Assembly: GCA_030877765.1 (NCBI GenBank)
Contig: GCA_030877765.1_4853.1
DNA from: a phage
Direction: 5' to 3' (one strand)
Length of the DNA: 46,671 bases
Part shown: positions 1 to 46,671 of the stretch, one piece after another
How the letters are laid out: each line of letters starts with the position of its first letter
Position numbering within the stretch: the stretch's first letter is position 1
Made by a program: the position numbers and the translations under genes
The notes under the pieces: generated by a model
What the model saw: the letters and a program-made list of their open reading frames with translations, nothing else
Databases searched by the model: none
What the model was told of the DNA's origin: nothing

Positions 1-1
1 C

Positions 2-1180
2 AACCTTATCAATGGGGTAGTGGCTAATAATCCTAAATATGCAGCGGTTGTTGCAGGCAAAGGTAGTGCCAACTTAATCTCAGATGTGCTTGTAGATTTC
101 TCAATCTCTGATGCTAGGCAGGCTCACGGTGTTACAGTAGAAGGTTCTGATAACGTCATAAATAATGTGCTTATGTCAGGATGTGATGGTACTAACTCTT
201 TAGGGCAAACTCAGACTGCTACAATTGCGCGCTTTATAGGTACAGCTAATAACAACTATGCGTCTGTATTTCCTAGCTACAGTGCTACAGGTGTTATTAC
301 TTTCGAATCAGGTTCTACCCGTAACTTCGTAGAGGTAAAGCATCCGGGAAGGAGAAACGACCTTCTCAGTACTGATAGTGCTATTAGCGGTGCAGATACT
401 ATTGACGGCACTAATAATAGCAACGTAGTGCACGCCCCTGCATTAGGGCAGTACATAGGCAGTATGTCCGGTAGGTTCGAATGGCGGATTAAGTCCATGT
501 CACTTCCGTCAGGCGTTCTTACCTCGGCTGATAAGTACAGAATGCTTGGGGATGGTGCTGTGTCATTAGCTGTAGGAGGGGGTACTTCTTCTCAAGTTCG
601 CCTATTTACTTCTAATGGTACTTATCGGACAGTATCACTCACCAACGGTAACGTGCGTCTTCCTACCAGTAGCACAGGTTATTTGCAGTTAGGTTCTGAT
701 GCAATGACCCCACATAGTACTAATACATACGCATTAGGTTCCGCAAGTAGAGCATGGTCTGGCGGTTTTACTCAATCAGCATTCACTGTTGTCTCAGATG
801 CTAGGGATAAAACAGAGCCTCTTAATATCTCAGATGCTTTACTGGATGCTTGGTCTGAAGTTGACTTTGTGCAGTTTCAGTACTTGGACCGAATTGAGGA
901 GAAGGGTGCAGACTCAGCTAGATGGCACTTCGGCATCATCGCTCAGCGAGCTAAGGAGGCATTCGAACGTCACGGTATAGATGCACATCGCTATGGCTTC
1001 CTGTGCTTCAACAGTTGGGATGATGTATACGAGGAAGATGCCAATGGCTCTCGTAAACTGATTACACCAGCAGGTTCCCGCTACGGTATTCGTTACGAGG
1101 AAGTACTGATATTAGAGGCTGCGTTGATGCGGCGTACTATTAAGCGTATGCAGGAAGCATTAGCTGTTATGTCTAAGTGA
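2..1180 (+). CDS. Tail fibre/tailspike, 3' portion (5'-truncated at window edge) with C-terminal intramolecular chaperone (peptidase S74-like) domain
   Basis: Reading frame is open from nt 2 with no upstream stop. C-terminal ~130 aa (SDARDKTEPLNISDALLDAWSEVDFVQFQYLDR...HFGIIAQRAKEAFERHGIDAHRYGFLCFNSWDD) matches the autoproteolytic chaperone domain of endosialidase/L-shaped tail fibres. Confidence 0.75.
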   Translation, partial: NLINGVVANNPKYAAVVAGKGSANLISDVLVDFSISDARQAHGVTVEGSDNVINNVLMSGCDGTNSLGQTQTATIARFIGTANNNYASVFPSYSATGVITFESGSTRNFVEVKHPGRRNDLLSTDSAISGADTIDGTNNSNVVHAPALGQYIGSMSGRFEWRIKSMSLPSGVLTSADKYRMLGDGAVSLAVGGGTSSQVRLFTSNGTYRTVSLTNGNVRLPTSSTGYLQLGSDAMTPHSTNTYALGSASRAWSGGFTQSAFTVVSDARDKTEPLNISDALLDAWSEVDFVQFQYLDRIEEKGADSARWHFGIIAQRAKEAFERHGIDAHRYGFLCFNSWDDVYEEDANGSRKLITPAGSRYGIRYEEVLILEAALMRRTIKRMQEALAVMSK

Positions 1181-1258
1181 GTAATACTAGTACGGTTAGA
1201 TCAGTAGAGTTGGTTAACAGTAGCCTACGTACTACCAGGCTATTATTTATCAAGGTAT

Positions 1259-1288
1259 AAAACCCCGCCCAGGCGGGGTTTGTTTTAT
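1259..1288. terminator. Bidirectional rho-independent terminator between tail fibre (+) and ssb (-)
   Basis: GC stem ccccgcc/ggcgggg with 3-nt loop, T-runs on both strands. Confidence 0.75.
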
Positions 1289-1290
1289 CA

Positions 1291-1797
1291 TCAGAACGGA
1301 ATGTCGTCGTCGAAGTCAATCGGCGGCTCATTGCCTCCTTGTGGGCTTTGTTGTTTTTGTGGCTGTTGTTGTTGCGGATTTGTCCCCCATCCACCTTGAG
1401 GTTGCTGTCCTGATTGCTGGCGTGGTTGTTGCTGATCAGAATCATCACGTCTACCACCAAGCATCTGCATAACACCACCCATCTGCGGAATGACAATCTC
1501 AGTGGTGTATTTGTCCACGCCGTTGCTGTCAGTCCACTTACGAGTGCGTAGCTGGCCTTCGATATAAACCTGAGAACCTTTGCGAAGGTATTCGCCTGCA
1601 ATCTCAGCAAGTTTCCCGAAGATGACCACGCGATGCCACTCGGTCTGTTCTTTCTTTTCTCCTGTCTGCTTATCTTTCCACTGCTCAGATGTTGCAACAG
1701 AAAGGTTGGCAATTGAAGAGCCTGATGCTGAATATTTAACTTCAGGATCGTTTCCGAGGGTACCGACAATAATTACTTTATTTACGCCGCGTGCCAT
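1291..1797 (-). CDS. ssb: Single-stranded DNA-binding protein
   Basis: OB-fold SSB N-terminus ([18 protein letters not shown]...[12 protein letters not shown]), Gly/Gln-rich tail, acidic C-terminus DFDDDIPF. Confidence 0.95.
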
Positions 1798-1800
1798 TTA

Positions 1801-2850
1801 TTAAAATCCTTCAATTGGAGTTGGTTTATGTTCGGTTTTTGTTTCTTCCTGCTGTTCTGGCTGATGATGTTGCGGTTTAGCCAGTTTTGCAGGGTTGAAA
1901 TTATCCTGTGGAGTTATTACCACAGGAGGTAATTGCTCATCATTGATAAAAGACTCAATGCGATCATATTCAGCAGCAGAAGCAGCGAGAGAAGGCCATA
2001 TTGCACGAATCTTATCTTTCAGGTTATCAGGTATTGATTTCGCCTCTTCCTTCAGTCCTTCCATTCCTTTTGCTGCTGAAAGCTGAAGTCGTGAGCGCCA
2101 TGATTCAAACTCTTCGTCAACTTTAACACCAGAGTCCACCCATTTGATGAGTCCTCGACCATGAGCCTCTCCAATATAGCCATGACGAACGCTTTCACGA
2201 CCAGACTCAAAGAAGATGGGGCGTAGCTCTTCTGGTAATTTGGTGAACTCCTGAATTTTTCCTCCATCGTGCATCATCATGCTCACGGTCATCTCGAACA
2301 TGAAATCTTTCTCGCACACTGGCTGTAACCCAAGTGATACAGGTTCCTTCGGGTTTGCGAAGTCAGTTTTCTGGCGAGCGCGAAGACAGACAATGATATG
2401 CATATCGCTTTGTAGCATGGCATTCATGAACTTCTTGTGTTCAGCTTTGGCGCGCTTCCAGTCAGCCATCTTTTTACCGTTAAGCAGCGGCTTTTCAGCA
2501 ATCTCCGTGCAACTGCCTTCACCTTCCCATTCATGCGAACCTGAATCAATAACAAGAACCTTAACGCCGGCAGCCTGAAACTCTTCAATGGCCTGACGGT
2601 AACGGGCCGGGCTGAATGGAGCATACATATCAGCGTGCAGGAATTTGCCATCAAGGATGTTTGAGTACAGGCGACCGCGACCATTTTCAGTATCAAGGAA
2701 TCCGATTTCTTCTGGTGAGTCAACCATCCCGCGAGCCAGCTTAAGTGCGCTGTATGTTTTTCCGCTACCAGACTGGCCTGAAATACCGATGACTACACGA
2801 GAACCTGAACGCTCTGCTGGTTTAATATTGAGAATACCCATTTTCATCAC
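1801..2850 (-). CDS. RecA-like/AAA ATPase (recombination/replication); true start probably ATG at 2841
   Basis: Walker A GISGQSGSGKTYSALKLARG; Walker B-like hydrophobic strand plus D; GAGGTG RBS 8 nt before the 2841 ATG. Confidence 0.75.
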   Translation of the reverse strand: MMKMGILNIKPAERSGSRVVIGISGQSGSGKTYSALKLARGMVDSPEEIGFLDTENGRGRLYSNILDGKFLHADMYAPFSPARYRQAIEEFQAAGVKVLVIDSGSHEWEGEGSCTEIAEKPLLNGKKMADWKRAKAEHKKFMNAMLQSDMHIIVCLRARQKTDFANPKEPVSLGLQPVCEKDFMFEMTVSMMMHDGGKIQEFTKLPEELRPIFFESGRESVRHGYIGEAHGRGLIKWVDSGVKVDEEFESWRSRLQLSAAKGMEGLKEEAKSIPDNLKDKIRAIWPSLAASAAEYDRIESFINDEQLPPVVITPQDNFNPAKLAKPQHHQPEQQEETKTEHKPTPIEGF

Positions 2851-2858
2851 CTCACTAA

Positions 2859-3803
2859 TTATAAATTAAACTGTTTTTTGAACCATTCAGGCGTTTCCAT
2901 TTCTATGACAGGATTACCCATTGAATAACCGGGCCACGAATTGGCTTTTTTGCACGCCTTGTAAATTTCCATAGCGCCATGCAACTGAATTCGACCGATG
3001 CGTAATTGCTCTTCAGTCAAGCGAATTAACGCAGGAATAAATGGTGCTTTCTTTTCCTGAACGAGAAGATTAACAGAGCGTGGCGCATGACCATATGCCG
3101 CAACAAACATGTCGTGCTGCATCGCCATTTTCATAAAGTACCCAAGTCTCGCAGCATGACGGAAAAACTCTTCTGGCTTGGCGCTCACCGCTGTTTTGTA
3201 GTCGATGATGTCGCCACCTTTGGTAAGGCAGTCAAAGCGAACTTTTGCCTTCTCTCCGTTAAGTTCACCTAGAATTGACACTTCAGCATAAGCACCAGCG
3301 AGAAGACTGCTGTAATAGCTGTTTGCGTGGATTACAGCACGCATTTGCTGAATAGCGTCATAATCACCACCTTCCAGCATTTGCTTTCCTACAGCAGCTT
3401 TTTCAGCCTCTTCACGGATGACATCGTAAATTTTCACTGGCTCGCCAGTCGCCTGGATGATTTTGATCACCTCAGCTTTCGACTTTCCTGAAAGTCCTTT
3501 GATGCCTCGTTCTTTTGCCCATGAGTTCATATCACTTACAGTAACAAGCAGGTCATCACCAAAATCTTCTTTGGTTGGCATTCGTGCATATTCAGCATCA
3601 AAACGCTCTGGTTCAAGCAACGCAGTATGGCTACCTGTACCGAATATAAGAGCTTTTGATTGCTCATCCTCTTCGTCTTTGTATCGCCATGCTGCCGGGC
3701 ATCTGTCAAGTATATTCCATAATCCAGAACCATTAATGTGCTCTGTGTCAGCATGATAATCCTGATTGCTTAATTCATTGTTGAAATAAACTCTCATCAT
3801 CAC
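2859..3803 (-). CDS. PD-(D/E)XK family nuclease (RecB/Cas4-like exonuclease)
   Basis: GGDIIDYKT motif with downstream acidic residues; same operon as ATPase and SSB as in phage recombination modules. Confidence 0.65.
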   Translation of the reverse strand: MMMRVYFNNELSNQDYHADTEHINGSGLWNILDRCPAAWRYKDEEDEQSKALIFGTGSHTALLEPERFDAEYARMPTKEDFGDDLLVTVSDMNSWAKERGIKGLSGKSKAEVIKIIQATGEPVKIYDVIREEAEKAAVGKQMLEGGDYDAIQQMRAVIHANSYYSSLLAGAYAEVSILGELNGEKAKVRFDCLTKGGDIIDYKTAVSAKPEEFFRHAARLGYFMKMAMQHDMFVAAYGHAPRSVNLLVQEKKAPFIPALIRLTEEQLRIGRIQLHGAMEIYKACKKANSWPGYSMGNPVIEMETPEWFKKQFNL

Positions 3804-4426
3804 TCTCCGTGGTTACAGAATTCTTTATGCATCTTTTCTCTGAATTTCATCACAGACAACCTCGCTCTCTCAATATCATTGAATAACCCAAGATGGTATC
3901 TTTTCCCGTTAACATCACAGTAAGCATGCCACTTTTTAACCTGTTTTTGCCAATACACACCTTTAACTCCTGATGTGTTATTTTTTGGTTTTTTAGCGTT
4001 ATACTGGTTCTGCATATTTGTTGCGATTCTTAAGTTGCAAATCCTGTTATCGTCACGCACACCGTTAATGTGATCAATTTGACCTTCAGGCCAGAAACCA
4101 TAATAAATCAACCATACCAAGCGATGCGCGTAGTATCTTTTATTATTTATGCTTATCTCTATGTATCCGTTATGTTTTTTCCTGCCAGCGACACTACCCT
4201 TTCTTACACCTCCACCCGTCTTATTTCTAATGAAAACCCCTGTTTCATGGTTGTAATTTAAGCTATCCAAAACAACATAACGTGGTATTCTTTTTCTTCT
4301 TCCTATGGTGTTTGACTCTGCACTTCCCTGAGCAAAATCTTGCTTTTGCAGTTCCGATAAACTCATTTCCACAAACCTCGCACTTCTTAACGGTGATAGC
4401 CATTTCTTACCCTCTATTGTAATCAT
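3800..4426 (-). CDS. HNH-AP2 homing endonuclease (paralog 1 of 4)
   Basis: AHRLVWLIYYGFWPEGQIDHINGVRDDNRICNLR (HNH) followed by NTSGVKGVYWQKQVKKWHAYCDVNGKRYHLGLF (AP2). Confidence 0.85.
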   Translation of the reverse strand: MITIEGKKWLSPLRSARFVEMSLSELQKQDFAQGSAESNTIGRRKRIPRYVVLDSLNYNHETGVFIRNKTGGGVRKGSVAGRKKHNGYIEISINNKRYYAHRLVWLIYYGFWPEGQIDHINGVRDDNRICNLRIATNMQNQYNAKKPKNNTSGVKGVYWQKQVKKWHAYCDVNGKRYHLGLFNDIERARLSVMKFREKMHKEFCNHGE

Positions 4427-4471
4427 TTTCCGTTACATTGCAAGTAACTTTTATTTGTTACTAACGATACA

Positions 4472-4897
4472 TTAATCTACGTCATCCAGCAAGCCAAAAT
4501 AGAAAAGCGTGGCTTTTTTTAATTCATCAAGCCCATAAGCTATGGCAGCATAATGACCAAGCCTGCACATCTCTGTTAGCACTGCTGATTGATCCTTGCT
4601 CACCCTGCTTTTGCTTTTATCGCGGCGCTTTGCTTCAATCATCCCACAACTGTGATTTACCCCCGGAGTCATTATCACATTGTCGCCTATACCAGCCTTA
4701 ACCCCCATCTTCTGGCGCTTCAGCACAAACTGCACCCTGCTTGATGTGCCAGTTTCGTTGGGTACATGAAACCACAGAACATCAGGGAAGCGGTGTTGCA
4801 TCCATGTTCCATAACCCATCTGGTCAGTCTCCTCTTTTGGGCATTCTCCTCGATAACCGCTATCAAATACCCATATACCGCTATCAAGCTGCTTCAC
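4472..4897 (-). CDS. VRR-NUC domain nuclease
   Basis: FHVPNE ... GMIEAKRR pattern typical of VRR-NUC (PD-(D/E)XK fold). Confidence 0.65.
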   Translation of the reverse strand: MKQLDSGIWVFDSGYRGECPKEETDQMGYGTWMQHRFPDVLWFHVPNETGTSSRVQFVLKRQKMGVKAGIGDNVIMTPGVNHSCGMIEAKRRDKSKSRVSKDQSAVLTEMCRLGHYAAIAYGLDELKKATLFYFGLLDDVD

Positions 4898-4907
4898 TTT
4901 GTTATCC

Positions 4908-6812
4908 TTAAAATTCTTTTCGGTGGATTATGTCGCGACCTTTATCATTAATACGATGCGTGATGCGTTTTGGCGCTTTAATCAACCCCGCATACATCAT
5001 GAACTGCTTGGCGTTCTGGTATTTCAATATTTTCCCAGCCATTGACTTATCATCAAGGTGTGGGAATACAGCCTTTGCCTTGAACATGTTTTTCATGTGA
5101 GTTGCGCCGCCATAAGGGTAGAAAACTTCATTAGCCCAGCCTTCTTTGCCATCACAACGGTTAATCCAGTAGCGATATAAAATCCCCTCTCCGTCCTTCG
5201 TTAGTTGAACCTTGAAATCCATAACATCAGCCCACTCGTTATCTGTATAAGCACGCTCATTCAGTGCCGAATTAGGGTCGCGCAACACGTGATCGCAATG
5301 TCTGCAATAGCGCGCAGTGGGGTCGTTTTTAGTGCCGCAACCATCATCAAAAATCCGGATTCCGTGCTTATCAAAACCGCAACGGATGTAACTGAAAAAT
5401 TCTTCGCAGCGACCATCTGGAGATAGCGGGTCTTTCCCTATGCATCGACGCGCATATGGGCTGTTCATTGTTCCACATGTATGACACGGAACTTGTTCGC
5501 CACTGCGTTTTGAACGTTGCGCTTCAGCCTCTTCCAGAATCGGGTCTTCATACAGCTGACCAAGCTCAAACATCGTGCCAGAGAAATCAAGAACCAGATG
5601 GTCTTCTTTATGATACCCGGCATCAATTTGCTCTTTCTTCAGTAGGCGCATTCCGCGACCAAGAAGCTGGACAAGGAGAGTTAGCGACATTATTTTTCGC
5701 AATATGCAGCTCGTATCCCATAACGGTATATTTACGCCAGTGGTAAGGGCGGCTATCTGGAATGTGAATTTTTTACGCCCGGTGTATGCATCTTTTAGAG
5801 CCTTCCTTCTGGCTTTTGACCCCATATCTTCTGTAACTATTGAATAACTTCCTTCGGGTAGGTATTTTGCCGCCTCCTGACAATGTTTTTTACCAGCACA
5901 TGTAATCAGTACGCCGTTTCTGTTTTTAGTCAACTCCATAACCTTGAGCATGATTTTCTGCGTCAACGTACCTTGCTCAAGAATTTCTTTCTGCATCTGC
6001 TTGAGCTGCTCGGCGGTAAAGTCCTGAGTACCATCAACATCTGAACCATGAAAATCCGAAAGGTCATAATGCAGACTATCAACATCATGAAGACCAAAAA
6101 TTGTTGGAACAAGAAAACCGTTTTCAACCATGTACTTGGTGTCTATGTTGATAATCTCTTTCTTCCAGAAAGCGCCTTTTATTGATGTAGTTCCGCGAAA
6201 CGGTGAGCCTGTATAACCTATTATTCTCAACTCATGGCCATGCTTATCTTTACACCTTTTCATTAGCTCATTAATTATCACTGCATACTGCGTATCACCA
6301 TTATTAACAACATCAATGTCATTAACCATATGATTTTCATCGATCAGCAGGAATCTTGGGCAAAAGTCAGAGAGCGCACCTTTTGCAATAACATTCCCAT
6401 GCTCATCTTTTTTATCAAACAAAGCATTTACAACAGTACCCTCAGAACCACAGATTATTGGGTACGTAGAACTTTTCCTACCCAACGAAGCACTGAATAG
6501 CGAGTTTCTAACACCAAGCAACCATAGCTCTTCCGCATCTTGCTCCACTATTTCGCCCTGTCTTGATAAAATCATCCCTGAATAGCCCATCTCCTGAAAA
6601 CGCTTTGCTATCATGGCAATCATCAGTGACTTTCCGCTACCGACACTTGCTGTTACATAGCTTGGGCCAACATAATGACGAATCACATCGCCAGTTAACT
6701 TATATATCAACCACTGATAGGGTCTTGGCTCGATATCACCAGTATCCAGATAAGATTTCAGCAGATTAATATCAATCTCTGAAATCATTTTGTCGATTTT
6801 ATGCATTACCAA
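4908..6812 (-). CDS. SF2 DEAD/DExH-box DNA helicase with C-terminal Cys-rich zinc-finger region
   Basis: Walker A ASVGSGKSLM, DExH box LLIDENHMV, helicase C-domain motifs, C-terminal CHTCG...CRHCDH clusters. Confidence 0.85.
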   Translation of the reverse strand: MVMHKIDKMISEIDINLLKSYLDTGDIEPRPYQWLIYKLTGDVIRHYVGPSYVTASVGSGKSLMIAMIAKRFQEMGYSGMILSRQGEIVEQDAEELWLLGVRNSLFSASLGRKSSTYPIICGSEGTVVNALFDKKDEHGNVIAKGALSDFCPRFLLIDENHMVNDIDVVNNGDTQYAVIINELMKRCKDKHGHELRIIGYTGSPFRGTTSIKGAFWKKEIINIDTKYMVENGFLVPTIFGLHDVDSLHYDLSDFHGSDVDGTQDFTAEQLKQMQKEILEQGTLTQKIMLKVMELTKNRNGVLITCAGKKHCQEAAKYLPEGSYSIVTEDMGSKARRKALKDAYTGRKKFTFQIAALTTGVNIPLWDTSCILRKIMSLTLLVQLLGRGMRLLKKEQIDAGYHKEDHLVLDFSGTMFELGQLYEDPILEEAEAQRSKRSGEQVPCHTCGTMNSPYARRCIGKDPLSPDGRCEEFFSYIRCGFDKHGIRIFDDGCGTKNDPTARYCRHCDHVLRDPNSALNERAYTDNEWADVMDFKVQLTKDGEGILYRYWINRCDGKEGWANEVFYPYGGATHMKNMFKAKAVFPHLDDKSMAGKILKYQNAKQFMMYAGLIKAPKRITHRINDKGRDIIHRKEF

Positions 6813-7069
6813 ATCCTCGCACCAAGACGTTCAATTGTTTGTTTCTTTGTTTCATCATCTATTCCGCTATAAAAATACATATAACTAAGATTCCATAGAT
6901 AATCTTCTGGTCGCTCATCGGCAAACAAATCATCCCACTCAAAAATCCATTCTCCAGTTCTCTGTCTTCTGTATATGGTTAGCCATGTATTGCTTCGTGG
7001 CGGGTATCCGAAGGCAACAGGGATTGGCTTGCCATGAAAAATCCTCTTAAAAATGCTATCAAGGAACAC
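6806..7069 (-). CDS. Hypothetical protein (87 aa)
   Basis: ORF in operon orientation, overlapping the helicase start. Confidence 0.45.
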   Translation of the reverse strand: MFLDSIFKRIFHGKPIPVAFGYPPRSNTWLTIYRRQRTGEWIFEWDDLFADERPEDYLWNLSYMYFYSGIDDETKKQTIERLGARIW

Positions 7070-7084
7070 TGCTATATCCTTTTA

Positions 7085-7125
7085 TTGATGTTTCTACGTC
7101 AGTTAGCTTATACTCAATCTACACC
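7085..7125 (+). promoter_or_regulatory. Sigma70-like promoter for the primase gene
   Basis: TTGATG, 18 bp, TATACT, then AATCTACACC at the predicted start region. Confidence 0.4.
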
Positions 7126-7144
7126 AACAATCAAGGGTAAATTT

Positions 7145-8098
7145 ATGAGATACGACTGGAAAGACATTGAGCCAAAAATGATCGGAAATTGGCAAGCTGC
7201 CATCATGTCTATCGTCAATGTGGATAGCAGAGTTTTCAATGGCAAGCACCAGCCATGCCCGTCATGCTCAGGAAAAGACAGGTATCGCTTTGATGACAAC
7301 TTCGAAACAAAAGGCGATGGCGGCGCAATCTGCAATCAGTGCGGTTCCGGCAGCGGCATGAATTGGCTGATGAAACTCTCCGGAATGAGCTTTCCTGAAG
7401 CGCTGGAGGCACTTGGTGGATTCCTGAATATGCACCCGCGTGAAAAGCTGGAGGCAATCAGGAAAGAGCTACCGAAGATAAATCACAGCGATGACTTCAT
7501 CACCGAGCAGGAAGTCGCAGCAATCATGGCTAAAACGACTCGTGTCGCGATGAATGAGTGGACTTTGATAAATGGTATTGGTTGCGACGTTAACGTCACC
7601 AGAGGCAAATCTGGAGAACTTATTGCGGTTGAGATGATGCGAGCTGACACAATGAAACTGTGCAACGTGGCATTCATTGGCATGGATGGTGATTCAATCA
7701 GAACGTTTTTCCGCGCAGGATACAACAAGGACTCAGCCATCAACGGCAAACTCACGCGCGGCGCGATAAGCCCAATCGGAGAAGACAACGGGAAGTTCAT
7801 TTACCTGGTATCTGATTATGCCGATGCGTGGAAATGCCACTACTTCACTGGCGCTCATGCCTGGTGCTGCTGGTCGCCGGAAAACATGTGGGAGGTTGTG
7901 CGCTCGGTTAGCGATGAAACGAAGGCGAGATTGCGCTGCATAGTTAATTATAAATTCGACGAACTTTGCGCTGCGGAAAATGCAGGGCTTCCGGTGATGC
8001 TTCCTGATGATGCTGAAACAATAAGGATGGCAAAGAGAATCAGGAGAAAGATTTATGACGCTGGCGAGCTGATAGAGAAAATGCCAGTAAGCAGATAA
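7145..8098 (+). CDS. DNA primase-like protein with N-terminal zinc-binding domain
   Basis: CPSCSGKDRYRFDD...GGAICNQCGSGSGMNWLMKLSGMSFPEALEAL resembles phage primase zinc ribbon; ATG 7145 has a GGGT RBS; track ORF start at 7034 is probably too long. Confidence 0.6.
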   Translation: MRYDWKDIEPKMIGNWQAAIMSIVNVDSRVFNGKHQPCPSCSGKDRYRFDDNFETKGDGGAICNQCGSGSGMNWLMKLSGMSFPEALEALGGFLNMHPREKLEAIRKELPKINHSDDFITEQEVAAIMAKTTRVAMNEWTLINGIGCDVNVTRGKSGELIAVEMMRADTMKLCNVAFIGMDGDSIRTFFRAGYNKDSAINGKLTRGAISPIGEDNGKFIYLVSDYADAWKCHYFTGAHAWCCWSPENMWEVVRSVSDETKARLRCIVNYKFDELCAAENAGLPVMLPDDAETIRMAKRIRRKIYDAGELIEKMPVSR

Positions 8099-8103
8099 AA
8101 TAA

Positions 8104-8127
8104 ACCATCCGACTGGAGGGTTTTTGT
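8104..8127 (+). terminator. Putative terminator after primase
   Basis: Imperfect stem ccatcc/ggaggg followed by TTTTTGTT. Confidence 0.4.
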
Positions 8128-8477
8128 TATGCTTTGATGTTAACTTTTATTGCGAACACTTCCACCGGGTCAGGACCGAAGTGTGGGTGGGTGATGGTCT
8201 TAACCGTCCATCCATCGTATGGGATATCAATACGCCTGGATTTATCGTCCTTCTTTGGATATCCTTTTGTGATAATTAACCTTTCGTACTTCCTTCCAAT
8301 CTGTCCGCTGTCTTTAAAGTTAATAAGGCGCTTCTTCCAGTAGTCATTAAAAAGGCGATACTCTTCCGTTTTCTCTCCGCGAATCATGGCATCGAAGTAT
8401 TCACCTTTGACAGCAAGTTGCAGGTTAGCCATTACCGCGCCTCCAGTCTCCATACCGCCTGACCATCCGGCTGGCAT
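8127..8477 (-). CDS. ASCH domain protein
   Basis: GEKTEEYR motif typical of ASCH; likely start at MANLQLAVKGEYF. Confidence 0.5.
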   Translation of the reverse strand: MPAGWSGGMETGGAVMANLQLAVKGEYFDAMIRGEKTEEYRLFNDYWKKRLINFKDSGQIGRKYERLIITKGYPKKDDKSRRIDIPYDGWTVKTITHPHFGPDPVEVFAIKVNIKA

Positions 8478-8688
8478 AGGTGTCTTTGGATACCGCTCCG
8501 TCTTTAGCCAGCTTCATAAGAATTTTTCGCAAATCTGCCGAACGCCATTCTTCATCAGGAAATTCCTTCTCCATTGCCAACCGCAAATTCCATGTTGCTA
8601 TCCTGAATGGATATTCCCCGCCGAGAGCTTTCTCTTGCAGGGCAGCCCGGGAACGCATCACCTGCAAAACCTTCTCTTTTACATCCAT
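8425..8688 (-). CDS. Hypothetical protein (87 aa)
   Basis: ORF in operon orientation. Confidence 0.4.
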   Translation of the reverse strand: MDVKEKVLQVMRSRAALQEKALGGEYPFRIATWNLRLAMEKEFPDEEWRSADLRKILMKLAKDGAVSKDTYASRMVRRYGDWRRGNG

Positions 8689-8698
8689 TTCCTTACCC

Positions 8699-8890
8699 TC
8701 ACTTAATCATCAATTTTGAAATGTCAACATAACCAACAGAAAATCTGTGCCAGTAATCATCAAGTACGTGGTAATTAGATCGAATCCATACTTTGTTAAT
8801 CCCAGACCAGAAAAACCACGTCGAATAACCATACGGTCTGAAATTCCATGAGCCTTCTGAGCGGCAAAGTTCGCCTGATATTGTTATCAT
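8699..8890 (-). CDS. Hypothetical protein (63 aa)
   Basis: Short ORF in operon orientation, ATGA overlap with the upstream gene. Confidence 0.3.
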   Translation of the reverse strand: MITISGELCRSEGSWNFRPYGYSTWFFWSGINKVWIRSNYHVLDDYWHRFSVGYVDISKLMIK

Positions 8891-10443
8891 TTCAACCTCG
8901 GATTTATGTGAACAGTGTTTCCGATAAATACGCAGTAACCATCCTCTTCAAGTGATGGCAATACACTTGATCTGAGTCGGTCATAAATTTTAGGTATCCC
9001 TTTGAATGGTCGCACGTTTTTAAGTGAATCATAAAGCCACTTCACCGTTACGCTATTTTTCCCTTTCTGAGCGGCGGAGCGTAGTTTTTCGGCAACAACA
9101 TCAAACTCAGATCGTTCACCAGCATACCCATTTGATTCAACAGCATCAGTGAACGTTTTTGTCAGTGCGTCATAAACACTGATGGCGCGACTAATTTCAT
9201 TTTCACCGATAATCTTTGAACGCTTTCCTCCATCGCACCAGTTTTCAGCAGCGTGAAATATTGCTGCCAGACGTATTATTTGCTTATCAGCTTTACCCAT
9301 CGCGCCACGAAGAAGAACGTGGTCCCACTTACCGCCGGGAAGGAAGTTTTTCTCCCACTGATTTCGTAACAGGCCGATCATTCTTGCTGAGTCATTGTGA
9401 AGCGTCAGTTTTGTTTTTTCTGCTGACACAACATTATGTATAAATCTTGCATATTCCGACCTCAAGCTGTCTGGCATTGGCTTGCTTACAGGGCAATCAT
9501 TAACCATGTCCCAGTGTTCGCGATAGCCAAGCATTGATTGCTCTCGCAACATCAGGAAACGTTCAGAAAGACCGTTCCCCCTGTCGCCAGCGGCAAGAAT
9601 GGCATCAATACTTTCATCCTGCGCAATCACACTTATGTTTCCAAGCACGTAACCAGATGAAACGCCACGACCAACACGAGCAGAGCCAATGAATCCGCCA
9701 TCCCATCCCTTCAGGATGACTTCGGCGTTTGCCTTTCCACCTTCCTTTCCGTAAGAGAGGCCAAGACATGTGTTAAGAACGCTTGCCTCGTCACTTATCA
9801 GATTAAAAAAGCCACCTTCATGGATTGCCTGATGCTGAACAGCCTCCGGCGTTGCGTCAGTAAGTGGGTATGTAATCGTATAAAGCTCTTCCAGCTTCTC
9901 CTTTTCCCGAGCAATATCGTCGCCGATTAGTGCCTTTGCATTCTGATTGCTGGCCTCTTTATATGCCTTCATCAATTCTTCAATGCGAAGATTTATTTTT
10001 ATGATCTGCTTTTCCATCTTTTTGGAAAGGTTGTCATATTCAATCTTCACCGGATTCATGTGCATTGAGTTGATAGCGGTTTTCCCTGCTGATGGAGGCT
10101 GAGAAGTAACCACGTAAAGAGAAACTGGAAGCTCTGAATGGTAATACTCAACGCTAAAGTTTCTCGTCATTGCGCTGGCGACGCAACCAAGTAAATGCAT
10201 GAACGATGTATTTATTGGGAACTGAACTGCGCGAGCTGCAGCGATTGCATAACGAGACAGCAAATCAGTCCTGTGCTCACTGGTCAGTTCTGTTTCTGAA
10301 TACGTTACATCACGCTCCTTACCTTCCTTGATGTCCAGCCACATATTTGAGCTTGGTATCATGCCATAATGGAAGGCAACGCGAGCCGGAGATACTTTCA
10401 ATTCCCTTGCTTCGTTGAAGATGTCTTGAGCTGTGATCATCAT
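8887..10443 (-). CDS. Large replication-associated protein with P-loop (possibly DUF3987-like primase/helicase-associated)
   Basis: 518 aa, first large gene of the leftward operon next to the iteron region; P-loop-like SQPPSAGKT. Family assignment is uncertain. Confidence 0.55.
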   Translation of the reverse strand: MMITAQDIFNEARELKVSPARVAFHYGMIPSSNMWLDIKEGKERDVTYSETELTSEHRTDLLSRYAIAAARAVQFPINTSFMHLLGCVASAMTRNFSVEYYHSELPVSLYVVTSQPPSAGKTAINSMHMNPVKIEYDNLSKKMEKQIIKINLRIEELMKAYKEASNQNAKALIGDDIAREKEKLEELYTITYPLTDATPEAVQHQAIHEGGFFNLISDEASVLNTCLGLSYGKEGGKANAEVILKGWDGGFIGSARVGRGVSSGYVLGNISVIAQDESIDAILAAGDRGNGLSERFLMLREQSMLGYREHWDMVNDCPVSKPMPDSLRSEYARFIHNVVSAEKTKLTLHNDSARMIGLLRNQWEKNFLPGGKWDHVLLRGAMGKADKQIIRLAAIFHAAENWCDGGKRSKIIGENEISRAISVYDALTKTFTDAVESNGYAGERSEFDVVAEKLRSAAQKGKNSVTVKWLYDSLKNVRPFKGIPKIYDRLRSSVLPSLEEDGYCVFIGNTVHINPRLK

Positions 10444-10679
10444 GAAATCCTTTTTACGTAAACCATGTCTTTATCAGGGTATCCAACCTTTGTTGAGAAT
10501 TTCATTCCTTCATTCCTGCGCATGAAGTAGTTTAATGCGTTCCTCAGGTTTGCAATTCCTCCAAACCTCTTCGAGTTAATCATCACAGTCTCACCTACTG
10601 AAACCGCCGACAACCCAGAAAGAGCTGCATTCTTTTTGCCGTACTTGTCAAGTTTCACAAAAGCCTCCAACAGCAACAA
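10440..10679 (-). CDS. Small hypothetical protein (N-terminus uncertain; likely the 47-aa product from internal ATG near 10583)
   Basis: Track ORF begins at a TTG; internal ATG (MINSKRFGG...) has a GGTGA RBS. Confidence 0.3.
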   Translation of the reverse strand: MLLLEAFVKLDKYGKKNAALSGLSAVSVGETVMINSKRFGGIANLRNALNYFMRRNEGMKFSTKVGYPDKDMVYVKRIS

Positions 10680-10730
10680 ATTATAATTGAATCATATCAT
10701 AACTATTGAATCATGCAACATCAAATACGA

Positions 10731-11040
10731 CTCACGTGGGTAGCGTGGGGAAGCCGTGGGGAACATCACCTTCCCCACGAAGTTTCACTCTAAGTATATG
10801 TAATATAATATAATTATTATTATTTGGGTTAATGGGTAATATTATTATTCATATTATAGATAGTAATTAACATAATATTAACAAATGGATTATTTGAATA
10901 TATTTATAAGGGGATGGGTATGAAATCTTCCCCTTTTTACCCACGAAAAATAAAAACATTAAAATCAATTATTTACGATGAAAAACGTGGGGCAACTGAC
11001 CTTCCCCACGGCTTCCCCACGGGTAAAAATTTACCCCACG
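10731..11040. repeat. Iteron array flanking an AT-rich core (candidate origin/operator region)
   Basis: About nine copies of (T)YCCCCACG(G) or its complement CGTGGGG in both orientations at 10732-10779, 10939-10946 and 10986-11040, either side of a ~140-bp AT-rich stretch (10795-10935). Confidence 0.7.
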
Positions 11041-11063
11041 AGCACGTTTTTAACGCATTCATG

Positions 11064-11092
11064 TTGACGTAGAATCACAACTGATGTAGATT
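11064..11092 (+). promoter_or_regulatory. Rightward early promoter
   Basis: TTGACG (11064-11069), 17-bp spacer, TAGATT (11087-11092); GAGGG RBS and ATG at 11123 downstream. Confidence 0.55.
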
Positions 11093-11122
11093 GAACTCAT
11101 AGGAACAAACGAGGGTGAAGAG

Positions 11123-11269
11123 ATGAGAATCAAAGACCGTGAAGAATTTGAAGATGCACAGACTATGGCGCGCATTGCAGTTAACCGCACAAACAACAGC
11201 ATTCCTGCAGAAGCATTCTGGAACGCAGCGATGCAGGCTTTAATCTCAGCGTATGGACTCAGCAAATGA
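11123..11269 (+). CDS. Small early protein (48 aa)
   Basis: ATG 11123 preceded by GAGGGTGAAG RBS and a promoter; below the track cutoff. Confidence 0.45.
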   Translation: MRIKDREEFEDAQTMARIAVNRTNNSIPAEAFWNAAMQALISAYGLSK

Positions 11270-11450
11270 CAGGCGCAACACTCGAACTTATCGCCAGTCT
11301 GGTTATCGTTGCTGGCATCATTATCGCAGTGGCAGTTTCCAAATCAGGGTATAAGGAGTGACAAGATGAGCAACTGGCATAACGAACACATCATGCAATG
11401 GTATCGTCGCCGCATTAAGGCAATCATTAACTCTTATGAGGTTTAACAAG

Positions 11451-11609
11451 ATGAACAACAAGCCAATTCAGCCAACAGAAGAAATGATTGAAGCAGGTAT
11501 CCGTGAGCTTATGGAAAACATTGATGTTGAGTGTATGACAGATGATGAGATGAGTGACACCGTGGTTTTCATCTGGCAAGCAATGTATCAGGCGCACACG
11601 GAGAAATAA
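11451..11609 (+). CDS. Small early protein (52 aa)
   Basis: ATG with upstream AGG; tightly packed with neighbours. Confidence 0.35.
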   Translation: MNNKPIQPTEEMIEAGIRELMENIDVECMTDDEMSDTVVFIWQAMYQAHTEK

Positions 11610-11612
11610 CAA

Positions 11613-11795
11613 ATGGCAAAGACTATCTATCGTCGCGAGAAGCTGGAGCCTGAACTCGGTCACGTTGGCGCACAGAACTTTATGAGTAAGCAGGCACGCA
11701 ATGCAATGGAATCTATCCGCGTGAATCGCGTTGTGCGCGTGTTTAATGGTGAAGGTAAGCGAAGAGTAATGGATGAGCTGATTATCGTATTTTGA
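11613..11795 (+). CDS. Hypothetical early protein (60 aa)
   Basis: Track ORF in operon orientation. Confidence 0.45.
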   Translation: MAKTIYRREKLEPELGHVGAQNFMSKQARNAMESIRVNRVVRVFNGEGKRRVMDELIIVF

Positions 11796-11831
11796 CATCG
11801 ATTCAGCAGGCTTATTTCTAATGGTGATGAT

Positions 11832-12065
11832 ATGGAAAAAGTAAAAACATATGAGTTCTGGTTTATGCAGAACAAAATGTATGCAAGCAGGACAATCAAG
11901 CGAGTGCACTGGTGGAATAAGTGGCTAATCATTTTCGGCTGCATGGTGCTGGCAAAGTGCAAATTCAAAGCGATTGACATTACGGATGAGGATGCGCTCA
12001 AAATCGCAAAGATTGAGTTTGAAGAAGATGGTTATTACGAAGAAATTATGGGGGTTAGGGTATGA
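11832..12065 (+). CDS. Hypothetical early protein with one TM segment (77 aa)
   Basis: Hydrophobic stretch WLIIFGCMVLA; operon orientation. Confidence 0.45.
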   Translation: MEKVKTYEFWFMQNKMYASRTIKRVHWWNKWLIIFGCMVLAKCKFKAIDITDEDALKIAKIEFEEDGYYEEIMGVRV

Positions 12066-12352
12066 GTGAAGTGAAGATATACACATTGGTTATGGGAGAA
12101 AAAGAGATTCTTAATTTTAAGCATGGAGAAGAGCTGAGGATCGGGCAGTTCGTTAAATACAAGGACTATGCAGAACTCGAAACTAAATGCGATGAGCTAC
12201 TTAAAGAAATTAAAAACATGCAGGACCAAGCCATTGATGATGGATGCCGAATTGCAGAGCTTGAAGAAGCCTTGCGAGATAAGCAGGCACTAATTCCTGA
12301 TGAGCACGACACGACAGCACGGCAATTCGAAAGCCTGGCTAAAAGTGAATAG
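12062..12352 (+). CDS. Hypothetical acidic early protein (96 aa)
   Basis: ATGA overlap with the upstream gene; acidic coiled-coil-like C-terminus. Confidence 0.5.
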   Translation: MSEVKIYTLVMGEKEILNFKHGEELRIGQFVKYKDYAELETKCDELLKEIKNMQDQAIDDGCRIAELEEALRDKQALIPDEHDTTARQFESLAKSE

Positions 12353-12515
12353 CTACCCGTTCATATTAATTATCAGTGCGCTCTATGTGGCGCACGTTTT
12401 AGTGGAGGCACATCAATGAACAACCACCAACGACGCCGATACACCACTGGTGCTAAAATTTTCCTTACTGTTTATGTGCTTGCACTGGTAGCAGCTATCG
12501 CAGGAGTTGTGCATT

Positions 12516-12695
12516 ATGTTTAACGATATCAGTGACGCAATGCAAAACATGCGGGAACGCTACTGGGATGGCGGTATGATGTGTCATTACATGATGGTGC
12601 AGCTCAGCAATCGCATTGAGGTTGTGCCTGACAATGGCGTGCATGACATTAAGTGCATGTGCTCAACGAGGGCTTTCGCAAATGCAAACCACTAA
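12516..12695 (+). CDS. Hypothetical Cys/Met-rich small protein
   Basis: Track ORF 12507-12695; start ambiguous. Confidence 0.3.
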   Translation: MFNDISDAMQNMRERYWDGGMMCHYMMVQLSNRIEVVPDNGVHDIKCMCSTRAFANANH

Positions 12696-12849
12696 ACAGA
12701 AAGTCTGGCAACTCGCAAAGCAGCACGAATTAGACGATTTCATCGAGAAGGTTGCAAAGACATTCCCTGACGCGCTTGAAGTCGTTCATGTGCAGACGCG
12801 AAATGAAAATGCATGGTGCTACACAAAAAATCATACAAATGGTAGATGA
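12682..12849 (+). CDS. Hypothetical small protein (55 aa)
   Basis: ATG at 12682 within track ORF 12616-12849. Confidence 0.3.
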   Translation: MQTTKQKVWQLAKQHELDDFIEKVAKTFPDALEVVHVQTRNENAWCYTKNHTNGR

Positions 12850-13276
12850 AATGAAGCTAACAAAAAAACAACGCGAAGAGCTACGCATGAAGTTCGGTGG
12901 TCGCTGTGCTTATTGTGGGTGTGAGCTACCCGAGAAAGGTTGGCATGCAGACCATGTTGAACCAGTGCTACGTAAATCTGAGCAGTGCATGAAGGCAGCG
13001 GCGAAAGGGATTTTCAAGCTGAAGGCAACCGGTGAGCTATATCGACCAGAAGCAGAGCGACTGGAAAACCTTTACCCTGCGTGCGCCCCCTGCAATCTGA
13101 TGAAAACTTCCTATTCCCTGGAAATGTTCAGGAAGCAGGTATCTCTTCAGGTTGCTCGTGGGCGCAAAAGCAGCATGAATTTCCGCACTGCAGAGCGTTT
13201 CGGTCTTATCGCCGTGGTGGAGAAACCAGTTGTTTTCTGGTTTGAGAAATACCAGGAAGAGAACGAAAAAAAATAA
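12839..13276 (+). CDS. HNH endonuclease (terminase-associated type)
   Basis: CAYCGCEL...HADHVEPV...ENLYPACAPCNLMK: Cys4-type HNH motif, positioned just upstream of the terminase genes. Confidence 0.8.
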   Translation: MVDEMKLTKKQREELRMKFGGRCAYCGCELPEKGWHADHVEPVLRKSEQCMKAAAKGIFKLKATGELYRPEAERLENLYPACAPCNLMKTSYSLEMFRKQVSLQVARGRKSSMNFRTAERFGLIAVVEKPVVFWFEKYQEENEKK

Positions 13277-13410
13277 ATGTGTTTATGATGCTCTGTTGGC
13301 AAGCGCGATAATGATGGTGTACAATAAACGCATAACCACCATTGCTTTCACTTATATCATCACCCAACCTTTAAACCGCCTTGTGCGGGTTCTTTTTTAT
13401 CTACGTCTAT

Positions 13411-13450
13411 GTGTTAAAATTAGCGTATGTGTGTTAAAATTAGCGTATGT
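13411..13450. repeat. Perfect 20-bp tandem direct repeat x2
   Basis: GTGTTAAAATTAGCGTATGT at 13411-13430 and again at 13431-13450, between the HNH gene and terS. Confidence 0.9.
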
Positions 13451-13476
13451 GAGTTACTAAAAGAGCACAAAAAGAC

Positions 13477-13917
13477 ATGGCGAATCCAAATCCAAAACAC
13501 AAGTTTTCCTCTACAAATCAACCGCCTCCGCGCGGTAAGAGTTATCGCACAGTGCTGCTTGAGGCGCTTCGTGCTGCAAATACACCGATGAATGAGATTG
13601 AATTCGTCACGTATTACATCAATAGGGCCATGACATGCGAAGACGCTCAGGCAACTGGTATGCTTCGAGAGATATTCCTGCGGCTCAACCCAATTCCTAA
13701 GCCTGTAGCTCCTCCTGTGGAGTTTGACTTCCCTGCTGACGGAACTCCGGTTCAGAAAATGGATGCAATCATCAAGGGTGTCTCCACTGGCGTCGTGCCT
13801 GCTGACATCGGCAAGATGATGGCTGACATTATCAAGTCTGGCCTTGATATTCAGGAAATCACCGAACTCGCAGCGCGACTTGAGCGACTGGAGAAATTGC
13901 TGGAACAGCAACAGTAA
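13477..13917 (+). CDS. Putative terminase small subunit
   Basis: 146-aa protein upstream of the large terminase with helical, coiled-coil C-terminus; assigned by position and size. Confidence 0.5.
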   Translation: MANPNPKHKFSSTNQPPPRGKSYRTVLLEALRAANTPMNEIEFVTYYINRAMTCEDAQATGMLREIFLRLNPIPKPVAPPVEFDFPADGTPVQKMDAIIKGVSTGVVPADIGKMMADIIKSGLDIQEITELAARLERLEKLLEQQQ

Positions 13918-14019
13918 CTGATTTATAATAATTAATGCGGCAAAGGGTAGCTCCCTGCCTGGATTGGTCTCCGGGCTGCCGCATCCATCCAGTGACCGCC
14001 TTTAACCGAGGATTCAATA

Positions 14020-14532
14020 ATGCGACCCTTAAAAGAAGAAAAACTCACGCAAGACAGGCTGAAAGAGTTGCTGCATTATAACCATGATACTGGTATTTTC
14101 ACATGGGTTCAGCGCGCCTCAAAAAGCGTAAGAGTTGGTAATTCAGCTGGCAGTAAGAATAAGTCAGGCTATATAGATATACGCATCGATAAGTCTTTAC
14201 ACAAAGCTCATCGGCTTGCGTGGCTTTACATTTATGGTGTGTGGCCCAATGGGAAAATAGATCACATCAATAACGTGAAGACAGATAACAGAATCTGCAA
14301 CCTGAGAGAAGCAAGCAATAATGAAAACGGATGGAATGCTGGTAAACCATCGACAAATACGTCAGGAGTAAAAGGTGTGAGTTGGGATGCAGAGAAAAAT
14401 AAATGGAAGGCGCATTGCAGGGTTTTTGGGAAAAAATATACAGTAGGTAGGTTTTCATCAAAAGAATATGCTGAGAGAGCCGTGGCGGAGTTCAGAGAGA
14501 AACATCACGGGGAGTTTTTTAATCATGGCTAG
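14020..14532 (+). CDS. HNH-AP2 homing endonuclease (paralog 2 of 4), between terS and terL
   Basis: AHRLAWLYIYGVWPNGKIDHINNVKTDNRICNLR followed by NTSGVKGVSWDAEKNKWKAHCRVFGKKYTVGRF. Confidence 0.85.
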   Translation: MRPLKEEKLTQDRLKELLHYNHDTGIFTWVQRASKSVRVGNSAGSKNKSGYIDIRIDKSLHKAHRLAWLYIYGVWPNGKIDHINNVKTDNRICNLREASNNENGWNAGKPSTNTSGVKGVSWDAEKNKWKAHCRVFGKKYTVGRFSSKEYAERAVAEFREKHHGEFFNHG

Positions 14533-15949
14533 AAAAAGACTCTCAAGTGTGGCAATCGAAAAACTTGAACAGGCGGTTGGAAACTCAACTTCAAAGCCTG
14601 AGTCTGCTGTATTTGGCATTGTTAACAAACTGCTTGCCGATGGTACGCCTAATGTTATAAAGCGCCTAAAAATGACATCAACAGGCGTATCTGAAACAAA
14701 CGAAGAACCAACAATACTCATTCCCGAGAGAATGGAATTACTGCTTTATCCTCGCCGTTTCAAAGTGTTCTATGGAGGTAGGGGCAGCGGAAAGACGGCT
14801 AACGTTGTTTCTTACCTTATAGAAAAGGCAAGATTTCGCAACAGCCGCGTCGGATGCTTTCGTGAGATACAGAACTCAATCAAAGAATCAAGCTATGCCG
14901 AACTGGTTGATGAGATAAACAGGAAAGGACACACTCAGGAATATCGTTGCGTGGATGGTGAAATAACCCACCATTCAACGAGGTCAAAGTTTGTTTTCCG
15001 TGGTTTGTGGCGAAATATAACCGCCATTAAGGGTATGGCTGGCCTTACAGATGTATTCTGTGAAGAATCAGAAAATATCAGCCAGGTTTCATGGGATACG
15101 CTAATCCCAACAGTCCGCGCCGCTGGCTCTGAAATTATTATTGTTTTTAACCCAAACAAAGAGACGGACCCGACATGGACTAACTTTGTTGCGCCTTATA
15201 TTGACAAGATGGTTGACGGCATATATCAGGATGATGACATCGTTGTTGTTAATGTTAATTACATCCACAACCCGTGGTTCACGGAAGAACTTAAGCAGCA
15301 CATGAACCAGATGAAAGCTGTGGATTATGATCGCTACCTTTGGGTGTATGAAGGCTTATTCAACAAGCGGTCTGACGAAGCTGTTCTCGGGGGGAAATGG
15401 CAAACACTCGACTTTGAACCATCTCCTGAGTGGGGTGGGCCTTACTACGGCATTGACTTTGGTTTTTCTCAGGATGCAACAGCAGCAACTGAATCATATG
15501 TAGAAGATTTGGGTGATGGACGAAGAAACCTGTATATCTATCGTGACTTTGCAAAGGTTGGCCTTGAGATAACTGACACGCCGGAAGCGATGCGCTCAGC
15601 ATTCCCAAATTCAGAGAAGTACAGATGGTATGGGGATTGCGCAAGACCTGAAACAATAAGCCATATACGACGCTCTGGATTCGATATTCATCCGTGCGCA
15701 AAATGGCCGGGGAGCATTGAGGACGGTATTACGTGGCTGCGTGGGTGTGACAGGATTTACGTGCACTCAAGATGCAGGCACGTCATTGAAGAGATGACAA
15801 TGTACAGCTATAAGGTGGACAAATTAACAGGTAACATACTCCCTGATATAGTTGATAAATACAATCACGCGATTGATAGTTTACGCTATGGACTTGGAGA
15901 TCACATCGTTCAACGCGGTAGCGGGATGCTAATCCGGCGCAGTCGATAA
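14525..15949 (+). CDS. Terminase large subunit
   Basis: Walker A YGGRGSGKT, ATPase and nuclease domain layout; ATG 14525 overlaps the HNH stop. Confidence 0.9.
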   Translation: MARKRLSSVAIEKLEQAVGNSTSKPESAVFGIVNKLLADGTPNVIKRLKMTSTGVSETNEEPTILIPERMELLLYPRRFKVFYGGRGSGKTANVVSYLIEKARFRNSRVGCFREIQNSIKESSYAELVDEINRKGHTQEYRCVDGEITHHSTRSKFVFRGLWRNITAIKGMAGLTDVFCEESENISQVSWDTLIPTVRAAGSEIIIVFNPNKETDPTWTNFVAPYIDKMVDGIYQDDDIVVVNVNYIHNPWFTEELKQHMNQMKAVDYDRYLWVYEGLFNKRSDEAVLGGKWQTLDFEPSPEWGGPYYGIDFGFSQDATAATESYVEDLGDGRRNLYIYRDFAKVGLEITDTPEAMRSAFPNSEKYRWYGDCARPETISHIRRSGFDIHPCAKWPGSIEDGITWLRGCDRIYVHSRCRHVIEEMTMYSYKVDKLTGNILPDIVDKYNHAIDSLRYGLGDHIVQRGSGMLIRRSR

Positions 15950-15965
15950 ATCCGCATCACCACAC

Positions 15966-16004
15966 TTGACCAATCTACACCGAGCGCATAGTATAATCTA
16001 CATC
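15966..16004 (+). promoter_or_regulatory. Sigma70-like promoter
   Basis: TTGACC, 17 bp, TAGTAT overlapping TATAAT; two AATCTAC boxes inside. Confidence 0.55.
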
Positions 16005-16025
16005 AGGCTTATCGGAGATATCACT

Positions 16026-16232
16026 ATGCGCAGCTATGCAGGGTTCACACAGGAGGAGAAAGAGCAGGTTTATTCACTGGCTCGGGCTGGTGTGCCAGAT
16101 GAGGTGATTTGCCGTCGGTATGACATCGACGAGGATTTCCTGCTGCGCGTTATTGATGATGTCTTCGTTAACCTGCAAGAGAAGCGCGGATATAAAGGTA
16201 TCTGCTGCAAGAATGATTTTTTGAGAGGGTGA
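16026..16232 (+). CDS. Hypothetical protein (68 aa)
   Basis: ATG 16026 downstream of the promoter; track ORF 15966-16232 is over-extended. Confidence 0.45.
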   Translation: MRSYAGFTQEEKEQVYSLARAGVPDEVICRRYDIDEDFLLRVIDDVFVNLQEKRGYKGICCKNDFLRG

Positions 16233-16233
16233 T

Positions 16234-16431
16234 GTGATGATTAAGATGAGCAAGATGAGCAACAGAAGCAAGGTTTGCAGGATTGCTTTATTGCCAATCT
16301 TCCTGCCTGTGTGGTTGTTATGGGTTTTATTTTCTGGGGCGAGAAATCTATTTGAGTATCTTGAATTTTGTCAGGCAAAGGTTATACGAAAATTCCATGA
16401 TGTCATTGATAAGTGGTTTCCGCTTGGTTGA
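16234..16431 (+). CDS. Small membrane protein (65 aa)
   Basis: One TM helix (LLPIFLPVWLLWVLF). Confidence 0.4.
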   Translation: MMIKMSKMSNRSKVCRIALLPIFLPVWLLWVLFSGARNLFEYLEFCQAKVIRKFHDVIDKWFPLG

Positions 16432-16604
16432 GGTGATGTGATGAAAATTGAAGAAACAGTTAACTGCATGGCGATTAATGTGTTCACGGATTGCGATACC
16501 ATTTGCGTGCAGGATTTCACTGGCGATTATGTCAGGATTGACAAACACCAAGCCGCGCAGCTAATCGAAGTCCTGCAACGCTGGGTTAATGGTGAGGAAA
16601 TTGA

Positions 16605-16793
16605 GTGATGAGTGTTTATTTCATTCATGGTGAAGTGCTTGATGGTGGTGATGTTGTTACCAAGGTTTGCGCGACATCTACGGCATCAAACGCCAGTGAA
16701 GCGTTTGATTGGTTTTTGGGTTGCGAATTGGTTGTAAAGTACGAAATAAAAGGCTACGACGTCATCATTGATAAACTGGAAAAGGTGGAGTGA
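16605..16793 (+). CDS. Hypothetical protein (62 aa)
   Basis: Track ORF with GGTGAGG RBS. Confidence 0.4.
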   Translation: MMSVYFIHGEVLDGGDVVTKVCATSTASNASEAFDWFLGCELVVKYEIKGYDVIIDKLEKVE

Positions 16794-16964
16794 TGGCGCT
16801 ATTCTGGTCGTTCTGGATTCCACTTAATTTTATGTTCTGGTGGTTTATAGCAGCCGGAGTGCAAGAGCCAAGCAAGATACATTTCATGATTAGTTCATTT
16901 TTCGCTGTGATGACTGGTGTTGTGCCATGCTTGTTGTATCAATATTTCAAATAGAGGTGGAGTG

Positions 16965-17162
16965 ATGCATTTCAAATCACTAAATACCATAAGGAACGAG
17001 ATGGTTGGTGGCAAATATAAAAACCACAGAGACGAAGTAGTAACCGTTGTTAATGTTGTTGGCGCTGGCGGTGGTTATCAGGTCCATTTTAATTACGGCA
17101 TGCCATACAATGTGGTTTGCGGACTTGGCAAGTTCAGGCAGCGATACCCGCATAAGGTTTAG
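16965..17162 (+). CDS. Hypothetical protein (65 aa)
   Basis: ATG 16965 preceded by GAGGTGGAG. Confidence 0.4.
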   Translation: MHFKSLNTIRNEMVGGKYKNHRDEVVTVVNVVGAGGGYQVHFNYGMPYNVVCGLGKFRQRYPHKV

Positions 17163-17183
17163 CCATATACCATCCATGCTATA

Positions 17184-17212
17184 ATCCCATCCAACGTGAT
17201 GGGATTTTTTAT
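17184..17212 (+). terminator. Rho-independent terminator immediately upstream of the portal gene
   Basis: 8-bp stem atcccatc/gatgggat, 6-nt loop, TTTTTTATT; a TGCTATAAT extended -10 overlaps its 5' side. Confidence 0.65.
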
Positions 17213-17221
17213 TGGTGACAT

Positions 17222-18634
17222 ATGTCAAAAATTGATGCACTAAACGCTTATATACGCGACCGCGTAGCGAACAATAACCGGGCGATCCAGCAGCAACGGC
17301 TTTGCGCTGGCGGGAAGAATCTGGACCAGAAGCGAGAGTTCATGTGGAAGGAACTTGGCTACCCGCAGGAAATCACCGCCGAGATGTTCCGCTATGCCTA
17401 TGAGCGACACCCAGCCGCCGCCGCTGGAATTAACCGCATTATTAATAAATGTTGGCAGAAATACCCTGAAGTTGTCGAAGATGGCGAGGATGACAAGAAC
17501 TCAACGACATGGGAGCTGTCCATCAACGACATGATGAAGCGCGCCTACCCGTTCATCAAGGAGGCTGATAAGCGCAACGCCATCAACCGCTATTCCGCTG
17601 TTATCCTGCAAATCCGTGACGGCAAACAGTGGAGTGAGCCTGTAGACATTACAAAAACCCGCCGCATTAAAGATAAATCCATCGCTCGCTTTATTCCGGT
17701 ATGGGAAGAGCAGCTACGCGTTAGCGCATGGAATAACGACGAAACCAGCGAAGACTACGGAATGCCTGAGATGTACGAATATCAGGAAAGCGCCGTGGAG
17801 GACTTCGATAGCGATGGCAAGCCTGAGCGTTCCGTGCAGATTCACCCTGACCGCATCATCATTCTGGCTGAGGGTAGTTTTGACGGCAGTATGTTCAGTG
17901 GCATCCCGATGTTGCGTGCTGGCTACAATAGCCTTATCGACATGGCTAAGGTTTCAGGTAGTTCAGCAGAAGGATTCCTGAAGAATGCCAGCCGTCAACT
18001 GGCTGTTAACTACACGAAGGACAACGTAACGCCAGCAAGCCTTGCGCAGTCTATGGGTGTCGATATTGAAGAACTCACTGACATCATGAATGAGAACATC
18101 GAAGCGCTAAACTCAGGCATCGACGCAGCTATGTTCACAATGGGGGCGGATGCAAAGGTGCTTGCCGTAACGCCAGCCGACCCGAAACCAACATGGGAAG
18201 TGGCTGCCAACCAGTTCGCTGCATCAATGGCGCTTCCGTTCACCGTCATTTTTGGTCAGCAAACCGGACGCCTTGCGAGTGATGAGGACAAGATGCAGGA
18301 GGCGATGACAGCCAAGCAGCGCCGCGAAACGTGGGTTGATTATGTCATCTCAATGTTCGTTGAGCGCATGATTCAGTTCGGCATTGTCGATAAAGCACCG
18401 GCAAATGGCTACAAGGTTAAGTGGGATGATCTGCTTGCCCCATCAGAGCTGGATAAAGCTGAATTGCTGTCCAAGCTCGCCACTGCGAACAAGTCCTTCT
18501 TTGATGCTGGTCAATCTGCACTGCTGACCGTCGATGAAGCTCGCGGCATGGTTGGCATGGAGCCAATTGAACTTGACGAAAGCTATCGCGAAGACACACC
18601 GCCGGAAGACGAAAATGAAGATACTCCGGTTTAA
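17222..18634 (+). CDS. Portal protein
   Basis: 470 aa, acidic C-terminus, located after the terminase block; assigned by position, size and composition. Confidence 0.7.
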
Positions 18635-19565
18635 CGCAAGGCTACCCCAACCGCGCATATCGCAGAGCCTGACAGACCCGCTGGGTGCTGCGACTCGCCT
18701 GTCGAAGATGGATAAGGTGATAACGCGCAAATACAAACAATTCAGGACTCGTGCTCTTGAGTTGTTTCGCACTATTCCGAACGGTCAGGCTAATGCAGAA
18801 TCAAGCGGTCTGTATTTCTACGATTTCAGCAGTGCACGGGCTGCCACTTTCATGGATGAGTTACAGGCGCTGATTGACGAGATTCTTCTTGAAGGTGATG
18901 ATTTCGGTCACGGCAGGATGTGGGCCAATGTGTTCATTGGTGATGCGTATCAGGCCGGAACACAAAAGGCTAACTCAGAACTGTCAAGCCTGTCTCCGGT
19001 TTACGCTGAGCAGAGGCCGATTGCCGCGATACTCTACAGTGAGCCTTACCTGAATCGGCTCCAACTGGCTTATACGCAAGGTTACTCAGACTGGCGCGGA
19101 TTGAGTGATTACTCCCGCCAGCAACTGGCATCTGTCATTATGGAAGGCATTGCCCGTGGCGCTAATCCTCGCGATGTTGAAGCTGACATTGTTAAACGTG
19201 TTGATGTATCTCACAGCTACGCGAAACAGTTGGCGCAGACTGAAATAACCGGAACGCTACGTCAGGCTAACAGGCGGGAGGTCATTGAGGCGCGCGAAGA
19301 GTTAGGCATTGAGACGGTGATGCTGTGGCAATCGGCGTTGATGCGCACAACCCGCCAGACGCACGCAGCGCGACACGGACGGTTTTATACACCAGAAGAG
19401 ATTGACACGTTTTATAGCGAGAATGGCAATAAATATAATTGTCACTGTGCACAAACACCAGCATTGCTAATGGATGGGAAACCAGTCATTCTTGAATCCT
19501 CGCAGGAAAGGCTTGATAAACAGCGTGAAGCATGGCAATCAGTCAACAAAAAGCCCTCTAAGTGA
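18615..19565 (+). CDS. Head morphogenesis protein (SPP1 gp7-like minor head protein)
   Basis: Follows the portal; in-frame ATG at 18615 overlaps the portal stop; assigned by position and size. Confidence 0.6.
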
Positions 19566-19580
19566 GGGCTTGGTTTTGTC
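19553..19580. terminator. Bidirectional terminator
   Basis: Stem gccctc/gagggc with 5-nt loop, then TTGGTTTTG. Confidence 0.7.
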
Positions 19581-19648
19581 TTGTGAGCATACACAGAACA
19601 AATATTATTATCGCATAGCACAATATCTCTACGATGCTGAATATTGTT

Positions 19649-20293
19649 TTAATCATCCAGTTTCACGCCTGGAATTTTTCCTGCTGCAATGGCTTCATAA
19701 ATTAGCTTGGCCTCGTCCTCGCGCCTGTAATCTTGAGCTGCCATTTCTAACACCGCGCAGATAGACTCAAGTACAGCCTCATGCTTCTTTTCTGCTTCTG
19801 TGCGTAGTGGTTTTAGGCTTTCCGGTACGAAGCAGCATGACCGACCAGCACCACCTTCATCCCAATAGCAAACAGCCACATCGTTTCCGTCCGTTGTTGT
19901 CTTGTGCGCTACAACTTCCATTTCAGTGCCAGCATCAGGAATCCAGTCATTGCAGTATCCTAACTTTGGATTAAAGAAGAATTCTACTTTTGCACCAACT
20001 GGCGGCAGGCCTTCTCCATTCCATGTCTGCTTTTGCAATGCTGCTAGCGCGGATTCATACAAGTCGCGAGTTATCATACAATAATCCGTGGCTACGCTGA
20101 CATAGCGACCGGGTATGGGGATTGCCACGGTGTACTGAAATGGCACATCAAAACCATCGCTATATCCCTTTGGGAAACAAAAAGCAATTGTGATACTGTC
20201 ACCATTGAAATCACCAACTCGACACCTCTCAGCACCATCAGGCCACCCACCACGCTTAGGTAATTCTTGAACTAACAGGTCGATAAGTTTCAT
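19649..20293 (-). CDS. Hypothetical protein (214 aa), last gene of leftward cassette A
   Basis: Long ORF on the opposite strand to the structural genes, coupled to the upstream paralog-A gene. Confidence 0.55.
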   Translation of the reverse strand: MKLIDLLVQELPKRGGWPDGAERCRVGDFNGDSITIAFCFPKGYSDGFDVPFQYTVAIPIPGRYVSVATDYCMITRDLYESALAALQKQTWNGEGLPPVGAKVEFFFNPKLGYCNDWIPDAGTEMEVVAHKTTTDGNDVAVCYWDEGGAGRSCCFVPESLKPLRTEAEKKHEAVLESICAVLEMAAQDYRREDEAKLIYEAIAAGKIPGVKLDD

Positions 20294-20592
20294 TTTGTTT
20301 CTCCCAATGCTTTATTAACCGCGGCACGTGCATTATCCAGAGCGCGACGCTTGCTTGATGTTGTCCAGCATTTTCCGGAGTGGTCGTCGTAGATTTCCAG
20401 AAGTTGCTGGAGTGCTGATAACAGGTCAGGAGATGCCGCTATTAGCCTTGCGTTATGCCATTGCTCGGTTTTATCACCGTTATATGTTGGAGTGAATGCA
20501 ACCTCGACACCAATATCCGAGATAACATCTGGCGCGTTATCATCACCAACAACAACTTCCCATTTTCCATGCGTACCTTTAAATTCTTTCAC
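20290..20592 (-). CDS. KEFKGT-motif protein, paralog A (likely GTG start at 20592)
   Basis: Shares MKEFKGT-G-W N-terminus, AA-P-LL-ALQ and NKALG C-terminal motifs with the 33777-34118 product; GAGGT RBS. Confidence 0.55.
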   Translation of the reverse strand: MKEFKGTHGKWEVVVGDDNAPDVISDIGVEVAFTPTYNGDKTEQWHNARLIAASPDLLSALQQLLEIYDDHSGKCWTTSSKRRALDNARAAVNKALGETK

Positions 20593-20600
20593 ATCCAACC

Positions 20601-20744
20601 TCACTTAATATACTCAACAATCTCAACTTCACGCATCTGCACCAGGCCAAATGGTGCAACCACCTTACCGCACGGACGGATTTTGATTTGCTCAAGGTTG
20701 AACACTCCGCAGCGTCCGTTTTCTTTGAATTTGACCATTACCAT
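20601..20744 (-). CDS. Small protein (47 aa)
   Basis: ATG start; stop overlaps the downstream GTG; below track cutoff. Confidence 0.3.
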   Translation of the reverse strand: MVMVKFKENGRCGVFNLEQIKIRPCGKVVAPFGLVQMREVEIVEYIK

Positions 20745-20746
20745 AA

Positions 20747-20899
20747 TTAATACCCGTTTTTCTTGGCTAATTGTTGCGCACGTTTCTTCGTGTACCCACA
20801 GGCCATCAGGCGCTTGACCTCGTTGCGGCGCCTTGCGAAATGGTACTCACGAGAATTAAATGCACATTCGTTGCTAAAGTTAACATTACGTGGATTCAT
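20747..20899 (-). CDS. Small basic protein (50 aa)
   Basis: GAGGTG RBS 6 nt upstream; Arg/Lys-rich; first ORF after the leftward promoter. Confidence 0.3.
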   Translation of the reverse strand: MNPRNVNFSNECAFNSREYHFARRRNEVKRLMACGYTKKRAQQLAKKNGY

Positions 20900-20931
20900 C
20901 TTCATCACCTCATTCATCACTTGATATAGAT

Positions 20932-20977
20932 ACTATGCACCACCAACCAATCTACGTCAACACCATTGTGATAGAAT
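20932..20977. promoter_or_regulatory. Divergent promoter pair
   Basis: Minus strand TTGACG, 17 bp, CATAGT; plus strand extended -10 TGaTAGAAT. The core CACCACCAACCAATCTACGTCAACA recurs at 34160-34190. Confidence 0.55.
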
Positions 20978-21003
20978 TAATCATTATTTGAACTGGAGGC
21001 AGA

Positions 21004-21282
21004 ATGAAACTATCGCAACGAGGCGTGGAGACGTTTGGAATTACCGATGCCGTGAATATATCGCCTTACATCACTACCGAGACAACGCAGAATCAGTTCG
21101 ACGCGCTGGCAAGTCTTGCCACCGACATTGGCATTTACGCGTTCCGTAAATCAACGCTTCTGAAGAAGCACAACCTCCGCTGCTTCTCATGTGCTGTTGC
21201 GCATTTCATCGCGTGGGGCGAGAAGACTGGCGACAAAGCAAAACGCAAAGCTGAAAAAGAGGTTTACTGGTATGGCTATTAG
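21004..21282 (+). CDS. Lysozyme-like remnant (GH24/P22 gp19-type C-terminal subdomain only)
   Basis: QNQFDALASLATDIGIYAFRKSTLLKKHNL...AHFIAWGEK parallels the P22/T4 lysozyme C-terminal region as recalled from memory; catalytic Glu/Asp/Thr segment absent; has its own RBS (GGAGG). Confidence 0.5.
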   Translation: MKLSQRGVETFGITDAVNISPYITTETTQNQFDALASLATDIGIYAFRKSTLLKKHNLRCFSCAVAHFIAWGEKTGDKAKRKAEKEVYWYGY

Positions 21283-21736
21283 TAAAAACATGAAGGCGTT
21301 TCTGGATATGCTGGCGTACAGCGAGGGCACTGATAACGGGCGGCAGAAAACCAATAATCATGGTTATGATGTGATTGTTGGCGGCTCACTGTTTACCGAC
21401 TATTCCGACCACCCGCGCAAGCTGATTAGCCTGCCAAGGCTGGGCATTAAATCCACCGCCGCCGGTCGCTATCAGGTACTGGCTAAGTTTTATGATGCGT
21501 ACAAAAAGCAATTGCGTTTACCGGACTTCTCCCCCGCATCGCAGGACGCCATTGCAATGCAGCTAATCCGTGAATGCAAGGCCACCGCTGATATTGAGGC
21601 TGGTCGCATTGCTGATGCCATCCATAAATGCCGCTCCCGCTGGGCCTCATTGCCGGGCGCTGGGTATGGTCAGCATGAGCAGAAGCTGGATAAGCTGATT
21701 CAGGTATACAAAGAGGCTGGCGGAGCTGTGGCATGA
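21272..21736 (+). CDS. Endolysin, lambda R-type lytic transglycosylase
   Basis: KAFLDMLAYSEGTDNGRQKTNNHGYDVIVGG..FTDYSDHPR...GRYQ...WASLPGAGYGQ closely tracks lambda R as recalled. Confidence 0.9.
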   Translation: MAISKNMKAFLDMLAYSEGTDNGRQKTNNHGYDVIVGGSLFTDYSDHPRKLISLPRLGIKSTAAGRYQVLAKFYDAYKKQLRLPDFSPASQDAIAMQLIRECKATADIEAGRIADAIHKCRSRWASLPGAGYGQHEQKLDKLIQVYKEAGGAVA

Positions 21737-21972
21737 AAAAGCTAAGCAACTGGCTGCTCGCCGCGTGGATTTCATTCTGCTCGCTGTTACAACTATGGCC
21801 TGATGCAATGATGCATGTGTGGGTAATGATGCCGGATGACCTGAAAGCAGCGCTACCGCCAATCGTGGTCAAAGGTGTGAGTTACTCAATTATGCTTGTC
21901 GGCATCCTCGGCAAAATGCACGGCATGAGGAAGGAAAACCGGAGGCTGCGCAATGATGTCGATTCTCGTTAA
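21733..21972 (+). CDS. Putative holin (two TM helices, charged C-terminus)
   Basis: TM1 LSNWLLAAWISFCSLLQLW, TM2 VSYSIMLVGILG, tail KMHGMRKENRRLRND; ATGA-coupled to the endolysin. Confidence 0.45.
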   Translation: MKKLSNWLLAAWISFCSLLQLWPDAMMHVWVMMPDDLKAALPPIVVKGVSYSIMLVGILGKMHGMRKENRRLRNDVDSR

Positions 21973-22444
21973 ATACTGGCGACCGCTGGCAATTATTATA
22001 ATTGTTGCCGCTGGCGCGTTGTGGGTGGCAAATAAAGTGTCCGGTTATGGCGAGCAACAATATGCCGCCGGATACGCGAAGGCAGTCGCAGAACAGAAGG
22101 CCGCAGACGAACAAGAGGAGCAACGACGCAATGCAGAACTGCAAAAGATTCAGGCCGACGCACAGCAAAGGATTGATGCTGCGCGCAATGATGCTGTTAA
22201 TGCTGCCGCTAAGTCTGGCAGGTTGCAGCAACAACTCACCAGTATCCGCAAGCAGCTCGTCGGATATTCCACCGCTGAGTCCATTGGCAACCCAGCCGCA
22301 GAAACCGGAGTTTTGCTTGCAGACGTGCTCCGCAAATCTGTCGAAAGAAATCAACAGCTGGCAGATTACGCTGACAGGGCGAGAGAGGCAGGATTGACGT
22401 GTGAGGCACAGTATAATTCTCTGCGTAATAAAAAAGCCCCGTGA
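21953..22444 (+). CDS. Rz: Rz-like i-spanin
   Basis: N-terminal TM (LAIIIIVAAGALWV) followed by Gln/Ala-rich coiled coil. Confidence 0.8.
   Translation: MMSILVKYWRPLAIIIIVAAGALWVANKVSGYGEQQYAAGYAKAVAEQKAADEQEEQRRNAELQKIQADAQQRIDAARNDAVNAAAKSGRLQQQLTSIRKQLVGYSTAESIGNPAAETGVLLADVLRKSVERNQQLADYADRAREAGLTCEAQYNSLRNKKAP
22176..22397 (+). CDS. Rz1: Rz1-like o-spanin lipoprotein, embedded in +1 frame within Rz
   Basis: MLRAMMLLMLPLSLAGCSNN: signal peptide with LAGC lipobox; Pro-rich mature region. Confidence 0.7.
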   Translation: MLRAMMLLMLPLSLAGCSNNSPVSASSSSDIPPLSPLATQPQKPEFCLQTCSANLSKEINSWQITLTGRERQD

Positions 22445-22460
22445 TGGGGCTTTGTTTTAA
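22433..22460. terminator. Bidirectional terminator
   Basis: Stem agcccc/ggggct overlapping the Rz stop, followed by TTTGTTTT. Confidence 0.75.
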
Positions 22461-22478
22461 CCTTCTCCGTAGCCAATG

Positions 22479-22862
22479 TCACGCATAAAGCGCCTCCATC
22501 TTGTACCCAAACATAATTGCATTCTGATGCTCAGTGCTACCAGAAAACACCAGATAGCGTTTACCTCGATTATCCGTAACGATGTAGGCAGCTGGTGAGT
22601 TTTCCTTCCTAAATCTGGCTTCGTCATCACTCCCTTCATACATCCTCCCACTCGCTGGCAGATACAAATCGAATGTTTGAATTTCCGTTCCGCTGCATTC
22701 ATTGCTACGTTCATTGAACAGGATAGCCAATCTTGGGTTGCCATTGGAATGCTTTGCAGGGAATGCGATTCTCCAGCCATCGTACATATACTGACTTGGG
22801 TAGGATAGCCATGACTTACCGCGCCTACCCTCCGTAAGAATCGGCTTACTCGCCATTATGAT
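22479..22862 (-). CDS. Hypothetical protein (about 127 aa from MASKPILTEG)
   Basis: Track ORF 22479-22904; internal ATG preferred. Confidence 0.45.
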   Translation of the reverse strand: MIMASKPILTEGRRGKSWLSYPSQYMYDGWRIAFPAKHSNGNPRLAILFNERSNECSGTEIQTFDLYLPASGRMYEGSDDEARFRKENSPAAYIVTDNRGKRYLVFSGSTEHQNAIMFGYKMEALYA

Positions 22863-23121
22863 CCTCCACAATCCGCACCAGTGAGCACTCAAGATTCGGT
22901 GCATTGTAATTACCAGCCAGAAACAGCACGCTACCAGTGCTAATAAGCACCTGCTTCGCGTTCGCCTGCGACAGATTCTGCACGATGAATTGCGCTGTTT
23001 CTGTGCCGATTTTCAGCACTGCGCTGCCGTCGCTGTTCAGTGATACAAGTTGTGCGGAAGTGTCAGTAATGTTGGTGAAGTTCGCGTTTCGCTGCGCGAT
23101 TGTGATGTCGCAAAAAGACAT
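22846..23121 (-). CDS. Hypothetical protein (91 aa)
   Basis: Operon-coupled ORF. Confidence 0.4.
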   Translation of the reverse strand: MSFCDITIAQRNANFTNITDTSAQLVSLNSDGSAVLKIGTETAQFIVQNLSQANAKQVLISTGSVLFLAGNYNAPNLECSLVRIVEDHNGE

Positions 23122-23423
23122 TATTTAATCTCTCCGTTCAGTTCATTAACAATTAACGTTGCATAGCCAGCAATATCTTTCCAGCTGTCATCATAAGTCG
23201 GGTCGCCATTCAGAATGCGCCCAATCTTGTGCTGAATCATGTCGAGCGCCTCGCGTTGACTTGGTGTGAGATTGCGCCAGCCATCTACCTTGCGCATCAC
23301 ATCTTTCAACTCCTGCATAATTTCAGCGCCGTCTTTGAATTTACCGTATCGACTACCGCGTTCGGTGATGAGTCGCTCTGTTGCGTCAGTATGGCGCTTA
23401 TCGCCCGTGATTTGTGAACTCAT
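23121..23423 (-). CDS. Hypothetical protein (100 aa)
   Basis: Operon-coupled ORF. Confidence 0.45.
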   Translation of the reverse strand: MSSQITGDKRHTDATERLITERGSRYGKFKDGAEIMQELKDVMRKVDGWRNLTPSQREALDMIQHKIGRILNGDPTYDDSWKDIAGYATLIVNELNGEIK

Positions 23424-23910
23424 TGTGATGCATTCTCCTGAATTCTTTTATTTTTGCTTCTGCTTCTCTTATGTCGGAAAAGTAACCAACTGTGAATCTT
23501 TTGCCATTTACTCCAACTCTTGCATGCCACTTGTTGTGCGATGAACTCCAGTTAACCCCCTTGATACCGCTAGTGTTGTTTTTGTTCATTGCTTTGTTGT
23601 GGCTATTCTCAAATTTGCTGGCCTCCCTTAAATTGCACGCCCTGTTGTCATTGCGAATGCCATTAATGTGGTCAATCATTTCACTTGCTGGCGCGCCATG
23701 AATGCATATCCATGCCAATCTGTGAGCAAGAAAAGCCCTACCGCAAAGAATTATTTGCACATATCCATCTGGCTTTAAGTAGCCAGCCACACTCCCTTTT
23801 TCTGCAATCCTATTCCTTGTCTTTAGCCATTTAAATTCCCCAGTTAGTGGATTGTAGTAAAGGTAACTCAATATAAACTCCCTACTCGGCTCATCTCTCC
23901 TATGCCTCAT
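23398..23910 (-). CDS. HNH-AP2 homing endonuclease (paralog 3 of 4)
   Basis: AHRLAWICIHGAPASEMIDHINGIRNDNRACNLR followed by NTSGIKGVNWSSSHNKWHARVGVNGKRFTVGYF. Confidence 0.85.
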   Translation of the reverse strand: MRHRRDEPSREFILSYLYYNPLTGEFKWLKTRNRIAEKGSVAGYLKPDGYVQIILCGRAFLAHRLAWICIHGAPASEMIDHINGIRNDNRACNLREASKFENSHNKAMNKNNTSGIKGVNWSSSHNKWHARVGVNGKRFTVGYFSDIREAEAKIKEFRRMHHNEFTNHGR

Positions 23911-24113
23911 TTCTCATCCTCTTTCATTGTCACCCTATTATTCTCGTCAACACTGAAGTTGGCCCGAATCAAATCATACATATCTTCCTTAGGCATATCA
24001 GCCAGCGCCACATAGCAACGGGCGAAGTAGCGAACATCACGGAGTGTCAGCGGTTGTCGCTTCTCCACAATGCTGGTGATAATGTCCATCGGCTCGCGTC
24101 GTGGTCTTGGCAT
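23907..24113 (-). CDS. Hypothetical protein (68 aa), first gene of leftward cassette B
   Basis: AAGGAG RBS; ATGA overlap with the HNH gene. Confidence 0.5.
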   Translation of the reverse strand: MPRPRREPMDIITSIVEKRQPLTLRDVRYFARCYVALADMPKEDMYDLIRANFSVDENNRVTMKEDEK

Positions 24114-24140
24114 ATTTACTACTCCTTCTCGAAAAACATC

Positions 24141-24201
24141 TTGACGTTTCTACATCATTTAGTCAATACTTGTTGACGTAGATTGTACCACAACGGAAAA
24201 G
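24141..24201. promoter_or_regulatory. Divergent promoter region with two TTGACG boxes
   Basis: TTGACG at 24141 and 24173, the second as TGTTGACGTAGATT; separates leftward cassette B from rightward genes. Confidence 0.4.
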
Positions 24202-24212
24202 GTGATGTGGAA

Positions 24213-24410
24213 ATGCGATACAAAGAAATAGCAGCGAGATACCAGAAGGAAGTTCGCGAGGTTATGGAAATCCTTAACGTTCGCGAGGATACCATTAAGT
24301 TTGTGGAAACCGCCATGTGTTCACTGGCGCTTGAAGCGGAGGTTGCGGGTCGTGAAAAGGCTGACGAACTTATATCTGCGGTGGTTTATAGTTCAACCAG
24401 TAACGGTTGA
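24213..24410 (+). CDS. Hypothetical protein (65 aa)
   Basis: ATG 24213 with a GGTGATG RBS region; track ORF starts at a TTG. Confidence 0.4.
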   Translation: MRYKEIAARYQKEVREVMEILNVREDTIKFVETAMCSLALEAEVAGREKADELISAVVYSSTSNG

Positions 24411-24470
24411 AGATGAAGGTTATCTGTGCGTTGAGCACGTTGTTATCAAATTCTACGGGAGAAATTATAA

Positions 24471-24665
24471 ATGGCGCATGACGAACTGTACGAAGAATCG
24501 TTAATCCAGAGGTTGAATGAAGTTGAGCGCACTCGCGAATGGCTGGAGTGCGAGTTACGAGAAGTGCGCAACCGCCTGCAACGCAAGCGCAGTCAGCAAA
24601 GAGATGTCATCGACTGGTCTGGGGGTACACCTAAATTTAACAATCTGGGAGAATGGTTGAAATGA
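24471..24665 (+). CDS. Hypothetical protein (64 aa)
   Basis: Track ORF in operon orientation. Confidence 0.4.
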   Translation: MAHDELYEESLIQRLNEVERTREWLECELREVRNRLQRKRSQQRDVIDWSGGTPKFNNLGEWLK

Positions 24666-25192
24666 GCAACATTAGTAAGGAAAGCATTTTAAAGTTCCTC
24701 CAGCATGATGAAAATACAGGAAACTTTCTATGGATTGATAATTTCTCAAGAAAATCAAAGAAAGGGAAGGTGGCTGGAGGTATTACATCGCATGGGTATT
24801 GGAGAATTCAACTCCCCATCGGGAGGTTTTACGCACACAGAATGGCGTGGATTGTTTGCAATGGAGATATACCAAACGGATATGAGATTGATCACATAAA
24901 TGGGAACAAGAAAGATAATCGCATCAGCAACCTAAGATTGGTCACAAGAGGTCAAAATGTTATGAATGTAGGCGTGAAAAACAATAATACAAGCGGAGTT
25001 AAGGATGTTGTTTGGGACTCTTCGCGAGAAAGGTGGAGGGTTCAAATTACAGCCAATGGCAAGCATTATTATGGAGGTAGATTCTCGTCAATAACACAAG
25101 CAAAAGAGGAGAGGAACAGGCTCATAAAGATGGTTCACGGGAAATTTTTGAATACAAAAGGTGAGCAATATGACACTACTAATGAACGATGA
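24653..25192 (+). CDS. HNH-AP2 homing endonuclease (paralog 4 of 4)
   Basis: AHRMAWIVCNGDIPNGYEIDHINGNKKDNRISNLR followed by NTSGVKDVVWDSSRERWRVQITANGKHYYGGRF. Confidence 0.85.
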   Translation: MVEMSNISKESILKFLQHDENTGNFLWIDNFSRKSKKGKVAGGITSHGYWRIQLPIGRFYAHRMAWIVCNGDIPNGYEIDHINGNKKDNRISNLRLVTRGQNVMNVGVKNNNTSGVKDVVWDSSRERWRVQITANGKHYYGGRFSSITQAKEERNRLIKMVHGKFLNTKGEQYDTTNER

Positions 25193-25406
25193 GAAATTAC
25201 TTGAATGCCCGTTTTGTGGTTGTGATGACGTAAGTGTTATTGATGACGGCGAATGGTTGCACGTTGAGTGCGGAGATTGTTTTTGCCGCACTGACTCGTA
25301 TTGCTGCGCATCCACGGCAATGAAGAAATGGAACACAAGAGGTGGACACCTCTACACTTCCGACGACTTCAATCAGGCAGCAGAGGAGCGTGATTATGGA
25401 CTATAA
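25170..25406 (+). CDS. Lar-like restriction alleviation zinc-ribbon protein
   Basis: LLECPFCG...HVECGDCFC...AMKKWNTRG matches the Lar family CxxC..CxxC..WNTR pattern. Confidence 0.55.
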   Translation: MTLLMNDEKLLECPFCGCDDVSVIDDGEWLHVECGDCFCRTDSYCCASTAMKKWNTRGGHLYTSDDFNQAAEERDYGL

Positions 25407-25884
25407 ATCACAAATCATGCGCGTGATTATGAATCACCCCGGAGCAACGCGCGCATACATTGAGAAGCATTGCGGAGGTAAGCATTCAAGCACCACAACG
25501 CATCGCTTACATGAGATGCTTGCTCTTGGATTCATTCGTCGCGAGAAGTCAGTGATTCGCGGCGGCAAGTGGCAGTATAAATATTTCATCTCTGATGATG
25601 CAGCCGGTATTGATGATGCTATTAAGTGCCATTTGCTTGATAACGCTGGCGCGGAAGTGAAAGAAATCAGTACCACCAATGGCATTGATTATCGCATCGT
25701 GAAAAGCCGCATCCGCATTATGTTTCATAACGGTGATGTGACGCGAAGCTATGACCACCACAAGAAGCTGTGGCGTTATTCATGGAAGGAGAAGGAAGTC
25801 AATGTAAGCAATCTATTTAATTCACTTCTTCGCAGCGTAAGGGGTCAGCATGGGAAAAGCCAAACGCAAGAAGCAAGAGTATGA
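25396..25884 (+). CDS. Hypothetical protein with N-terminal winged-helix-like region
   Basis: IMRVIMNHPGATRAYIEKHCG...HRLHEMLALGFIRRE resembles a MarR-type wHTH. Confidence 0.45.
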   Translation: MDYKSQIMRVIMNHPGATRAYIEKHCGGKHSSTTTHRLHEMLALGFIRREKSVIRGGKWQYKYFISDDAAGIDDAIKCHLLDNAGAEVKEISTTNGIDYRIVKSRIRIMFHNGDVTRSYDHHKKLWRYSWKEKEVNVSNLFNSLLRSVRGQHGKSQTQEARV

Positions 25885-26026
25885 ACCTCTACCGCCATGC
25901 GAAATGTCAGGAATGCCGCAGCAGGAGGATGTGATTCTCACCGCGGCTGAGTGGCGCAAGGTGGCAAGAGTGCAAATCATGTTCCGCAAACTTGCTGAGG
26001 ATGTACTAAATGAAATGGGCTATTAA
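25850..26026 (+). CDS. Small basic protein (58 aa)
   Basis: ATG 25850; below track cutoff; overlaps neighbours. Confidence 0.3.
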   Translation: MGKAKRKKQEYEPLPPCEMSGMPQQEDVILTAAEWRKVARVQIMFRKLAEDVLNEMGY

Positions 26027-26363
26027 GCATAAATCCGGCAGAACTCTGTTTGTAACATCGGATGAGTTTATTGCCAATAACCGTAGAAAGATGGGCTGGA
26101 TAGTAGAGGAAGTGAAGATGACGAGTAGAGAGCAGTTTGAGCTCCAATGCAGAAATGGGTTGATCAATGGCGGATTAGCAGTGTTTGAAAATGGTGTTTA
26201 CGCTTCCGAATTAACAAGAGCTGTCTGGGCTGGATGGAAAGCATCGCGCGCAGCAATTGAAATTGAATTGCCAGAGGAAGAAAGTTTGGGATGCCACGCT
26301 ATTTACTATGCAGAAGATGTTATTGAGGCAATTGAACAATCAGGCTTAAAGGTGAAAAAATGA
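26010..26363 (+). CDS. Hypothetical protein (117 aa)
   Basis: Track ORF. Confidence 0.5.
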   Translation: MKWAIKHKSGRTLFVTSDEFIANNRRKMGWIVEEVKMTSREQFELQCRNGLINGGLAVFENGVYASELTRAVWAGWKASRAAIEIELPEEESLGCHAIYYAEDVIEAIEQSGLKVKK

Positions 26364-26686
26364 TTATCCAACTAAACGACATTATGAAAGCAGACATCAT
26401 TCAGCTTGAAGATTATGACGTGCAACTGGCGTTTGAAATCGAAACAGTTGAGCGTCAGCTGCAGTATGCTGATAAGAAGAATGATCGTGTCTGGCACGAG
26501 AAAGCACTTAAGGCGCGCGACCACATGAAACGCACGCGAGCGCTTATCAAAACGCGACTCGACAAGCTGTATTTTGGTGAAGAACGCATGTTGCATGGCG
26601 CGATACTGGCGCAAATCCGCAAGGAAATGCCAATTGGCAAGTTTATGTCATACGTTCACCGCGCAAAGCAGGAGGCCGGGTTATGA
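26360..26686 (+). CDS. Hypothetical protein (108 aa)
   Basis: ATGA-coupled to the upstream gene. Confidence 0.5.
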   Translation: MIIQLNDIMKADIIQLEDYDVQLAFEIETVERQLQYADKKNDRVWHEKALKARDHMKRTRALIKTRLDKLYFGEERMLHGAILAQIRKEMPIGKFMSYVHRAKQEAGL

Positions 26687-26871
26687 GCGAACCAAAATTT
26701 CCAGAGCTGCCTGTTGAGGTTCAGGTTGCATTGATCAATGCGGCAAGTGCAATGGCGACAAAGAAGATTGAGGCAATAGGCAGTGATTACAACAGGAGCA
26801 TAGACTGGTTTCAGAGGGAGTATCAAAAAATCTGCGACGCACTCTACAAAGAAAACAGAGGTAGATCATGA
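26683..26871 (+). CDS. Hypothetical protein (62 aa)
   Basis: ATGA-coupled. Confidence 0.45.
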   Translation: MSEPKFPELPVEVQVALINAASAMATKKIEAIGSDYNRSIDWFQREYQKICDALYKENRGRS

Positions 26872-27034
26872 TTTCATTGCTTTGGATATTATCAGCATAT
26901 GCATTTGCGAGAGTATTTGAGGCCGACACTCTGTACCAGATGATTTGCTATGGCGCTCTGTTCTGTCTCTCTGGTGCTGCGCTCGCATTCATTGATGATG
27001 TGATTTCAGAATAACTCAGTATATCTTTTGTTCA

Positions 27035-27050
27035 TCATGGGCTGCTATAA
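27035..27050 (+). promoter_or_regulatory. Extended -10 promoter (TGcTATAAT) ahead of the capsid module
   Basis: GGGCTGCTATAATTTAAT within an inverted repeat; same TGCTATAAT as at 17178. Confidence 0.4.
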
Positions 27051-27208
27051 TTTAATCAGGAGGTAGCCCATGAACACAATCCCTATCACCTACTTTCTCA
27101 CGCTATACGCACTCACCAATTCGCCATTGTTTGCACTGGCTACCGCCTCGTGGTGCTATATCTCCCTGTGTTATAATTCGACCACAAACTAACCGTGGAG
27201 AGTTAACC

Positions 27209-29091
<1,883 letters not shown>

Positions 29092-29102
29092 GGAGCCGAA
29101 TA

Positions 29103-30176
29103 ATGGAAAAGATTATTTTTACCAAAGACTTGGTAGCCAACTCCGCAGTGGTGGCTGACCAGTGGAAACATCTCACCATCGACCGCAAGGTGTTCTGCAA
29201 TGCAGAAGCTGAACTGGCGAAAACATACGGTGTTAACGCCACCGCGCTGGTAACGAAAGATTACTGGCGCGACGTGGATAACGTCACCACCCGTGTTTTC
29301 CGCAACGAAGCTGGCCAGGACATGATGGCTGACCTGATGGGTATCGCGGCAAACATTAACATTGGTAAGACTGTGGCAATCAGCCGCATTGCTTCCGATG
29401 CTGGCAAGGTAGTCCGCACTCTGTCTGGTCAGGAGCCGGAAGACTTGGATAAAACTCGCTACGATTACACTGGCGACGTGATTCCAATCTTCAAAACTGG
29501 CTACAGCCGCGAATGGCGCGAACTGCTGGGTATGCAGTCTGAAGGTTTTGACCCCCTGCTGGACGATCAGGCTAACGTCACCTTTAACCTACGTTCCGAC
29601 ATGGCGCAGTATCTGCTGACCGGCGACCAGACTCTGAACGTGAACGGCGTTTACACTGGCTACGGTATCACCAACCACCCGAACACCATTCAGGTCAACC
29701 TGAACATTCACGATGGCGGCCTGAATATCGACCTGCAAACCGCAACGCCAGATGAAATCGTGAAATTCTTCAATCAGGATTTCCAGGCTATTCTGGATGC
29801 GCAGAACGTATTTGAGCAGGTGACTCTGTGGGTTTCCCCGGCAGTGCGTCGCAGTTTCATGCGTCCGTATTCTAATGCGGCTGGCTTCAAAGGCGGCACG
29901 GTTGAGCAGTACATCACGCAGTTCGGTAATGGTCGCATTGGTAAGATTGGCACCAACTTCCTGCTGACTGGCAACCATTTCGTTGGTTACGTTCGCAATG
30001 ACATGTACATCCGTCCGCGTGTTGCTCAGCCTGTCTCCACCTATGCGGCAGCTCGCACCAACCCGCACGATAACTTTAACTTCCTCGTATGGTCTGCTTT
30101 CGGTCTGCAGATTCGCAAGGATGCCGCTGGAAAAAGCCGCGTCTTTAATGGCTATGGTAGCCAGGAAGCTAAATAA
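29103..30176 (+). CDS. Major capsid protein
   Basis: 357 aa, strong RBS, followed by a strong terminator; lambda E-like position and size. Confidence 0.65.
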   Translation: MEKIIFTKDLVANSAVVADQWKHLTIDRKVFCNAEAELAKTYGVNATALVTKDYWRDVDNVTTRVFRNEAGQDMMADLMGIAANINIGKTVAISRIASDAGKVVRTLSGQEPEDLDKTRYDYTGDVIPIFKTGYSREWRELLGMQSEGFDPLLDDQANVTFNLRSDMAQYLLTGDQTLNVNGVYTGYGITNHPNTIQVNLNIHDGGLNIDLQTATPDEIVKFFNQDFQAILDAQNVFEQVTLWVSPAVRRSFMRPYSNAAGFKGGTVEQYITQFGNGRIGKIGTNFLLTGNHFVGYVRNDMYIRPRVAQPVSTYAAARTNPHDNFNFLVWSAFGLQIRKDAAGKSRVFNGYGSQEAK

Positions 30177-30179
30177 TAA

Positions 30180-30205
30180 AAAAGGGGGTTTATCCCCCTT
30201 CTTTG
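30180..30205. terminator. Bidirectional terminator
   Basis: Stem aggggg/ccccct with T-runs on both strands; on the minus strand it overlaps the last codons of 30190-30996. Confidence 0.75.
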
Positions 30206-30996
30206 TATCTAATTTCACCGTAAACCATGTACTGTAACATGTAACAAAACTCCCATTCCGTCATATCTGTCCGTAGCCACTTCCTGTTCTTCTTGTAATT
30301 GTACTCCGCCAGCTCCGCTTTTAAATTGTGAAGAGCATTAACCAGTTCTGGATATACGAGGTTATTCTTAACAAACCAGTTGACAGATAAAATATGGTCA
30401 ATATGCCAATTATTGCGGTCATCAAAACTCATCCATGGAAGCATGGTTGATTTTATATGCTTAATGAAATCATCCTTTGAGTACCCGAGAACATCATCTA
30501 CTGTTCTATCAAGCGCAATGTCAGATACTCTCATATCAAGCCGCTCAAGCATTTTTCTTAGGAACACGTGGTGTGGGTGCTTCTTTTGCCATTGCCTGAC
30601 ATTATCCAGAGCCTTTTTATTGCCTTTCTCTGAGTAGTACCATCTGCGATAAGCTTCCCTTTTCTTTTGTAAAAACTCCTCCTTTTTCTCTGGATTCTCG
30701 TTAAGCCTTTGCATCTTCCTTTTGTTGTACTCCTGTTGTGATTGTTTTCTTTTCTTTTTGTACTCGCTGTTATCCTTGTTTTTCTGCCACTCCTTTTTTC
30801 TGTACTCACTTTCCTTGCGTTTGCGCTCCTCTGTTGTTCTCTGCTTCCTTGTTCTTTCGTATACGCAATGCTTGCATCCGCCTGATGCTGTAAAAAACAC
30901 AGTTCCACCACATACAGAGCATGGAATCCATTCACACACAAATTGCTTCAGTCCAGCAACCCTTGCTTCTTGCGCGGCTTCTTTTCTTGTTTTCAT
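30190..30996 (-). CDS. Zinc-ribbon, Lys/Glu-rich protein with C-terminal HNH-like motif
   Basis: N-terminal CEWIPCSVCGG...CKHC; long KRKE-rich middle; C-terminal NNWHIDHILSVNWF. Confidence 0.5.
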   Translation of the reverse strand: MKTRKEAAQEARVAGLKQFVCEWIPCSVCGGTVFFTASGGCKHCVYERTRKQRTTEERKRKESEYRKKEWQKNKDNSEYKKKRKQSQQEYNKRKMQRLNENPEKKEEFLQKKREAYRRWYYSEKGNKKALDNVRQWQKKHPHHVFLRKMLERLDMRVSDIALDRTVDDVLGYSKDDFIKHIKSTMLPWMSFDDRNNWHIDHILSVNWFVKNNLVYPELVNALHNLKAELAEYNYKKNRKWLRTDMTEWEFCYMLQYMVYGEIRYKEGG

Positions 30997-31082
30997 AAAG
31001 TCACTCCTAATTTGGTTTTATATTACCACGAGTGTAACTAGTGTGCTACAATTAACCAGCATTAACTCATGAGGATATTTAA

Positions 31083-31280
31083 ATGGCTAAATACGAAGTG
31101 ATTGCGCGAGGCATCTTTGTCAAAGAAAAAGGCAAGATTCGTGAGTTGCAGCTTGGCGAGGTGATTACCGAACCTGCTGATCATCTGATGTCAAAGCTGC
31201 GCGTTATGCCAGAACTGGAAAAATCTTTCGAAGTCGCAACCCCGCAAGAAAAGACGACAAAGAAAAAGAAAGCAGAGTAA
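31083..31280 (+). CDS. Hypothetical protein (65 aa)
   Basis: Track ORF followed by a terminator. Confidence 0.45.
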   Translation: MAKYEVIARGIFVKEKGKIRELQLGEVITEPADHLMSKLRVMPELEKSFEVATPQEKTTKKKKAE

Positions 31281-31284
31281 ACTG

Positions 31285-31310
31285 AACCCGCATAATGCGG
31301 GTTTTTTATT
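31285..31310 (+). terminator. Rho-independent terminator
   Basis: Stem cccgc/gcggg, 5-nt loop, TTTTTTATT. Confidence 0.75.
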
Positions 31311-31320
31311 GGGGGTTTCT

Positions 31321-32139
31321 ATGGCTGTCAGGTACGAAATAAACACAACTCCGGCTGACGGAGAGGTTTTGCTTAGCGAAACCATGTCTGCGGACTGGTC
31401 AGCATTACAGGTGCAGATTGTGCCGCTAAATTCTTCCGGTGGCTATGTGCCATTAACAAGCGGGTCTGTTTACGTAATGGTATCGCCGTTTGCGTCTGGT
31501 GATTTCTGGATTGACGTCAACAATAATAATTATTATGGCGTAGCGCTGCGGCTGAAGGTGATCAAGTCCCAAATACCTGCTGGCATTGCATCTCTGAAAG
31601 TCCTTGTATGGCGAGCAGCTACATCAGTGCCATCAAGTCAGGTTGTGGCACAGTCCTATGCAGAGTTTGCTAACAAGCAAGGGAAGTTATTCACTGCGTC
31701 GCGCAGAGTAACTGATGTCGCTGGCAGCTCAAACCTTGACAGCATATTTATCACCGGAACAAAGCAGGTGATATTCAACCAGCGCATTATTGGTTACACG
31801 GGGAAAGGTGTTGTTGCATCAATCTATCGCGGCGCAGTTGCCACTGGCGGTACGACGGCAGAGATTAACAACCCAAACGACATAACGCCACAAGCAGCTA
31901 CGGCGCAGTTAATTACTGGCGCTACCGTGACAAACATCGGGCAGCTGACGGTGGCGGCAACATACAGTGAGGGTAACGCATCGAATCAGGGGCAGGGTAA
32001 CTCGCAGGCGAAGCTCGGCGAGCAGATTATCATGGCACCGAATACGACGTACTTACTTCGCATAACATCACTAGATACTGCGGCGCAGAATATCAATGCG
32101 TACGTTTCATGGTTTGAGGATGATACTTATCTGGCGTGA
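31321..32139 (+). CDS. Hypothetical (probably virion-associated) Thr/Ala/Gly-rich protein
   Basis: 273 aa from MAVRYEIN; flanked by terminators on both sides. Confidence 0.5.
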   Translation: MAVRYEINTTPADGEVLLSETMSADWSALQVQIVPLNSSGGYVPLTSGSVYVMVSPFASGDFWIDVNNNNYYGVALRLKVIKSQIPAGIASLKVLVWRAATSVPSSQVVAQSYAEFANKQGKLFTASRRVTDVAGSSNLDSIFITGTKQVIFNQRIIGYTGKGVVASIYRGAVATGGTTAEINNPNDITPQAATAQLITGATVTNIGQLTVAATYSEGNASNQGQGNSQAKLGEQIIMAPNTTYLLRITSLDTAAQNINAYVSWFEDDTYLA

Positions 32140-32145
32140 TAAAAG

Positions 32146-32170
32146 AAAAGCCCCGCAAGGGGCTTTTTAT
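32146..32170. terminator. Bidirectional terminator
   Basis: Stem agcccc/ggggct with gcaa loop; T-runs on both strands. Confidence 0.8.
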
Positions 32171-32172
32171 TG

Positions 32173-32709
32173 CTACAGACGCATAGGCATAACAACAATC
32201 TTCGCAGTCTCTCCAGATGGCGCACTAAGACAGCAAACAGCGGCATCTGTGTTTCCATTTAGTTCAAATTTAACGCAACAGAATCTTGGGTTAAACAGCT
32301 TTGCCACCTTCTCGATATCAACAAGGTAGCCAGCATTGAAGCCAATTTTCTCTGCAGGCAAGGTCTGATTCGGAATGACGCGATCAATATCAGGGAATCG
32401 ACCATCAATCTCTTCGCAGATACCTGCTCCAACCATCGCGCCGGCTTCATCATGATACGTTGCAATTTTCGACTTTGTATCAATGATGGCGTGCTCATAA
32501 CGCTTTGTTGGTGACTTGCCAATCTTGATGATTACATTTTCTGTCAGCTTATTGTCATGGTTGCCACCAATAAATGCGCGATGACCGTCAGTTGAGGCAA
32601 TGCGACCATCTTGCATAAAGCAAATACCATTCAGGTAGTAGCGCACATCATTGCGAGCCTGAAAGATTAATGCTGATTCAAGTAATAATTTGCTGATTTT
32701 TAGTTTCAT
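32173..32709 (-). CDS. Truncated DnaN-like sliding clamp (beta-clamp) fragment
   Basis: Blocks shared with E. coli DnaN as recalled: DVRYYLNG, TDGHR, DGRFPD, IGFN..Y.LD, C-terminal VVMPMRL. At 178 aa it is about half of a full clamp. Confidence 0.7.
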   Translation of the reverse strand: MKLKISKLLLESALIFQARNDVRYYLNGICFMQDGRIASTDGHRAFIGGNHDNKLTENVIIKIGKSPTKRYEHAIIDTKSKIATYHDEAGAMVGAGICEEIDGRFPDIDRVIPNQTLPAEKIGFNAGYLVDIEKVAKLFNPRFCCVKFELNGNTDAAVCCLSAPSGETAKIVVMPMRL

Positions 32710-32882
32710 CACTTCACCTTAATCATGTGTTGTTTTGCAACCTTCAGGCATTCTTCAAAAATGCCACCATTCTTTGCGCTCTGATTGCGCTTGTAATACT
32801 GAATTGCCGCATCAATTGCCATCTGGTCGATTTCAGGCAGTTTTGCGCGCAGCTGTTTTTCGATGAATTGTTCGGCGTTCAT
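32709..32882 (-). CDS. Small protein (57 aa)
   Basis: ATG 32882; stop overlaps the clamp-fragment start (TGATG); below track cutoff. Confidence 0.3.
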   Translation of the reverse strand: MNAEQFIEKQLRAKLPEIDQMAIDAAIQYYKRNQSAKNGGIFEECLKVAKQHMIKVK

Positions 32883-32967
32883 TTTTCAACCTATTTGCAG
32901 TATGGGCACGTTGATTTCGTTCCGCTACCACCATGTCGTGGGCAACATATTTTCTCTATTGGTGTCA

Positions 32968-33777
32968 TCACATCTTCTCCAGAATTGCCATAACCTCGTG
33001 AATGTCAGCAACAGGAATCTGAATAAATTCCTCATCCTCTGCCACCACATGACCAGCAGGGAGAATTACATGGTCAGCTGGCTTCAGTAACTCAATCAGG
33101 CGGTCTACTGGCTTAATCTTTTTCGACTTCAGCACTTTGGCTGTGACCTTATCCTTGCCTTGCGCCTTCGCTTCTTCGACCGCTTCGTCGATAACTTTTA
33201 CCGCATCATCTCCATGTTCGCGCGTTACCGCTACGGCATTTGCATAGCTGATCTGTCCGGCACTGATTCGCGCTTTTACTTCCGCAGGCACATCACCCAA
33301 CGACAGGTGCATTTGCACGTCAGATACTGAGCGGCCTACCTTCTTGGCGATTTCCTCGTTTGTCCAGCCAAAACCTTTCAGACGCGTGTAAGCCTTTGCG
33401 CGTTCAAACGGGTCAAGTTGCTTGCCCTGACTTGATGACACCATGAATGCGATTTTGTCAGCCTCGTCGCCAGTAAAATCCTTACACTCAATGCGAACGA
33501 TTGGTGCGCCGCGCTCAATGGCTCGCAATGCGCCGAGGTAGCGATGCTGCCCATCAAGAATGCGGATACCTTTATCGTCAGGAATAACTGTTAATGCTGG
33601 CAATGGCTGACCTGACTCCCAGCACTGCGCGAAATATTCCACATGCTGCTCATCTGCTTCACGGATGTTGTATCCCGGCTCCAGATAGATTTGCTCTACT
33701 GGCACGAGGTAGGTTTTGTTAACAGCGATACCGTTACGCGTTTCTTTGTCTGAATAGATTTTGCTTAGTGTTTTCAT
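32968..33777 (-). CDS. ParB N-terminal domain (ParB/Srx-like) nuclease-type protein
   Basis: ILDGQHRYLGALRA motif; central HTH-like segment (EEIAKKVGRSVSDVQ). Confidence 0.7.
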   Translation of the reverse strand: MKTLSKIYSDKETRNGIAVNKTYLVPVEQIYLEPGYNIREADEQHVEYFAQCWESGQPLPALTVIPDDKGIRILDGQHRYLGALRAIERGAPIVRIECKDFTGDEADKIAFMVSSSQGKQLDPFERAKAYTRLKGFGWTNEEIAKKVGRSVSDVQMHLSLGDVPAEVKARISAGQISYANAVAVTREHGDDAVKVIDEAVEEAKAQGKDKVTAKVLKSKKIKPVDRLIELLKPADHVILPAGHVVAEDEEFIQIPVADIHEVMAILEKM

Positions 33778-34118
33778 TATTTCTTTCCTAATGCTTTATT
33801 GATAGATTCTTCAGCTAACAGCAATTCATCTGGGTATTGTTCATTCCAGTTTTGTTTGTATGCCTTGCTAAGCATTTTTTGCAGAGCTTCAAGCAACTCA
33901 GGTGCTGCTGCCATTAAATTAAAGTCATGCTCAACACTGCTATCAATCTCCCAATGCATCCCGTTGTATTTAGCACCCTTGCTAGAGAAGGCAATATTTC
34001 TGTCATCGTCGTGGTGACAGCCAGGTGTGTCATCAGTTCGACAAGACGGGTAAATAGCTGCGCAACCCCCGCGAATGTCTGCGACCCACGGCCCGGGCGT
34101 ACCTTTAAATTCTTTCAT
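33777..34118 (-). CDS. KEFKGT-motif protein, paralog B
   Basis: MKEFKGTPGPW...AAAPELLEALQ...INKALGKK; the RBS-start context GAGGTGATGAAAATGAAAGAATTTAAAGGTACG is shared with paralog A. Confidence 0.6.
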   Translation of the reverse strand: MKEFKGTPGPWVADIRGGCAAIYPSCRTDDTPGCHHDDDRNIAFSSKGAKYNGMHWEIDSSVEHDFNLMAAAPELLEALQKMLSKAYKQNWNEQYPDELLLAEESINKALGKK

Positions 34119-34159
34119 TTTCATCACCTCTAATATTTATTGTTGTTTCTACGTCACTA

Positions 34160-34205
34160 ACTATAAACGCACCACCAATCTACGTCAACAGGAATATGCT
34201 AAAAT
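34160..34205. promoter_or_regulatory. Divergent promoter pair (duplicate of 20932-20977)
   Basis: Minus strand TTGACG, 17 bp, TATAGT; plus strand extended -10 TGcTAAAAT. Confidence 0.6.
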
Positions 34206-34235
34206 CATGCTAATCAAACAACAGGAGATTTAAAC

Positions 34236-34355
34236 ATGGGTTCAACCAACTCACCATCTCGTTCGCGCGCTACTGGCAACACAAAAACTGGCGGCAAAAC
34301 TGGCGTGGTGAAGCCAAACGGCTCTACCCGTTCACCATCGCGCGGTAAAAAATAA
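34236..34355 (+). CDS. Small basic Ser/Gly/Arg/Lys-rich protein (39 aa)
   Basis: AGGAG RBS, ATG 34236; stop overlaps the next ATG. Confidence 0.35.
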   Translation: MGSTNSPSRSRATGNTKTGGKTGVVKPNGSTRSPSRGKK

Positions 34356-34783
34356 TGTTCGGCGCAGATGTTGCCATCATGATCATGTATGTGCTTGGAT
34401 TTGCCTGCACGGGCATGGTTGCGTTTCTGGTGTTCATTCCGGCAATGGTGATGTCTGTGTATCTTGGATGGGTGCTTGTTGATTCATTTCCCGCCGAATA
34501 TCTGTATTACCTTGCGCAGTGTATGGTCGGGTTGTTTCCGGCTATTGCGCTGCGTAAAAGTACAAAGATGGCGCTCTGCGTGCTGACGATGAGCCTTTAC
34601 GAATGGCTGGTTGCGATAGAGTCATTCGTATGGGAATTTATCACGCCTGTAGAAACGCCGCTTCATGCGCAGTACGCATTTATTATTATCGGCATCCATC
34701 TGTTCATCCTTTTCATCACTTTTAAATGGGGCGGCGAAATTGGACGTTATTCTTGGCGTGGTTGCCATCGTTTTTTTCGCTGA
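34355..34783 (+). CDS. Polytopic membrane protein (about 4 TM)
   Basis: Four hydrophobic helices. Confidence 0.5.
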   Translation: MFGADVAIMIMYVLGFACTGMVAFLVFIPAMVMSVYLGWVLVDSFPAEYLYYLAQCMVGLFPAIALRKSTKMALCVLTMSLYEWLVAIESFVWEFITPVETPLHAQYAFIIIGIHLFILFITFKWGGEIGRYSWRGCHRFFR

Positions 34784-34828
34784 TTCAAATCTATAAGTGC
34801 TGGAAACATATTATCAGCGAGACTCGCA

Positions 34829-35113
34829 ATGAACGAAACACTAAGACAGGCCACAGAGCAAGTTATAAGCGGGCCGATGGGGCAGGTGATTGACAAGGCT
34901 GGATATGCCTCCATTGGTACTGGTATTGGACTGAAAGTTGCAGAGCAAACGCCTGTCACGCAGTCTTATTTTGAGGCTATGATTCCACACAGTCTGACAG
35001 AGTGGGCGGCAGTAGCGTCAATCCTCGGCGCCCTGTCTCTGGTAATAAAGAACCTCTTTGAAATGTGGTGGAAGGTACGGGAGTCAAAAAAAAATGGCAG
35101 CACCAACACCTGA
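34829..35113 (+). CDS. Hypothetical protein with C-terminal TM helix
   Basis: WAAVASILGALSLVIKNLF hydrophobic segment. Confidence 0.4.
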   Translation: MNETLRQATEQVISGPMGQVIDKAGYASIGTGIGLKVAEQTPVTQSYFEAMIPHSLTEWAAVASILGALSLVIKNLFEMWWKVRESKKNGSTNT

Positions 35114-35486
35114 AGAATTAGTAAGCCAGATGGCATCACGTGGAATGACTATCACCACAACGGATGCGTCTGGTATTCTGTGCCTTGTGGCATCAATCAG
35201 TGAATGCCTTGAGCTGAACTACCCCAATGATGAATGCCGGCAAAATGCGATCATGCTGTGGGCTTCCATCCTGATTAGCGCAAATACCGCAGGGCGCTAC
35301 GTCACCAGTCAGAGCGCACCATCTGGCGCATCGCAATCATTCGCTTATGGCAGCAAGCCGTGGGTGGCGCTATACAATCAGATGAAACTACTGGATACAG
35401 CAGGATGCACTGGCGATTTAGTGGAAGACCCGGACGGCGGCGGCAAGCCGTGGTTTGCGGTTGTGCGTGGGAGTAAATGCAAATGA
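35094..35486 (+). CDS. Putative head-tail connector/adaptor protein
   Basis: 131 aa from MAAPTPEEL; position relative to downstream head-tail joining genes. Confidence 0.4.
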   Translation: MAAPTPEELVSQMASRGMTITTTDASGILCLVASISECLELNYPNDECRQNAIMLWASILISANTAGRYVTSQSAPSGASQSFAYGSKPWVALYNQMKLLDTAGCTGDLVEDPDGGGKPWFAVVRGSKCK

Positions 35487-35824
35487 CTTCACTGGCTAAC
35501 TGGAGCTACACGCAACCATGCACCATCTGGCACAAAAGAGGCACTGACAAGTACGGCAAGCCAACTTTTGACGCGCCAGTGAGCATCATGTGCGATTATG
35601 GCTTTAACGATGATGTATCGACCGATGCGAAAGGCAATGAGATTGTGCAGAAAAATACATTCTGGACAGAATACACTGACGCTAATGTTGGTGATTACAT
35701 CATGATTGGCACGGTGACAGAAGCTGACCCGCTGGCGGCTGGCGCAAATCAGATTCTGAATGTGATTAACTATGGCTCAACTTTCAACAGGTCAGAGCCA
35801 CCTGACTTTGCACTGGTGACATAA
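35477..35824 (+). CDS. Putative head-tail joining protein
   Basis: 115 aa, overlapping start; lambda FII-like position. Confidence 0.45.
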   Translation: MQMTSLANWSYTQPCTIWHKRGTDKYGKPTFDAPVSIMCDYGFNDDVSTDAKGNEIVQKNTFWTEYTDANVGDYIMIGTVTEADPLAAGANQILNVINYGSTFNRSEPPDFALVT

Positions 35825-36222
35825 TGCCAGCGAAATTAAGAGGCGTCCGACAGGCCGTAGAGAGAACATCGCAGATTGTGGATGAGATAATCGCCACGAA
35901 AGCTGTGCGTGCAATTAAGTCAGCGACATACATCATCCGCACCGAATCAGCCACGCTAACGCCAATTGATACATCAACGCTAATTAACAGTCAGTTTGAT
36001 ACCGTGGAAGTTAGCGGAACGCGAATCACTGGCAAGGTTGGCTACTCTGCAAAATATGCACTGTACGTCCACAATGCCAGCGGTAAACTTGCAGGGAAAC
36101 CGCGCAGCAACGGCAACGGCACGTATTGGTCGCCGGGTGGTGAACCACAATTCCTGACCAAAGCAGCGCAACGCACAAAAGACCTTGTTGATAGCGTGAT
36201 TAAGAAGGAGATGACACTCTAA
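35824..36222 (+). CDS. Putative tail completion protein
   Basis: 132 aa; position and size. Confidence 0.45.
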   Translation: MPAKLRGVRQAVERTSQIVDEIIATKAVRAIKSATYIIRTESATLTPIDTSTLINSQFDTVEVSGTRITGKVGYSAKYALYVHNASGKLAGKPRSNGNGTYWSPGGEPQFLTKAAQRTKDLVDSVIKKEMTL

Positions 36223-36596
36223 TGAATATGCTTGAACTGGTTGATGCATATCTTCAGGATGCAGGATTGTACGATGGCTGGACTTCGCAGCTGCAGTTCT
36301 GGAATGACACCGGAGATGGAAGTGAGCAATTTATTGTTCTGCAATCCAACGGTGGCACTCAGGTTATGGATGGCCTCGGCGGTGACTTCTATTTTTCGCT
36401 GTATGTTGTTGGCAAACAAGGCCAATACAATGTTGCTGATGTTGATTCGAAGGCCAATGAGATTATCGAATACATCAAAACACACCCGATTGATTCATGC
36501 GTTAACTACATCCAGTTGCAAGCGCCACTTGGCAGGGCAATGCTGACGGAAGAAAAAAGACCAGTGCATGAACTGCTATTACGTGTTGTGAAATAA
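36222..36596 (+). CDS. Putative tail terminator protein
   Basis: 124 aa; immediately before the major tail region. Confidence 0.45.
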   Translation: MNMLELVDAYLQDAGLYDGWTSQLQFWNDTGDGSEQFIVLQSNGGTQVMDGLGGDFYFSLYVVGKQGQYNVADVDSKANEIIEYIKTHPIDSCVNYIQLQAPLGRAMLTEEKRPVHELLLRVVK

Positions 36597-36597
36597 A

Positions 36598-36624
36598 TAA
36601 AGCCGCATGAAGCGGCTTTTAATT
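36598..36624. terminator. Bidirectional terminator
   Basis: Stem agccgc/gcggct with 5-nt loop; T-runs on both strands. Confidence 0.75.
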
Positions 36625-36701
36625 TGGTGGACACGGACGGATTTGAACCTTCAATCAGCCGATTATTAGTCGGTTGCTTTAACCAATTAAGCTACGCGTC
36701 C
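36625..36701 (-). tRNA. tRNA-like gene (77 nt including encoded CCA); apparent anticodon AAU
   Basis: Minus strand folds by eye: 7-bp acceptor stem with one G-U, D-arm GCTT/AAGC, anticodon stem-loop with loop CTAATAA, T-loop GGTTCAAATCC, discriminator A plus CCA. One mismatch each in anticodon and T stems. Confidence 0.55.
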
Positions 36702-37199
36702 ATAAGTGCTGGTTTAAGCATTGCCAGCGTGCTTTCTTAACATCCAGCCCCGTAACCCATACATACCCCTACATATGATTGCGATAATGCTGGATATTAA
36801 GTGTTGTGGTGGCCGGTGCTGATCTCCGGCATAAGGCGCTTATTCGGCGGCGTCGAGCTTGCTTATTCGCTTGAGCCATCCTCGTGAGTCAGCCACGTCC
36901 CACTGCGCATCAGCCTGCGCATTCACCACAACGGAAAGAGCACTGATGCGCTCACTTGGGACTCCTTAGCCATAACCCACGGGCTTCTGGTACACCAATG
37001 CTCTTACCTGTTGTGTTCCCTGACTTATTAATCACACCTCAGGGACGCAGTGCGCCGAATTTGTTTACAAGGAATCGGAAGACCTTGCTGACTTACAGGC
37101 TATTACGCCGCCATCAGAACAACATCATCGTTTGCATTTATCTTTGTGGTCAGTTTCTAAAAAGTCCGCAAAGTCGCTCACGAAAACTATCTGAAATAC

Positions 37200-37243
37200 A
37201 ATCTACACCACAAAATAATCGCTGTCAACACCTGTGATATAAT
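37200..37243. promoter_or_regulatory. Divergent promoter pair: leftward into the non-coding locus, rightward for the major tail gene
   Basis: Minus strand TTGACA (37228-37223), 17 bp, TAGATT (37205-37200); plus strand extended -10 TGaTATAAT (37235-37243). Confidence 0.6.
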
Positions 37244-37279
37244 CACCACGTTAGCAGCTAACACAATTCGGAGATCGAA

Positions 37280-37999
37280 ATGGCTATTTGTGCAAATGAT
37301 AAAGGCGTTCTGGTCGGTCGCATGACCCGACTGTTCCTTGCTGAAGGGTGCGGCGACGCAGTTCCGGATGCAGGCGACTGGAAGTATTTAGGCTCAACCA
37401 CCAGTAAAGGCGTTGACTACTCGCCGCAGACCACTACGTCGGAAGCGGATACCGCTGGCGGCTTTGTTTCTACTCTCGTTACCAGCTCTGATATGACCAT
37501 CAGTGCAGAGGTAGAAATCCGCAAGAATGACCCGAGCGATGAGTTTGGCTTCCATCGTCTTGTTGAGATTTACACCACTGAACTGAAGGCTCGCCGCCAG
37601 CCTTCCTTGTGGGTGCGTCAGGTGACTGGTGCAACTATCGTTACCGCGTATTGCAACATCACCAGCATCAGCTACGAAGGTGGCACGAACGATATCGTTA
37701 CTGGTAGCCTTGAGTTTAAGGTTTACGATTCTGACAGCGTTACCGTAGAAAGCCTTGAACCTCTGGCATTCACTACCGACCTGCAATCAACTGGCACGGC
37801 CGGAATCCCGTTAACCGTTGCTGTTGAAGGTGGCGTTGATCCTTACACTTATGTATGGCGCAAAGATGGCGCAGTTGTTGATGGTGAGTCTGGCGCATCT
37901 CTGGCAAGCCCTACCGCTGGCGTGCATACCGTCACGGTAACTGATTCATCTACCGACCCGGAAATTATCATCAGCACGGCGTGCACGGTATCCCGATAA
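37280..37999 (+). CDS. Major tail protein with C-terminal Ig-like domain
   Basis: 239 aa, GGAG RBS; Thr/Val-rich Ig-like C-terminus as in lambda V; followed by a strong terminator. Confidence 0.7.
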   Translation: MAICANDKGVLVGRMTRLFLAEGCGDAVPDAGDWKYLGSTTSKGVDYSPQTTTSEADTAGGFVSTLVTSSDMTISAEVEIRKNDPSDEFGFHRLVEIYTTELKARRQPSLWVRQVTGATIVTAYCNITSISYEGGTNDIVTGSLEFKVYDSDSVTVESLEPLAFTTDLQSTGTAGIPLTVAVEGGVDPYTYVWRKDGAVVDGESGASLASPTAGVHTVTVTDSSTDPEIIISTACTVSR

Positions 38000-38004
38000 A
38001 GAAA

Positions 38005-38030
38005 AGCCCCGAAAGGGGCTTTGTTTTATT
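38005..38030. terminator. Bidirectional terminator
   Basis: Stem agcccc/ggggct with gaaa loop, TTGTTTTATT. Confidence 0.8.
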
Positions 38031-38226
38031 CTTGTGGTGGTTCTGGCGGATTGGCCCAGTGGGTAGCTGGAATTCCGTGACAGCAGTCCAATTCACTAAC
38101 AAATATCTTGCTGCCAATATTATCGACAGCTTTACATACCGCAGTTCTAACAACACCGCGAAATGCTGTAAGAACCATCGTTCCTTCTTCTGGCATTCGC
38201 TCACTACACTTAATCCACTGGCTCAT
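38026..38226 (-). CDS. DUF551-like protein
   Basis: MSQWIKCSERMPEEGTMVL matches the DUF551 N-terminal signature. Confidence 0.55.
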   Translation of the reverse strand: MSQWIKCSERMPEEGTMVLTAFRGVVRTAVCKAVDNIGSKIFVSELDCCHGIPATHWANPPEPPQE

Positions 38227-38366
38227 ATCACCTTGTCCTCATCAAAAATCACGCCAATAACGCGAAGTAAGTCTTTCGCCATGCGTTCCGCTTCCTCGTA
38301 GTCGTAACCTGCATCAACATACAAATCAGTGTAGAAAATCAGGTCAGCTTTTGTTTGTTCGTTCAT
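38223..38366 (-). CDS. Small acidic protein (47 aa)
   Basis: ATGA overlaps at both ends with the Imm-like and DUF551-like genes. Confidence 0.3.
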   Translation of the reverse strand: MNEQTKADLIFYTDLYVDAGYDYEEAERMAKDLLRVIGVIFDEDKVI

Positions 38367-38557
38367 TTCTTGTCGCCACTGTTAACTAATGCCCAAACAA
38401 GTGCCGCAACCCATCCAATAAAGCTCCACCCGACAAGAATATTCAGTACACAGATTGCTGTCGTGTTTGTGTGCTTGCGTTGCAAAGCCACAAATGATGG
38501 AAGAAGATAAACAAATATAACCAATCCAGCAAAAAGCAACAAAATAACAACATCCAT
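38363..38557 (-). CDS. Superinfection immunity (Imm-like) small membrane protein
   Basis: Two TM helices; LPSFVALQRKHTN...LNILVGWSFIGWVAALVWAL matches the Imm superinfection-immunity family pattern. Confidence 0.6.
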   Translation of the reverse strand: MDVVILLLFAGLVIFVYLLPSFVALQRKHTNTTAICVLNILVGWSFIGWVAALVWALVNSGDKK

Positions 38558-38592
38558 AACTCACCTCATTCATATCTCGTTTCGATGATTTG

Positions 38593-38641
38593 AATCTACA
38601 TCACCACCTCGCAGGTGTCAACACTACTGAGATGATATAAT
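38593..38641. promoter_or_regulatory. Divergent promoter pair: leftward for the Imm cassette, rightward for the tail assembly genes
   Basis: Minus strand TTGACA (38621-38616), 17 bp, TAGATT (38598-38593); plus strand extended -10 TGaTATAAT (38633-38641). Confidence 0.6.
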
Positions 38642-38670
38642 CAACATCAGTCAAATTCAGGATGCAAAAC

Positions 38671-39408
38671 ATGAGCAATCGCACGCCACTAACAGAAATC
38701 GGGGAGATGCGCATCTCGCTTTCTGACAGGAGTTTTTTCTTTAAGCCATCATTCCGTGCCATGAATGAAATTGGCACGCCAAAAGAAATCGTCGAGGTAT
38801 ACGCTAAGCTCAATGGCATTGATTATATTGCGCCGTTGCAGCACGTCGAATACCTGCCATTTGGCGCGCAGATGCAGGTTATGAAGACCATCAGCAAACC
38901 TGTGTATGGTCGCCATGTACTGAGCGCAGCCTATATCGTCATGCAATCATGCTGTGAAGATGATATTTCTGTGCTGATTGGTGGATGGAAGCCAACACCG
39001 CGCGGTGTGCGATACGTGCCGGGAGTAATGCCAATTGGCGGCACTGGACATTTGCCAGGTGGAACAGGTGGAATTATTGAGATTGCCCGCTCATTAATGG
39101 AGCACGGCATTATTGGCAAATCACCACTCAAAGTGCCTGAGCGTCTGGAAGAGCAGGGTAAGAAAACCACAAATGAGTTTCATGCGTCGCAATACATCAT
39201 CTCAGCGCGCACGCATTTCGACATGACGCGTGATGAGGCCGAAAACCTGTCCATGACAGAGTTTCAGATGATGATTAAAAATAAATATCCAGAGCCGAAA
39301 GGGTTAACGAAAGAAGAGCGCGCGGCAGAGTACGATCAGGCTAAAGCAGACCGTGAGCGCATGAAGGCACTGGCTGAACGCAAAGCGAAAAAAGCGAGGA
39401 ATACATAA
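38671..39408 (+). CDS. Putative tail assembly chaperone
   Basis: Immediately upstream of the tape measure gene; AGGA RBS; Lys/Glu-rich C-terminus. Confidence 0.5.
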   Translation: MSNRTPLTEIGEMRISLSDRSFFFKPSFRAMNEIGTPKEIVEVYAKLNGIDYIAPLQHVEYLPFGAQMQVMKTISKPVYGRHVLSAAYIVMQSCCEDDISVLIGGWKPTPRGVRYVPGVMPIGGTGHLPGGTGGIIEIARSLMEHGIIGKSPLKVPERLEEQGKKTTNEFHASQYIISARTHFDMTRDEAENLSMTEFQMMIKNKYPEPKGLTKEERAAEYDQAKADRERMKALAERKAKKARNT

Positions 39409-41782
39409 TGGCTGAAGAAGTCGGCGGAATTGTCTATGAAGTCGGGATGGATGTTAAAGGCCTGAAGGCTGGCGCGACAACAGCCAATAAGACTTTAGAT
39501 GACCTTGAATCATCAACCAACAAAACCACAAGCGCCCTTGGCAAGCTGGATAAAAACGCCAGAAATGCTGGCAGCGGAATGAAAAATGCTGGCGGCGCAG
39601 CTTCAGGGCTAAAAACGCAGATGACGGCTCTTGCTGGCGCAATATCCGTGTCACTGATTATCGAATGGGGAAAGCGATTCCTTGATGTTGCCGATAACAT
39701 GACACAACTTCAGGCAAGGATTGCTCGCTTGTCAACTGATGCGAAAACCGCGAACGAAACATTCAGTACACTGGCAAATATCGCCTCGACCACTGGCGCA
39801 AGTCTCAGCGACACCACGAAGCTGTGGGAAACATTGACGTCATCACTGAAAGAGGCTGGCGCGACAAATGCGCAGGTTCTTAACCTTACTGACACTCTGC
39901 AAAAGATAGGACGAATCGGCGGGTCATCAACAGAAGAAATGGCGAACGCCCTGCGTCAGTTCGGTCAGTCAATTGCTTCTGGCACAATCCGCGCCGAAGA
40001 ATTTAACTCCATCCTTGAACAGATGCCTGAACTTGCGCGCCAGATTGCAGCTGGACTTGGCATTTCAATGGGCGAACTTCGCGCCAGAATGCTTGACGGA
40101 AAGCTGACGGCAGAAGATGCACTGAATGCCATTCAGGACAGGACAAGCATCGTCAATGCTGAGTTTGAAAAACTTCCTCGCACAATGGATCAGGCCGTTG
40201 GTTCTCTTGAAGTTTCATTCTCCAAACTTGTGGTTGCCGTTAACGATGCCACTGGCGCATCAAAAACAGTAGTAGAGATTATCGACCAGCTGGCAAAATA
40301 CATTGATTTCCTCGGCGACAAATCAACCAGCACGAGCGACAAGATTCTATCTCTCGCCACGGTTATCTCGAAGCTAAACCCAGGCGCATGGGCACAAATG
40401 GGGGTTGATGCGCTTTTCGGTGATGATGATATTGAGAAGCAAAAACAATATAACGATCAAGTCGAGCGATTCGTTAAGGCTTCAAAAGAAGGTTACGAGC
40501 AGACAAAGAAACAGGCTGAAGCAACAAAACACCTGAAGATTGCACAAGCACCAACCAAAGACAAGAAAGGCAAAGGAAAGGGCAAAAGCGCCGAAGAACG
40601 GCAAGCTGAGTCAGTTGCTGAAAAGCTGGAGAAATTACGCCAGCAAACCATGCTTAATGCCACATCTACCAGCGAACTCTCCCGCGATCAAGCCATCCTC
40701 AACGCGCAGCAATCGCTTGGCAAGGCTGCCACTCAGGAACAAATAAAACTGGCTGGCGAGTACGCTGCGAAGATTTGGGACCAGAGAAACGCGCTGAAGG
40801 AGCAGGCAGCAGCTGAGAAAGAAAAGCAGCGCGTAGAAAAATCATATCAGGGGTTGCGCGCCATTGCGTCACCAACATCTGGCATTGATAGTGAATACCA
40901 GCAACGCATGGCTGACCTTGACGCCTACGCCGCAGCATATCCACAAAAAATCACGGAGATTGAGCAGACTCGCGCAGCAATTGAGGCACAGTACCGCCAG
41001 CAGAGAATGGACGCCATGTGGGCTGAATGGCAGCAGCAAAGCCTCGGGGCGCAATTGTTCGGCACGGCGCTTGATTCAGCGATGAGTACAGCATCAAACA
41101 GCATCACTGGATTGCTCACAGGCACAATGAGCGTTCAGGATGCAATGCGCAGCCTCGGCTCTACGGTGCTGAATTCTCTGGTAAACAGCTTTGTTGAAAT
41201 GGGCGTTCAGTGGGTTAAATCCGCCGTTATGGGGCAGACTGCGCAGGTTGCGGCAACAGCTACCACCACAGCGGCGCAAACGGCAGGACTCGCAACCACA
41301 ACAGCAGCATCAACTGCAGCGGCAGCAACCACTACCGCAGCATGGACTCCAGCGGCAATCGTAGCATCAATCGGTTCATTCGGCGGGGCGGCTGCAATTG
41401 GTGTAGGTGCTGTTCTCGGGGCACTGGCAATGGGTATCGCTGGCAAGCGAAAAAATGGCGGCTCAGTTAGCGCCGGAAGTATGTACGAAGTGGGCGAAAA
41501 TGGCTTGCCTGAAATATTCCAGGCGTCCAACGGTCGCCAGTATATGATTCCCGGCAACGATGGCTCAGTTATCAGCAACAAAGACATTACCGGAAGTGGC
41601 AGTGGCGTTGTGGTTTATAATAACGTGATAAATAACAGCTCTGCTCAGGTTAGCAGCAGTGCCAGAGATAATGGTGATGGCAGTGTGACGATTGAGACTA
41701 TCGTTAGTGATATCGAAAACAACGGCCCTATCGGGCAAAGCATTGGAAGAAACTACTCAGCAAGCCGGAGGGCAACTGAATA

Positions 41783-41783
<1 letters not shown>
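39408..41783 (+). CDS. Tail tape measure protein
   Basis: 791 aa, long Ala/Gln/Glu-rich helical regions, Thr/Ala-rich segment, Gly-rich putative TM segment. Confidence 0.9.
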
Positions 41784-45587
<3,804 letters not shown>

Positions 45588-45626
45588 TACAATATACATC
45601 AAATTCACAAAGGAGCATTTATTATA

Positions 45627-46671
45627 ATGGCTACCACACCAACCAATAAACCAATTCCGTCAGAAGACCCGCGCGACCTGAAGTTTAATGCTGGTAAAAT
45701 TGACGAAGTTGTCAACTCTGACAATCACTACTACACCGATCGCTTTGGTCATCGCCGCTTTACAATTGCAGGATTCCAACACACCGCAGAAGAAGCAATT
45801 CGTAACTATGGCTACATCACAATGGATAGCTTCGAGGATGGCGCGACGCTGACGTTACCGAATCAGGTTTTGCGCTATGAAGCTACTGGAGAATATTACC
45901 GCTGGGATGGTGAATTCCCTAAAACAGTCGCTTCTGGTTCAGCTCCTGCATCCGCTGGCGGTGTTGGAATTGGGAAATGGTTGAGTGTTGGTGATGCAGC
46001 CCTGCGCAGCCAGATTTCAGACCCGGATGGTGCGTCCAGTTACCCTGAATTGCAGATGGCAAGATGGCGTGATGAGGGTGATGTTCGAGGCTGGGGTGCT
46101 AAAGGGGATGGTGTAACGGATAGTACGGAGAATATAGCTGCTTCACTAAATTCTCAAAAAGCTGTCGTAGCATCAGACGGTGTATTCTCTAGTTCTGGTA
46201 TTAATAGTAATTACTGTAACTTAGACGGTAGAGGCAGTGGTGTACTAAGTCACCGTTCAAGTACAGGTAACTACTTAGTATTTAACAATCTACGCTCAGG
46301 TCGCTTAAGTAATATTACGGTAGAAAGTAATAAGGCGACCGATACCACTCAAGGGCAGCAGGTATCTCTTGCTGGTGGTAGTGATGTTACTATAAGTGAT
46401 GTTAATTTCTCAAACGTTAAGGGCATTGGTTTCAGTTTAATCACATACCCTAATAATGCACCCTCTGATGGGCTTATGATTAAAGGCATTCGAGGTAGCT
46501 ACTCCGGCTATGCTACTAATAAGGCGGCTGGATGCATACTTGCTGATTCCTCGGTTAACTCCCTCATAAATAACGTCATTGCTAAGCACTACCCTCAGTT
46601 CGGGGCTGTAGAACTGAAAGGTACAGCCAGTTATAACATAGTCAGCAATGTTATAGGGGCAGACTGCCAGC
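45627..46671 (+). CDS. Tailspike/tail fibre, 5' portion (3'-truncated at window edge) with right-handed beta-helix repeats
   Basis: ATG 45627 with AGGAG RBS; frame open to the window end; Asn/Ser/Gly-rich repeats typical of tailspike beta-helix. Confidence 0.7.
   Translation, partial: MATTPTNKPIPSEDPRDLKFNAGKIDEVVNSDNHYYTDRFGHRRFTIAGFQHTAEEAIRNYGYITMDSFEDGATLTLPNQVLRYEATGEYYRWDGEFPKTVASGSAPASAGGVGIGKWLSVGDAALRSQISDPDGASSYPELQMARWRDEGDVRGWGAKGDGVTDSTENIAASLNSQKAVVASDGVFSSSGINSNYCNLDGRGSGVLSHRSSTGNYLVFNNLRSGRLSNITVESNKATDTTQGQQVSLAGGSDVTISDVNFSNVKGIGFSLITYPNNAPSDGLMIKGIRGSYSGYATNKAAGCILADSSVNSLINNVIAKHYPQFGAVELKGTASYNIVSNVIGADCQ

Follow-up and report, generated by a model that had tools for sequence, protein, structure and literature searches.

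Gene neighbourhood of the portal gene

The window analysed here, a 46,671-nucleotide stretch of phage DNA (contig GCA_030877765.1_4853.1 of GenBank assembly GCA_030877765.1), belongs to a Guernseyvirinae-like siphophage and is 99.8–99.9% identical over the region of interest to Escherichia phages 6947, HC6 and HC8A. The gene for the large terminase subunit opens a co-directional block that runs through six small ORFs and is closed by a terminator just in front of the portal gene (Table 1). On its other side the terminase ORF adjoins and overlaps that of an HNH endonuclease, an arrangement known from HNH-dependent packaging systems. The small ORFs form an accessory block which differs from relative to relative, and the last of them stops at a TAG codon (17160–17162). 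When window positions 16605–16954 are set against 2589–3153 of ON637251.1, the window proves to be 218 bp shorter than the 99.9%-identical phage 6947; one accessory-block ORF (6947 CDS 2774–2992) is probably absent from the window, which would make the difference a one-gene indel within that block, upstream of the cassette described below. Downstream, the portal gene and a gene for a Mu F-like head morphogenesis protein form a unit that ends at a second terminator, which faces convergent genes.

Table 1. Features of the portal locus and related sites. Positions refer to the window unless a contig or locus is named.
Feature	Position	Strand	Basis or remark
HNH endonuclease gene	14020–14532		directly upstream of large terminase gene; ORFs overlap
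Terminase large subunit gene	14468–15949	+	Pfam Terminase_3 and Terminase_3C; PHROG terminase large subunit
Six small ORFs, variable accessory block	15966–17162	+	ORF list; five of six match PHROGs of unknown function
Extended −10 promoter element TGCTATAAT (TGn + hexamer)	17177–17185	+	exact match; without usable −35
−10 hexamer TATAAT	17180–17185	+	part of TGCTATAAT
Terminator hairpin, 9-bp stem and 6-nt loop	17183–17206	+	terminator scan, folding, pairing across variants
Hairpin 5′ arm AATCCCATC	17183–17191	+	
Hairpin loop CAACGT	17192–17197	+	
Predicted transcription start, inside hairpin loop	17192–17194	+	inferred from usual −10-to-start spacing
Hairpin 3′ arm GATGGGATT	17198–17206	+	
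T-tract TTTTTTAT (terminator U-tract)	17205–17212	+	sequence; 5–8 T in all variants
Shine-Dalgarno-like GGTGA of portal gene, outside hairpin	17214–17218	+	sequence
Portal protein gene	17222–18634	+	Pfam Phage_portal_3, E = 6e-21; annotated portal in relatives
Mu F-like head morphogenesis gene	18708–19565	+	PHROG 758, Pfam Phage_Mu_F; start from phage 6947 annotation
Two-way hairpin terminator	19551–19571	both	terminator scan; equivalent site annotated terminator in Skate
TGNTATAAT motif starts	17177, 27043, 27169, 37235, 38633	+	exact match; short gaps before genes
Four further TGNTATAAT elements	27043–27051, 27169–27177, 37235–37243, 38633–38641	+	
Klebsiella lambdoid cassette	L058 9381–9411; L067 9611–9641; about 60% of loci L165–L244, just upstream of position 1501		

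A terminator and a promoter element share the gap before the portal gene

Between the final ORF of the accessory block and the portal gene lie 59 bp, into which a terminator, a putative promoter and a ribosome binding site are packed. Read directly from positions 16800–17600, the stretch upstream of the portal gene runs ...ccatccaTGCTATAATcccatccaacgtgatgggattttttattggtgacatATG, and the portal ATG at 17222 begins a 470-codon ORF. The hairpin has nine base pairs, four of them G-C. Its T run (six T at 17205–17210, then ATT) begins within the stem, its first two bases being paired with the 5′-arm AA. A G+C-containing stem-loop within the usual dimensions (a stem of about 5–14 bp, a loop of 3–8 nt) and a U-tract, TTTTTTATT, directly 3′ of the stem (from 17205/17207) are the hallmarks of an intrinsic terminator. 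Folded by itself the hairpin reaches −11.6 kcal/mol (z = −3.5), as good a fold being found in one of 200 shuffled sequences, and in the terminator scan it stands mid-table among the hairpin and T-tract sites of the window. The reverse strand forms a hairpin too, but the U-tract is absent from that strand, so the signal is one-directional and a two-way terminator at this site was rejected. Elsewhere in the window, at 31284–31324, a strong terminator (GAACCCGCATAATGCGGGTTTTTTT) that overlaps no consensus −10 precedes GGGGG and an ATG (31322) by no more than 17 nt; the gene at 31322 apparently relies on read-through or else on a weak TAAACT element.

The promoter element is an exact TGCTATAAT, with TGn directly 5′ of the hexamer. 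Extended −10 promoters (TGnTATAAT) are used by sigma-70 polymerase without a −35, galP1-type promoters being an example. The best −35 match at the portal site is 3/6, and a promoter scan with two hexamers does not list the site because it lacks a −35; it qualifies solely as an extended −10 promoter. Its position is suited to driving the downstream gene, with a predicted 5′ UTR of about 29 nt, while the G+C-rich discriminator, CCC, may make the promoter weaker or condition-dependent. Three bases (AAT, 17183–17185) are common to the −10 element and the stem.

These observations agree in the main with a sequence-only reading of the locus, which had placed a strong terminator with an 8-bp stem and an extended −10 overlapping its 5′ arm directly upstream of the portal gene. 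Both elements are present, and recur in all related loci examined, and the overlap amounts to the three bases just given. The hairpin is likewise real, with a stem of nine pairs in place of eight, but 'strong' was generous for what is a typical canonical intrinsic terminator of average strength.

The portal cassette belongs to no known RNA family: a search of positions 16900–17500 against Rfam at E ≤ 1 gave no match, and a tRNA was the sole hit when the whole window was searched at gathering thresholds. This tRNA gene (36628–36701, 62 bits) lies on the − strand amid + strand structural genes, and at the equivalent place Salmonella phage Skate has an annotated tRNA-Ile.

Conservation of the cassette across relatives

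We compared the DNA upstream of the portal gene in 33 IMG/VR contigs, nine GenBank phages and further contigs found by pattern search, which together provided about 69 portal-linked loci (some contigs having been fetched twice) with 19 distinct cassette sequences. Klebsiella phages are among the GenBank set, as is Vibrio phage pYD38-A; the latter shares its Roufvirus species assignment with Aeromonas phage pIS4-A. The motif TGNTATAAT is invariant throughout these loci and variants, the sole variable position being N (C, A or T), which is also the degenerate position of the consensus. The hairpin occurs in four stem versions (CCCATC/GATGGG, CCCTC/GAGGG, CCCC/GGGG and CCCTTAC/GTGAGGG) with arms of 7–9 bp; the loops vary freely across these versions, and the stem is followed by 5–8 T in each of the 19 variants. 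Pairing has been held in relatives despite the change in sequence: in an alignment of 12 representatives, 98.9% of the pair cells hold standard pairs, compared with 35–61% when the 3′ partner is slid. Changes on both sides are found at three pairs, all in one diverged allele, and the other stem versions are matched deletions on both arms, such that we regard the covariation evidence as real but thin, with few independent events behind it.

A diverged allele, of the L028/L035 type, is about 66% identical to the window over the 50 nt and retains TGATATAAT, the hairpin and the T-tract. Its hexamer no longer overlaps the stem as in the window, and it is the exception to an otherwise conserved TGGTGA in the Shine-Dalgarno region. 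A search from the L028 portal for further diverged alleles returned the same contigs again. The full arrangement is present in each related locus examined and is therefore not a product of chance. The Skate record already marks its hairpin as a terminator; in the relatives' records that we examined a terminator is annotated at most and a promoter never, and our literature search found no paper describing the cassette.

A mosaic junction at the cassette

Conservation starts abruptly at CCATG, six bases before the hexamer. The 41 distinct upstream contexts share nothing 5′ of this point, and no conserved −35 was found across them, the best matches being 0–3/6 with one exception. In phages with unrelated upstream DNA (43–53% identity), identity to the window reaches 86–96% in the last 50 nt before the ATG, stands at 80–95% over the first 120 nt of the portal gene and drops to 57–74% in the remainder of that gene. 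The breakpoint at portal codon 37 is sharp, and synonymous sites before it are conserved too. Window positions 17175–17332, that is, the cassette and the first 37 portal codons, are a bounded shared segment beside a portal gene that is otherwise about 57–74% identical. Judging from this identity profile, a recombination junction lies inside the portal gene. Which hairpin type a phage carries is linked neither to its portal allele nor to its upstream genes. The high conservation of the cassette could partly reflect recombination; extended −10, hairpin and T-tract nevertheless persist in the diverged L028/L035 allele, which speaks for functional selection and not for recent exchange alone.

The extended −10 element as a probable promoter of structural genes

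The motif TGNTATAAT occurs five times in the window, compared with 1.68 occurrences expected on both strands, and all five sites lie on the + strand and end about 18–37 nt before a start codon. Besides the portal gene, the genes that they precede are a small ORF, the DUF2213/capsid operon, the tail tube gene and the tape-measure operon. The portal copy alone overlaps a terminator. In Skate, whose portal is about 67% identical, the motif stands before the portal gene and the other genes and operons just listed, apart from the small ORF; four of the five sites in the window thus have a counterpart at a matching gene position, and three of those four head structural-gene units. This distribution suggests that extended −10 promoters head each structural-gene unit and define the structural transcription units. 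At the tail tube and tape-measure sites (37200–37243 and 38593–38641) the opposite strand carries a match to TTGACA-17-TAGATT, back-to-back with the + strand extended −10, and both regions contain GTCAACAC; they may be divergent promoter pairs or sites for a common regulator.

Two further observations bear on the portal copy. The invariance of TG and TAT (17177–17182) cannot be put down to pairing, since this portion of the element is not part of the stem. Moreover, the cassette is intact in Klebsiella phage BUCT541, whose upstream genes occupy the opposite strand, and in ZX4, which has no genes annotated in the upstream stretch; with these layouts, the portal gene needs a promoter of its own.

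A model for transcription through the cassette

Based upon these comparisons, we favour a model, to which we would give a probability of roughly 0.7, in which the terminator closes the upstream block and the overlapping extended −10 restarts transcription for the portal and MuF genes. Both termination and initiation, with the exact start site, are what we infer from the elements, their conservation and their geometry. A polymerase arriving from the terminase and accessory block would transcribe the full hairpin and the U-tract and be released by intrinsic termination. Host sigma-70 RNA polymerase would also bind TGCTATAAT, for which no −35 is required, and would initiate 7–9 nt after the hexamer, between C17192 and A17194 in the loop. 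Transcription usually starts about 7–8 nt past the −10 hexamer, with a pyrimidine preferred at −1 and a purine at +1, and on account of this preference A17193 is the most likely start. The predicted start falls in the loop for three of the stem versions and in the last 2–3 nt of the 5′ arm in the L028 type. RNA born at the cassette would hold the 3′ arm only and could not form the terminator, and would run into the portal and MuF genes and end at the two-way terminator behind them. For such a promoter RNA (17193–17260) no significant structure is predicted (z = −0.13). Upstream transcripts would thus be replaced by locally started ones, and portal expression would be set by its own promoter, largely independently of the variable upstream genes.

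Read-through from upstream may nonetheless be substantial. The upstream stop codon lies 20 nt from the stem in the window and 9–11 nt from it in many relatives (the distances used are restricted to the 9, 11 and 20 nt classes, automatic calls having hit the TAA inside TATAAT in some frames). At the lambda terminator tR2, termination is nearly abolished at 8–9 bp from the stop codon and does not reach its maximum, about 0.9, until the distance exceeds about 30 bp (PMC4824070). In the literature on transcript mapping in Guernseyvirinae we found only coarse time classes from RNA-seq of K1B4, with no per-gene table, and otherwise genome notes with software predictions.

The idea that the site terminates and re-initiates transcription was put forward in the sequence-only reading, and the comparison of relatives supports it through the invariant −10, the compensated hairpin, the kept T-tract and the lack of a conserved −35. 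The same reading proposed a separation of packaging from late structural genes; what the cassette would set apart, however, are chiefly the variable small accessory genes. The attenuator that it offered as another option is given up, for reasons set out next.

Alternative explanations

The least elaborate alternative is that the locus is a terminator only, in which the TATAAT-like bases simply prolong the base of the stem by A/T-rich sequence, and that the portal gene is reached by read-through, which lowers its expression. A-rich 5′ flanks that pair with the U-tract are common in terminators, the AAT does belong to the stem, the annotators of Skate marked a terminator alone, and the terminator at 31284–31304, directly before a ribosome binding site and ATG and without a consensus −10, indicates that read-through expression occurs in this genome design. 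We consider this explanation unlikely, however, given that TG and TAT are invariant outside the stem with variation confined to the degenerate N, that the L028/L035 allele keeps TGATATAAT although the overlap of its hexamer with the stem has changed, that BUCT541 and ZX4 have no co-directional annotated genes upstream, and that TGNTATAAT is also found just before the capsid, tail tube and tape-measure operons. Improbable, too, as a full account is the idea that the cassette and the first 37 codons are a homologous 'linker' for exchange of the accessory block, with a regulatory appearance that is secondary. It draws on the rise in identity across the cassette and the first 120 nt of the portal gene, on the abrupt breakpoint at codon 37 with conserved synonymous sites before it, and on the independent assortment of hairpin types. 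Such a linker is compatible with a regulatory role and does not compete with it, and the persistence of the extended −10, the hairpin and the T-tract in the deeply diverged L028/L035 allele points to selection on function.

Regulated versions of the locus fare less well. Terminators in 5′ UTRs right after promoters are common in mapped transcriptomes of Pseudomonas phages (PMC10914365), and by analogy transcripts might start upstream of the hairpin, with termination or read-through in the portal 5′ UTR being regulated. Such a promoter-proximal attenuator is highly improbable here. Because the 5′ arm is itself overlapped by the sole −10, RNA from this element would include no more than about 2 nt of the arm; no two-hexamer promoter-like site was found on the + strand between 16000 and 17170; the sequence 5′ of CCATG is unrelated among relatives and provides no conserved leader, alternative structure, anti-terminator, leader peptide or ligand-binding domain (the last in keeping with the Rfam search at E ≤ 1); and the distance from the stop codon varies, from 9 to 20 nt or more. 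Much the same low weight attaches to the proposal that the palindrome over −10 to +15 is an operator, bound by a phage regulator that times the portal promoter, the T run being incidental. Its position across the initiation region is the classic one for a repressor, and since structural genes are usually delayed, a consensus extended −10 that otherwise fires immediately might call for such control. Yet the distance between the CCC and GGG half-sites falls from 15 to 13 to about 11 nt among the stem versions while the loops vary freely, which fits an RNA stem and not a dimer of fixed geometry, for which half-site sequence and spacing should be constant. The T-tract, moreover, is conserved in every variant, and the other four TGNTATAAT promoters have no similar palindrome.

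Relation to known systems

The terminator half of the cassette resembles the canonical intrinsic terminators of enterobacteria and enterobacterial phages, lambda tR2 among them, in that a G+C-containing stem-loop and then a U-tract lie downstream of a co-directional gene and efficiency should vary with how far away the upstream stop codon is, as measured for tR2 (PMC4824070). It departs from them in that the bases at the 5′ foot of the stem double as the 3′ half of a consensus −10 and a gene starts within 16 nt. The promoter half shares with extended −10 promoters a perfect TGn and TATAAT, the lack of a conserved −35 and a suitable distance to the gene; it would be unlike typical members of this class in its CCC discriminator and in having the 3′ half of a terminator as its predicted initially transcribed region.

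Tailed phages are known for 'moron' genes flanked by a promoter and a terminator, and for mosaic junctions, as described by Hendrix and colleagues. The portal locus is similar in that a terminator bounds a variable block of small genes, the essential neighbour has a putative promoter of its own and the boundary is a mosaic one. It differs in that the terminator and the next promoter are fused into one element of about 35 nt and are not separate flanks. Single-molecule studies have found that RNA polymerase often stays on the DNA after intrinsic termination and can re-initiate nearby (Kang 2020, PMC6978380; Harden 2020, PMC6978322), and a 2026 preprint bears the title 'Widespread coupling of promoters and terminators of transcription in bacteria' (10.64898/2026.08.19.745784). 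As in such coupled systems, the portal termination point lies about 15–20 nt past the predicted start, and a retained polymerase would therefore sit over the promoter. In comparison with post-termination recycling as observed in those studies, the coupling of re-initiation to termination is for the cassette a matter of geometry only. Overlap or coupling of terminators and promoters is an already described theme, and the parts of the cassette are textbook elements.

A similar cassette in Klebsiella lambdoid prophages

A loose scan of viral contigs for TATAATCCC-N6-18-GGGATTTTT, which was not used as evidence for the window, returned for the most part unrelated terminators with a chance TATAAT flank, an ascertainment artefact, and these matches were discarded. 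The scan also revealed an unrelated cassette in the nin region of Klebsiella lambdoid prophages, with the layout TATAAT-CCCCTC-loop-GAGGGG-TTTTT-ATG, which precedes a homologue of the DNA polymerase III theta subunit and ninB. As in the portal cassette, a −10-like hexamer overlaps the 5′ arm, the hairpin and T-run are followed directly by a gene start, and the site is a mosaic junction; it differs in phage family and downstream gene and has no TG extension in register. Its 3′ arm, GAGGGG, is the ribosome binding site, as in the L028/L035 portal cassette and unlike in the window, and in both of these cassettes the 3′ arm is the only Shine-Dalgarno sequence.

It is possible, though we put it forward tentatively and hold it to be doubtful, that the cassette is a portable filter which sorts transcripts by origin. 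With its start in the loop, an element of about 35 nt would stop upstream transcripts and not its own. In the L028/L035 and Klebsiella versions, the ribosome binding site in the 3′ arm would be masked in read-through RNA and free in locally started RNA, and the released polymerase might be recycled onto the promoter, coupling termination to re-initiation. The idea of masking is inapplicable to the window, since its GGTGA lies outside the hairpin.

Significance

With parts that are textbook elements, the finding mainly refines annotation. The cassette is nevertheless a clean natural substrate for asking whether a polymerase released at a terminator re-initiates at an overlapping promoter. If it works as we propose, it would also provide phage engineers with a compact natural insulator part that combines terminator, promoter and ribosome binding site, and it would mean that a small lytic phage decouples an essential head gene from a fast-changing accessory block within about 50 nt.

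Follow-up and report, generated by a model that had tools for sequence, protein, structure and literature searches.

Two KEFKGT genes of a Skatevirus genome as probable old occupants of two accessory slots behind standard phage promoters

Introduction

The 46,671-nt stretch of phage DNA analysed here (the window) contains two genes for small KEFKGT proteins, paralog A at locus A and paralog B at locus B, and each belongs to a short leftward operon with a similar promoter. The question is whether this likeness records the duplication of one promoter-plus-gene module, followed by exchange of its cargo, as the first-pass annotation had proposed. The window is the genome of a Skatevirus, a Skate-like enterobacterial siphophage of 47 kb, which appears to be virulent. 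Its short leftward operons sit inside the rightward array of structural and lysis genes. They are probably early and accessory, with the early timing deduced from promoter predictions. We conclude, with a probability of about three in four, that both genes have long occupied accessory slots behind standard promoters, one slot each, and were shuffled independently of one another.

Results

The two loci

The gene contexts of both loci were described correctly from the start, with a ParB/clamp cassette at locus B and a 214-aa protein with two small ORFs at locus A (Table 1). Operon A runs from orf50 over orf47 and paralog A to the 214-aa protein (p214) and a terminator. Operon B begins with paralog B and continues with the ParB-like 269-aa protein, ORFs of 26 and 57 aa, the clamp-like 179-aa protein and a terminator. 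These orders, family member to ParB to clamp and orf47 to family member to p214, recur in many loci, out to Klebsiella relatives. Stop and start codons overlap between A and the 214-aa gene (ATGA) and between B and the ParB gene (TAATG). Paralog A could also start at a GTG at 20604, which is coupled to the upstream ORF through overlap with its stop codon. The lysis genes begin at 21004 and are faced by the rightward promoter next to P_A.

The 269-aa protein matches PF17762 HTH_ParB (2.5e-11) and PF08535 KorB (7.2e-6), while its TIGR00180 match stays under the cutoff of that model. NCBIfam and a Pfam-A release older than PF27050 gave no match for A, B, p214, orf50 or orf47. Homologues of orf47 mostly share 81–98% amino acid identity (62% in L174), and those of p214 are 30–75% identical. 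The orf50 slot is variable, being filled in other genomes by unrelated ORFs of 57–159 aa or by no gene.

Table 1. Positions of genes, gene modules and predicted regulatory elements in the window.
Feature	Position	Strand	Remarks
p214, 214-aa protein	19649..20293	-	phrog_7798, unknown function; last gene of operon A
Operon A terminator	19551..19571	.	intrinsic, bidirectional
Paralog A	20290..20592	-	100 aa, GTG start; PHROG 1273 / PF27050
C-terminal module of A (LLSALQQLLEIYDDHSGKxWTTSSKRRALDNARAAVNKALGETK)	20290..20444	-	89.7% nt identity to seszw
Variable N/mid module of A (GKWEVVVGDDNAPDV...TEQWHNA)	20445..20570	-	no match in BS5/seszw locus-A gene; flanks 89–92%
orf47	20601..20744	-	phrog_21280; conserved left neighbour of locus-A family gene
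orf50	20747..20899	-	basic 50-aa ORF; promoter-proximal slot of operon A
Extended Shine-Dalgarno and start GAGGTGATGAAGATGAA	20895..20911	-	serves orf50, not paralog A
P_A, predicted leftward sigma70-type promoter	20932..20960	-	-35 TTGACG 20955–20960, 17-nt spacer, -10 CATAGT 20932–20937
Shared 17-mer TGTTGACGTAGATTGGT, locus A	20946..20962	-	exact
Rightward extended -10 element TGATAGAAT	20969..20977	+	back-to-back with P_A
Operon B terminator	32146..32167	.	intrinsic; one of a 4-copy terminator repeat family
Half-size DnaN-like (clamp-like) protein, 179 aa	32173..32712	-	last gene of operon B
ParB/KorB-like HTH protein, 269 aa	32968..33777	-	conserved right flank of locus-B slot
Paralog B	33777..34118	-	113 aa, ATG start; PHROG 1273 / PF27050; promoter-proximal gene of ParB operon
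5' 239 nt of B (start to AAAPELL)	33880..34118	-	87% nt identity to 5' part of BS5/seszw locus-A gene
Extended Shine-Dalgarno and start of B GAGGTGATGAAAATGAA	34114..34130	-	also left junction of hypervariable slot
Second TGACGTAGA copy	34148..34156	-	at predicted P_B transcription start; kept across genus and Klebsiella relatives
P_B, predicted leftward sigma70-type promoter	34160..34188	-	-35 TTGACG 34183–34188, 17-nt spacer, -10 TATAGT 34160–34165
Shared 17-mer TGTTGACGTAGATTGGT, locus B	34174..34190	-	exact
Rightward extended -10 element TGCTAAAAT	34197..34205	+	back-to-back with P_B
Third predicted bidirectional promoter module	37200..37245	.	leftward TTGACA-17-TAGATT; rightward TGATATAAT before major tail gene
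Fourth predicted bidirectional promoter module	38593..38648	.	leftward TTGACA-17-TAGATT; rightward TGATATAAT

Both proteins belong to one phage protein family

Coordinates, strands and motifs of the two KEFKGT genes were confirmed, as was their paralogy. The pairwise protein alignment shows a similarity beyond chance, with 31% identity and a BLASTP E value of 5e-10. Both proteins match the phrog_1273 profile over its full length (A with E 9.9e-22, residues 1–99 on positions 3–101 of 103; B with E 4.7e-18), and PF27050, 'Phage_P22_Y8K6', is the precomputed tag on all listed close homologues of A and B. Judged by these profile and alignment matches, A and B are homologues and ordinary members of PHROG 1273 / PF27050. 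Both carry FKGTxGxW at the N-terminus, AAPxLLxALQ in the centre and KALG at the C-terminus. Invariant or near-invariant columns of the family are F4, G6, W11, A71, A72, P73, L75, L76, K108, A109, L110 and G111.

AF2 models of A (pLDDT 88.7) and B (pLDDT 88.5) predict a common fold with three strands and three helices in the same order. In A these are E11–15, E21–25, E30–33, H42–52, H54–68 and H78–95; in B they are E11–15, E20–24, E43–45, H60–70, H72–89 and H97–109. In such a scaffold the N-terminal FKGTxGxW would be followed by three strands forming a sheet, (L)IAAAPELLEALQ would lie on a kinked pair of helices, and the final helix would close with AI(N/K)KALGE. A PDB sequence search returned no match for B and chance-level matches only for A (E 0.36–0.68), the predicted fold had no counterpart in the PDB, Foldseek against BFVD returned uncharacterised phage proteins only, and a literature search for PF27050, phrog_1273 and Phage_P22_Y8K6 found nothing relevant.

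The family is large; with a cutoff of E<=1e-3 it comprises 27,962 representatives of clusters at 50% identity. Nearly all members are single-domain proteins, and a Pfam scan of longer members (143–230 aa) gave no informative fusions. Relatives are found in P22-like and lambdoid phages (ST104 ORF18, mEp213), in 9NA-like, Klebsiella, Vibrio, Aeromonas and Rhizobium phages and in prophages.

Promoters and ribosome-binding sites

Alignment of the two loci did not yield the contiguous DNA homology that a duplicated module led us to look for. It shows three short islands only, a 17-nt promoter core, a 17-nt ribosome-binding site (RBS) and a 21-nt coding start. These islands are not colinear, because promoter and RBS at locus A drive orf50.

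In the putative leftward promoters a 17-nt spacer separates TTGAC(G/A) from the -10 element, and the putative rightward promoters are of extended -10 type. All promoters, together with their strength and timing, are predictions from consensus and conservation. P_A and P_B share the exact 17-mer TGTTGACGTAGATTGGT, of which a third copy with 2 mismatches lies at 24171–24187(+); none of 100 shuffles gave three or more matches. Within the 17-mer, genus-wide conservation is limited to TTGACGTAGATTG. Among relatives, P_A is kept in 33 genomes. For P_B, conservation over 29 distinct sequences amounts to 0.99 in the core, 1.0 in the -10 element and 0.77 in the spacer. The promoter core is thus conserved genus-wide at locus A and at locus B separately. 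The promoter family comprises at least four back-to-back bidirectional modules and further TTGACGTAGA promoters; among the modules, P_A and P_B form the most similar pair, with 74% identity over 46 nt. For the 9-mer TGAYGTAGA we counted 11 sites in the window, where 0.8 would be expected, and 13 sites in Bas78. By this distribution the shared core TTGACGTAGATTG is part of a phage-wide set of predicted promoters and not specific to the A and B cassettes. The statement that both cassettes are driven by the same core therefore holds for the exact 17-mer, but the core is not confined to these two promoters. Two other readings of the promoter regions were rejected on sequence inspection: TGTGA in the rightward promoters does not have the spacing of CRP sites, and TAGATT after the -35 element has no usable -35 upstream that would make it the -10 of an overlapping promoter.

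A near-identical RBS, GAGGTGATGAARATGAA, is present at 20895–20911 and 34114–34130, and 0 of 100 shuffles reached the observed counts of the RBS pattern. It had been assigned to both KEFKGT genes. This is correct at locus B; at locus A it precedes orf50, and paralog A follows 307 nt further down, after orf50 and orf47, with a weaker RBS of its own, GTGAGGTTGGATGTG. Both sites share 8 nt that are complementary to the 16S rRNA 3' end. This complementarity makes the RBS identity convergent rather than inherited. The first 21 coding nucleotides of A and B agree at 20 of 21 positions (G/ATGAAAGAATTTAAAGGTACG). We rejected this identity as a special signal, since the same 21-mer is found at other loci and is one of 11 synonymous variants in the family.

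Variable slots and mosaic genes

Paralog A is 94% identical to the locus-A gene of Skate and paralog B is 93.8% identical to the locus-B gene of Bas78. A and B thus fail as closest relatives of each other, each being nearer to its same-locus counterparts elsewhere. With about 94% to own-locus genes and 31% to each other, the duplication must be old and both slots must predate the genus.

Both slots vary in content. The first gene after P_A differs among relatives. Between P_B and ParB there are 0–3 genes from at least seven unrelated families, while ParB is at least 98% identical, and the left junction of this slot lies exactly at the RBS/ATG, where a read-through 'LEVM(K/E)M' is seen. The KEFKGT family gene is dispensable and hence accessory. 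This follows from the deposited genome of the viable engineered mutant seszw_2t2, in which a 100-bp deletion removes the RBS, the start codon and 85 nt of the family gene, and from its natural absence in L167, L171 and L175.

The genes themselves are mosaic. Across the family the junctions MKEFKGTPGPW, AAPELLEALQ and NKALGE are conserved and the segments between them are freely swapped, with module combinations throughout 350 homologues. In a survey of locus A anchored on the adjacent lysis gene, the C-terminal module of A is present in 29 of 33 locus-A genes and is near constant across the genus. The N/mid module of A is replaced by at least seven others at locus A of other Skatevirus genomes, so that one C module is found with at least eight different N modules. 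Some of the exchangeable N modules are not of KEFKGT type.

Exchange between the two loci, as proposed at the outset, is borne out by the locus-A gene of BS5/seszw. This gene is a chimera of the 5' 239 nt of B (87%) and the 3' 155 nt of A (about 90%), with breakpoints at KEFKGT and AA(A/S)P(E/D)LL, and the comparison at protein level agrees. The reciprocal chimera, P0160, which joins the N module of A to the C module of B, occupies locus A in a metagenomic relative. Each of the four N/C combinations of A and B therefore exists, which argues against congruent phylogenies of N and C modules. The breakpoints coincide with structurally constrained motifs, and conservation of the junctions alone is thus no proof that they serve as recombination substrate. 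The exchanged material consists of sub-gene KEFKGT modules and whole genes in promoter-proximal slots, and not of downstream cargo.

Discussion

Each leftward operon would combine a back-to-back promoter module of the standard phage type with a strong extended Shine-Dalgarno sequence. The upstream regions of A and B are alike because of this promoter type and this Shine-Dalgarno sequence, and not through common descent of a promoter-plus-gene unit. Recombination at short conserved stretches would then move sub-gene modules and whole genes between loci and between phages. As such stretches we consider the RBS together with the start codon, the segments that code for the motifs, and the beginning of the following gene. 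We infer junction recombination as the mechanism. The mosaicism of the slots as such is ordinary plasticity of phage accessory genes, though it is unusually cleanly documented here.

How much of the original proposal, module duplication followed by cargo exchange, can be kept? The paralogous genes, the similar promoters and the exchange between loci stand, while a duplicated promoter-plus-gene unit that swaps its cargo does not. In its full form the proposal holds that a single promoter-plus-KEFKGT module was duplicated in this genome and that the copies later took different downstream cargo. True paralogy, the exact 17-nt core with a near-identical RBS, the 20/21-nt coding starts and the standing of P_A and P_B as the most similar module pair speak for it. 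We nevertheless regard it as very improbable, as the KEFKGT gene of locus A lies behind two other ORFs, the DNA similarity is restricted to short islands instead of one contiguous segment, and the core is common to other promoters of the phage. The coding-start 21-mer is a recurring family variant, each paralog is far closer to own-locus genes elsewhere than to its counterpart, and both locus architectures are kept out to the Klebsiella relatives. The opposite extreme, that the similarities of the loci are due to chance or low-complexity sequence, could appeal to the shortness of the segments (17–21 nt) and to the fact that AT-rich 5' codons, like strong Shine-Dalgarno sequences, are nothing unusual. 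It has practically no probability left once the shuffles for promoter core and RBS are considered, together with the BLASTP score, the match of both proteins to the same family HMM and the conservation of the elements across dozens of genomes. Similarity beyond chance, in proteins as well as promoters, is present.

Two further explanations concern what the proteins and the promoter motif do. The family proteins could be dedicated partners of the next gene, as chaperone, regulator or subunit, with A serving p214 and B the ParB-like protein in two parallel two-component systems. The overlap of both stop codons with the next start fits this idea, as do the recurring adjacencies of family members with ParB and with p214 in Skatevirus and Klebsiella relatives and the near-constant C module of locus A, which always lies upstream of a p214 homologue. 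However, with ParB at least 98% identical, a family member precedes it in only about 11 of 33 genomes, and elsewhere unrelated genes or none are found there, for example in L108. ParB is 81–99% conserved, whereas the adjoining member is only 30–40% identical; p214 drifts to 30–75% identity beside an unchanged C module, and extra ORFs often lie between the member and p214. Members also occur in lambdoid, P22-like and many other phages that have neither ParB nor p214. We therefore consider dedicated partnership unlikely. A stronger, although still tentative, candidate is that TGAYGTAGA(TTG) is mainly the operator of a phage regulator, with the 269-aa KorB/ParB-like protein as candidate, and that the cassettes resemble each other as parts of one regulon. 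This is compatible with the reading of A and B as old slot occupants. The enriched 9-mer is found in either orientation at promoter regions, the 7 nt that follow the -35 element (TAGATTG) stay conserved in P_B while other spacer positions vary, and P_B has two motif copies, one of them at the predicted transcription start. The HTH_ParB and KorB matches of the 269-aa protein would suit such a regulator. On the other side, TGAYGTAGA lacks the palindromic symmetry of parS and KorB operators, and several motif sites coincide with the -35 (TTGACG) or the -10 (TAGATT) element, so that some of the enrichment follows from the promoter consensus by itself. An enriched 9-mer at promoters near a KorB/ParB-like gene nonetheless offers a testable idea for regulation in a little-studied phage group.

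For A and B as shuffled slot occupants, the likeness of promoters and genes is itself ordinary, given a standard promoter family and two members of a catalogued protein family. The value of the two loci lies in showing cleanly, at sequence level, how small virulent siphoviruses vary their accessory genes within fixed slots bounded by conserved regulatory elements, by exchange of whole genes there and of sub-gene modules at conserved motif codons. Beyond that, there seems to be a possible role for the variable N module in target specificity within a host interaction, be it host takeover or anti-defence. Hypervariability, operon position and dispensability are the features that suggest such a role. 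A more far-reaching idea, which we consider rather doubtful, is that PF27050 proteins are modular specificity adaptors. Here a conserved scaffold with a helical C half that is near constant at locus A within the genus would carry exchangeable N modules and diversify by recombination at conserved junction codons, as an arms-race set of, for example, inhibitors or decoys, and the promoter, RBS and motif junctions would form a cassette system of small siphoviruses comparable to the promoter-early stem-loops (PeSLs) of T4-type phages. If this were true, promoter-proximal slots would be reserved for one or two family copies in phages such as Skatevirus, and the family would represent a large unrecognised gene set against host defence or for host-takeover targets. 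With about 28,000 clusters, hypervariability and dispensability, the family is a reasonable candidate for phage–host interaction or anti-defence screens.

Several known systems invite comparison. KorB/ParB-type global regulators of IncP plasmids have operators at many promoters, and KorB and parS sites are palindromic. The window is similar in that operon B encodes a protein with ParB-HTH and KorB domains and a short motif occurs at most predicted promoters, twice at the promoter of this operon. It differs in that the motif is non-palindromic and partly coincides with promoter hexamers, which makes it a candidate operator and a lead only. The lambdoid 'ea'/nin-type and moron-like genes are small, dispensable and early, and enterobacterial phages swap them at short boundary sequences that are conserved. 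Family members and other slot occupants, such as the DUF551-like 94-aa protein of IME207, are in the same gene pool. In contrast to the lambdoid case, the Skatevirus slots lie between late structural modules and not in the pL/pR early region, and the phage is seemingly virulent.

The PeSLs of T4-type phages are described as mobile regulatory cassettes (Arbiol et al. 2010, PMC2839356; Comeau et al. 2014, PMC4122927). They are composite terminator-plus-promoter units and lie in the hyperplastic regions of these large myoviruses. As far as these descriptions go, Skatevirus is alike in that repeated sigma70-like promoters, here predicted ones, border non-essential and highly variable ORFs, and in that replacements, insertions and deletions start exactly at the repeated regulatory sequence. 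Compared with the PeSLs as outlined there, the promoters of the window are back-to-back and bidirectional and lack an adjoining terminator stem-loop. No terminator-like hairpin was found next to P_A or P_B, and the terminators lie at the far ends of the cassettes. Furthermore, the phage is a 47-kb siphovirus, and its family also recombines inside coding sequence, at conserved motif codons. With respect to PHROG 1273 / PF27050, A and B share the single-domain size of about 100 aa and the motifs and show no difference in kind. New relative to the catalogued family are the module map, the inter-locus chimeras and the fixed slots of Skatevirus.

The two paralogs and their loci

Proteins A and B, the two KEFKGT proteins of the window, align at 31% identity (BLASTP, E 5e-10), with matching residues at MKEFKGTxGxW, AA(S/A)P(D/E)LLxALQ and NKALG. 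Both match phrog_1273 end to end (9.9e-22 for A, 4.7e-18 for B), and PF27050 (Phage_P22_Y8K6) is found on all their database relatives. AlphaFold2 predicts one topology for the two, three short strands and then three helices, in confident models (pLDDT 88.7 for A and 88.5 for B). The two products are thus paralogs with common motifs, as the first-pass annotation had claimed; they are ordinary members of PHROG 1273/PF27050. A starts with GTG here and with ATG in relatives (GTTATG -> GATGTG), and a second in-frame GTG upstream overlaps the stop codon of orf47 (GTGA). Since the true start is uncertain, the expression level of A in the window phage is uncertain as well. The middle module of B holds conserved Cys and His residues (GGC...C...GCH). 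Most homologues having this module retain Cys19, Cys35 and His36, though not Cys28, and the residues may form a small metal site.

Megablast with window 19000-22000 and 32000-34800 as queries returns 157-179 records from phages, 85-93% identical, among them Salmonella phages Skate (type of the genus Skatevirus), BS5, Akira and seszw and Escherichia phages swi2, C1 and Bas77-80. Comparison with the annotated Bas78 genome places both loci among short leftward cassettes that break up the rightward structural and lysis genes: locus A is flanked by a head-morphogenesis gene and the lysis genes, and locus B by the capsid gene and head-tail genes. A is 94% identical to the same-locus gene of Skate, B 93.8% to the ParB-locus gene of Bas78. 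The order family member, ParB, ..., clamp-like gene recurs in Skatevirus and Klebsiella relatives, with ParB 81-99% conserved and the member just 30-40% identical to A or B; orf47, member, p214 (the 214-aa protein) recurs at locus A. By these comparisons both slots are old and their occupants shuffled.

In the stretch that separates the ParB-like from the clamp-like gene, the window has, instead of the DNA methyltransferase of Bas78 and others, a 26-aa CC...CxxC mini-protein, its GTG start overlapping the ParB stop codon, and a 57-aa ORF. In the 179-aa clamp-like protein the match to DnaN is confined to the middle part (TIGR00663 positions 138-251, E 8.6e-9); the protein shows weak Pfam beta-clamp domains and has about half the length of a clamp. 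Its label in PHROG 3007 and several GenBank records, 'RusA-like Holliday junction resolvase', looks like a mislabel.

Features in window coordinates
Feature	Position	Strand	Remark
A	20290-20592	-	100 aa, GTG start
A start region	20590-20604		upstream GTG at 20604
A middle module	20445-20570		
orf47	20601-20744		
orf50	20747-20899		
B	33777-34118	-	113 aa
B middle module	33990-34070		residues ~17-43
17-mer TGTTGACGTAGATTGGT	20946-20962; 34174-34190	-	exact copies
RBS pattern GAGGTGATGAARATGAA	20895-20911; 34114-34130		
Repeat family D2	20932-20977; 34160-34205; 37200-37245		promoter modules
Fourth module	~38593-38648		bidirectional promoter
TTGACGTAGA promoters	11064 (+); region 24137-24187		predicted
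Third-module promoter	37200-37228	-	TTGACA-17-TAGATT
ORF opposite it	36956-37237	+	
Terminator-like hairpin	36938-36953	-	
AAAGAAAAGCCCCG..GGGGCTTT terminators	22428-22457; 32142-32171; 36595-36624; 37998-38027		
TGAYGTAGA	4476, 7093, 11065, 11082, 15997, 20951, 24149, 24174, 34148, 34179, 38595		
CGTGGGGAAC..CCTTCCCCACG hairpins	10755-10779; 10986-11010		25 nt, perfect
26-aa mini-protein	32891-32971	-	
57-aa ORF	32709-32882	-	
Clamp-like protein	32173-32712	-	179 aa
Basic peptide	34237-34356	+	39 aa

A phage-wide promoter set

The 17-mer TGTTGACGTAGATTGGT gives both cassettes the same promoter core, as had been proposed, and none of 100 shuffles reaches its count in the window. The repeat finder groups the two sites with a third as one family, and a fourth module follows. 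All four are predicted back-to-back arrangements of a leftward sigma70-type promoter (-35 TTGAC(G/A), 17-nt spacer, -10 CATAGT, TATAGT or TAGATT) and a rightward extended -10 element (TGATAGAAT, TGCTAAAAT or, twice, TGATATAAT). Together with the further TTGACGTAGA promoters, P_A and P_B, the predicted leftward promoters of the two operons, belong to a phage-wide set. Over 29 distinct P_B sequences the core TTGACGTAGATTG is conserved at 0.99 and the -10 at 1.0, and the remaining spacer at only 0.77, which we read as the mark of a working promoter. P_B persists down to Klebsiella relatives with a ParB of only 81% identity, and P_A is conserved in 33 genomes; genus-wide the two share only the 13-mer TTGACGTAGATTG.

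The window has 11 copies of the 9-mer TGAYGTAGA, for 0.8 expected, nearly all of them in intergenic regions with predicted promoters, in both orientations and often paired at 17-36 nt; in Bas78 there are 13. It may be a regulon operator, with the KorB/ParB-like protein as candidate binder, which would be compatible with our main reading, or it may reflect the hexamers TTGACG and TAGATT.

Behind the third module's leftward promoter neither an RBS nor an ORF is obvious; this promoter aims antisense into a plus-strand ORF, is followed by a terminator-like hairpin and may give a short antisense or non-coding RNA. A four-copy family of GC-hairpin terminators, mostly bidirectional and with two copies 90% identical, ends leftward cassettes, so that a repeated promoter opens each cassette and a repeated terminator closes it. 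In the locus-B module, the first ORF downstream of the rightward promoter codes for a very basic peptide rich in Ser, Gly and Thr (MGSTNSPSRSRATGNTKTGGKTGVVKPNGSTRSPSRGKK). Two copies of a perfect hairpin, 231 nt apart, lie in a ~400-nt ORF-poor region just 5' of the TTGACGTAGA promoter at 11064; an origin, a packaging site and a regulatory RNA are possible roles.

Hypervariable slots and mosaic occupants

We surveyed 79 ParB loci and compared slot contents in genomes with ParB at least 98% identical to that of the window. From the P_B RBS to ParB there are 0-3 genes, drawn from seven or more unrelated families. These are PHROG 1273/PF27050 members (with five or more N modules), a MANMSYC... 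protein of 63 aa (as in BS5), a SSNAKHYDYY... protein of 207-213 aa, a MFDIDNPSDD... protein of 92 aa (as in seszw), a MEGETEVVVV... protein of 63 aa (as in C1), a DUF551-like 94-aa protein (as in IME207) and a 66-aa protein. In one genome (L108) the slot is empty and P_B stands directly before ParB. The left junction is exactly the RBS plus start codon, marked by the in-frame read-through LEVM(K/E)M, the translation of TTAGAGGTGATGRAAATG. The first gene behind P_A is as variable, with orf50 in few genomes only. Members at both loci occur in about ten of the Skatevirus genomes in the survey, among them Skate, swi2, Sf11 and the window.

The family gene is itself mosaic. Three conserved junctions, MKEFKGTPGPW, (N)LIAAAPELLEALQ and AI(N/K)KALGE, run through 350 retrieved homologues. 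Between them lie alternative middle modules, mutually unalignable, which occur with at least eight C-terminal modules in many combinations. In the locus-A gene of BS5/seszw the first 239 nt match the window locus-B gene at 87% and the last 155 nt the window locus-A gene at about 90%; in this DNA comparison the A middle module has no counterpart there, and the orf47 region upstream matches at 90-92%. Locus A of a metagenomic relative has a reciprocal chimera (P0160), in which the A N-module is fused to the B C-module. Every one of the four N/C combinations of A and B thus exists, something that only recombination between the motifs can produce. In 33 locus-A regions a single C module (LSALQQLLEIYDDxSGKVWTTSSKRRALDNARAAVNKALGETK) occurs with eight or more N modules, three of them entirely without KEFKGT/AAPELL motifs.

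The reading first proposed, duplication of a promoter-plus-gene module with later cargo exchange, holds only in part. Paralogy, similar promoters and, through the chimeras, exchange between the loci are supported; duplication of a promoter-plus-gene unit is not. The promoters belong to a phage-wide set, and at locus A the shared promoter and the near-identical RBS stand before orf50 and then orf47, with A only behind these two ORFs. As the shared RBS GAGGTGAT complements the 16S rRNA 3' end over 8 nt, its likeness is best read as convergence. A role of the family protein as partner of the following gene product, p214 or ParB, would fit the stop-start overlaps of members with both genes, but is weakened because ParB is unchanged with or without a preceding member and p214 diverges beside a constant C module.

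Function and relation to known systems

In the viable engineered mutant seszw_2t2 (deposited genome; background in PMC9825161) the locus-A family gene has lost its RBS, its start codon and its first 85 nt to a 100-bp deletion. In three natural Skatevirus genomes from IMG/VR (L167, L171, L175) this gene and most of p214 are absent. There orf47 is followed straight away by 36 aa left over from the N-terminus of p214 (69% identical), which suggests one deletion from inside the member gene into p214.

A profile search at E<=1e-3 finds 27,962 cluster representatives, almost all of 90-125 aa and single-domain, with no known domains in the longer members. The invariant residues (Gly, Pro, Trp, Phe, Ala, Leu) point to a scaffold rather than an active site. 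A BFVD search returned uncharacterised phage proteins only, and a literature search on PF27050/PHROG 1273 found nothing. Given this size, these residues and the lack of informative matches or literature, we commit only to a putative binding or adaptor protein of small size, under a sigma70 promoter and dispensable in the laboratory. The variable N module would set its target specificity, and we infer an arms-race role, e.g. host takeover or anti-defence.

In PeSL cassettes of T4-type phages (PMC2839356, PMC4122927) a regulatory sequence likewise forms the boundary of gene replacement. The terminator plus promoter composite that defines PeSL in those accounts is absent at the window loci, so the system, by analogy, appears to work like PeSL and is not a member of the class. 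Genes and promoters are of known kinds, and what the analysis adds, in a modest way, is a clear map of the modules, the chimeras between the loci and the survey of the slots. Early accessory genes of lambdoid phages are generally mosaic, and the pattern at the window loci matches this mosaicism.

Follow-up and report, generated by a model that had tools for sequence, protein, structure and literature searches.

Why would a phage keep, at the head of its lysis operon, a 92-residue protein that corresponds to part of a lysozyme without the catalytic segment, directly in front of the gene for a complete endolysin of a different family? We addressed this question for such a gene, hereafter g92, in the window, that is, the whole 46,671-nucleotide stretch of phage DNA analyzed here, which belongs to a Skate/Vi II-E1-like Salmonella siphophage.

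Organization of the lysis operon

g92 is the first gene of the operon; an overlapping gene for a complete endolysin (R) comes next, followed by a DUF7940 holin gene and the Rz/Rz1 pair. The features of the region are as follows.

20969..20977, + strand: candidate extended -10 promoter element TGATAGAAT for the rightward lysis operon, read from the sequence, with a putative function
20995..20999, + strand: Shine-Dalgarno GGAGG of g92, 4 nt before the ATG, read from the sequence
21004..21282, + strand: g92 (92 aa, 10.4 kDa, soluble), GH24 C-terminal subdomain plus helix A, without the catalytic lobe
21016..21036, + strand: N-terminal helix, codons 5-11 (AF2 helix 5-11), equivalent to helix A of T4 lysozyme
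21037..21054, + strand: deletion junction, codons ~12-17, where ~52 codons (catalytic Glu, Asp and Thr plus the beta-sheet lobe) are missing; breakpoint ambiguous by a few codons
21088..21273, + strand: five helices of the C-terminal subdomain, codons 29-90, from AF2 and invariant columns
21257..21262, + strand: Shine-Dalgarno AAGAGG of R, inside the last g92 codons, read from the sequence
21272..21736, + strand: R, 154-aa lambda R-type lytic transglycosylase by homology, the presumed working endolysin
21733..21972, + strand: holin, 79 aa, two hydrophobic segments (Pfam DUF7940; PHROG 13249, E 3.7e-51)
21953..22444, + strand: Rz-like i-spanin, 163 aa (Pfam DUF2514, E 4.4e-30; PHROG 312 Rz-like spanin)
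22131..22397, + strand: Rz1-like o-spanin, embedded in the +1 frame of Rz, lipobox LSLAGC, from translation
22431..22459, no strand assigned: GC-rich hairpin between an A-run and a T-run, from the sequence and a minus-strand terminator scan

A sequence-only reading of this locus had described g92 as a gene with its own ribosome-binding site that overlaps the start of a transglycosylase of a different family, and both points held: GGAGG stands at the expected place, and the g92 stop codon TAG (21280-21282) sits 11 nt inside the lambda R homologue, whose ATG is at 21272. R matched the lambda lysozyme structures 3D3D/1AM7 with an E value of 6.5e-62 over residues 3-153, was 66% identical to lambda R by tblastn, and was assigned to the PHROG 90 endolysin family. 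Its motif AYSEGTDNG aligned with AWSEGTDNG of lambda, so that the catalytic Glu (Glu19 of lambda R) is kept. Full-length similarity and the catalytic Glu place R in the lambda R-type family, with transglycosylase chemistry predicted. The holin start overlaps the R stop codon (ATGA), and the maximum hydropathy of the holin was 1.73; in g92 we found no transmembrane segment (maximum 19-residue hydropathy of 0.83).

The candidate promoter element overlaps, on the other strand, a leftward promoter region whose TTGACG -35 was located by scanning at 20960-20955. In distant relatives, a block ...CTACGTCAA...TGTGATAGAAT / TATGATAAAAT / TGGTAGAAT was conserved 5' of the lysozyme gene, whether short or intact. 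At the other end, the hairpin is likely a bidirectional terminator that closes the lysis operon; a terminator is annotated at the equivalent position in Skate, and an Rz1 equivalent is annotated in Skate, swi2 and Tbat1_6. The lysis region had no near match in complete E. coli genomes and is thus not a known prophage there.

A GH24 lysozyme half without the catalytic segment

In a profile search, Pfam PF00959 matched g92 at 41.8 bits (cut-off 22.3; E value 1.6e-10), which places it in the GH24 family, as the sequence-only reading had supposed by comparison with P22/T4-type lysozymes. The match covered residues 19-78 only, corresponding to profile positions 55-114 of 125, and sequence matches in the PDB were GH24 endolysins, likewise over their C-terminal halves only. 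PHROG 10457 matched residues 1-90 (E 3.5e-39).

We located the missing part in three alignments (A1, gh24 and A3). Residues 1-12 aligned with the N-terminal helix of intact GH24 proteins, syntenic orthologues included, with the helix of codons 5-11 opposite MKLSQRGKELIK of the intact orthologues. A gap of ~52 residues followed, after which g92 was aligned from the TTQNQFDAL motif through to the C terminus. Within the gap lie E15, D24 and T33 (CF-SP1 numbering), and no equivalents of these residues were found on re-alignment with intact GH24, which bears out the earlier claim that the catalytic segment is missing. Also gone is the beta-sheet lobe, which forms one wall of the cleft. What remains of the cleft has changed as well: in place of the motif [YF]N[IV]G, g92 has TDIG and the wider family ASIG, AAIG or TSIG, and the cleft-side GKVxxGL loop of GH24 is ~5 residues shorter in g92. 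A relic possibly retained for cell-wall binding or regulation had been suggested; because the cleft motif has changed and the cleft-side loop is shortened, binding through the canonical cleft is doubtful.

The AF2 model of g92 (pLDDT 95.4) consisted of six helices and zero strands. Foldseek comparisons with GH24 structures gave a TMq of 0.70-0.83 and covered the C-terminal half only (TMt 0.35-0.49). The alignment with 7M5I (TMq 0.82-0.83) spanned 151 columns, indicating that helix A is included across the gap. Overall, the alignments and profiles confirm that g92 corresponds to a GH24 remnant without the catalytic segment.

We then considered whether the missing half is encoded elsewhere. When all six frames of the window were searched with a custom HMM built from intact GH24 proteins, g92 was the sole match (positions 66-141 of 145, E 2e-22). 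The missing half is therefore not encoded elsewhere in the window, which rules out a split gene. A programmed frameshift joining g92 to R was dropped as well, because the R frame is open for just 27 codons (81 nt) upstream of its ATG, an opening expected by chance (probability ~0.27), and no slippery site was seen.

Databases label g92 'endolysin' or 'lysozyme', and it could accordingly be taken for a muralytic enzyme. Its Pfam GH24 score exceeds the threshold, and the Skate GenBank note on g92 states that it 'has Ex5Dx8T motif'; residues with that spacing (E9, D15 and T24) do exist in the protein. However, the canonical GH24 catalytic motif is E-x8-[DC]-x5-T rather than Ex5Dx8T. Residues E9 and D15 of g92 align with the non-catalytic E9 and D67 of CF-SP1, and they vary within the clade (E9D, D15N) and in wider members (K/M and E/N), so alignment and non-conservation rule out Ex5Dx8T as the catalytic motif. 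The whole beta-sheet lobe, half of the cleft, is missing, the YN[IV]G motif is gone, and a bona fide endolysin always comes next after g92. We regard a muralytic g92 as highly improbable.

A conserved family with varied partners

Exhaustive and profile searches returned homologues of 90-98 aa at 36-67% identity. In 15 diverse members of this short family, K-H-N, C-x-x-C, W and E-x-Y-x-Y-G-Y were invariant, and g92 shares both the length and these residues. The family-invariant positions in g92 are Q31, G43, S50, K55-H56-N57, C60-x-x-C63, F68, W71, R81 and E84, followed by the tail Y88-x-Y90-G91-Y92. The pI is not conserved (9.2, 7.7, 6.1). At 80% identity or more, g92 was present in 140 phage records and R in 143, numbers that point to co-inheritance of the two genes.

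Every surveyed short gene with downstream sequence had an endolysin gene immediately downstream of it, including homologues as distant as 36-45% identity; two contig sets fetched largely the same IMG/VR contigs, and the survey therefore counts distinct loci. The gene order of the window, with the short gene at the head of the operon, a complete overlapping endolysin gene and a DUF7940 holin, recurred throughout these loci. The partner was of the R type in L043, L049-51, L053 and all Skate-like loci; L044 and L048 had a GH108 protein with PG_binding_3 instead, and L052 a SAR-type GH24.

Two architectures were found. Type A consists of helix A plus the subdomain and results from an internal deletion. 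In type B, ~85 residues of the C-terminal part are kept in one piece (AF2 pLDDT 90), with contiguous Foldseek alignments (TMq 0.78-0.80). The two types likely arose independently. Other short matches from the representative search (P0107, P0111, P0115 and others) were N-terminally cut ordinary lysozymes with a different architecture. Three variants that looked like compensated frameshifts keeping a 92-codon frame (P0029, P0033, P0035) came from a contig with 1-2-nt indels in all genes, and we set them aside as assembly noise. Overall, the comparisons confirm that g92 corresponds to the C-terminal half of a GH24 lysozyme and represents a conserved family rather than a decaying relic.

Relatives with an intact lysozyme at the same position

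The sequence-only reading had raised the replacement of one lysin by another, and the relatives agree with it. Salmonella phage CF-SP1, Escherichia phage Bas81, ~10 other enterobacterial phages and ~47 Klebsiella/Aeromonas relatives carry a single intact GH24 gene of 144-147 aa exactly at the g92 position, directly before the same holin. CF-SP1 belongs to the same genus as swi2, which carries g92 and R. The intact GH24 gene of CF-SP1 has the same GGAGG signal and first 7 codons as g92, with 89% DNA identity over 20922-21024. Along the window, identity to CF-SP1 DNA was 89-91% up to 21024 (codon 7), was then lost, and was 88% again from 21733, the holin ATG. This break at codon 7 and the resumption at the holin support lysin replacement.

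Over the retained part, the intact syntenic GH24 proteins (CF-SP1, Bas81 and the Klebsiella/Aeromonas 'Roufvirinae'; P22 gp19/T4 e-type) were 44-50% identical to g92. They share with it the C-terminal helical subdomain, the genomic slot, the promoter and RBS, the first 7 codons and a clade-specific KHNxxC[FY]xC motif. Unlike them, g92 lacks the ~52 residues, has an altered YN[IV]G motif, a shortened GKVxxGL loop and a new tail, E[VI]Y[WY]YGY, and always has another endolysin beside it. In these relatives, which lack a half-lysozyme, the same holin and spanins work, although their intact GH24 contains the subdomain.

Possible stages in between were also seen. In one contig, an intact GH24 gene is followed by an R-type gene, a possible replacement intermediate. 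P0272 is a full-length GH24 relative located before a GH108 gene, with E15 changed to Y and T33 to R; for P0272, P0271 and the L052 SAR partner, the source is in each case a single ~1.1-kb metagenomic contig, and they could be assembly chimeras.

Selection on g92

We next compared alleles. All 37 g92 alleles had 92 codons and zero stop codons. Across 35 alleles, dN/dS was 0.118 (bootstrap CI 0.067-0.185), falling to 0.072 in codons 19-71, and out-of-frame controls gave 1.6-1.8. For R, dN/dS was 0.034, and the g92 protein evolves ~3 times faster than R (dN of 0.34 vs 0.10). As a possible sign of faster evolution since the truncation, an NJ tree gave a longer branch, with relative-rate tests that were mostly non-significant and outgroup-dependent. 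The dN/dS values indicate that g92 is kept by purifying selection and is not a decaying relic. The earlier suggestion of a relic retained for some purpose is thus right about the retention; the word 'relic' is too weak, because we are dealing with a conserved family with three endolysin types and two truncation architectures.

Synonymous diversity dropped to 0.08 in codons 84-92, compared with ~0.3 elsewhere in g92, and this low variation in the last nine codons, together with the gene overlap, makes translational coupling of R to g92 plausible. Moreover, the junction ...TATGGCTAT... is common to relatives in which the downstream gene is of the R type or a SAR-GH24. The 11-nt overlap, the R Shine-Dalgarno within g92, the low synonymous diversity, the junction serving both partner types and the use by g92 of the expression signals of the ancestral endolysin would all fit a g92 that is a translated leader only, persisting for its RBS and for the Shine-Dalgarno and ATG of R, with re-initiation on R and an inert protein. 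A leader, however, needs an open frame and not a particular sequence, yet codons 19-71 combine their low dN/dS with synonymous sites that vary freely (pS of 0.25-0.47). What has been kept coincides with a unit able to fold by itself, and this holds for both topologies; the family invariants are scattered across the whole fold. In type B, the endolysin starts 20 nt past the conserved YYYGY codons with an ATGA overlap only, and the tail is still kept. R also has a good Shine-Dalgarno of its own. We therefore consider a pure leader unlikely.

A selected protein might alternatively act outside lysis, by interfering with the GH24 of competing or superinfecting phages (through subdomain complementation or poisoning), in counter-defence, or in another interaction with the host. 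Purifying selection without a detectable tie to one endolysin type would suit this reading, as would the separability of the T4 lysozyme subdomains as folding units and the co-circulation of intact-GH24 and half-lysozyme phages within one genus, infecting the same hosts. On the other hand, g92 is invariably first in the lysis operon and overlaps the endolysin gene, and PADLOC gave no relevant match to defence or anti-defence models. Such a role outside lysis appears improbable to us.

Discussion

Our preferred explanation, which we hold to be probable, is that g92 is a pseudo-lysozyme kept for a non-catalytic, lysis-related function. We envisage an ancestral operon that began with a two-lobed GH24 endolysin, followed by the holin and spanins. 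A second endolysin, here of the lambda R type, would have entered the operon behind the GH24 gene, ahead of the holin, and taken over wall cleavage, and the GH24 gene would then have lost its catalytic N-terminal lobe through an in-frame deletion, leaving helix A, a short conserved linker and the helical C-terminal subdomain. g92 would be the operon's first product, expressed with the promoter and RBS of the original endolysin, and would be folded in vivo. The phage would still depend on a second, non-catalytic activity located in the C-terminal subdomain. This would be a binding activity that modulates lysis, with either a cassette partner (holin or spanin) or the wall as its target. The surfaces involved would lie outside the degraded cleft and may include the clade-specific His/Cys-x-x-Cys patch and the aromatic tail. 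At the RNA level, the 3' end of g92 would also serve as the translation-initiation region of the downstream endolysin, as suggested by the TATGGCTAT junction common to relatives and the low synonymous diversity of codons 84-92. Some observations weigh against this explanation: the holin and spanins function in relatives that have only the intact GH24, the g92 protein changes faster than R, and its pI varies.

A more specific version, which we put forward tentatively, is that the non-catalytic job of the subdomain pre-dates the truncation. It might concern lysis timing, or coupling of endolysin action to the holin or spanins via the His/Cys-x-x-Cys patch and the aromatic tail. With another endolysin supplying catalysis, the lobe would have been lost at least twice independently and the subdomain kept.

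Several small proteins of lysis cassettes offer parallels. Gp1 of mycobacteriophage Ms6 is chaperone-like, and its gene overlaps lysA; PlyCB and the products of internal starts that consist of the cell-wall-binding domain only are non-catalytic subunits of multimeric endolysins; and T4 RIII is a small cytoplasmic antiholin cofactor. These proteins resemble g92 in being small, soluble, non-catalytic and encoded in a lysis cassette, from which they are co-expressed with the lysin or holin, with an overlap of the endolysin gene in Ms6. They have no sequence or fold kinship with g92, however, which derives from a catalytic domain itself. In addition, the partners of g92 come from three endolysin types, unrelated or divergent, and this speaks against a chaperone dedicated to one partner. 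Pfam, PHROG and NCBIfam matches of g92 were lysozymes only, with no kinship to antiholins or holin regulators (T4 RI/RIII, P2 LysA, lambda S107); a role as an RIII-type cytoplasmic cofactor is conceivable by functional analogy.

A GH24 fold has been reused non-lytically elsewhere: the muramidase domain of SpmX (Caulobacter/Asticcacaulis, PDB 6H9D), which is among both the sequence and the fold matches of g92, acts as a localisation factor. SpmX, however, has a complete two-lobed domain within a larger bacterial membrane protein, whereas g92 is half a domain that stands alone and belongs to the lysis operon of a phage. Another parallel is engineered. In the T4 lysozyme construct CTF of the Marqusee laboratory, residues 75-164 are joined to helix A (residues 1-12), and this C-terminal subdomain is reported to fold autonomously (bioRxiv 10.1101/353649). 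Both proteins consist of helix A and the C-terminal subdomain without the equivalent of residues 13-74, the fold of g92 being predicted (pLDDT 95). Unlike CTF, g92 is natural and under selection, retains the native order, with helix A leading into a short linker, and belongs to a P22-like branch rather than to T4 e.

A literature search found no description of the truncated protein, and other papers repeat annotations only. The Skate announcement lists the transglycosylase as the only endolysin, and the S10 'two endolysins' paper deals with another Jerseyvirus cassette. The half-lysozyme family thus appears to be undescribed and is labelled "endolysin" in databases. Among sequenced phages of Salmonella, Escherichia and Shigella, ~140 carry g92, and biocontrol use has been proposed for many of these; metagenomic data add well over a thousand sequences. 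Where an 'endolysin' is cloned from these phages, no activity would be expected from the g92 frame, and automated tallies of phages with 'two endolysins' are inflated.

The lysis cassettes of Gram-negative phages have been thought well inventoried, with a holin or antiholin, an endolysin and spanins; g92 adds an extra member that is widely conserved. Within one operon, the relatives present a replacement series of an intact enzyme, two enzymes, a dead full-length enzyme and a half enzyme. In addition, protein-folding research gains a natural equivalent to its engineered C-terminal subdomain of T4 lysozyme, and there is now a hint, open to direct test, that a domain of an endolysin can have a function that is not enzymatic. 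The BASEL collection provides tractable phages on E. coli K-12: Bas77-79, with the half-lysozyme and R, and Bas81, with the intact GH24. If the more specific version given above is true, the subdomain would be a stand-alone part of Gram-negative phage lysis cassettes that had gone unrecognised, and nature would offer here a protein cut down to a single autonomous folding subdomain.

g92 heads the lysis operon

g92, the half-lysozyme gene, is the first of the five genes that make up a compact lysis operon and overlaps R, the lambda R-type transglycosylase gene, its stop codon lying 11 nt inside R. The sequence-only reading had given g92 its own ribosome-binding site and an overlap with the start of a lysin of a different family; both were confirmed.

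Features of the lysis operon
20995-20999, +, Shine-Dalgarno GGAGG of g92, read in the sequence
21004-21282, +, g92, ORF of 92 residues
starts ATG 21272, +, R, 154 aa; lambda R homologue (E 6.5e-62 to 3D3D/1AM7), catalytic-Glu motif SEGT kept
21733-21972, +, holin, two TM; DUF7940 (Pfam), PHROG holin
21953-22444, +, Rz-like i-spanin (Pfam/PHROG)
22131-22397, +, Rz1 lipoprotein embedded in Rz, from translation
22431-22459, strand unassigned, GC hairpin terminator; perfect hairpin with AAAAA on one side and TTTGTTTTA on the other

The hairpin loop contains the stop codon of Rz, and the terminator thus overlaps the end of the last gene; it probably acts in both directions. Upstream of g92, the short divergent intergenic region (20922-21003) is kept in very distant relatives (loci L037, L039, L043, L044, L046-L049 and L053). 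Its conserved block, ...CAATCTACGTCAA..., reads as a TTGACG -35 element on the minus strand; after it comes TGTGATAGAAT / TATGATAAAAT / TGGTAGAAT, which reads as an extended -10 of the plus strand. The region looks like a back-to-back promoter pair that would serve the lysis operon rightward and a small-gene block leftward.

This leftward small-ORF block (19649-20920, minus), in which no ORF had a Pfam match, differs greatly between phages that otherwise share ~90% identity: just 4 of 37 related loci had the 57-aa ORF (20747-20920), the ORFs of 104 and 214 aa were often swapped for others, and the 47-aa ORF (20601-20744) was the sole nearly universal member. Escherichia phage ZCEC08 (L001, 2552-2722) and other close relatives have an extra ~90-170 bp between holin and Rz, annotated as a 56-aa hypothetical ORF and missing from the window. 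The closest relatives (L001/L003) have an annotated HNH homing-endonuclease gene ~1 kb past the end of the operon, which by homology would lie at about 23400-23900 (minus) in the window. The cassettes of L043 and L044 are flanked by HNH genes too, and such genes may be relevant to the frequent module exchange at this locus.

g92 derives from a GH24 lysozyme and lacks the catalytic lobe

The g92 product matched Phage_lysozyme (GH24) in Pfam above threshold (41.8 bits vs 22.3, E 1.6e-10), with the match confined to residues 19-78, equivalent to profile positions 55-114 of 125. Its PDB sequence matches were GH24 endolysins aligned in their C-terminal halves only, and phrog_10457, a small family of its own labeled 'endolysin', took the protein full-length (PHROGs, E 3.5e-39). 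On alignment with intact GH24 proteins, residues 1-12 corresponded to the N-terminal helix, a gap of ~52 residues followed, and the sequence aligned again from 'TTQNQFDAL' to the C-terminus. E15, D24 and T33 of the syntenic orthologues (CF-SP1 numbering), which match the catalytic residues of the E-G / D / T-I-G motifs in solved GH24 enzymes, fell in this gap. Re-alignment recovered no intact triad, so the proposal of a lysozyme remnant without its catalytic core held, and residual muralytic activity is very unlikely. The window encodes no further part of a GH24 protein, and we therefore rejected the idea that g92 is half of a split gene. By homology g92 belongs to GH24, but it is without the catalytic residues, two-lobed fold and cleft motifs that define the enzyme family.

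The ORF is named 'endolysin' or 'lysozyme' in databases. The canonical GH24 motif is E-x8-[DC]-x5-T. A GenBank note on the orthologue of phage Skate (L002, NC_054639.1, CDS 1585-1863), 'has Ex5Dx8T motif; endolysin_glycosidase', gives the opposite spacing; moreover, E9 and D15 of g92 pair with non-catalytic positions and are both unconserved across the wider short-protein family. As a catalytic motif it is misleading, and the note looks like a mistake that RefSeq records have carried on as 'endolysin (x2)'.

AlphaFold2 produced a very confident, all-helical model of g92 (pLDDT 95.4, pTM 0.88), whose best structural matches were GH24 endolysins (TM-score 0.70-0.83 query-normalised, 0.35-0.49 target-normalised); one alignment bridged the deleted lobe and took in the N-terminal helix. 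[quoted passage not shown]

Relatives carry an intact GH24 lysozyme in place of g92

Over the lysis region, Salmonella phage vB_SenS_ST1UNAM shares 99% identity with the window; Skate, Vi II-E1, SeSz, swi2, Akira, KFS-SE2, BASEL Bas77-79 and many more share ~90%, and a recent proposal (PMC11769527) names these Skate-like relatives the enterobacterial 'Skatevirinae'. The 279-bp gene followed by an R-type gene was found in all of these ~90-99% identical relatives, and phage records at ≥80% identity numbered 140 for g92 and 143 for R. In other relatives, the same slot held a single intact GH24 gene of 144-147 aa that overlapped the holin start directly, and R was absent. These included Salmonella phage CF-SP1, D10, Pu29, HC6, Bas81 and Citrobacter K1M, together with ~47 Klebsiella, Aeromonas and Vibrio 'Roufvirinae' phages. 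CF-SP1 belongs to the genus Swiduovirus, as does swi2, which has a g92-type gene and R. Identity between window and CF-SP1 DNA was 89-91% as far as 21024 (g92 codon 7), was then lost, and came back at 88% exactly from the holin ATG (21733), which reads as a clean cassette difference within conserved flanks. g92 also clustered with the syntenic intact lysozymes in a distance tree and shared with them K-H-N-x-x-C-[FY]-x-C, absent from generic GH24 proteins. The intact gene in the same slot and the cassette difference support the earlier suggestion that the locus records one lysin replaced by another.

Some record labels look doubtful: OR544125.1 ('Acinetobacter phage vB_AbaM_AB4P2', named as a myovirus) matches these Salmonella/E. 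coli siphophages at ~91% identity across the lysis region, and several ~135 kb 'Campylobacter phage' records (e.g. MG065647.1, D#) carry an rV5-type R gene identical to that of E. coli phages.

A conserved family accompanies at least three endolysin kinds

An exhaustive HMMER search over 1.84 billion representatives and a profile search over 5.8 billion proteins recovered homologues of 90-98 aa at 36-67% identity. The family extends far beyond the Skate-like clade, and its partner endolysin can be exchanged.

Short genes of the family and what follows them
Type A, 92-96 aa, g92 architecture: overlapping R-type gene, DUF7940 holin, spanin; several ~46-48 kb phage contigs, Flyfo siphovirus Tbat1_6
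Type A, other partner, one gene, from one ~1.1-kb metagenomic contig: GH24 endolysin whose N-terminus bears a hydrophobic, signal-anchor-release-like segment
Type B, 90-98 aa: 171-aa GH108 + PG_binding_3 endolysin, holin, spanin

Type B is a contiguous C-terminal piece without helix A (AF2 pLDDT 90.3; contiguous Foldseek alignments to GH24 structures, TMq 0.78-0.80). The junctions of the two types differ, which suggests that the catalytic lobe was lost independently in each. In a scripted survey of the fetched loci, a complete endolysin came immediately after every short gene with downstream sequence, and the holin came directly after the syntenic intact GH24 genes, with two exceptions, each known from one ~1.1-kb metagenomic contig. 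P0271 (143 aa) joins an intact E/D/T lobe to a family-type C-terminus and precedes an R-type gene; its 5' and 3' parts resemble different cassette types, and it is possibly an assembly chimera. P0272 (147 aa, full-length) has E15 replaced by Tyr and T33 by Arg, and precedes GH108; it and the signal-anchor-release-like GH24 partner could likewise be chimeric. With the other forms, P0271 and P0272 suggest a series from an enzyme alone, to two enzymes, to a dead full-length protein or a half-protein.

Across 15 diverse members, Q31, A34, S37-L38-A39, I42-G43, F47, S50, K55-H56-N57, C60, C63, F68, W71, R81, E84, E86, Y88 and Y90-G91-Y92 were invariant. The cleft motif [YF]N[IV]G was gone from all short forms, and the 'GKVxxGL' loop was shorter. 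Residues 56-67 (21169-21204) form H56-x3-C60-x2-C63(-x3-H67), a Cys-x-x-Cys flanked by His where a helix begins. The H56/C60/C63 pattern is invariant in the short family and recurs, without H67, in this phage group's intact lysozymes; generic GH24 proteins have L...D-[YF]-x-G instead. This patch could be a redox or metal site.

g92 is under purifying selection

All 37 copies of g92 across relatives (35 distinct DNA sequences) were exactly 92 codons long, without stop codons.

dN/dS in the lysis operon
g92, whole gene: 0.118 (bootstrap CI 0.067-0.185)
g92, codons 19-71: 0.072
g92, N-terminal 18 codons: 0.345
g92, two wrong frames (control): 1.6-1.8
R: 0.034
holin: 0.073
Rz: 0.229

The relic has thus been retained, as the sequence-only reading thought possible, and it is not decaying. 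Synonymous diversity was normal over most of the gene (0.25-0.47) and only 0.08 in the last nine codons, where the AAGAGG Shine-Dalgarno and ATG of R lie; the tail is therefore constrained as RNA also, and the body as protein. Constraint on the RNA at the 3' end would suit a pure translated leader for the endolysin, but protein-level constraint in the rest of g92 speaks against this alternative, which we consider improbable. At deeper divergence, the short protein evolved ~3-fold faster than R (dN 0.34 vs 0.10; dS saturated), and the type B short protein had a dN/dS of 0.21-0.31 vs 0.02-0.03 for GH108. The short protein is constrained, though less than the enzymes.

Apparent compensated frameshifts in g92 variants P0029, P0033 and P0035 were rejected, as their source assembly is indel-ridden. 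L040 (ENA ERZ1948697 contig_319) carries 1-2-nt homopolymer indels across all genes; such contigs should be mined with caution.

g92 most likely has an accessory role in lysis

We infer that g92 is expressed, folds in vivo and performs a non-catalytic function. This is most likely an accessory role in lysis, because g92 invariably opens the cassette and its subdomain persists whichever enzyme supplies catalysis. A function outside lysis, such as interference with competitors' GH24 enzymes, seems unlikely beside it. The accessory protein might bind the holin or spanin, bind the wall, or act in timing, and its functional surfaces may lie in the clade-specific His/Cys-x-x-Cys patch and in the aromatic tail. 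Cell-wall binding or regulation had been proposed as a possible reason for retention; the degraded cleft argues against canonical peptidoglycan binding.

Small accessory proteins from genes next to those of endolysins (Ms6 Gp1, PlyCB-type subunits and T4 RIII) are among the closest analogues of g92, as are the engineered T4L C-terminal subdomain fragment and the co-opted SpmX muramidase domain; none is homologous in the relevant sense or has its architecture. The Skate announcement names only the transglycosylase as endolysin, and we found no published description of a g92-type truncation in the literature. We regard g92 as a lysin-derived pseudoenzyme that is widespread and sharply defined, and that lends itself to direct tests in tractable phages.

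Follow-up and report, generated by a model that had tools for sequence, protein, structure and literature searches.

Here we describe the lysis region of a phage DNA of 46,671 nucleotides (GenBank assembly GCA_030877765.1, contig GCA_030877765.1_4853.1), the whole of which is referred to below as the window. A + strand operon encodes five proteins in tightly overlapping genes, namely a 92-aa fragment of a GH24 lysozyme, a lambda-R-type transglycosylase, a 79-aa membrane protein of family DUF7940, an i-spanin and an embedded o-spanin (Table 1). The gene identities that a sequence-only reading of the window had proposed (a lysozyme relic, an endolysin, a holin-like protein with two transmembrane domains (TMDs), Rz, and an embedded Rz1 with a lipobox) agree with family searches and with public annotation.

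Table 1. Features of the lysis cassette and of one membrane protein gene outside it.
Feature	Position	Strand	Basis
Shine-Dalgarno GGAGG, 4 nt ahead of first cassette gene	20995..20999	+	Read directly
Internally deleted GH24 lysozyme, 92 aa	21004..21282	+	Pfam, PHROG, alignment, AF2/Foldseek
Lambda-R-type lytic transglycosylase, 154 aa	21272..21736	+	phmmer, phrog_90, hydropathy
DUF7940 membrane protein, putative class II holin, 79 aa	21733..21972	+	Pfam, PHROG, hydropathy, AF2, synteny
i-spanin (Rz-like, DUF2514), 163 aa	21953..22444	+	Pfam DUF2514 E 4.4e-30; phrog_312 E 5.7e-51; hydropathy
o-spanin (Rz1-like), 88-aa precursor, embedded in +1 frame of Rz	22131..22397	+	phrog_11621 E 4.6e-34; lipobox
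Bidirectional intrinsic terminator hairpin AAAGCCCC-GTGAT-GGGGCTTT	22433..22453	.	Terminator scan; flanks A6 and GT4
Conserved 94-aa membrane protein, alternative holin candidate, outside cassette	34829..35113	+	phrog_13738, S21-like hydropathy layout

The cassette DNA is 99.3% identical to that of Salmonella phage vB_SenS_ST1UNAM, its nearest relative, and about 91% identical to that of Skate and Vi II-E1. The cassettes of Skate (MH321493; CPT_Skate_015-019), Vi II-E1 (VIP0006-0010) and E. coli phage swi2 share all five genes, their order, their overlaps and the terminator with the window, and differ from it by point substitutions only. The GenBank labels in these relatives are endolysin/glycosidase, endolysin/transglycosylase, class II holin, i-spanin and o-spanin. 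The cassette was already stated in the Skate genome announcement (PMC6606912), and the same arrangement has been described for swi2 (PMC8185280). It is known and annotated, and is ordinary for Skate/Vi II-E1-like phages.

All genes to the left of position 20920 lie on the - strand. A promoter scan found no + strand sigma-70 consensus promoter upstream of 21004; an extended -10-like element, TGATAGAAT, at about 20968-20976 was spotted by eye only. At the other end of the operon, the loop of the terminator hairpin contains the Rz stop codon (22442-22444), and a terminator is annotated at the equivalent place in the Skate record. The cassette genes would be carried on one shared transcript, with a Shine-Dalgarno sequence at each start and overlaps of 4-20 nt that would couple their translation.

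The endolysin, whose start was corrected to 21272, is homologous to lambda lysozyme over residues 3-153 (phmmer E 7e-62 to PDB 1AM7/3D3D), matches phrog_90 with an E-value of 2.4e-57, and keeps the catalytic Glu motif SEGT (AYSEGT aligned to lambda AWSEGT), which together place it among the lambda R-type enzymes. No NCBIfam model matches this protein or the 79-aa protein. The ribosome-binding site of its gene is at 21259-21262. A signal peptide, SAR segment or TMD was sought in the endolysin, and no hydrophobic segment appeared on either hydropathy scale, as in a cytoplasmic, holin-dependent enzyme. Its dN/dS is about 0.04. A soluble endolysin of this kind implies a canonical (large-hole) holin.

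The only + strand gene upstream of the endolysin is that of the 92-aa fragment, so the earlier statements that no holin precedes the endolysin and that a lysozyme relic is found there instead both held. The fragment matches Pfam Phage_lysozyme at profile positions 55-114 of 125 (E 1.6e-10) and phrog_10457 (E 3.5e-39), and aligns over its whole length with a full-length GH24 endolysin that occupies the same position in Klebsiella-clade relatives. Compared with the latter, it has a true internal deletion of about 55 residues, including the catalytic FEG...PDP...TIGYG; the helix at the N-terminus is retained, as is the helical C-lobe, and the Glu-Asp-Thr triad of the N-terminal lobe is gone. The AlphaFold model has the compact C-lobe fold of GH24 proteins (pLDDT 92.9) and is matched by Foldseek to the GH24 endolysins 8APP, 9KBS, 3HDE and 2ANV (probability 1.0, TMq about 0.7). 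There are also weak NCBIfam and Foldseek matches to the SpmX muramidase domain. SpmX-type proteins resemble the fragment in that a GH24-derived domain has been kept for a presumably non-enzymatic role, whereas SpmX retains the entire muramidase fold and the 92-aa protein lacks the N-lobe and the catalytic residues.

The 92-aa gene is the remainder of the GH24 endolysin that the lineage had originally. Between the GH24 gene and the membrane-protein gene, a gene of the lambda-R type was gained, and an in-frame deletion took out the catalytic lobe of the GH24 enzyme; what is left is still translated and is conserved, probably in a non-catalytic role. The ORF is intact in every relative, and in clusters of >1,900 sequences the length is 92 aa without exception. 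Pairwise dN/dS values of 0.03-0.24 (median 0.16; dS 0.25-0.47; 9 phages of several genera) indicate that it is under purifying selection. Alternatively, the gene could be a functionless, decaying pseudogene, conserved only through the recency of the deletion or through a need to translate it for coupled translation of the endolysin. In favour of this, the catalytic region is deleted, the 11-nt overlap with the endolysin start fits translational coupling, Klebsiella-clade relatives and phage P400 lyse without the fragment, and two rare variants of the gene (P0149 and P0153) look frame-shifted locally. However, coupling alone keeps a frame open and leaves its residues unconstrained, which does not fit the low dN/dS, and the constant length and the confidently predicted compact fold likewise argue against decay. 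We consider a pseudogene unlikely, though worth keeping in view.

The 79-aa protein is 96% identical to its counterpart in Skate and 97.5% identical to the swi2 orthologue. Its gene follows the endolysin gene and overlaps the Rz start, as the earlier reading had noted: the start codon at 21733 forms an ATGA with the endolysin stop (21734-21736), and the overlap with the Rz start at 21953 is 20 nt. The two helices and charged C-terminus ascribed to it were also recovered. TMD1 spans about residues 7-31 and TMD2 about residues 44-62, with the conserved loop P-D-D-L-K-x-x-L-P-P between them, followed by a basic C-terminal tail in which the last 19 residues include 7 K/R and 3 D/E. The hydrophobic segments themselves lie at about 7-21 and 44-58 by hydropathy, and their biological-scale sums (+1.1 and +2.9) are as good as the values obtained likewise for the three TMDs of lambda S105. 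AlphaFold predicts long helices at 2-32 and 43-78 (pLDDT 71). The charges of the N-terminus (+2), loop (-2) and tail (+4) predict, by the positive-inside rule, that both termini face the cytoplasm.

The 79-aa protein matches Pfam PF25612 (DUF7940) with 39.5 bits against a gathering cut-off of 27, and phrog_13249 ('holin', E 3.7e-51), although the PHROG 'holin' labels that it matches are annotation-derived. It matched no described holin family in Pfam or NCBIfam; DUF7940 and the PHROGs were the only hits. A word-indexed homologue search recovered close relatives only, and an exhaustive profile search returned 34 representatives at E <= 1e-3, so that either the family has few members or the shallow profile lacks sensitivity. 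Like the class II holins (S21 68 pinholin, HP1; Phage_holin_2_x), the protein is small, has two helices, a predicted N-in/C-in topology and a basic tail, and is encoded together with an endolysin in a cassette. It differs from them in its TMD1, which is not Gly/Ala-rich (not SAR-like). A pinholin mechanism would not suffice here because the endolysin of the window is not of the SAR type. There is no sequence similarity to lambda S, and the proteins of the holin papers on phage S10 (Jerseyvirus) and an S. pullorum myophage are unrelated to it.

The last two genes encode an embedded two-component spanin of the lambda Rz/Rz1 type (Summer 2007; Kongari 2018). In the i-spanin an N-terminal TMD (12-26) is followed by a periplasmic domain rich in Ala, Gln and Glu, and Cys150 is the only cysteine. 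The o-spanin gene lies wholly within that of the i-spanin in the +1 frame and ends at 22397. Its product carries a LAGC lipobox (Cys32 of the precursor) that does not vary among 11 phages, those of the Klebsiella clade among them, and conforms to the consensus [LVI][ASTVI][GAS]C (Kongari 2018, PMC6139136). Residue +2 is Ser and not Asp, so the protein should sort to the outer membrane. Of the 57 residues of the mature o-spanin, 6 are Pro, 11 are Ser and 3 are Cys; the two cysteines beyond the lipid Cys and C150 of Rz are available for predicted intermolecular disulfides. The nesting, frame, end and lipobox given in the earlier reading are correct, but its start at 22176 (73 aa) gives way to ATG 22131, the more likely one on sequence grounds. 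The latter is favoured by its AAGAGG Shine-Dalgarno sequence, which all relatives retain, those of the Klebsiella clade too, and by its annotation as the start in Skate (O-spanin) and Vi II-E1 (VIP0010). Start 22176 has a weak AAAGGA four nt upstream that is absent from the Klebsiella clade. Relative to the length of Rz, the o-spanin extends from 0.36 (22131) or 0.45 (22176) to 0.90; in the embedded architecture it typically runs from 0.4-0.5 to 0.9-1 of the i-spanin gene.

The cassette order had been called unusual, a description that comparison does not sustain. The succession of endolysin, small two-TMD protein and spanin is fixed across the lineage, Yersinia phage P400 included, and endolysin, DUF7940 and an i-/o-spanin pair follow each other in 13/13 distant IMG/VR loci. 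The endolysins of representative distant loci were typed as muramidase PF11860 and GH108, with a third type that is GH24-like by eye and has no Pfam match. DUF7940 is the sole TMD protein of the cassette, as in the window, in 5 or 6 of the 13 loci; locus L084 carries a short overlapping 54-aa TM ORF in addition. The literature search on holin-after-endolysin order yielded nothing useful, and an ISME J survey of lytic proteins contains no gene-order analysis. PRD1 was rejected as a precedent, since its holin gene XXXV comes after the gene for the virion transglycosylase P7/P14 and before the spanins, and endolysin gene XV is not adjacent.

Among well-known systems, lambda S-R-Rz/Rz1 shares with the window a soluble R-type transglycosylase and a +1-frame, lipobox-bearing o-spanin nested in an i-spanin with an N-terminal TMD. 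In lambda, however, the membrane protein precedes the endolysin, has three TMDs and uses the S107/S105 dual start, whereas that of the window follows the endolysin and has two TMDs and no dual start; the DUF2514 family of the i-spanin is a further difference. In the P2 cluster Y-K-lysA-lysB-lysC, too, a membrane-protein gene separates the endolysin from the spanin pair, and distant DUF7940 cassettes with an upstream holin reproduce its order exactly. The window differs from P2 in lacking an upstream holin, and the P2 spanins are overlapped and not embedded.

We interpret the region 21004-22453, with a probability of roughly 65%, as a late lysis operon, belonging to a virulent siphophage of Salmonella and E. 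coli that is Skate/Vi II-E1-like and in which the DUF7940 protein is most likely the holin. The soluble transglycosylase would build up in the cytoplasm while the DUF7940 protein resides in the inner membrane with its two TMDs and both ends cytoplasmic. Holes formed at a set time would then give the endolysin access to the murein, after which the Rz-like i-spanin and the lipoprotein o-spanin would disrupt the outer membrane. Non-orthologous replacement is typical of holins. The slot of DUF7940 in the syntenic Yersinia phage P400 is filled by a non-homologous 75-aa protein with two TMDs, and such a replacement points to a holin. No paper in the literature searched mentions DUF7940, and no informative functional test of any member was found. 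The orthologue from swi2, which shares 96.2% identity with the holin of Skate, caused neither lethality nor lysis when expressed at 16 C as a 52-kDa trigger-factor fusion (PMC8185280), but such a fusion would not insert as a holin.

The DUF7940 protein might instead be an accessory membrane protein for timing or regulation (an antiholin, a LysA-like protein, or a partner of spanin or endolysin), the holin being encoded outside the cassette. The best candidate for the latter would be the 94-aa protein, possibly together with the 4-TMD protein encoded directly upstream (34355-34783). In several other phages DUF7940 comes after the endolysin and a canonical holin before it, the latter either of the LydA type (PF16083; KPP5665-2 GP47 and loci L093-L095) or of the HP1 type (PF16080; L089, L090 and L092), and DUF7940 cannot be the sole holin there. 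The gene order is that of P2, where lysA is non-essential and affects timing only. The inter-helix loop, periplasmic in the predicted topology, is unusually conserved across distant phages, with the motif P-D-x5-W-x-M-M-P-D-D-L-K-x-x-L-P shared by members from Xanthomonas, Pseudomonas and Klebsiella phages, a hint that the protein has a specific partner and does not simply form holes.

The claim that the 79-aa gene is the only holin-like ORF is accordingly true of the cassette and too broad for the window, where small, conserved membrane proteins are also encoded at 34829-35113 (class-II-holin-like), 34355-34783 and 38363-38557(-). Like pinholin S21 68, the 94-aa protein combines a weak segment rich in G/A/S with a strong TMD and a basic tail. 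It gives pairwise BLASTP matches to class II holins (E 1e-4) and hhalign probabilities of 42-59% to those of the S21 and HP1 types. Its gene is present in all relatives including P400, and one source calls an orthologue 'Holin'. Yet its likeness to holins is limited to a single TMD and reaches no family threshold (Phage_holin_2_1, Pfam E 0.078), and the gene heads the tail operon and adjoins no lysis gene. P400 keeps it while exchanging DUF7940 for another two-TMD protein. Many DUF7940 cassettes contain no other membrane protein (the Skate-like lineage, L085-L088 and L091), PaCCP1 and Suba have DUF7940 in the usual pre-endolysin position of a holin, and DUF7940 is not homologous to P2 LysA (hhalign probability 0.1%). 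An accessory role of this kind appears improbable.

A bolder version, which we regard as quite improbable, would make DUF7940 a distinct class of lysis-cassette membrane protein that acts not as a hole-former but as a timer or regulator, either as a functional analogue of P2 LysA or by coupling murein degradation to spanin activation. Such a class would be marked by its conserved periplasmic loop and by its place between endolysin and spanin genes, which in the enterobacterial cassettes examined does not depend on the type of endolysin. The true holin would be the unlinked S21/HP1-like product of 34829-35113, and, linked to this, the dead GH24 remnant would be a selected, non-enzymatic lysis factor. 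For the window we infer a holin role of DUF7940 as the preferred reading.

That the 92-aa protein is a second active muralytic enzyme, as proposed for swi2 ('lysin2') on the basis of a titre drop of about 1 log with both TF-fused 'lysins' (PMC8185280), is highly improbable, since the part missing from it, as the limited Pfam match also indicates, is the GH24 catalytic triad segment (E-x8-D-x5-T region) and the swi2 assay gave small effects with fusion proteins and had no catalytic mutant control. The 'Ex5Dx8T motif' remarked on in the Skate record was rejected as a catalytic motif, since it has the reverse of the GH24 spacing and sits in a non-homologous junction.

The cassette as such matters little, being a holin/endolysin/spanin system of the textbook kind from a group of phages that is well sampled. 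Its details bear on the reliability of propagated 'holin' and 'endolysin' labels: the 'holin' label of DUF7940 derives from position only, though canonical holins co-occur with it in other phages, and papers on therapeutic phages and lysin engineering take the 92-aa fragment for an active lysin. Endolysin replacement is cleanly illustrated by the locus, in which a lambda-R-type gene displaced a GH24 enzyme whose dead remnant is still under purifying selection.

The five genes are an ordinary lysis cassette that had been annotated before, and the sequence-only reading of them as such is correct. At the DNA level, the region shares 99.3% identity with Salmonella phage vB_SenS_ST1UNAM and about 91% with Skate, Vi II-E1 and numerous other phages of Salmonella, E. 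coli and Shigella, with matches in 160 records. At the homologous positions of Skate, the Center for Phage Technology annotated an endolysin/glycosidase, an endolysin/transglycosylase, a class II holin, an I-spanin and an embedded O-spanin, and the same cassette is given in the genome announcement (PMC6606912). For Vi II-E1 (2008), a "weak similarity to another phage holin" was recorded and the embedded ORF was annotated.

Lysis cassette genes and a second pair of membrane-protein genes
Feature	Position	Strand	Remarks
92-aa gene	21004-21282	+	first of the unit
154-aa gene	21272-21736	+	11-nt overlap with 92-aa gene
79-aa gene	21733-21972	+	ATGA overlap with 154-aa gene
163-aa gene	21953-22444	+	20-nt overlap with 79-aa gene, which the sequence-only reading had also noted
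Embedded ORF	ends 22397	+	+1 frame, inside 163-aa gene
142-aa protein	34355-34783	+	four hydrophobic segments/TMDs; phrog_14688; precedes 94-aa gene
94-aa conserved membrane protein	34829-35113	+	S21-pinholin-like hydropathy layout

The unit begins at 21004, because the nearest upstream genes (left of 20920) lie on the minus strand. All starts are preceded by Shine-Dalgarno sequences (in gene order GGAGG, GAGG, GGAG, GGAGG and GAGGAG), and the operon is closed by a hairpin (22433-22453) that is rich in G+C, lies between runs of A and T, holds the Rz stop codon TGA (22442-22444) in its loop and forms a bidirectional terminator shared with convergent minus-strand genes. An HNH/AP2-type homing-endonuclease-like gene (23398-23910, minus strand) follows the cassette at a distance of about 1 kb. 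A 64-aa protein with two TMDs (38363-38557, minus strand) matches the superinfection-immunity family of Pfam (Imm_superinfect, E 1e-18) and phrog_1039.

The 154-aa protein is a lambda-R-type lytic transglycosylase, matching the structures of lambda lysozyme (1AM7, 3D3D) over its full length (E 7e-62) and retaining the SEGT catalytic motif. Matches to DUF2514 (E 4e-30) and phrog_312, together with an N-terminal TMD at residues 12-26, identify the 163-aa protein as an Rz-like i-spanin; the embedded ORF is its o-spanin (phrog_11621, E 5e-34). The lipobox LAGC proposed earlier is invariant across 11 phages, among them members of the Klebsiella clade (divergence roughly 60%), and is followed by Ser at +2 and a mature part of 57 aa rich in Pro and Ser. 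The embedding in Rz likewise stands; the start at 22176 is possible, but ATG 22131 is better supported: its Shine-Dalgarno sequence AAGAGG is kept in all relatives, whereas the weak AAAGGA upstream of 22176 is missing in the Klebsiella clade, and the resulting 88-aa form is also annotated in Skate and Vi II-E1. Depending on the start, the ORF extends from 0.36 or 0.45 to 0.90 of the Rz length, a span typical of embedded spanins (PMC6139136).

The spanin region varies among relatives. Seszw_1 (L013 1721-2200) shares the N-terminal half of Rz and the signal and lipobox of Rz1 with the window, while its C-terminal half of Rz and mature Rz1 have no sequence relation to those of the window; this mosaic suggests recombination inside the embedded pair. 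Several relatives carry an extra soluble ORF of 53-56 aa between the DUF7940 gene and Rz that is absent from the window, as in Sa179lw (gp74, L009 1721-1882) and ZCEC08 (L011 1352-1522) and, judged from alignment gaps, in S192, C1 and 64795_sal3.

The gene order had been called unusual. It does differ from that of lambda, yet it is fixed in this lineage, and in 13 of 13 distant loci, the most distant in IMG/VR found by a DUF7940 profile search, the DUF7940 gene lies directly between the endolysin and the i-spanin/o-spanin pair (phrog_1026/phrog_1275). Endolysins typed in representatives of these loci were an N-acetylmuramidase (PF11860), GH108 with PG_binding_3, and a third type that appeared GH24-like by eye and gave no Pfam match. 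The Klebsiella clade has the order GH24 endolysin, DUF7940, Rz/Rz1. Since lineage and distant loci agree, the slot after the endolysin is the usual one for DUF7940 in enterobacterial-type cassettes; among the cases examined, DUF7940 precedes the endolysin only in Pseudomonas phage PaCCP1 and Xanthomonas phage Suba. The slot before the endolysin varies within the lineage. It can be empty or hold a GH24 remnant; in Yersinia phage P400 it is taken by gp27 (L097 10613-10882), an unrelated soluble protein of 89 aa, and in Klebsiella phage vB_KpS_GP-1 a homing endonuclease (242 aa, L007 325-1053) resembling that at 23398-23910 is inserted immediately before the endolysin.

The 79-aa protein (Pfam DUF7940, 39.5 bits, cut-off 27; phrog_13249) is a putative holin (probability about 0.65), and this assignment is the weakest link in the reading of the cassette. 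As had been expected, it contains two TMD-grade segments, comparable in score to the TMDs of lambda S105 under the same calculation, which used literature scale values and S105 reference sequences. The N-terminus carries a charge of +2, the C-terminal tail is strongly basic, and in the AlphaFold model (pLDDT 71) a PDDLKAALPP loop connects two long helices. With these segments and the Rz1 lipobox, neither of the two outcomes that would have overturned the sequence-only reading was seen, as judged by hydropathy and motif. In favour of a holin role, it is, besides the spanins, the sole membrane protein of the cassette, as it also is in five to six distant DUF7940 cassettes; hydropathy revealed no hydrophobic segment in the endolysin, which is soluble and therefore needs a hole. 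In the syntenic P400, a muramidase-like endolysin is followed by a non-homologous 75-aa two-TMD protein and then a spanin, a non-orthologous replacement in this slot.

It is rather unlikely that DUF7940 is an accessory protein and the holin is encoded elsewhere. Such a role would fit KPP5665-2 and the loci L093-L095, with a LydA-type holin (PF16083) before the endolysin and a three-TMD DUF7940 protein after it, and L089, L090 and L092, where an HP1-type class II holin (PF16080) takes the upstream position. These cassettes match the P2 order Y-K-lysA-lysB-lysC, in which lysA affects timing only, but DUF7940 has no homology to P2 LysA. The inter-helix loop, conserved from Salmonella to Xanthomonas phages (P-D-x5-W-x-M-M-P-D-D-L-K-x-x-L-P), is unusual for a simple hole-former. 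In the only experiment on a DUF7940 protein, the swi2 orthologue (96.2% identical to the Skate holin) tested negative (PMC8185280), a result that says little because a trigger-factor fusion was used at 16 C. The claim that the putative DUF7940 holin is the only holin-like ORF holds for the cassette but not for the window, which also encodes the 94-aa protein. This protein copies the layout of pinholin S21 68 (weak G/A/S-rich segment, strong TMD, basic tail) and bears at best a faint similarity to class II holins (Pfam E 0.078, hhalign 42-59%); its SB28 orthologue is named "Holin" in one source. With the 142-aa protein it forms a conserved pair that opens the tail operon (gp50/gp51 in P400).

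The 92-aa protein had been described as a lysozyme relic. Its origin is indeed a GH24 remnant: it aligns from MKLSQRG to the end with full-length GH24 endolysins at the same position in the Klebsiella clade (51-53% identity) and lacks about 55 internal residues, including the catalytic Glu, Asp and Thr. In the simplest history, the original GH24 endolysin would have gained a lambda-R-type gene as its downstream neighbour and then lost its catalytic lobe by in-frame deletion. The gene is, however, not decaying. Nine phages of several genera, and protein clusters totalling >1,900 sequences, keep a length of exactly 92 aa, and pairwise dN/dS is 0.03-0.24 (median 0.16), compared with 0.04 for the endolysin and 0.13 for DUF7940 (pairs not independent). 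AlphaFold confidently predicts a helical GH24 C-lobe with an N-terminal helix (pLDDT 92.9), for which Foldseek returned GH24 endolysins as best matches (TMq ~0.7). A non-catalytic function is plausible because translational coupling alone would leave the residues unconstrained. A second active lysin, as claimed from the swi2 "lysin2" result and the Skate note "Ex5Dx8T", is not credible on sequence grounds, the region with the catalytic Glu/Asp/Thr being missing. Two rare protein variants (P0149, P0153) look frame-shifted over residues ~55-85 but end in VYWYGY again; the cause is either sequencing error or a compensated frameshift, which would preserve the overlap with the endolysin start.

The residual interest of this cassette lies in the function of DUF7940, whose role as a holin is putative, and in the remnant of a dead lysozyme that is under selection.

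Follow-up and report, generated by a model that had tools for sequence, protein, structure and literature searches.

The gene at 25170-25406 of the window, the whole 46,671-nucleotide stretch of phage DNA analysed here, encodes a small acidic protein that very probably belongs to the Lar family in the Pfam sense. Its build is threefold, with an invariant N-terminal block, an exchangeable core, and an invariant WNTR motif continued by a 20-aa group-specific acidic tail, and the gene is maintained under purifying selection. We favour, with some reserve, an explanation in which this single-domain Cys4 zinc-ribbon protein, encoded in an accessory operon and equipped with an exchangeable core, binds protein and brings about a partial, allele-specific alleviation of type I restriction. 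Taken by itself, type I restriction as the specific target is a tentative assignment made by analogy; it is ranked first because the type IA complex is the only target experimentally linked to the family.

The gene and its surroundings

The window is a Skatevirus-like lytic siphophage. Escherichia phage vB_Eco_ZCEC08 covers 92% of the region at 96.7% identity, and the region also matches about 150 further siphophages of Salmonella, Escherichia, Shigella and Klebsiella, 45-48 kb in size. The nearest characterised relatives, Bas77-81, belong to the Skatevirus cluster (BASEL, PMC11990801). The Lar gene is of a known kind, ordinary for a lytic enterobacterial phage and already annotated by automatic pipelines in sister phages, many of which have 'Lar-like restriction alleviation protein' at this slot; the ZCEC08 protein (WVQ01307), which is 100% identical to that of the window, is labelled 'hypothetical'. 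The arrangement of the region is as follows:

24471-24665, + strand: upstream conserved gene, 64 aa, phrog_15697, function unassigned; its stop codon forms the ATGA junction for cassette insertion
24653-25192, + strand: HNH(-AP2) homing-endonuclease gene (HNH_3, phrog_99); the mobile tract, about 24684-25203, includes the first ~10 Lar codons
25159-25164, + strand: Shine-Dalgarno sequence AGGTGA, from the 3' end of the HNH cassette; the junction GGTGAGCAA(T/C)ATGA recurs in L017, an HNH-bearing Klebsiella-type locus
25170-25406, + strand: Lar-family gene, stop codon included (ORF, PF14354, phrog_599, 32% identity to Rac RalR/Lar)
25194-25220, + strand: conserved N-terminal KLLECPFCG block (aa 9-17), which holds C13/C16, the first zinc knuckle (alignment, codon variation)
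25221-25328, + strand: hypervariable core, aa 18-53, comprising a β-hairpin, the second zinc knuckle C34/C37 and a helix (core typing, AF2)
25329-25340, + strand: family signature WNTR, aa 54-57, the counterpart of WNKR in Rac RalR/Lar (alignment)
25341-25403, + strand: acidic tail at the C-terminus, GGHLYTSDDFNQAAEERDYGL (aa 58-78), specific to the phage group and beyond the Pfam Lar domain
25396-25884, + strand: downstream MarR-like winged-helix gene, 162 aa (phrog_1687, E 8e-57, from residue 1; weak MarR_2 match)

The ORF runs on the + strand from the ATG at 25170 to the stop codon TAA at 25404-25406 and encodes a protein of 78 aa, 8.8 kDa and pI 4.2 (MTLLMNDEKLLECPFCGCDDVSVIDDGEWLHVECGDCFCRTDSYCCASTAMKKWNTRGGHLYTSDDFNQAAEERDYGL). 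The initial annotation had read three zinc-ribbon motifs in it, and all three lie where it had placed them: CPFCG at aa 13-17 (25206-25220), ECGDC at aa 33-37 (25266-25280) and WNTRG at aa 54-58 (25329-25343). Five nucleotides separate the Shine-Dalgarno sequence from the ATG; an alternative start, the GTG at 25161, would give a longer ORF but lies inside AGGTGA and is unlikely to be used. The gene order described earlier, a rightward accessory setting directly after an HNH-AP2 gene, is confirmed, with a 23-nt overlap between the start of the Lar gene and the end of the HNH ORF, the AP2 match itself being weak. At its 3' end, the Lar gene shares 11 nt with the MarR-like gene, which starts at 25396. 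The gene is thus overlapped by coding genes on both sides, its flanks being tightly packed coding sequence. Promoter-like matches in a promoter and terminator scan were at the chance level of shuffled sequences and give no indication of when the gene is expressed. When all six reading frames of the window were scanned by profile and motif, no second Lar-like gene emerged; Salmonella Skatevirus KFSST1 lists two Lar-like genes.

In the alignment of the homologues (A1), residues L10, L11, C13, P14, F15 and C16 of the N-terminal block are invariant, as are W54, T56 and R57 of the signature, N55 being nearly so. The match to Pfam PF14354 stops at aa 57, and the tail downstream of it is nearly invariant in A1; a helix at residues 64-72 of the tail is predicted in the AF2 model with low confidence.

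Place in the Lar family

The assignment to the Lar family, which the initial annotation had made from the motifs, is borne out by PF14354 (Lar_restr_allev), where 39.7 bits were scored and 28.6 are required for gathering (E 6e-10), aa 8-57 of the protein covering positions 1-57 of the 58 in the model, and by PHROG 599, 'Lar-like restriction alleviation protein' (E 1.6e-15). It is not borne out by NCBIfam TIGR03655 (anti_R_Lar), where the score of 34.2 bits is under the cut-off of 39.6, and the score for the RalR equivalog NF007260, 27.5 bits, is far under the cut-off of 113. Since PF14354 was passed and both curated NCBIfam tests failed, the protein is taken as a family member in the Pfam sense and, as judged from sequence, is not an orthologue of RalR.

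The Rac reference protein, E. coli K-12 b1348 (now named ralR, 64 aa), is the founder of PF14354 and TIGR03655. BLASTP aligns it to the window's protein with 32% identity over 53 aa without gaps (E 1e-10); C13, C16, C34, C37 and W54-N55-x-R57 stand in register with C9, C12, C30, C33 and WNKR of Rac Lar/RalR, and these Cys4 and WNxR residues are invariant or nearly so among 21 relatives. Both proteins are small products of phage-borne accessory genes and share a single Cys4 ribbon of the form CPFCG...CxxC...WNxR. They differ in charge, RalR being basic (pI 9.1) and the window's protein acidic (pI 4.2), and RalR lacks the conserved acidic tail of 20 aa. The location also differs: ralR lies downstream of recET in Rac, whereas the gene described here is carried by a lytic phage between the 64-aa gene and the MarR-like gene.

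The AF2 model has a mean pLDDT of 73, rising to 81-89 over residues 11-50, and predicts a β-hairpin (21-25, 30-34) followed by a helix (47-55). In a Foldseek search of predicted viral structures (BFVD), matches 1, 3, 4, 7 and 10 are annotated as Lar family, with E-values of 1e-3 to 2e-2, a probability of 1.0 and TM scores of 0.5-0.6; the tiny size of the domain accounts for the weak E-values. Foldseek against the PDB returned generic zinc ribbons only (eIF2-β, TFIIB/Brf, Elf1) and no nuclease. A PDB sequence search gave chance zinc-finger matches only (E >= 0.5) and did not find a solved structure of the Lar family.

A Pfam scan at E <= 1 gave, besides Lar, only a chance match to R2K_3, the Ral family being absent. 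No Pfam or PHROG match was found to the families of the DNA-mimic anti-restriction proteins Ocr and ArdA; the window's protein, though acidic, is a 78-aa zinc ribbon. PADLOC models of defence systems matched neither the Lar gene nor five neighbouring genes. Among 1.8 billion representative proteins, the profile of the Lar domain matched 6447 clusters. The domain is widespread without a MarR neighbour, and family members often contain 2-5 tandem Lar domains; the long members consist of repeated Lar domains only, with no enzymatic fusion and no informative partner.

Core alleles in a conserved slot

Seventy-four loci were collected from viral contigs and their full ORFs extracted; 67 related loci carry the gene at this slot, and core types were defined by single linkage at 60%. 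In E. coli/Salmonella-type backbones, the flanking genes are close to those of the window (84-97% aa identity for the 64-aa upstream gene and 83-94% for the MarR-like gene), and the Lar protein between them is, two loci excepted, only 47-64% identical. In Klebsiella-type backbones, the flanks are about 50% and 35-38% identical to those of the window, and the Lar protein 41-59%. Lar-like genes of the Skatevirus type (e.g. Bas77_0030 of Escherichia phage ClaudiaMuster) occupy the orthologous position and have the same N-terminal block and tail, but most of them differ from the window in core type, with the same 47-64% identity.

Two stretches are nearly invariant, MMNDEgLLECPFCG at the N-terminus and WNTRnGHLYTADDFNQAAEERDYGL, which begins with WNTR and runs to the C-terminus. 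They enclose 35-45 residues that comprise the hairpin, second knuckle and helix and that exist as about 20 types in the 67 loci; different types share 29% aa identity. The dN/dS ratio is 0.15 for the core within a type and 0.10 for the conserved blocks. Identical residues of the blocks share an identical codon in only 50-70% of cases; this synonymous variation indicates that the blocks are conserved by selection on the protein and not by recent exchange of DNA. Recent recombination and dual coding were accordingly rejected as causes of block conservation: synonymous sites vary, and the downstream gene begins at 25396, matching phrog_1687 from its first residue. A diversity-generating retroelement or fast positive selection was rejected as the source of core diversity, the types being about 70% different at the aa level and the within-type dN/dS 0.15.

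Core types 1, 3 and 5 are present in both the E. coli/Salmonella-type and the Klebsiella-type lineages. Between loci L029 and L046, an island of 240 nt is 89% identical (90-97% in the core), the surrounding sequence only 30-55%. Together, these observations show horizontal movement of the core, or of the whole small gene, into a conserved slot. The core of the window is of a rare type ('type 7'), found elsewhere among the 67 loci only in ZCEC08 and a C1-like phage, and only four of 202 phage records have a protein at least 80% identical to that of the window. Of the 150 best representative clusters in the profile search, only about six match the positions of the acidic tail. Which tail variant a locus has (DDFNQAAEERDYGL or DDYKQDAMERANGL) goes with its MarR lineage and not with its core type. 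The 67 homologues have a median pI of 4.5 and a maximum of 6.2, every one of them being acidic or near-neutral.

The junction upstream of the Lar gene has its own history. Where relatives have no insert, the stop codon of the 64-aa gene and the Lar ATG overlap (…TTGAAATGAGCGCACCACAT…), the HNH-less junction reading ...GAATGGTTGAAATGAGCGCACCACATATGCC.... The HNH gene of the window begins exactly at the ATG that serves as the Lar start in these relatives, and the Lar gene restarts 517 nt downstream, with a new Shine-Dalgarno sequence and the N-terminus MTLLMNDEK in place of MSAPHMPMMNDEG. The insertion thus took over the original start site of Lar and provides the gene with another ribosome-binding site and its first ~10 codons. 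The HNH ORF (24653-25192) matches HNH_3 (E 3.4e-20) and phrog_99, its AP2 match (E 0.005) being under the Pfam cut-off. In the Klebsiella-type locus L017, the cassette (about 24684-25203 in the window) is 85-95% identical in nucleotide sequence, and the flanks are 47-72% identical. This HNH gene precedes Lar in only three of the 67 loci, and only ZCEC08 and L017 have the same cassette there as the window; elsewhere a different small ORF occupies the junction (e.g. Bas77_0029), and in L047 and L052 another HNH gene lies directly 3' of Lar, the tail being replaced by a divergent version.

A functional pair of HNH and Lar was considered and rejected, as the HNH gene precedes Lar in those three loci only and L004 has the type 7 core with no such gene in front; the adjacency is a mobile-element insertion at the cassette junction. 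By its sequence, the neighbour resembles the free-standing HNH homing endonucleases of phages: it has an HNH domain, is patchily distributed, and occurs as near-identical copies at one junction in diverged genomes, inserted without disrupting the flanking genes. Unlike them, its insertion rewrites the 5' codons and the ribosome-binding site of the adjacent Lar gene. It is a clean example of a putative homing endonuclease that reuses its neighbour's translation start and rebuilds the neighbour's 5' end. No description of this insertion or of the allele-cassette pattern was found in the literature searched, which yielded annotation tables only.

Possible action and targets of the protein

The function attached to the family reportedly goes back to a single genetic study, which dealt with one distant homologue (King & Murray 1995). 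As relayed in later accounts (PMC4041452, PMC6158711, PMC11482910), Lar reportedly reduces cutting by type IA (EcoKI-like) systems and speeds the methylation of unmodified DNA. The activity of the founder is disputed between restriction alleviation and a DNase toxin; according to Guo et al., RalR is a toxic non-specific DNase under the control of the small RNA RalA (PMC4041452). While the family and the neighbourhood given in the initial annotation hold (PF14354, phrog_599, the Rac alignment, the fold), the alleviation of type I restriction and enhancement of modification that it added are a transferred label, and the restriction-alleviation role of the window's protein is inherited by name only. 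The missed NCBIfam cut-offs, the charge opposite to that of RalR and the restriction of sister phages described below count against it. Lambda Ral is a functional analogue of the activity attributed to Lar; the Pfam scan gave no sequence relationship between them, and Ral is not known to be a zinc ribbon. This small protein of phage lambda is reported to alleviate type IA restriction via faster de novo methylation (PMC12707154).

Bas77 encodes a methyltransferase and an acidic 'anti-restriction protein' that are missing from the window, so the Lar gene is its only recognisable anti-restriction candidate. Avoidance of EcoKI sites was considered and rejected: the window has five sites, with 7.2 ± 2.7 expected from shuffles, and hence no depletion. 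Both points were counted in favour of the preferred explanation, as signs that the phage needs protection. The Skateviruses Bas77-81 were described as 'markedly sensitive to RM systems' (PMC11990801). On EcoKI, efficiencies of plating (EOP) were 0.02-0.2 for Bas77-81 with one site and 0.6-1.8e-3 for Bas81 with two sites; on EcoCFT_I, Bas77-81 with 2-3 sites had EOP of 1e-4 to 1.5e-2, and a Kagunavirus with two EcoKI sites, which may or may not carry a Lar gene, had EOP of 2-6e-4 on EcoKI (PMC11990801). A gene annotated as Lar-like is seen at the slot in four of the five Skateviruses (Bas77, 79, 80 and 81). These data, from plating without a knock-out control and on phages among which the window's allele type is not shown, suggest no strong protection from EcoKI in Skateviruses that carry the slot gene, and any alleviation would therefore be weak, allele-specific or absent.

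Within the preferred explanation, the acidity of the Lar protein and its lack of a nuclease fold make a host protein, and not DNA, its most likely binding partner. Contact with a polymorphic component of host defence, or evasion of it, would then be the task of the polymorphic core surface, while the invariant N-terminal block and the tail would carry a constant function. The tandem Lar domains of other members, with no enzymatic fusion, were also counted as supporting the protein-binding reading.

A counter-defence protein directed at something other than type I restriction, for example type IV restriction or another polymorphic immunity system, is a rather unlikely reading, in which the many core alleles would match variants of the target or escape host sensors. 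It draws on a PhageMaP preprint in which phage Bas63 depended less on its Lar homologue (gene 32) in DH10B than in three further hosts; intact type I systems are absent from two of those three, and the authors propose a link to type IV restriction (PMC11482910). Gene 32 likewise belongs to the Lar family; it comes from a lytic coliphage, and its importance varies with the host. It is reported to be 90% homologous to Lar, which is much closer to Rac Lar than the window's gene, and the suggested phenotype is unrelated to type I systems (PMC11482910). The continued restriction of the sister phages by EcoKI and EcoCFT_I also speaks for another target, as do the ancient allele classes, kept and shuffled with purifying selection within them, a pattern that fits balancing or frequency-dependent selection. 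Against it, neither the PADLOC models nor the domain fusions give any hint of a partner, and what genetic evidence there is for the family relates to EcoKI alone. Alternatively, the tail might bind the MarR-like protein, making Lar a regulatory partner with no role in host defence, as the stop/start overlap, suggestive of translational coupling, and the tracking of the MarR lineage by the tail might imply. This is improbable, however: the tail and the MarR-like gene are physically linked, so that co-variation is expected without interaction; in L047 and L052 an HNH gene lies between the two and the tail is divergent; and the Lar domain is widespread with no MarR neighbour at all.

A DNA-cleaving toxin like RalR, degrading or nicking host DNA during takeover, is suggested by the homology to RalR, which is reported to be a non-specific DNase, toxic when overproduced (PMC4041452). 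We regard it as quite improbable, given the equivalog score of 27.5 against 113, the pI of 4.2 against 9.1, and the modelled fold, predicted to be a zinc ribbon of ~50 aa comparable to those of eIF2-β, TFIIB and Elf1, with no nuclease-like match. Nor was any Rfam RNA family found around the gene (24000-26500, E <= 1), where both flanks are packed coding sequence, although Rfam may lack a RalA model and a novel RNA might still be present. Zinc ribbons are short and low in information, the PDB matches are generic and the NCBIfam cut-off was missed, all of which would be compatible with a generic resemblance in an ORF that is no functional Lar-family gene. That reading is nevertheless most improbable, as the non-ligand residues P14, F15, G17, W54, N55 and R57 match, the score is above the curated threshold of Pfam, Rac Lar is matched directly, and 67 loci show strong purifying selection.

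Returning to the preferred explanation, a further and more speculative extension, possible but doubtful, is that the Lar domain is a modular 'specificity cassette', with at least about 20 ancient core alleles exchanged across lineages, each neutralising or evading a different variant of polymorphic host immunity, and with the tail as a constant effector or anchor. The targets might be, for example, different HsdM/HsdS families of type I systems. If so, Lar would play for the phage the part that allelic specificity subunits play in the systems opposing it, and the small effect of single tested alleles on EcoKI would be explained. The label 'restriction alleviation' is carried by thousands of phage genes and rests on one disputed founder; about 20 selected, mobile core types in a single slot provide an experimental handle on the targets of the Lar family.

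Insertion points at the two ends of the Lar gene

A common insertion point is located at the ATGA stop/start junction 3′ of the conserved 64-aa gene, upstream of the Lar-family zinc-ribbon gene (window 24660–24670, …GAATGGTTGAAATGAG…). An equivalent ATGA junction is present in the related phage loci L004, L017, L019 and L020. The content of the junction varies among relatives; it is empty in some, whereas others have an HNH gene, a ~222-nt ORF similar to Bas77_0029 or an insert of ~330 nt, and every insert starts from one common ATG. In two further related loci, L047 and L052 (positions 3001–3650), a different HNH gene lies directly 3′ of Lar, with 35–36% identity to the HNH gene of the window, and the Lar tail is exchanged for GGFVYSNSDYEDINDEVRS. 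Since these loci combine an HNH gene after Lar with a replaced tail, both ends of Lar are landing sites for HNH genes.

A second endonuclease gene, a candidate nuclease and the tRNA gene

Three further features of the window were annotated:

23398–23910 (−), 170-aa endonuclease with matches to HNH_3 (E 6.8e-11) and AP2 (E 9.7e-5), the second gene of this kind (phrog_99, E 3e-64)
30190–30996 (−), 267-aa ORF with an N-terminal CxxC…CxxC motif (phrog_1035 ‘endonuclease VII’, E 6e-19)
36625–36701 (−), tRNA-Ile, anticodon AAT (ARAGORN; Rfam tRNA, 62 bits)

The leftward accessory operon holds the second endonuclease gene, which is paralogous to the HNH gene preceding Lar and also occurs in Escherichia phage vB_Eco_ZCEC08. 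The 267-aa ORF directly follows the capsid genes and may be a further mobile nuclease. The tRNA-Ile gene is the only tRNA gene, and its anticodon is unusual in a bacterial system.

Restriction-related genes and EcoKI sites

The window possesses ParB-like (99% identical to Bas77) and RusA-like genes (32712–32968 and 33777–34355). The DNA methyltransferase that lies between them in Bas77 is missing, as is the 86-aa acidic ‘anti-restriction protein’ encoded upstream of ParB; a tblastn search found neither anywhere in the window. The window contains five EcoKI sites (AACN6GTGC; 644, 4565, 6819, 13374 and 42968), a number near expectation; BASEL Skateviruses Bas77–80 have one site each.

Cysteines and tandem Lar domains

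The type 7 core, a rare allele of the hypervariable middle of Lar (window 25221–25310), comprises eight cysteines (CPFCGC … CGDCFC … YCC), four beyond the requirement of a zinc ribbon. The CxxCxC second knuckle is retained in several other core types. The extra cysteines could possibly form a second metal site or disulfides. Many public Lar-family proteins, including P0029, P0033, P0038 and P0052, consist of two to five tandem Lar domains, reaching 431 aa, and no further recognisable domain was found in them. This tandem architecture suggests that the Lar domain functions as a repeated binding module.

Follow-up and report, generated by a model that had tools for sequence, protein, structure and literature searches.

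In a T1-like (Drexlerviridae-type) siphophage, a 268-aa open reading frame runs antisense in the spacer that separates the major capsid gene from the late gene after it, and is probably a free-standing HNH endonuclease cassette of the homing type. Orthologues were found in 14 of 203 related phage records matching its flanks (~7%), in every case in this spacer, and a sporadic, self-contained HNH gene of this sort is typical of selfish homing nucleases. The cassette replaces part of a short intergenic spacer, encodes a protein that combines a zinc knuckle with a basic helical middle and a predicted C-terminal HNH core, and carries expression signals that may serve both its own gene and those of the phage. 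Throughout, ‘the window’ denotes the whole 46,671-nt stretch of phage DNA that was analysed.

An intact gene in a capsid-proximal spacer

In every GenBank record examined the gene is labelled ‘hypothetical protein’, and a literature search found no paper on the nuclease family or on the cassette in T1-like phages. An earlier reading of the window made from the letters alone (the sequence-only reading) had described a leftward 268-aa ORF antisense to the capsid genes. The ORF was found as described (Table 1), running opposite to the decoration-protein gene (28624..29091), the major capsid gene and the 65-aa ORF on its right. Conservation of the ORF, on which that reading had made its interpretation depend, is clear: the frame is unbroken, intact orthologues share 57–100% identity with it, and dN/dS values of 0.055–0.15 across nine such orthologues show purifying selection. 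While a word-indexed homologue search returned only 14 close relatives of the protein, an exhaustive profile search returned 6,845 cluster representatives at E ≤ 1e-3. Taken together, the orthologue identities, the dN/dS values and these representatives lie far beyond chance.

The same reading had called the gene a single-gene insert beside the capsid gene, and comparison with insert-less relatives confirms it. The gap between the capsid gene and the 65-aa ORF is 41 bp in phages YX3973, HC8A and Bas80, as opposed to 906 bp in the window and 901–918 bp across nine cassette-bearing loci, in each of which the gene sits antisense at the same site. Alignment with YX3973/HC8A, together with the junctions of 12 loci, showed that the cassette replaces ~30 bp of the 41-bp spacer, comprising the hairpin loop, its 3′ arm, the T-tract and the Shine-Dalgarno sequence of the 65-aa ORF. 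Bas80 matches the window up to ...TAAAAAAGGGG (30187) and then again from the ATG at 31083. An unrelated 115-aa gene occupies the same spacer in STGO-35-1, and this spacer is a recombination hotspot in T1-like phages.

Table 1. Features of the cassette and its flanks, in window coordinates.
Feature	Position	Strand	Remarks
Major capsid gene (left flank)	29103..30176	+	Pfam DUF6260, E 7e-113; relatives annotate it as major capsid protein
Bidirectional intrinsic-terminator hairpin	30178..30204	both	Common to capsid gene (+) and nuclease gene (-)
Whole cassette, ~895 bp	30188..31082	-	Defined against the empty site of insert-less relatives; GC 39.8%
Nuclease CDS	30190..30996	-	268 aa, ATG start; stop codon 30190-30192
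Subfamily-specific C-terminal tail, aa 244-268, ...EWEFCYMLQYMVYGEIRYKEGG	30193..30267	-	Predicted helix 247-259
HNH (beta-beta-alpha-metal) core, aa 188-240	30277..30435	-	From motif conservation, fold prediction and profile alignment
Basic helical repeat region, aa 45-152	30541..30864	-	Predicted helices
Zinc knuckle, C26-x2-C29 ... C41-x2-C44	30865..30921	-	Treble-clef-like; second CxxC caps helix 42-54
Shine-Dalgarno AGGAG of nuclease gene	31004..31008	-	7 nt upstream of ATG
Extended -10-like element, leftward, TGGTAATAT	31020..31028	-	23 nt upstream of nuclease ATG
Extended -10 element, rightward, TGCTACAAT	31044..31052	+	30 nt before 65-aa-ORF ATG; promoter scan
Replacement Shine-Dalgarno GAGGA for 65-aa ORF	31071..31075	+	Supplied by cassette
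65-aa ORF (right flank)	31083..31280	+	Conserved; phrog_2138, function not assigned

Protein architecture

The structural features described here come from an AF2 model built on an 85-sequence alignment (pLDDT 93), which is a prediction and not a solved structure; a model built from the 14 close relatives was discarded, its pLDDT falling below 50 for residues 197–241. The N-terminal Cys4 ribbon recognized by the sequence-only reading is borne out by conservation, as C26, C29, C41 and C44 are invariant in the 14 close homologues, with the spacing CxxC-x11-CxxC. Across the family alignment of 85 sequences, C41 and C44 reach at least 90% conservation and the consensus reads PCKxGH...CxxC; the model forms this region from strands 18–20 and 34–36 plus helix 42–54.

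The middle of the protein had been described as a Lys/Glu-rich, low-complexity stretch. The composition stands (70% K/R/E/D/Q/N and pI 10.2 over aa 45–140) but the low complexity does not, as five consecutive helices are predicted there with pLDDT of about 95; the model helices of the region span residues 42–54, 56–74, 77–100, 102–120, 123–139 and 141–152. The helical middle probably binds DNA. Relatives carry two to 11 copies of a 15-residue unit, [YW][RY]x[EK]N[KRP][ED][KR][IVL]... Pfam and NCBIfam matches to DUF2852, DnaG, RNase Y and others were rejected as compositional noise from the K/E-rich region.

Three helices of the predicted model superpose on the DNA-bound STPR domain of Bombyx FMBP-1 (PDB 5d23) at 1.8 Å over 64 residues, with 19% identity. 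Both are built of tandem basic helices of ~20 residues joined by 2-residue linkers, and those of STPR lie along the major groove (PMC4856987). On the other hand, STPR has strict 23-residue repeats with conserved Glu1, Thr/Ser2 and Arg9, is described as mainly confined to animals (PMC4856987) and is not fused to a nuclease, whereas the window protein has irregular helices of 19, 24, 19 and 17 residues and most of its relatives have units of 15 aa, not 23. A sequence search found no match between the nuclease protein and 5d23, and the likeness is one of shape only. It is a long shot, on our estimate, that HNH nucleases of phages and giant viruses share an undescribed DNA-reading module of helical repeats, to which the middle would belong and which would lie along the major groove in the manner of STPR.

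The C-terminal HIDHI...N motif picked out by the sequence-only reading proved to be W197-H198-I199-D200-H201 ... N224 ... N233. Where that reading had looked for a nuclease or zinc-finger fold, a beta-beta-alpha HNH core with conserved catalytic residues is predicted: beta1 spans residues 197–201 (WHIDH), N224 precedes beta2 (225–229), and a helix (230–236) carries N233 and K236. D200, H201, N224, N233 and K236 are invariant in the 85-sequence alignment, in which mean column identity is 17%. The family consensus, DHIxPxS.F ... NL ... DNxxKGxK, resembles the Cas9 motif, DHIVPQSF...N...NRGK.

The best PHROG match of the protein is phrog_1035, labelled ‘endonuclease VII’ (E 4e-19). Pfam gave no HNH match for the window protein even at E ≤ 10 (PF01844, PF13392, PF13395, PF14279), while among its 85 relatives 19 match PF01844 (best 1.3e-4) and five match PF13395; an hhalign comparison with the window’s own PF01844-positive protein placed the motifs in register (E 5.8e-5, probability 65%). 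Most of the 34 matches listed by Foldseek against the PDB were Cas9 HNH-containing or other beta-beta-alpha-Me nucleases, headed by the Cas9 HNH domains 7mpz, 9ar4 and 6j9n. Matches to Cas9-type HNH/HNH_4 (PF13395) and HNH (PF01844) are weak, reaching at best E 0.14 in structure and 1e-4 in sequence. Sequence searches of the PDB with the full protein, its middle, its C-terminal domain or the 85-sequence profile returned nothing relevant. A fold search of BFVD gave 25 matches at E ≤ 1e-3 (best 2e-8), among them entries called ‘Intron encoded endonuclease’ and ‘HNH endonuclease’. Of these matches, the Bodo saltans virus ‘intron encoded endonuclease’ A0A2H4UUB1, Mimivirus L246 and the HNH protein of Xanthomonas phage FoX1 match over the full length (E 2e-8 to 4e-5, 14–21% sequence identity), in a comparison of predicted with predicted structures. 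The best reading of the 268-aa protein is that it belongs to the HNH (beta-beta-alpha-metal) superfamily and presumably acts as a nuclease.

Terminator and expression signals

The claim that the last codons of the gene lie inside the capsid terminator hairpin was correct. The 3′ arm and loop of this hairpin consist of the final codons AAA GAA GGG GGA TAA, with the stop codon in the loop; the structure folds at -14.9 kcal/mol on the plus strand and -17.9 kcal/mol (z -4.3) on the minus strand, where it is followed by a T6 run. All nine insert-bearing loci preserve the stem but differ in the loop and the stop codon. The C-terminal tail, whose last four codons double as the terminator stem, is nearly invariant among the 14 close homologues. 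The 35%-identical metagenomic protein P0015 has the same tail, and its KEGG-TAA end likewise falls in a hairpin adjoining a T1-like capsid gene.

Upstream of the nuclease gene, the AGGAG site is conserved in the six closest loci, and the Klebsiella and CF-SP1 copies have AAGGA. The leftward -10-like element, with counterparts TAGTAATAT, TGCTAAGAT and TGTTACCAT in other loci, is a candidate promoter of the nuclease gene that was not called by a stricter scan; like the rightward element, it was recognized by consensus match only. The rightward element is preceded by TTACCA 18 nt upstream, and the pattern TG[CT]TA[CT]AAT recurs 29–30 nt before the 65-aa ORF in nine of nine insert-bearing loci and also in L016, a distant metagenomic locus. 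The 41-bp empty site lacks this cassette-borne element, which is a candidate promoter for the downstream phage genes and may restore their expression. The leader of the 65-aa ORF also differs between the two states, reading GAGGTGAATA-ATG in insert-less phages versus GAGGATATTTAA-ATG in insert-bearing ones. No operator-like inverted repeat common to the loci compared was found between the divergent promoter-like elements.

Distribution and divergence

The sequence-only reading had suggested ‘another mobile nuclease’, an apt phrase since four further HNH ORFs lie within the same window. Its support comes from four sides: the sporadic presence of the gene described above, which a comparison with relatives brought out; low GC content; discordant divergence; and scattered homologues in unrelated phages. 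The GC content of the cassette region, 39.8–40.6%, is below that of the whole window (46.6%) and of the capsid gene (52%) and ranks among the lowest 5% of windows. When the window is compared with VSt472, 64795_sal3 and ZCEC08, capsid dS is 0.32–0.35 throughout, while nuclease dS is 0.18 against VSt472 and saturated (> 2) against 64795_sal3 and ZCEC08. The divergence of the nuclease gene is thus discordant with that of the capsid gene, although, T1-like genomes being mosaic, this discordance is not specific to homing. As to unrelated phages, 36 Kolesnikvirus records contain about three full-length homologues, which follow the DNA polymerase gene and have another variable HNH gene as neighbour; a Vibrio phage carries a homologue between its portal and head-morphogenesis genes.

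Synonymous divergence (pS) of the capsid gene climbs over its last ~60 codons, beside the cassette, and the major capsid gene is a candidate region for both the cleavage site and a co-conversion tract. Strict linkage of capsid 3′-end variants to the cassette, which would serve as a signature of immunity, was not found among the loci compared: Bas80 has an empty site and a window-type capsid end, and ZCEC08 and 64795_sal3 have filled sites and the other end type.

Nuclease divergence partly tracks that of the capsid, the capsid being 78% identical where the nuclease is 57–62% identical, and a 35%-identical copy occupies the same site in a distant T1-like contig. Given this partly parallel divergence and the copy at the same site, long vertical residence with repeated loss could also produce the patchy distribution. 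Strong purifying selection over such depth could mean that the gene benefits the phage.

Proposed mechanism and alternative explanations

Under the homing interpretation, a leftward transcript of the nuclease gene would start from the gene’s own extended -10-like element, be translated from the strong AGGAG site and end at the hairpin common with the capsid gene. The protein would bind DNA through its N-terminal C4 zinc knuckle and its basic zig-zag of helices, which would position the C-terminal one-metal HNH site. By analogy with Cas9 (D839/H840/N863) and T4 endonuclease VII (D40/H41/N62), H201 would serve as general base and D200 and N233 as Mg2+ ligands, with N224 bracing the hairpin. In a co-infecting relative, the enzyme would then nick or cut the allele that lacks the cassette, at or close to the junction of the capsid gene and the 65-aa ORF. 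Recombinational repair from the cassette-bearing genome would transfer the cassette, together with adjoining flank, to the genome that was cut, and the competitor would be penalized by that cut as well. The cost to the phage would be limited, as the terminator stem is rebuilt from the cassette’s own last codons and the rightward promoter-like element and ribosome-binding site would serve the downstream genes.

Of the alternatives, an accessory (moron-like) nuclease that does not home and is retained for the benefit of the phage is unlikely yet worth serious thought. Such an enzyme might degrade the DNA of the host or of competitor phages, act in superinfection exclusion or counter host defence, and it would suit the strength of the purifying selection (dN/dS 0.055–0.15), the retention of the gene at one site down to 35% identity, and its moron-style equipment of a promoter-like element and terminator of its own. 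The unrelated gene in the STGO-35-1 spacer fits as well, since it marks the spacer as a general hotspot for accessory genes. Furthermore, homing endonucleases have been reported as agents of interference competition between co-infecting phages (PMC11620839). However, the gene is missing from about 93% of related records, and so is not needed for growth, and a long sequence-reading arm joined to a single HNH site fits site-specific homing enzymes and not bulk nucleases. Homing and a competitive benefit are not mutually exclusive.

We consider it improbable that the protein derives from an HNH enzyme but has lost catalysis and works as a DNA-binding regulator, for instance of the adjoining divergent promoter-like region. 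The large basic helical region with its structural match to the STPR DNA-binding domain, the zinc knuckle, the position of the gene and the failure of the window protein to match Pfam HNH models are all as such a regulator would have them, but the HNH catalytic residues are all invariant in 85 diverse relatives, which is unexpected for a dead domain, and the divergent region has no operator-like inverted repeat conserved across loci. The ‘endonuclease VII’ label of phrog_1035, and a D-H...N metal site found also in T4 endonuclease VII (PMC6083498), would suggest a Holliday-junction resolvase of that type acting in recombination or DNA packaging. This is very improbable: set against the endonuclease VII/DHHRN pattern (PMC6083498), the protein lacks a CX2-4C ahead of its motif, which reads HIDH and not DHDH, as well as a conserved Arg at the corresponding position and a CX2C-N, so that no Cys pairs flank WHIDH in the C-terminal domain. 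Moreover, PF02945 is absent from the Pfam matches of the protein and its 85 relatives, most relatives lack the gene, and the phage encodes another protein (32173..32712) labelled RusA-like resolvase by PHROGs and RefSeq. Hardly credible, finally, is a role in packaging, as an HNH protein of the HK97 gp74 type assisting the terminase. The gene does lie in the morphogenesis region of the genome, but ~14 kb from the large terminase gene (14468..15949), antisense to late genes, and it is missing in about 93% of relatives; gp74-type proteins are typically small, are encoded beside terminase genes in cos phages and show conservation within each phage group.

Comparison with known nucleases

The homing reading places the gene beside the free-standing phage HNH homing endonucleases such as T4 MobE (PMC2790892) and T5 F-Tfl, which are likewise single-gene cassettes between conserved genes. 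Those enzymes, too, are sporadic among close relatives, lower in GC than their flanks and several to a genome, and combine one HNH active site, with a D-H...N...N metal site, with an extended DNA-binding arm. The intron-encoded I-HmuI is another phage HNH homing endonuclease for comparison. Unlike them, the window protein runs from zinc knuckle through helical repeats to a C-terminal HNH core, has neither an HTH nor a NUMOD, and goes undetected by the Pfam models HNH, HNH_3 and HNH_4; its cassette, moreover, adds a terminator arm and a promoter-like element for the genes of the phage that hosts it.

With F-CphI and T4 endonuclease VII (PMC6083498) the protein has in common a beta-beta-alpha-metal fold in which an Asp-His pair and a distal Asn are the catalytic or metal-binding residues, and with F-CphI a C-terminal catalytic domain. 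In contrast to the DHHRN family, its zinc site is a separate N-terminal knuckle, and none brackets the catalytic motif. Unlike Cas9, the protein has no RNA guide or RuvC partner, and targeting would use its own helical arm.

Implications

The nuclease gene is an ordinary kind of finding, a fresh member of a familiar class. The result nonetheless gives a presumptive function to a gene that GenBank records call hypothetical, brings the HNH genes of a 47-kb phage genome to five, and draws attention to a large family of HNH proteins, with about 6,800 cluster representatives, which Pfam misses and PHROGs names ‘endonuclease VII’. If the middle were indeed a DNA-reading module, the number and identity of its repeats would set the length, and perhaps the sequence, of the target, and thousands of uncharacterized nucleases would have a common, tunable recognition scaffold; were the helical repeats to prove modular in this way, the family might be worth exploring for site-specific nickases. 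The hotspot spacer itself is relevant to phage biology and to phage-therapy genomics. Finally, the cassette illustrates how a selfish element can spare the gene expression of its host, by supplying a terminator from its own codons together with a replacement promoter-like element and ribosome-binding site.

A leftward single-gene cassette beside the major capsid gene

The window is a T1-like siphophage that shares 98.8% identity in this region with Salmonella phage vB_SenS_ST1UNAM. The sequence-only reading had proposed a leftward gene inserted alone and antisense to the capsid genes, and we found the ORF as described, starting with ATG (AGGAG lies 7 nt 5' of it) and opposed to both the major capsid gene and a conserved 65-aa ORF. 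Its character as an insert is borne out by relatives: the gap between capsid gene and 65-aa ORF is 41 bp in phages YX3973, HC8A and Bas80, as opposed to 901–918 bp in nine loci, the window's among them. This 41-bp empty site, which runs from the capsid stop up to the start codon of the 65-aa ORF, is made up of a GGGGC-loop-GCCCC terminator, a T-tract and GAGGTG. Bas80 is identical to the window through TAAAAAAGGGG (30187) and identity resumes at the ATG at 31083, thus ~895 bp (30188–31082) substitute for ~30 bp.

Features of the cassette, its surroundings and the other HNH ORFs of the window
Feature	Coordinates	Strand	Remarks
HNH ORF	12752..13276	+	PF01844 / phrog_2118
HNH ORF	14020..14532	+	Pfam-recognisable HNH; overlaps start of large terminase gene (14468..15949)
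HNH ORF	23398..23910	-	Pfam-recognisable HNH
HNH ORF	24653..25192	+	Pfam-recognisable HNH
Major capsid gene	29103..30176	+	Pfam DUF6260, E 7e-113
Hairpin	30178-30204	both	+ strand: after capsid stop, -14.9 kcal/mol; - strand: -17.9 kcal/mol, z -4.3, then T6
Putative nuclease CDS	30190..30996	-	268 aa, ATG start
Conserved 65-aa ORF	31083..31280	+	right flank of cassette
Terminator-like hairpin, strong	31284..31304	+	9-bp stem then T run, immediately 3' of 65-aa ORF
276-aa ORF	31309..32139	+	phrog_5335 (unknown function), no Pfam hit, just 3' of 65-aa ORF
ORF with conflicting annotations	32173..32712	-	GenBank 'DNA polymerase III beta subunit'; RefSeq/PHROGs 'RusA-like Holliday junction resolvase' (phrog_3007, E 4e-61); weaker match to processivity-factor family

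Matches to the cassette flanks came from 203 records of Salmonella, Klebsiella, Escherichia and Shigella phages, in which we ran the presence/absence check suggested earlier. Only 14 of them, representing 11 phages, carry a nuclease orthologue (57–100% amino acid identity), without exception antisense and at the same site. A metagenomic homologue with 35% identity (P0015) is also convergent with a T1-like capsid gene, its terminal KEGG-TAA likewise lying within a hairpin. In Salmonella phage STGO-35-1 the spacer between capsid gene and 65-aa ORF is filled by an unrelated 115-aa gene (1709..2056 of that locus, + strand; phrog_322, function unknown), which makes this spacer a hotspot for accessory genes.

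The 276-aa ORF is also variable, being missing in YX3973, Bas80, VSt472, 64795_sal3 and ZCEC08 and found in HC8A, S192, RCIP0071, BUCT610, CF-SP1 and STGO-35-1. Short late genes near the 65-aa ORF each appear to be insulated individually.

A divergent HNH protein with a predicted helical arm

Pfam, NCBIfam and PDB sequence searches with the nuclease protein returned nothing meaningful, and PHROGs matched it to phrog_1035 'endonuclease VII' (E 4e-19, residues 2–257). An exhaustive profile search recovered 6,845 cluster representatives at E ≤ 1e-3, of which 587 reach E ≤ 1e-10; the majority are ~240 aa long and match end to end. Across a family alignment of 85 sequences (mean column identity 17%), Y172, D200, H201, N224, N233 and K236 are invariant and C41, C44, W197 and H198 at least 90% conserved; the consensus is GLKxYFTGKPCKxGH...CxxC at the N-terminus and WHIDHIxPxS.F...INALSNLQPLWAxDNLSKGxK at the C-terminus, where the HIDH...N motif had been noticed. 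The Pfam matches among these relatives were all weak (HNH in 19/85, HNH_4 in 5/85). For the window's protein, hhalign placed WHxDH...NL...N..K in register with the window's PF01844-positive protein (E 5.8e-5).

An AF2 model built from 14 close sequences was unreliable at its C-terminal end; the model from the 85-sequence alignment reached pLDDT 93 and pTM 0.64, with strands at 197–201 and 225–229 followed by a helix at 230–236. These are predicted to form a beta-beta-alpha-metal core in which H201 ends beta1 and N233 sits on the helix. Foldseek of the model against PDB gave no significant match (lowest E 0.14); of the 34 matches listed, the majority are nonetheless HNH/His-Me nucleases (Cas9 HNH domains, SspE C-terminal domain, Vvn, Gme HNH, PtuB). 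Against BFVD there were 25 matches at E ≤ 1e-3, among them a Bodo saltans virus 'Intron encoded endonuclease' (2.4e-8), several 'HNH endonuclease'/'HNHc' entries and Mimivirus L246. The structure prediction thus supports an HNH fold. With the invariant D200/H201/N224/N233 and the hhalign register, the suggested HNH-like nature holds, and we predict with high confidence a divergent HNH-superfamily member with a complete catalytic residue set.

The proposed N-terminal Cys4 ribbon is likewise present, C26-x2-C29...C41-x2-C44 being invariant within the subfamily; the modelled zinc site is treble-clef-like, its second CxxC capping a helix. The middle had been described as low-complexity and KRKE-rich: it is basic (pI 10.2), but residues 45–152 are predicted to be helical, not disordered low complexity. 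AF2 (pLDDT ~95) gives helices at 42–54, 56–74, 77–100, 102–120, 123–139 and 141–152, separated by 1–2-residue breaks. Relatives typically carry, between zinc knuckle and HNH domain, 2–11 tandem copies of a 15-aa unit, [YW][RY]x[EK]N[KRP][ED][KR][IVL]xxxx[RK]x (relatives P0016–P0163, e.g. P0030 residues 64–130), and a Pfam scan of the 85 members gave no match attributable to these repeats. The arm is possibly a modular DNA reader.

Predicted terminator and candidate expression signals

As the sequence-only reading had it, the last codons lie within the capsid hairpin: AAA GAA GGG GGA TAA make up its loop and 3' arm, supplying the C-run arm of a terminator predicted to serve both convergent genes. 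The hairpin is predicted to terminate better on the - strand than on the + strand. Its stem is kept in all loci; loop and stop codon differ between them. The C-terminal K-E-G-G (30193..30204; 820..850 in the distant metagenomic locus L016) persists even at 35% identity, it seems because codons GAA GGG GGN double as the G-run of the stem, a dual constraint on protein and RNA structure.

Promoter calls are consensus-motif matches. A leftward -10-like element, TGGTAATAT, lies 23 nt from the nuclease ATG in the window, and every cassette-bearing locus, the distant metagenomic one included, has a rightward TG[CT]TA[CT]AAT 29–30 nt 5' of the start codon of the 65-aa ORF. Both elements lie in the right-hand cassette region (86–91 bp), which also brings a new GAGGA ribosome-binding site. 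The empty site contains no promoter-like element, and no conserved operator-like repeat was found. The cassette thus seems to make good what it displaced.

Selection, history and interpretation

All nine nuclease copies compared are intact (dN/dS 0.055–0.15). GC is 39.8–40.6%, whereas the window as a whole has 46.6% and the capsid gene 52%; this puts it among the lowest 5% of stretches of equal size and close to two other HNH genes of the window. This is a functional gene, foreign in character. Between the window and cassette-bearing phages VSt472, 64795_sal3 and ZCEC08, capsid dS is 0.32–0.35 in each pair, whereas nuclease dS is saturated for 64795_sal3 and ZCEC08 and only 0.18 for VSt472; the two histories are discordant. 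Capsid synonymous divergence also rises from 0.15–0.30 to 0.43–0.57 in the last ~60 codons, on the cassette side. These patterns are compatible with repeated gene conversion yet not specific for it, since T1-like genomes are mosaic and the locus comparison found no strict linkage of capsid 3'-end variants to cassette presence.

HNH genes are unusually abundant in this genome, which has four other Pfam-recognisable ORFs (one PF01844/phrog_2118, two HNH_3+AP2, one HNH_3). Elsewhere, Kolesnikvirus-type phages carry a homologue 3' of the DNA polymerase gene, beside another variable HNH gene and full-length in ~3/36 related records, and a Vibrio phage carries one between portal and head-morphogenesis genes.

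The HNH core, the 14/203 distribution, low GC and sporadic homologues elsewhere support the earlier suggestion of another, putative, mobile nuclease, and the cassette most likely encodes a free-standing HNH homing-type endonuclease. An accessory nuclease that benefits the phage and does not home is distinctly less likely; in its biology, this reading overlaps with the homing-type one. That the protein is a dead DNA-binding derivative of an HNH protein is improbable. The PHROG label points instead to a resolvase of the endonuclease VII / DHHRN family, which has a CX2-4C and CX2C zinc site bracketing the motif, DHDH and a conserved Arg (PMC6083498); as our protein lacks all three, it falls outside that family, and an endonuclease VII-like resolvase is slightly more improbable still. 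A packaging HNH protein is the least likely of these. Of note for the homing-type candidate are its large unannotated family and a possible modular helical arm that may read DNA.
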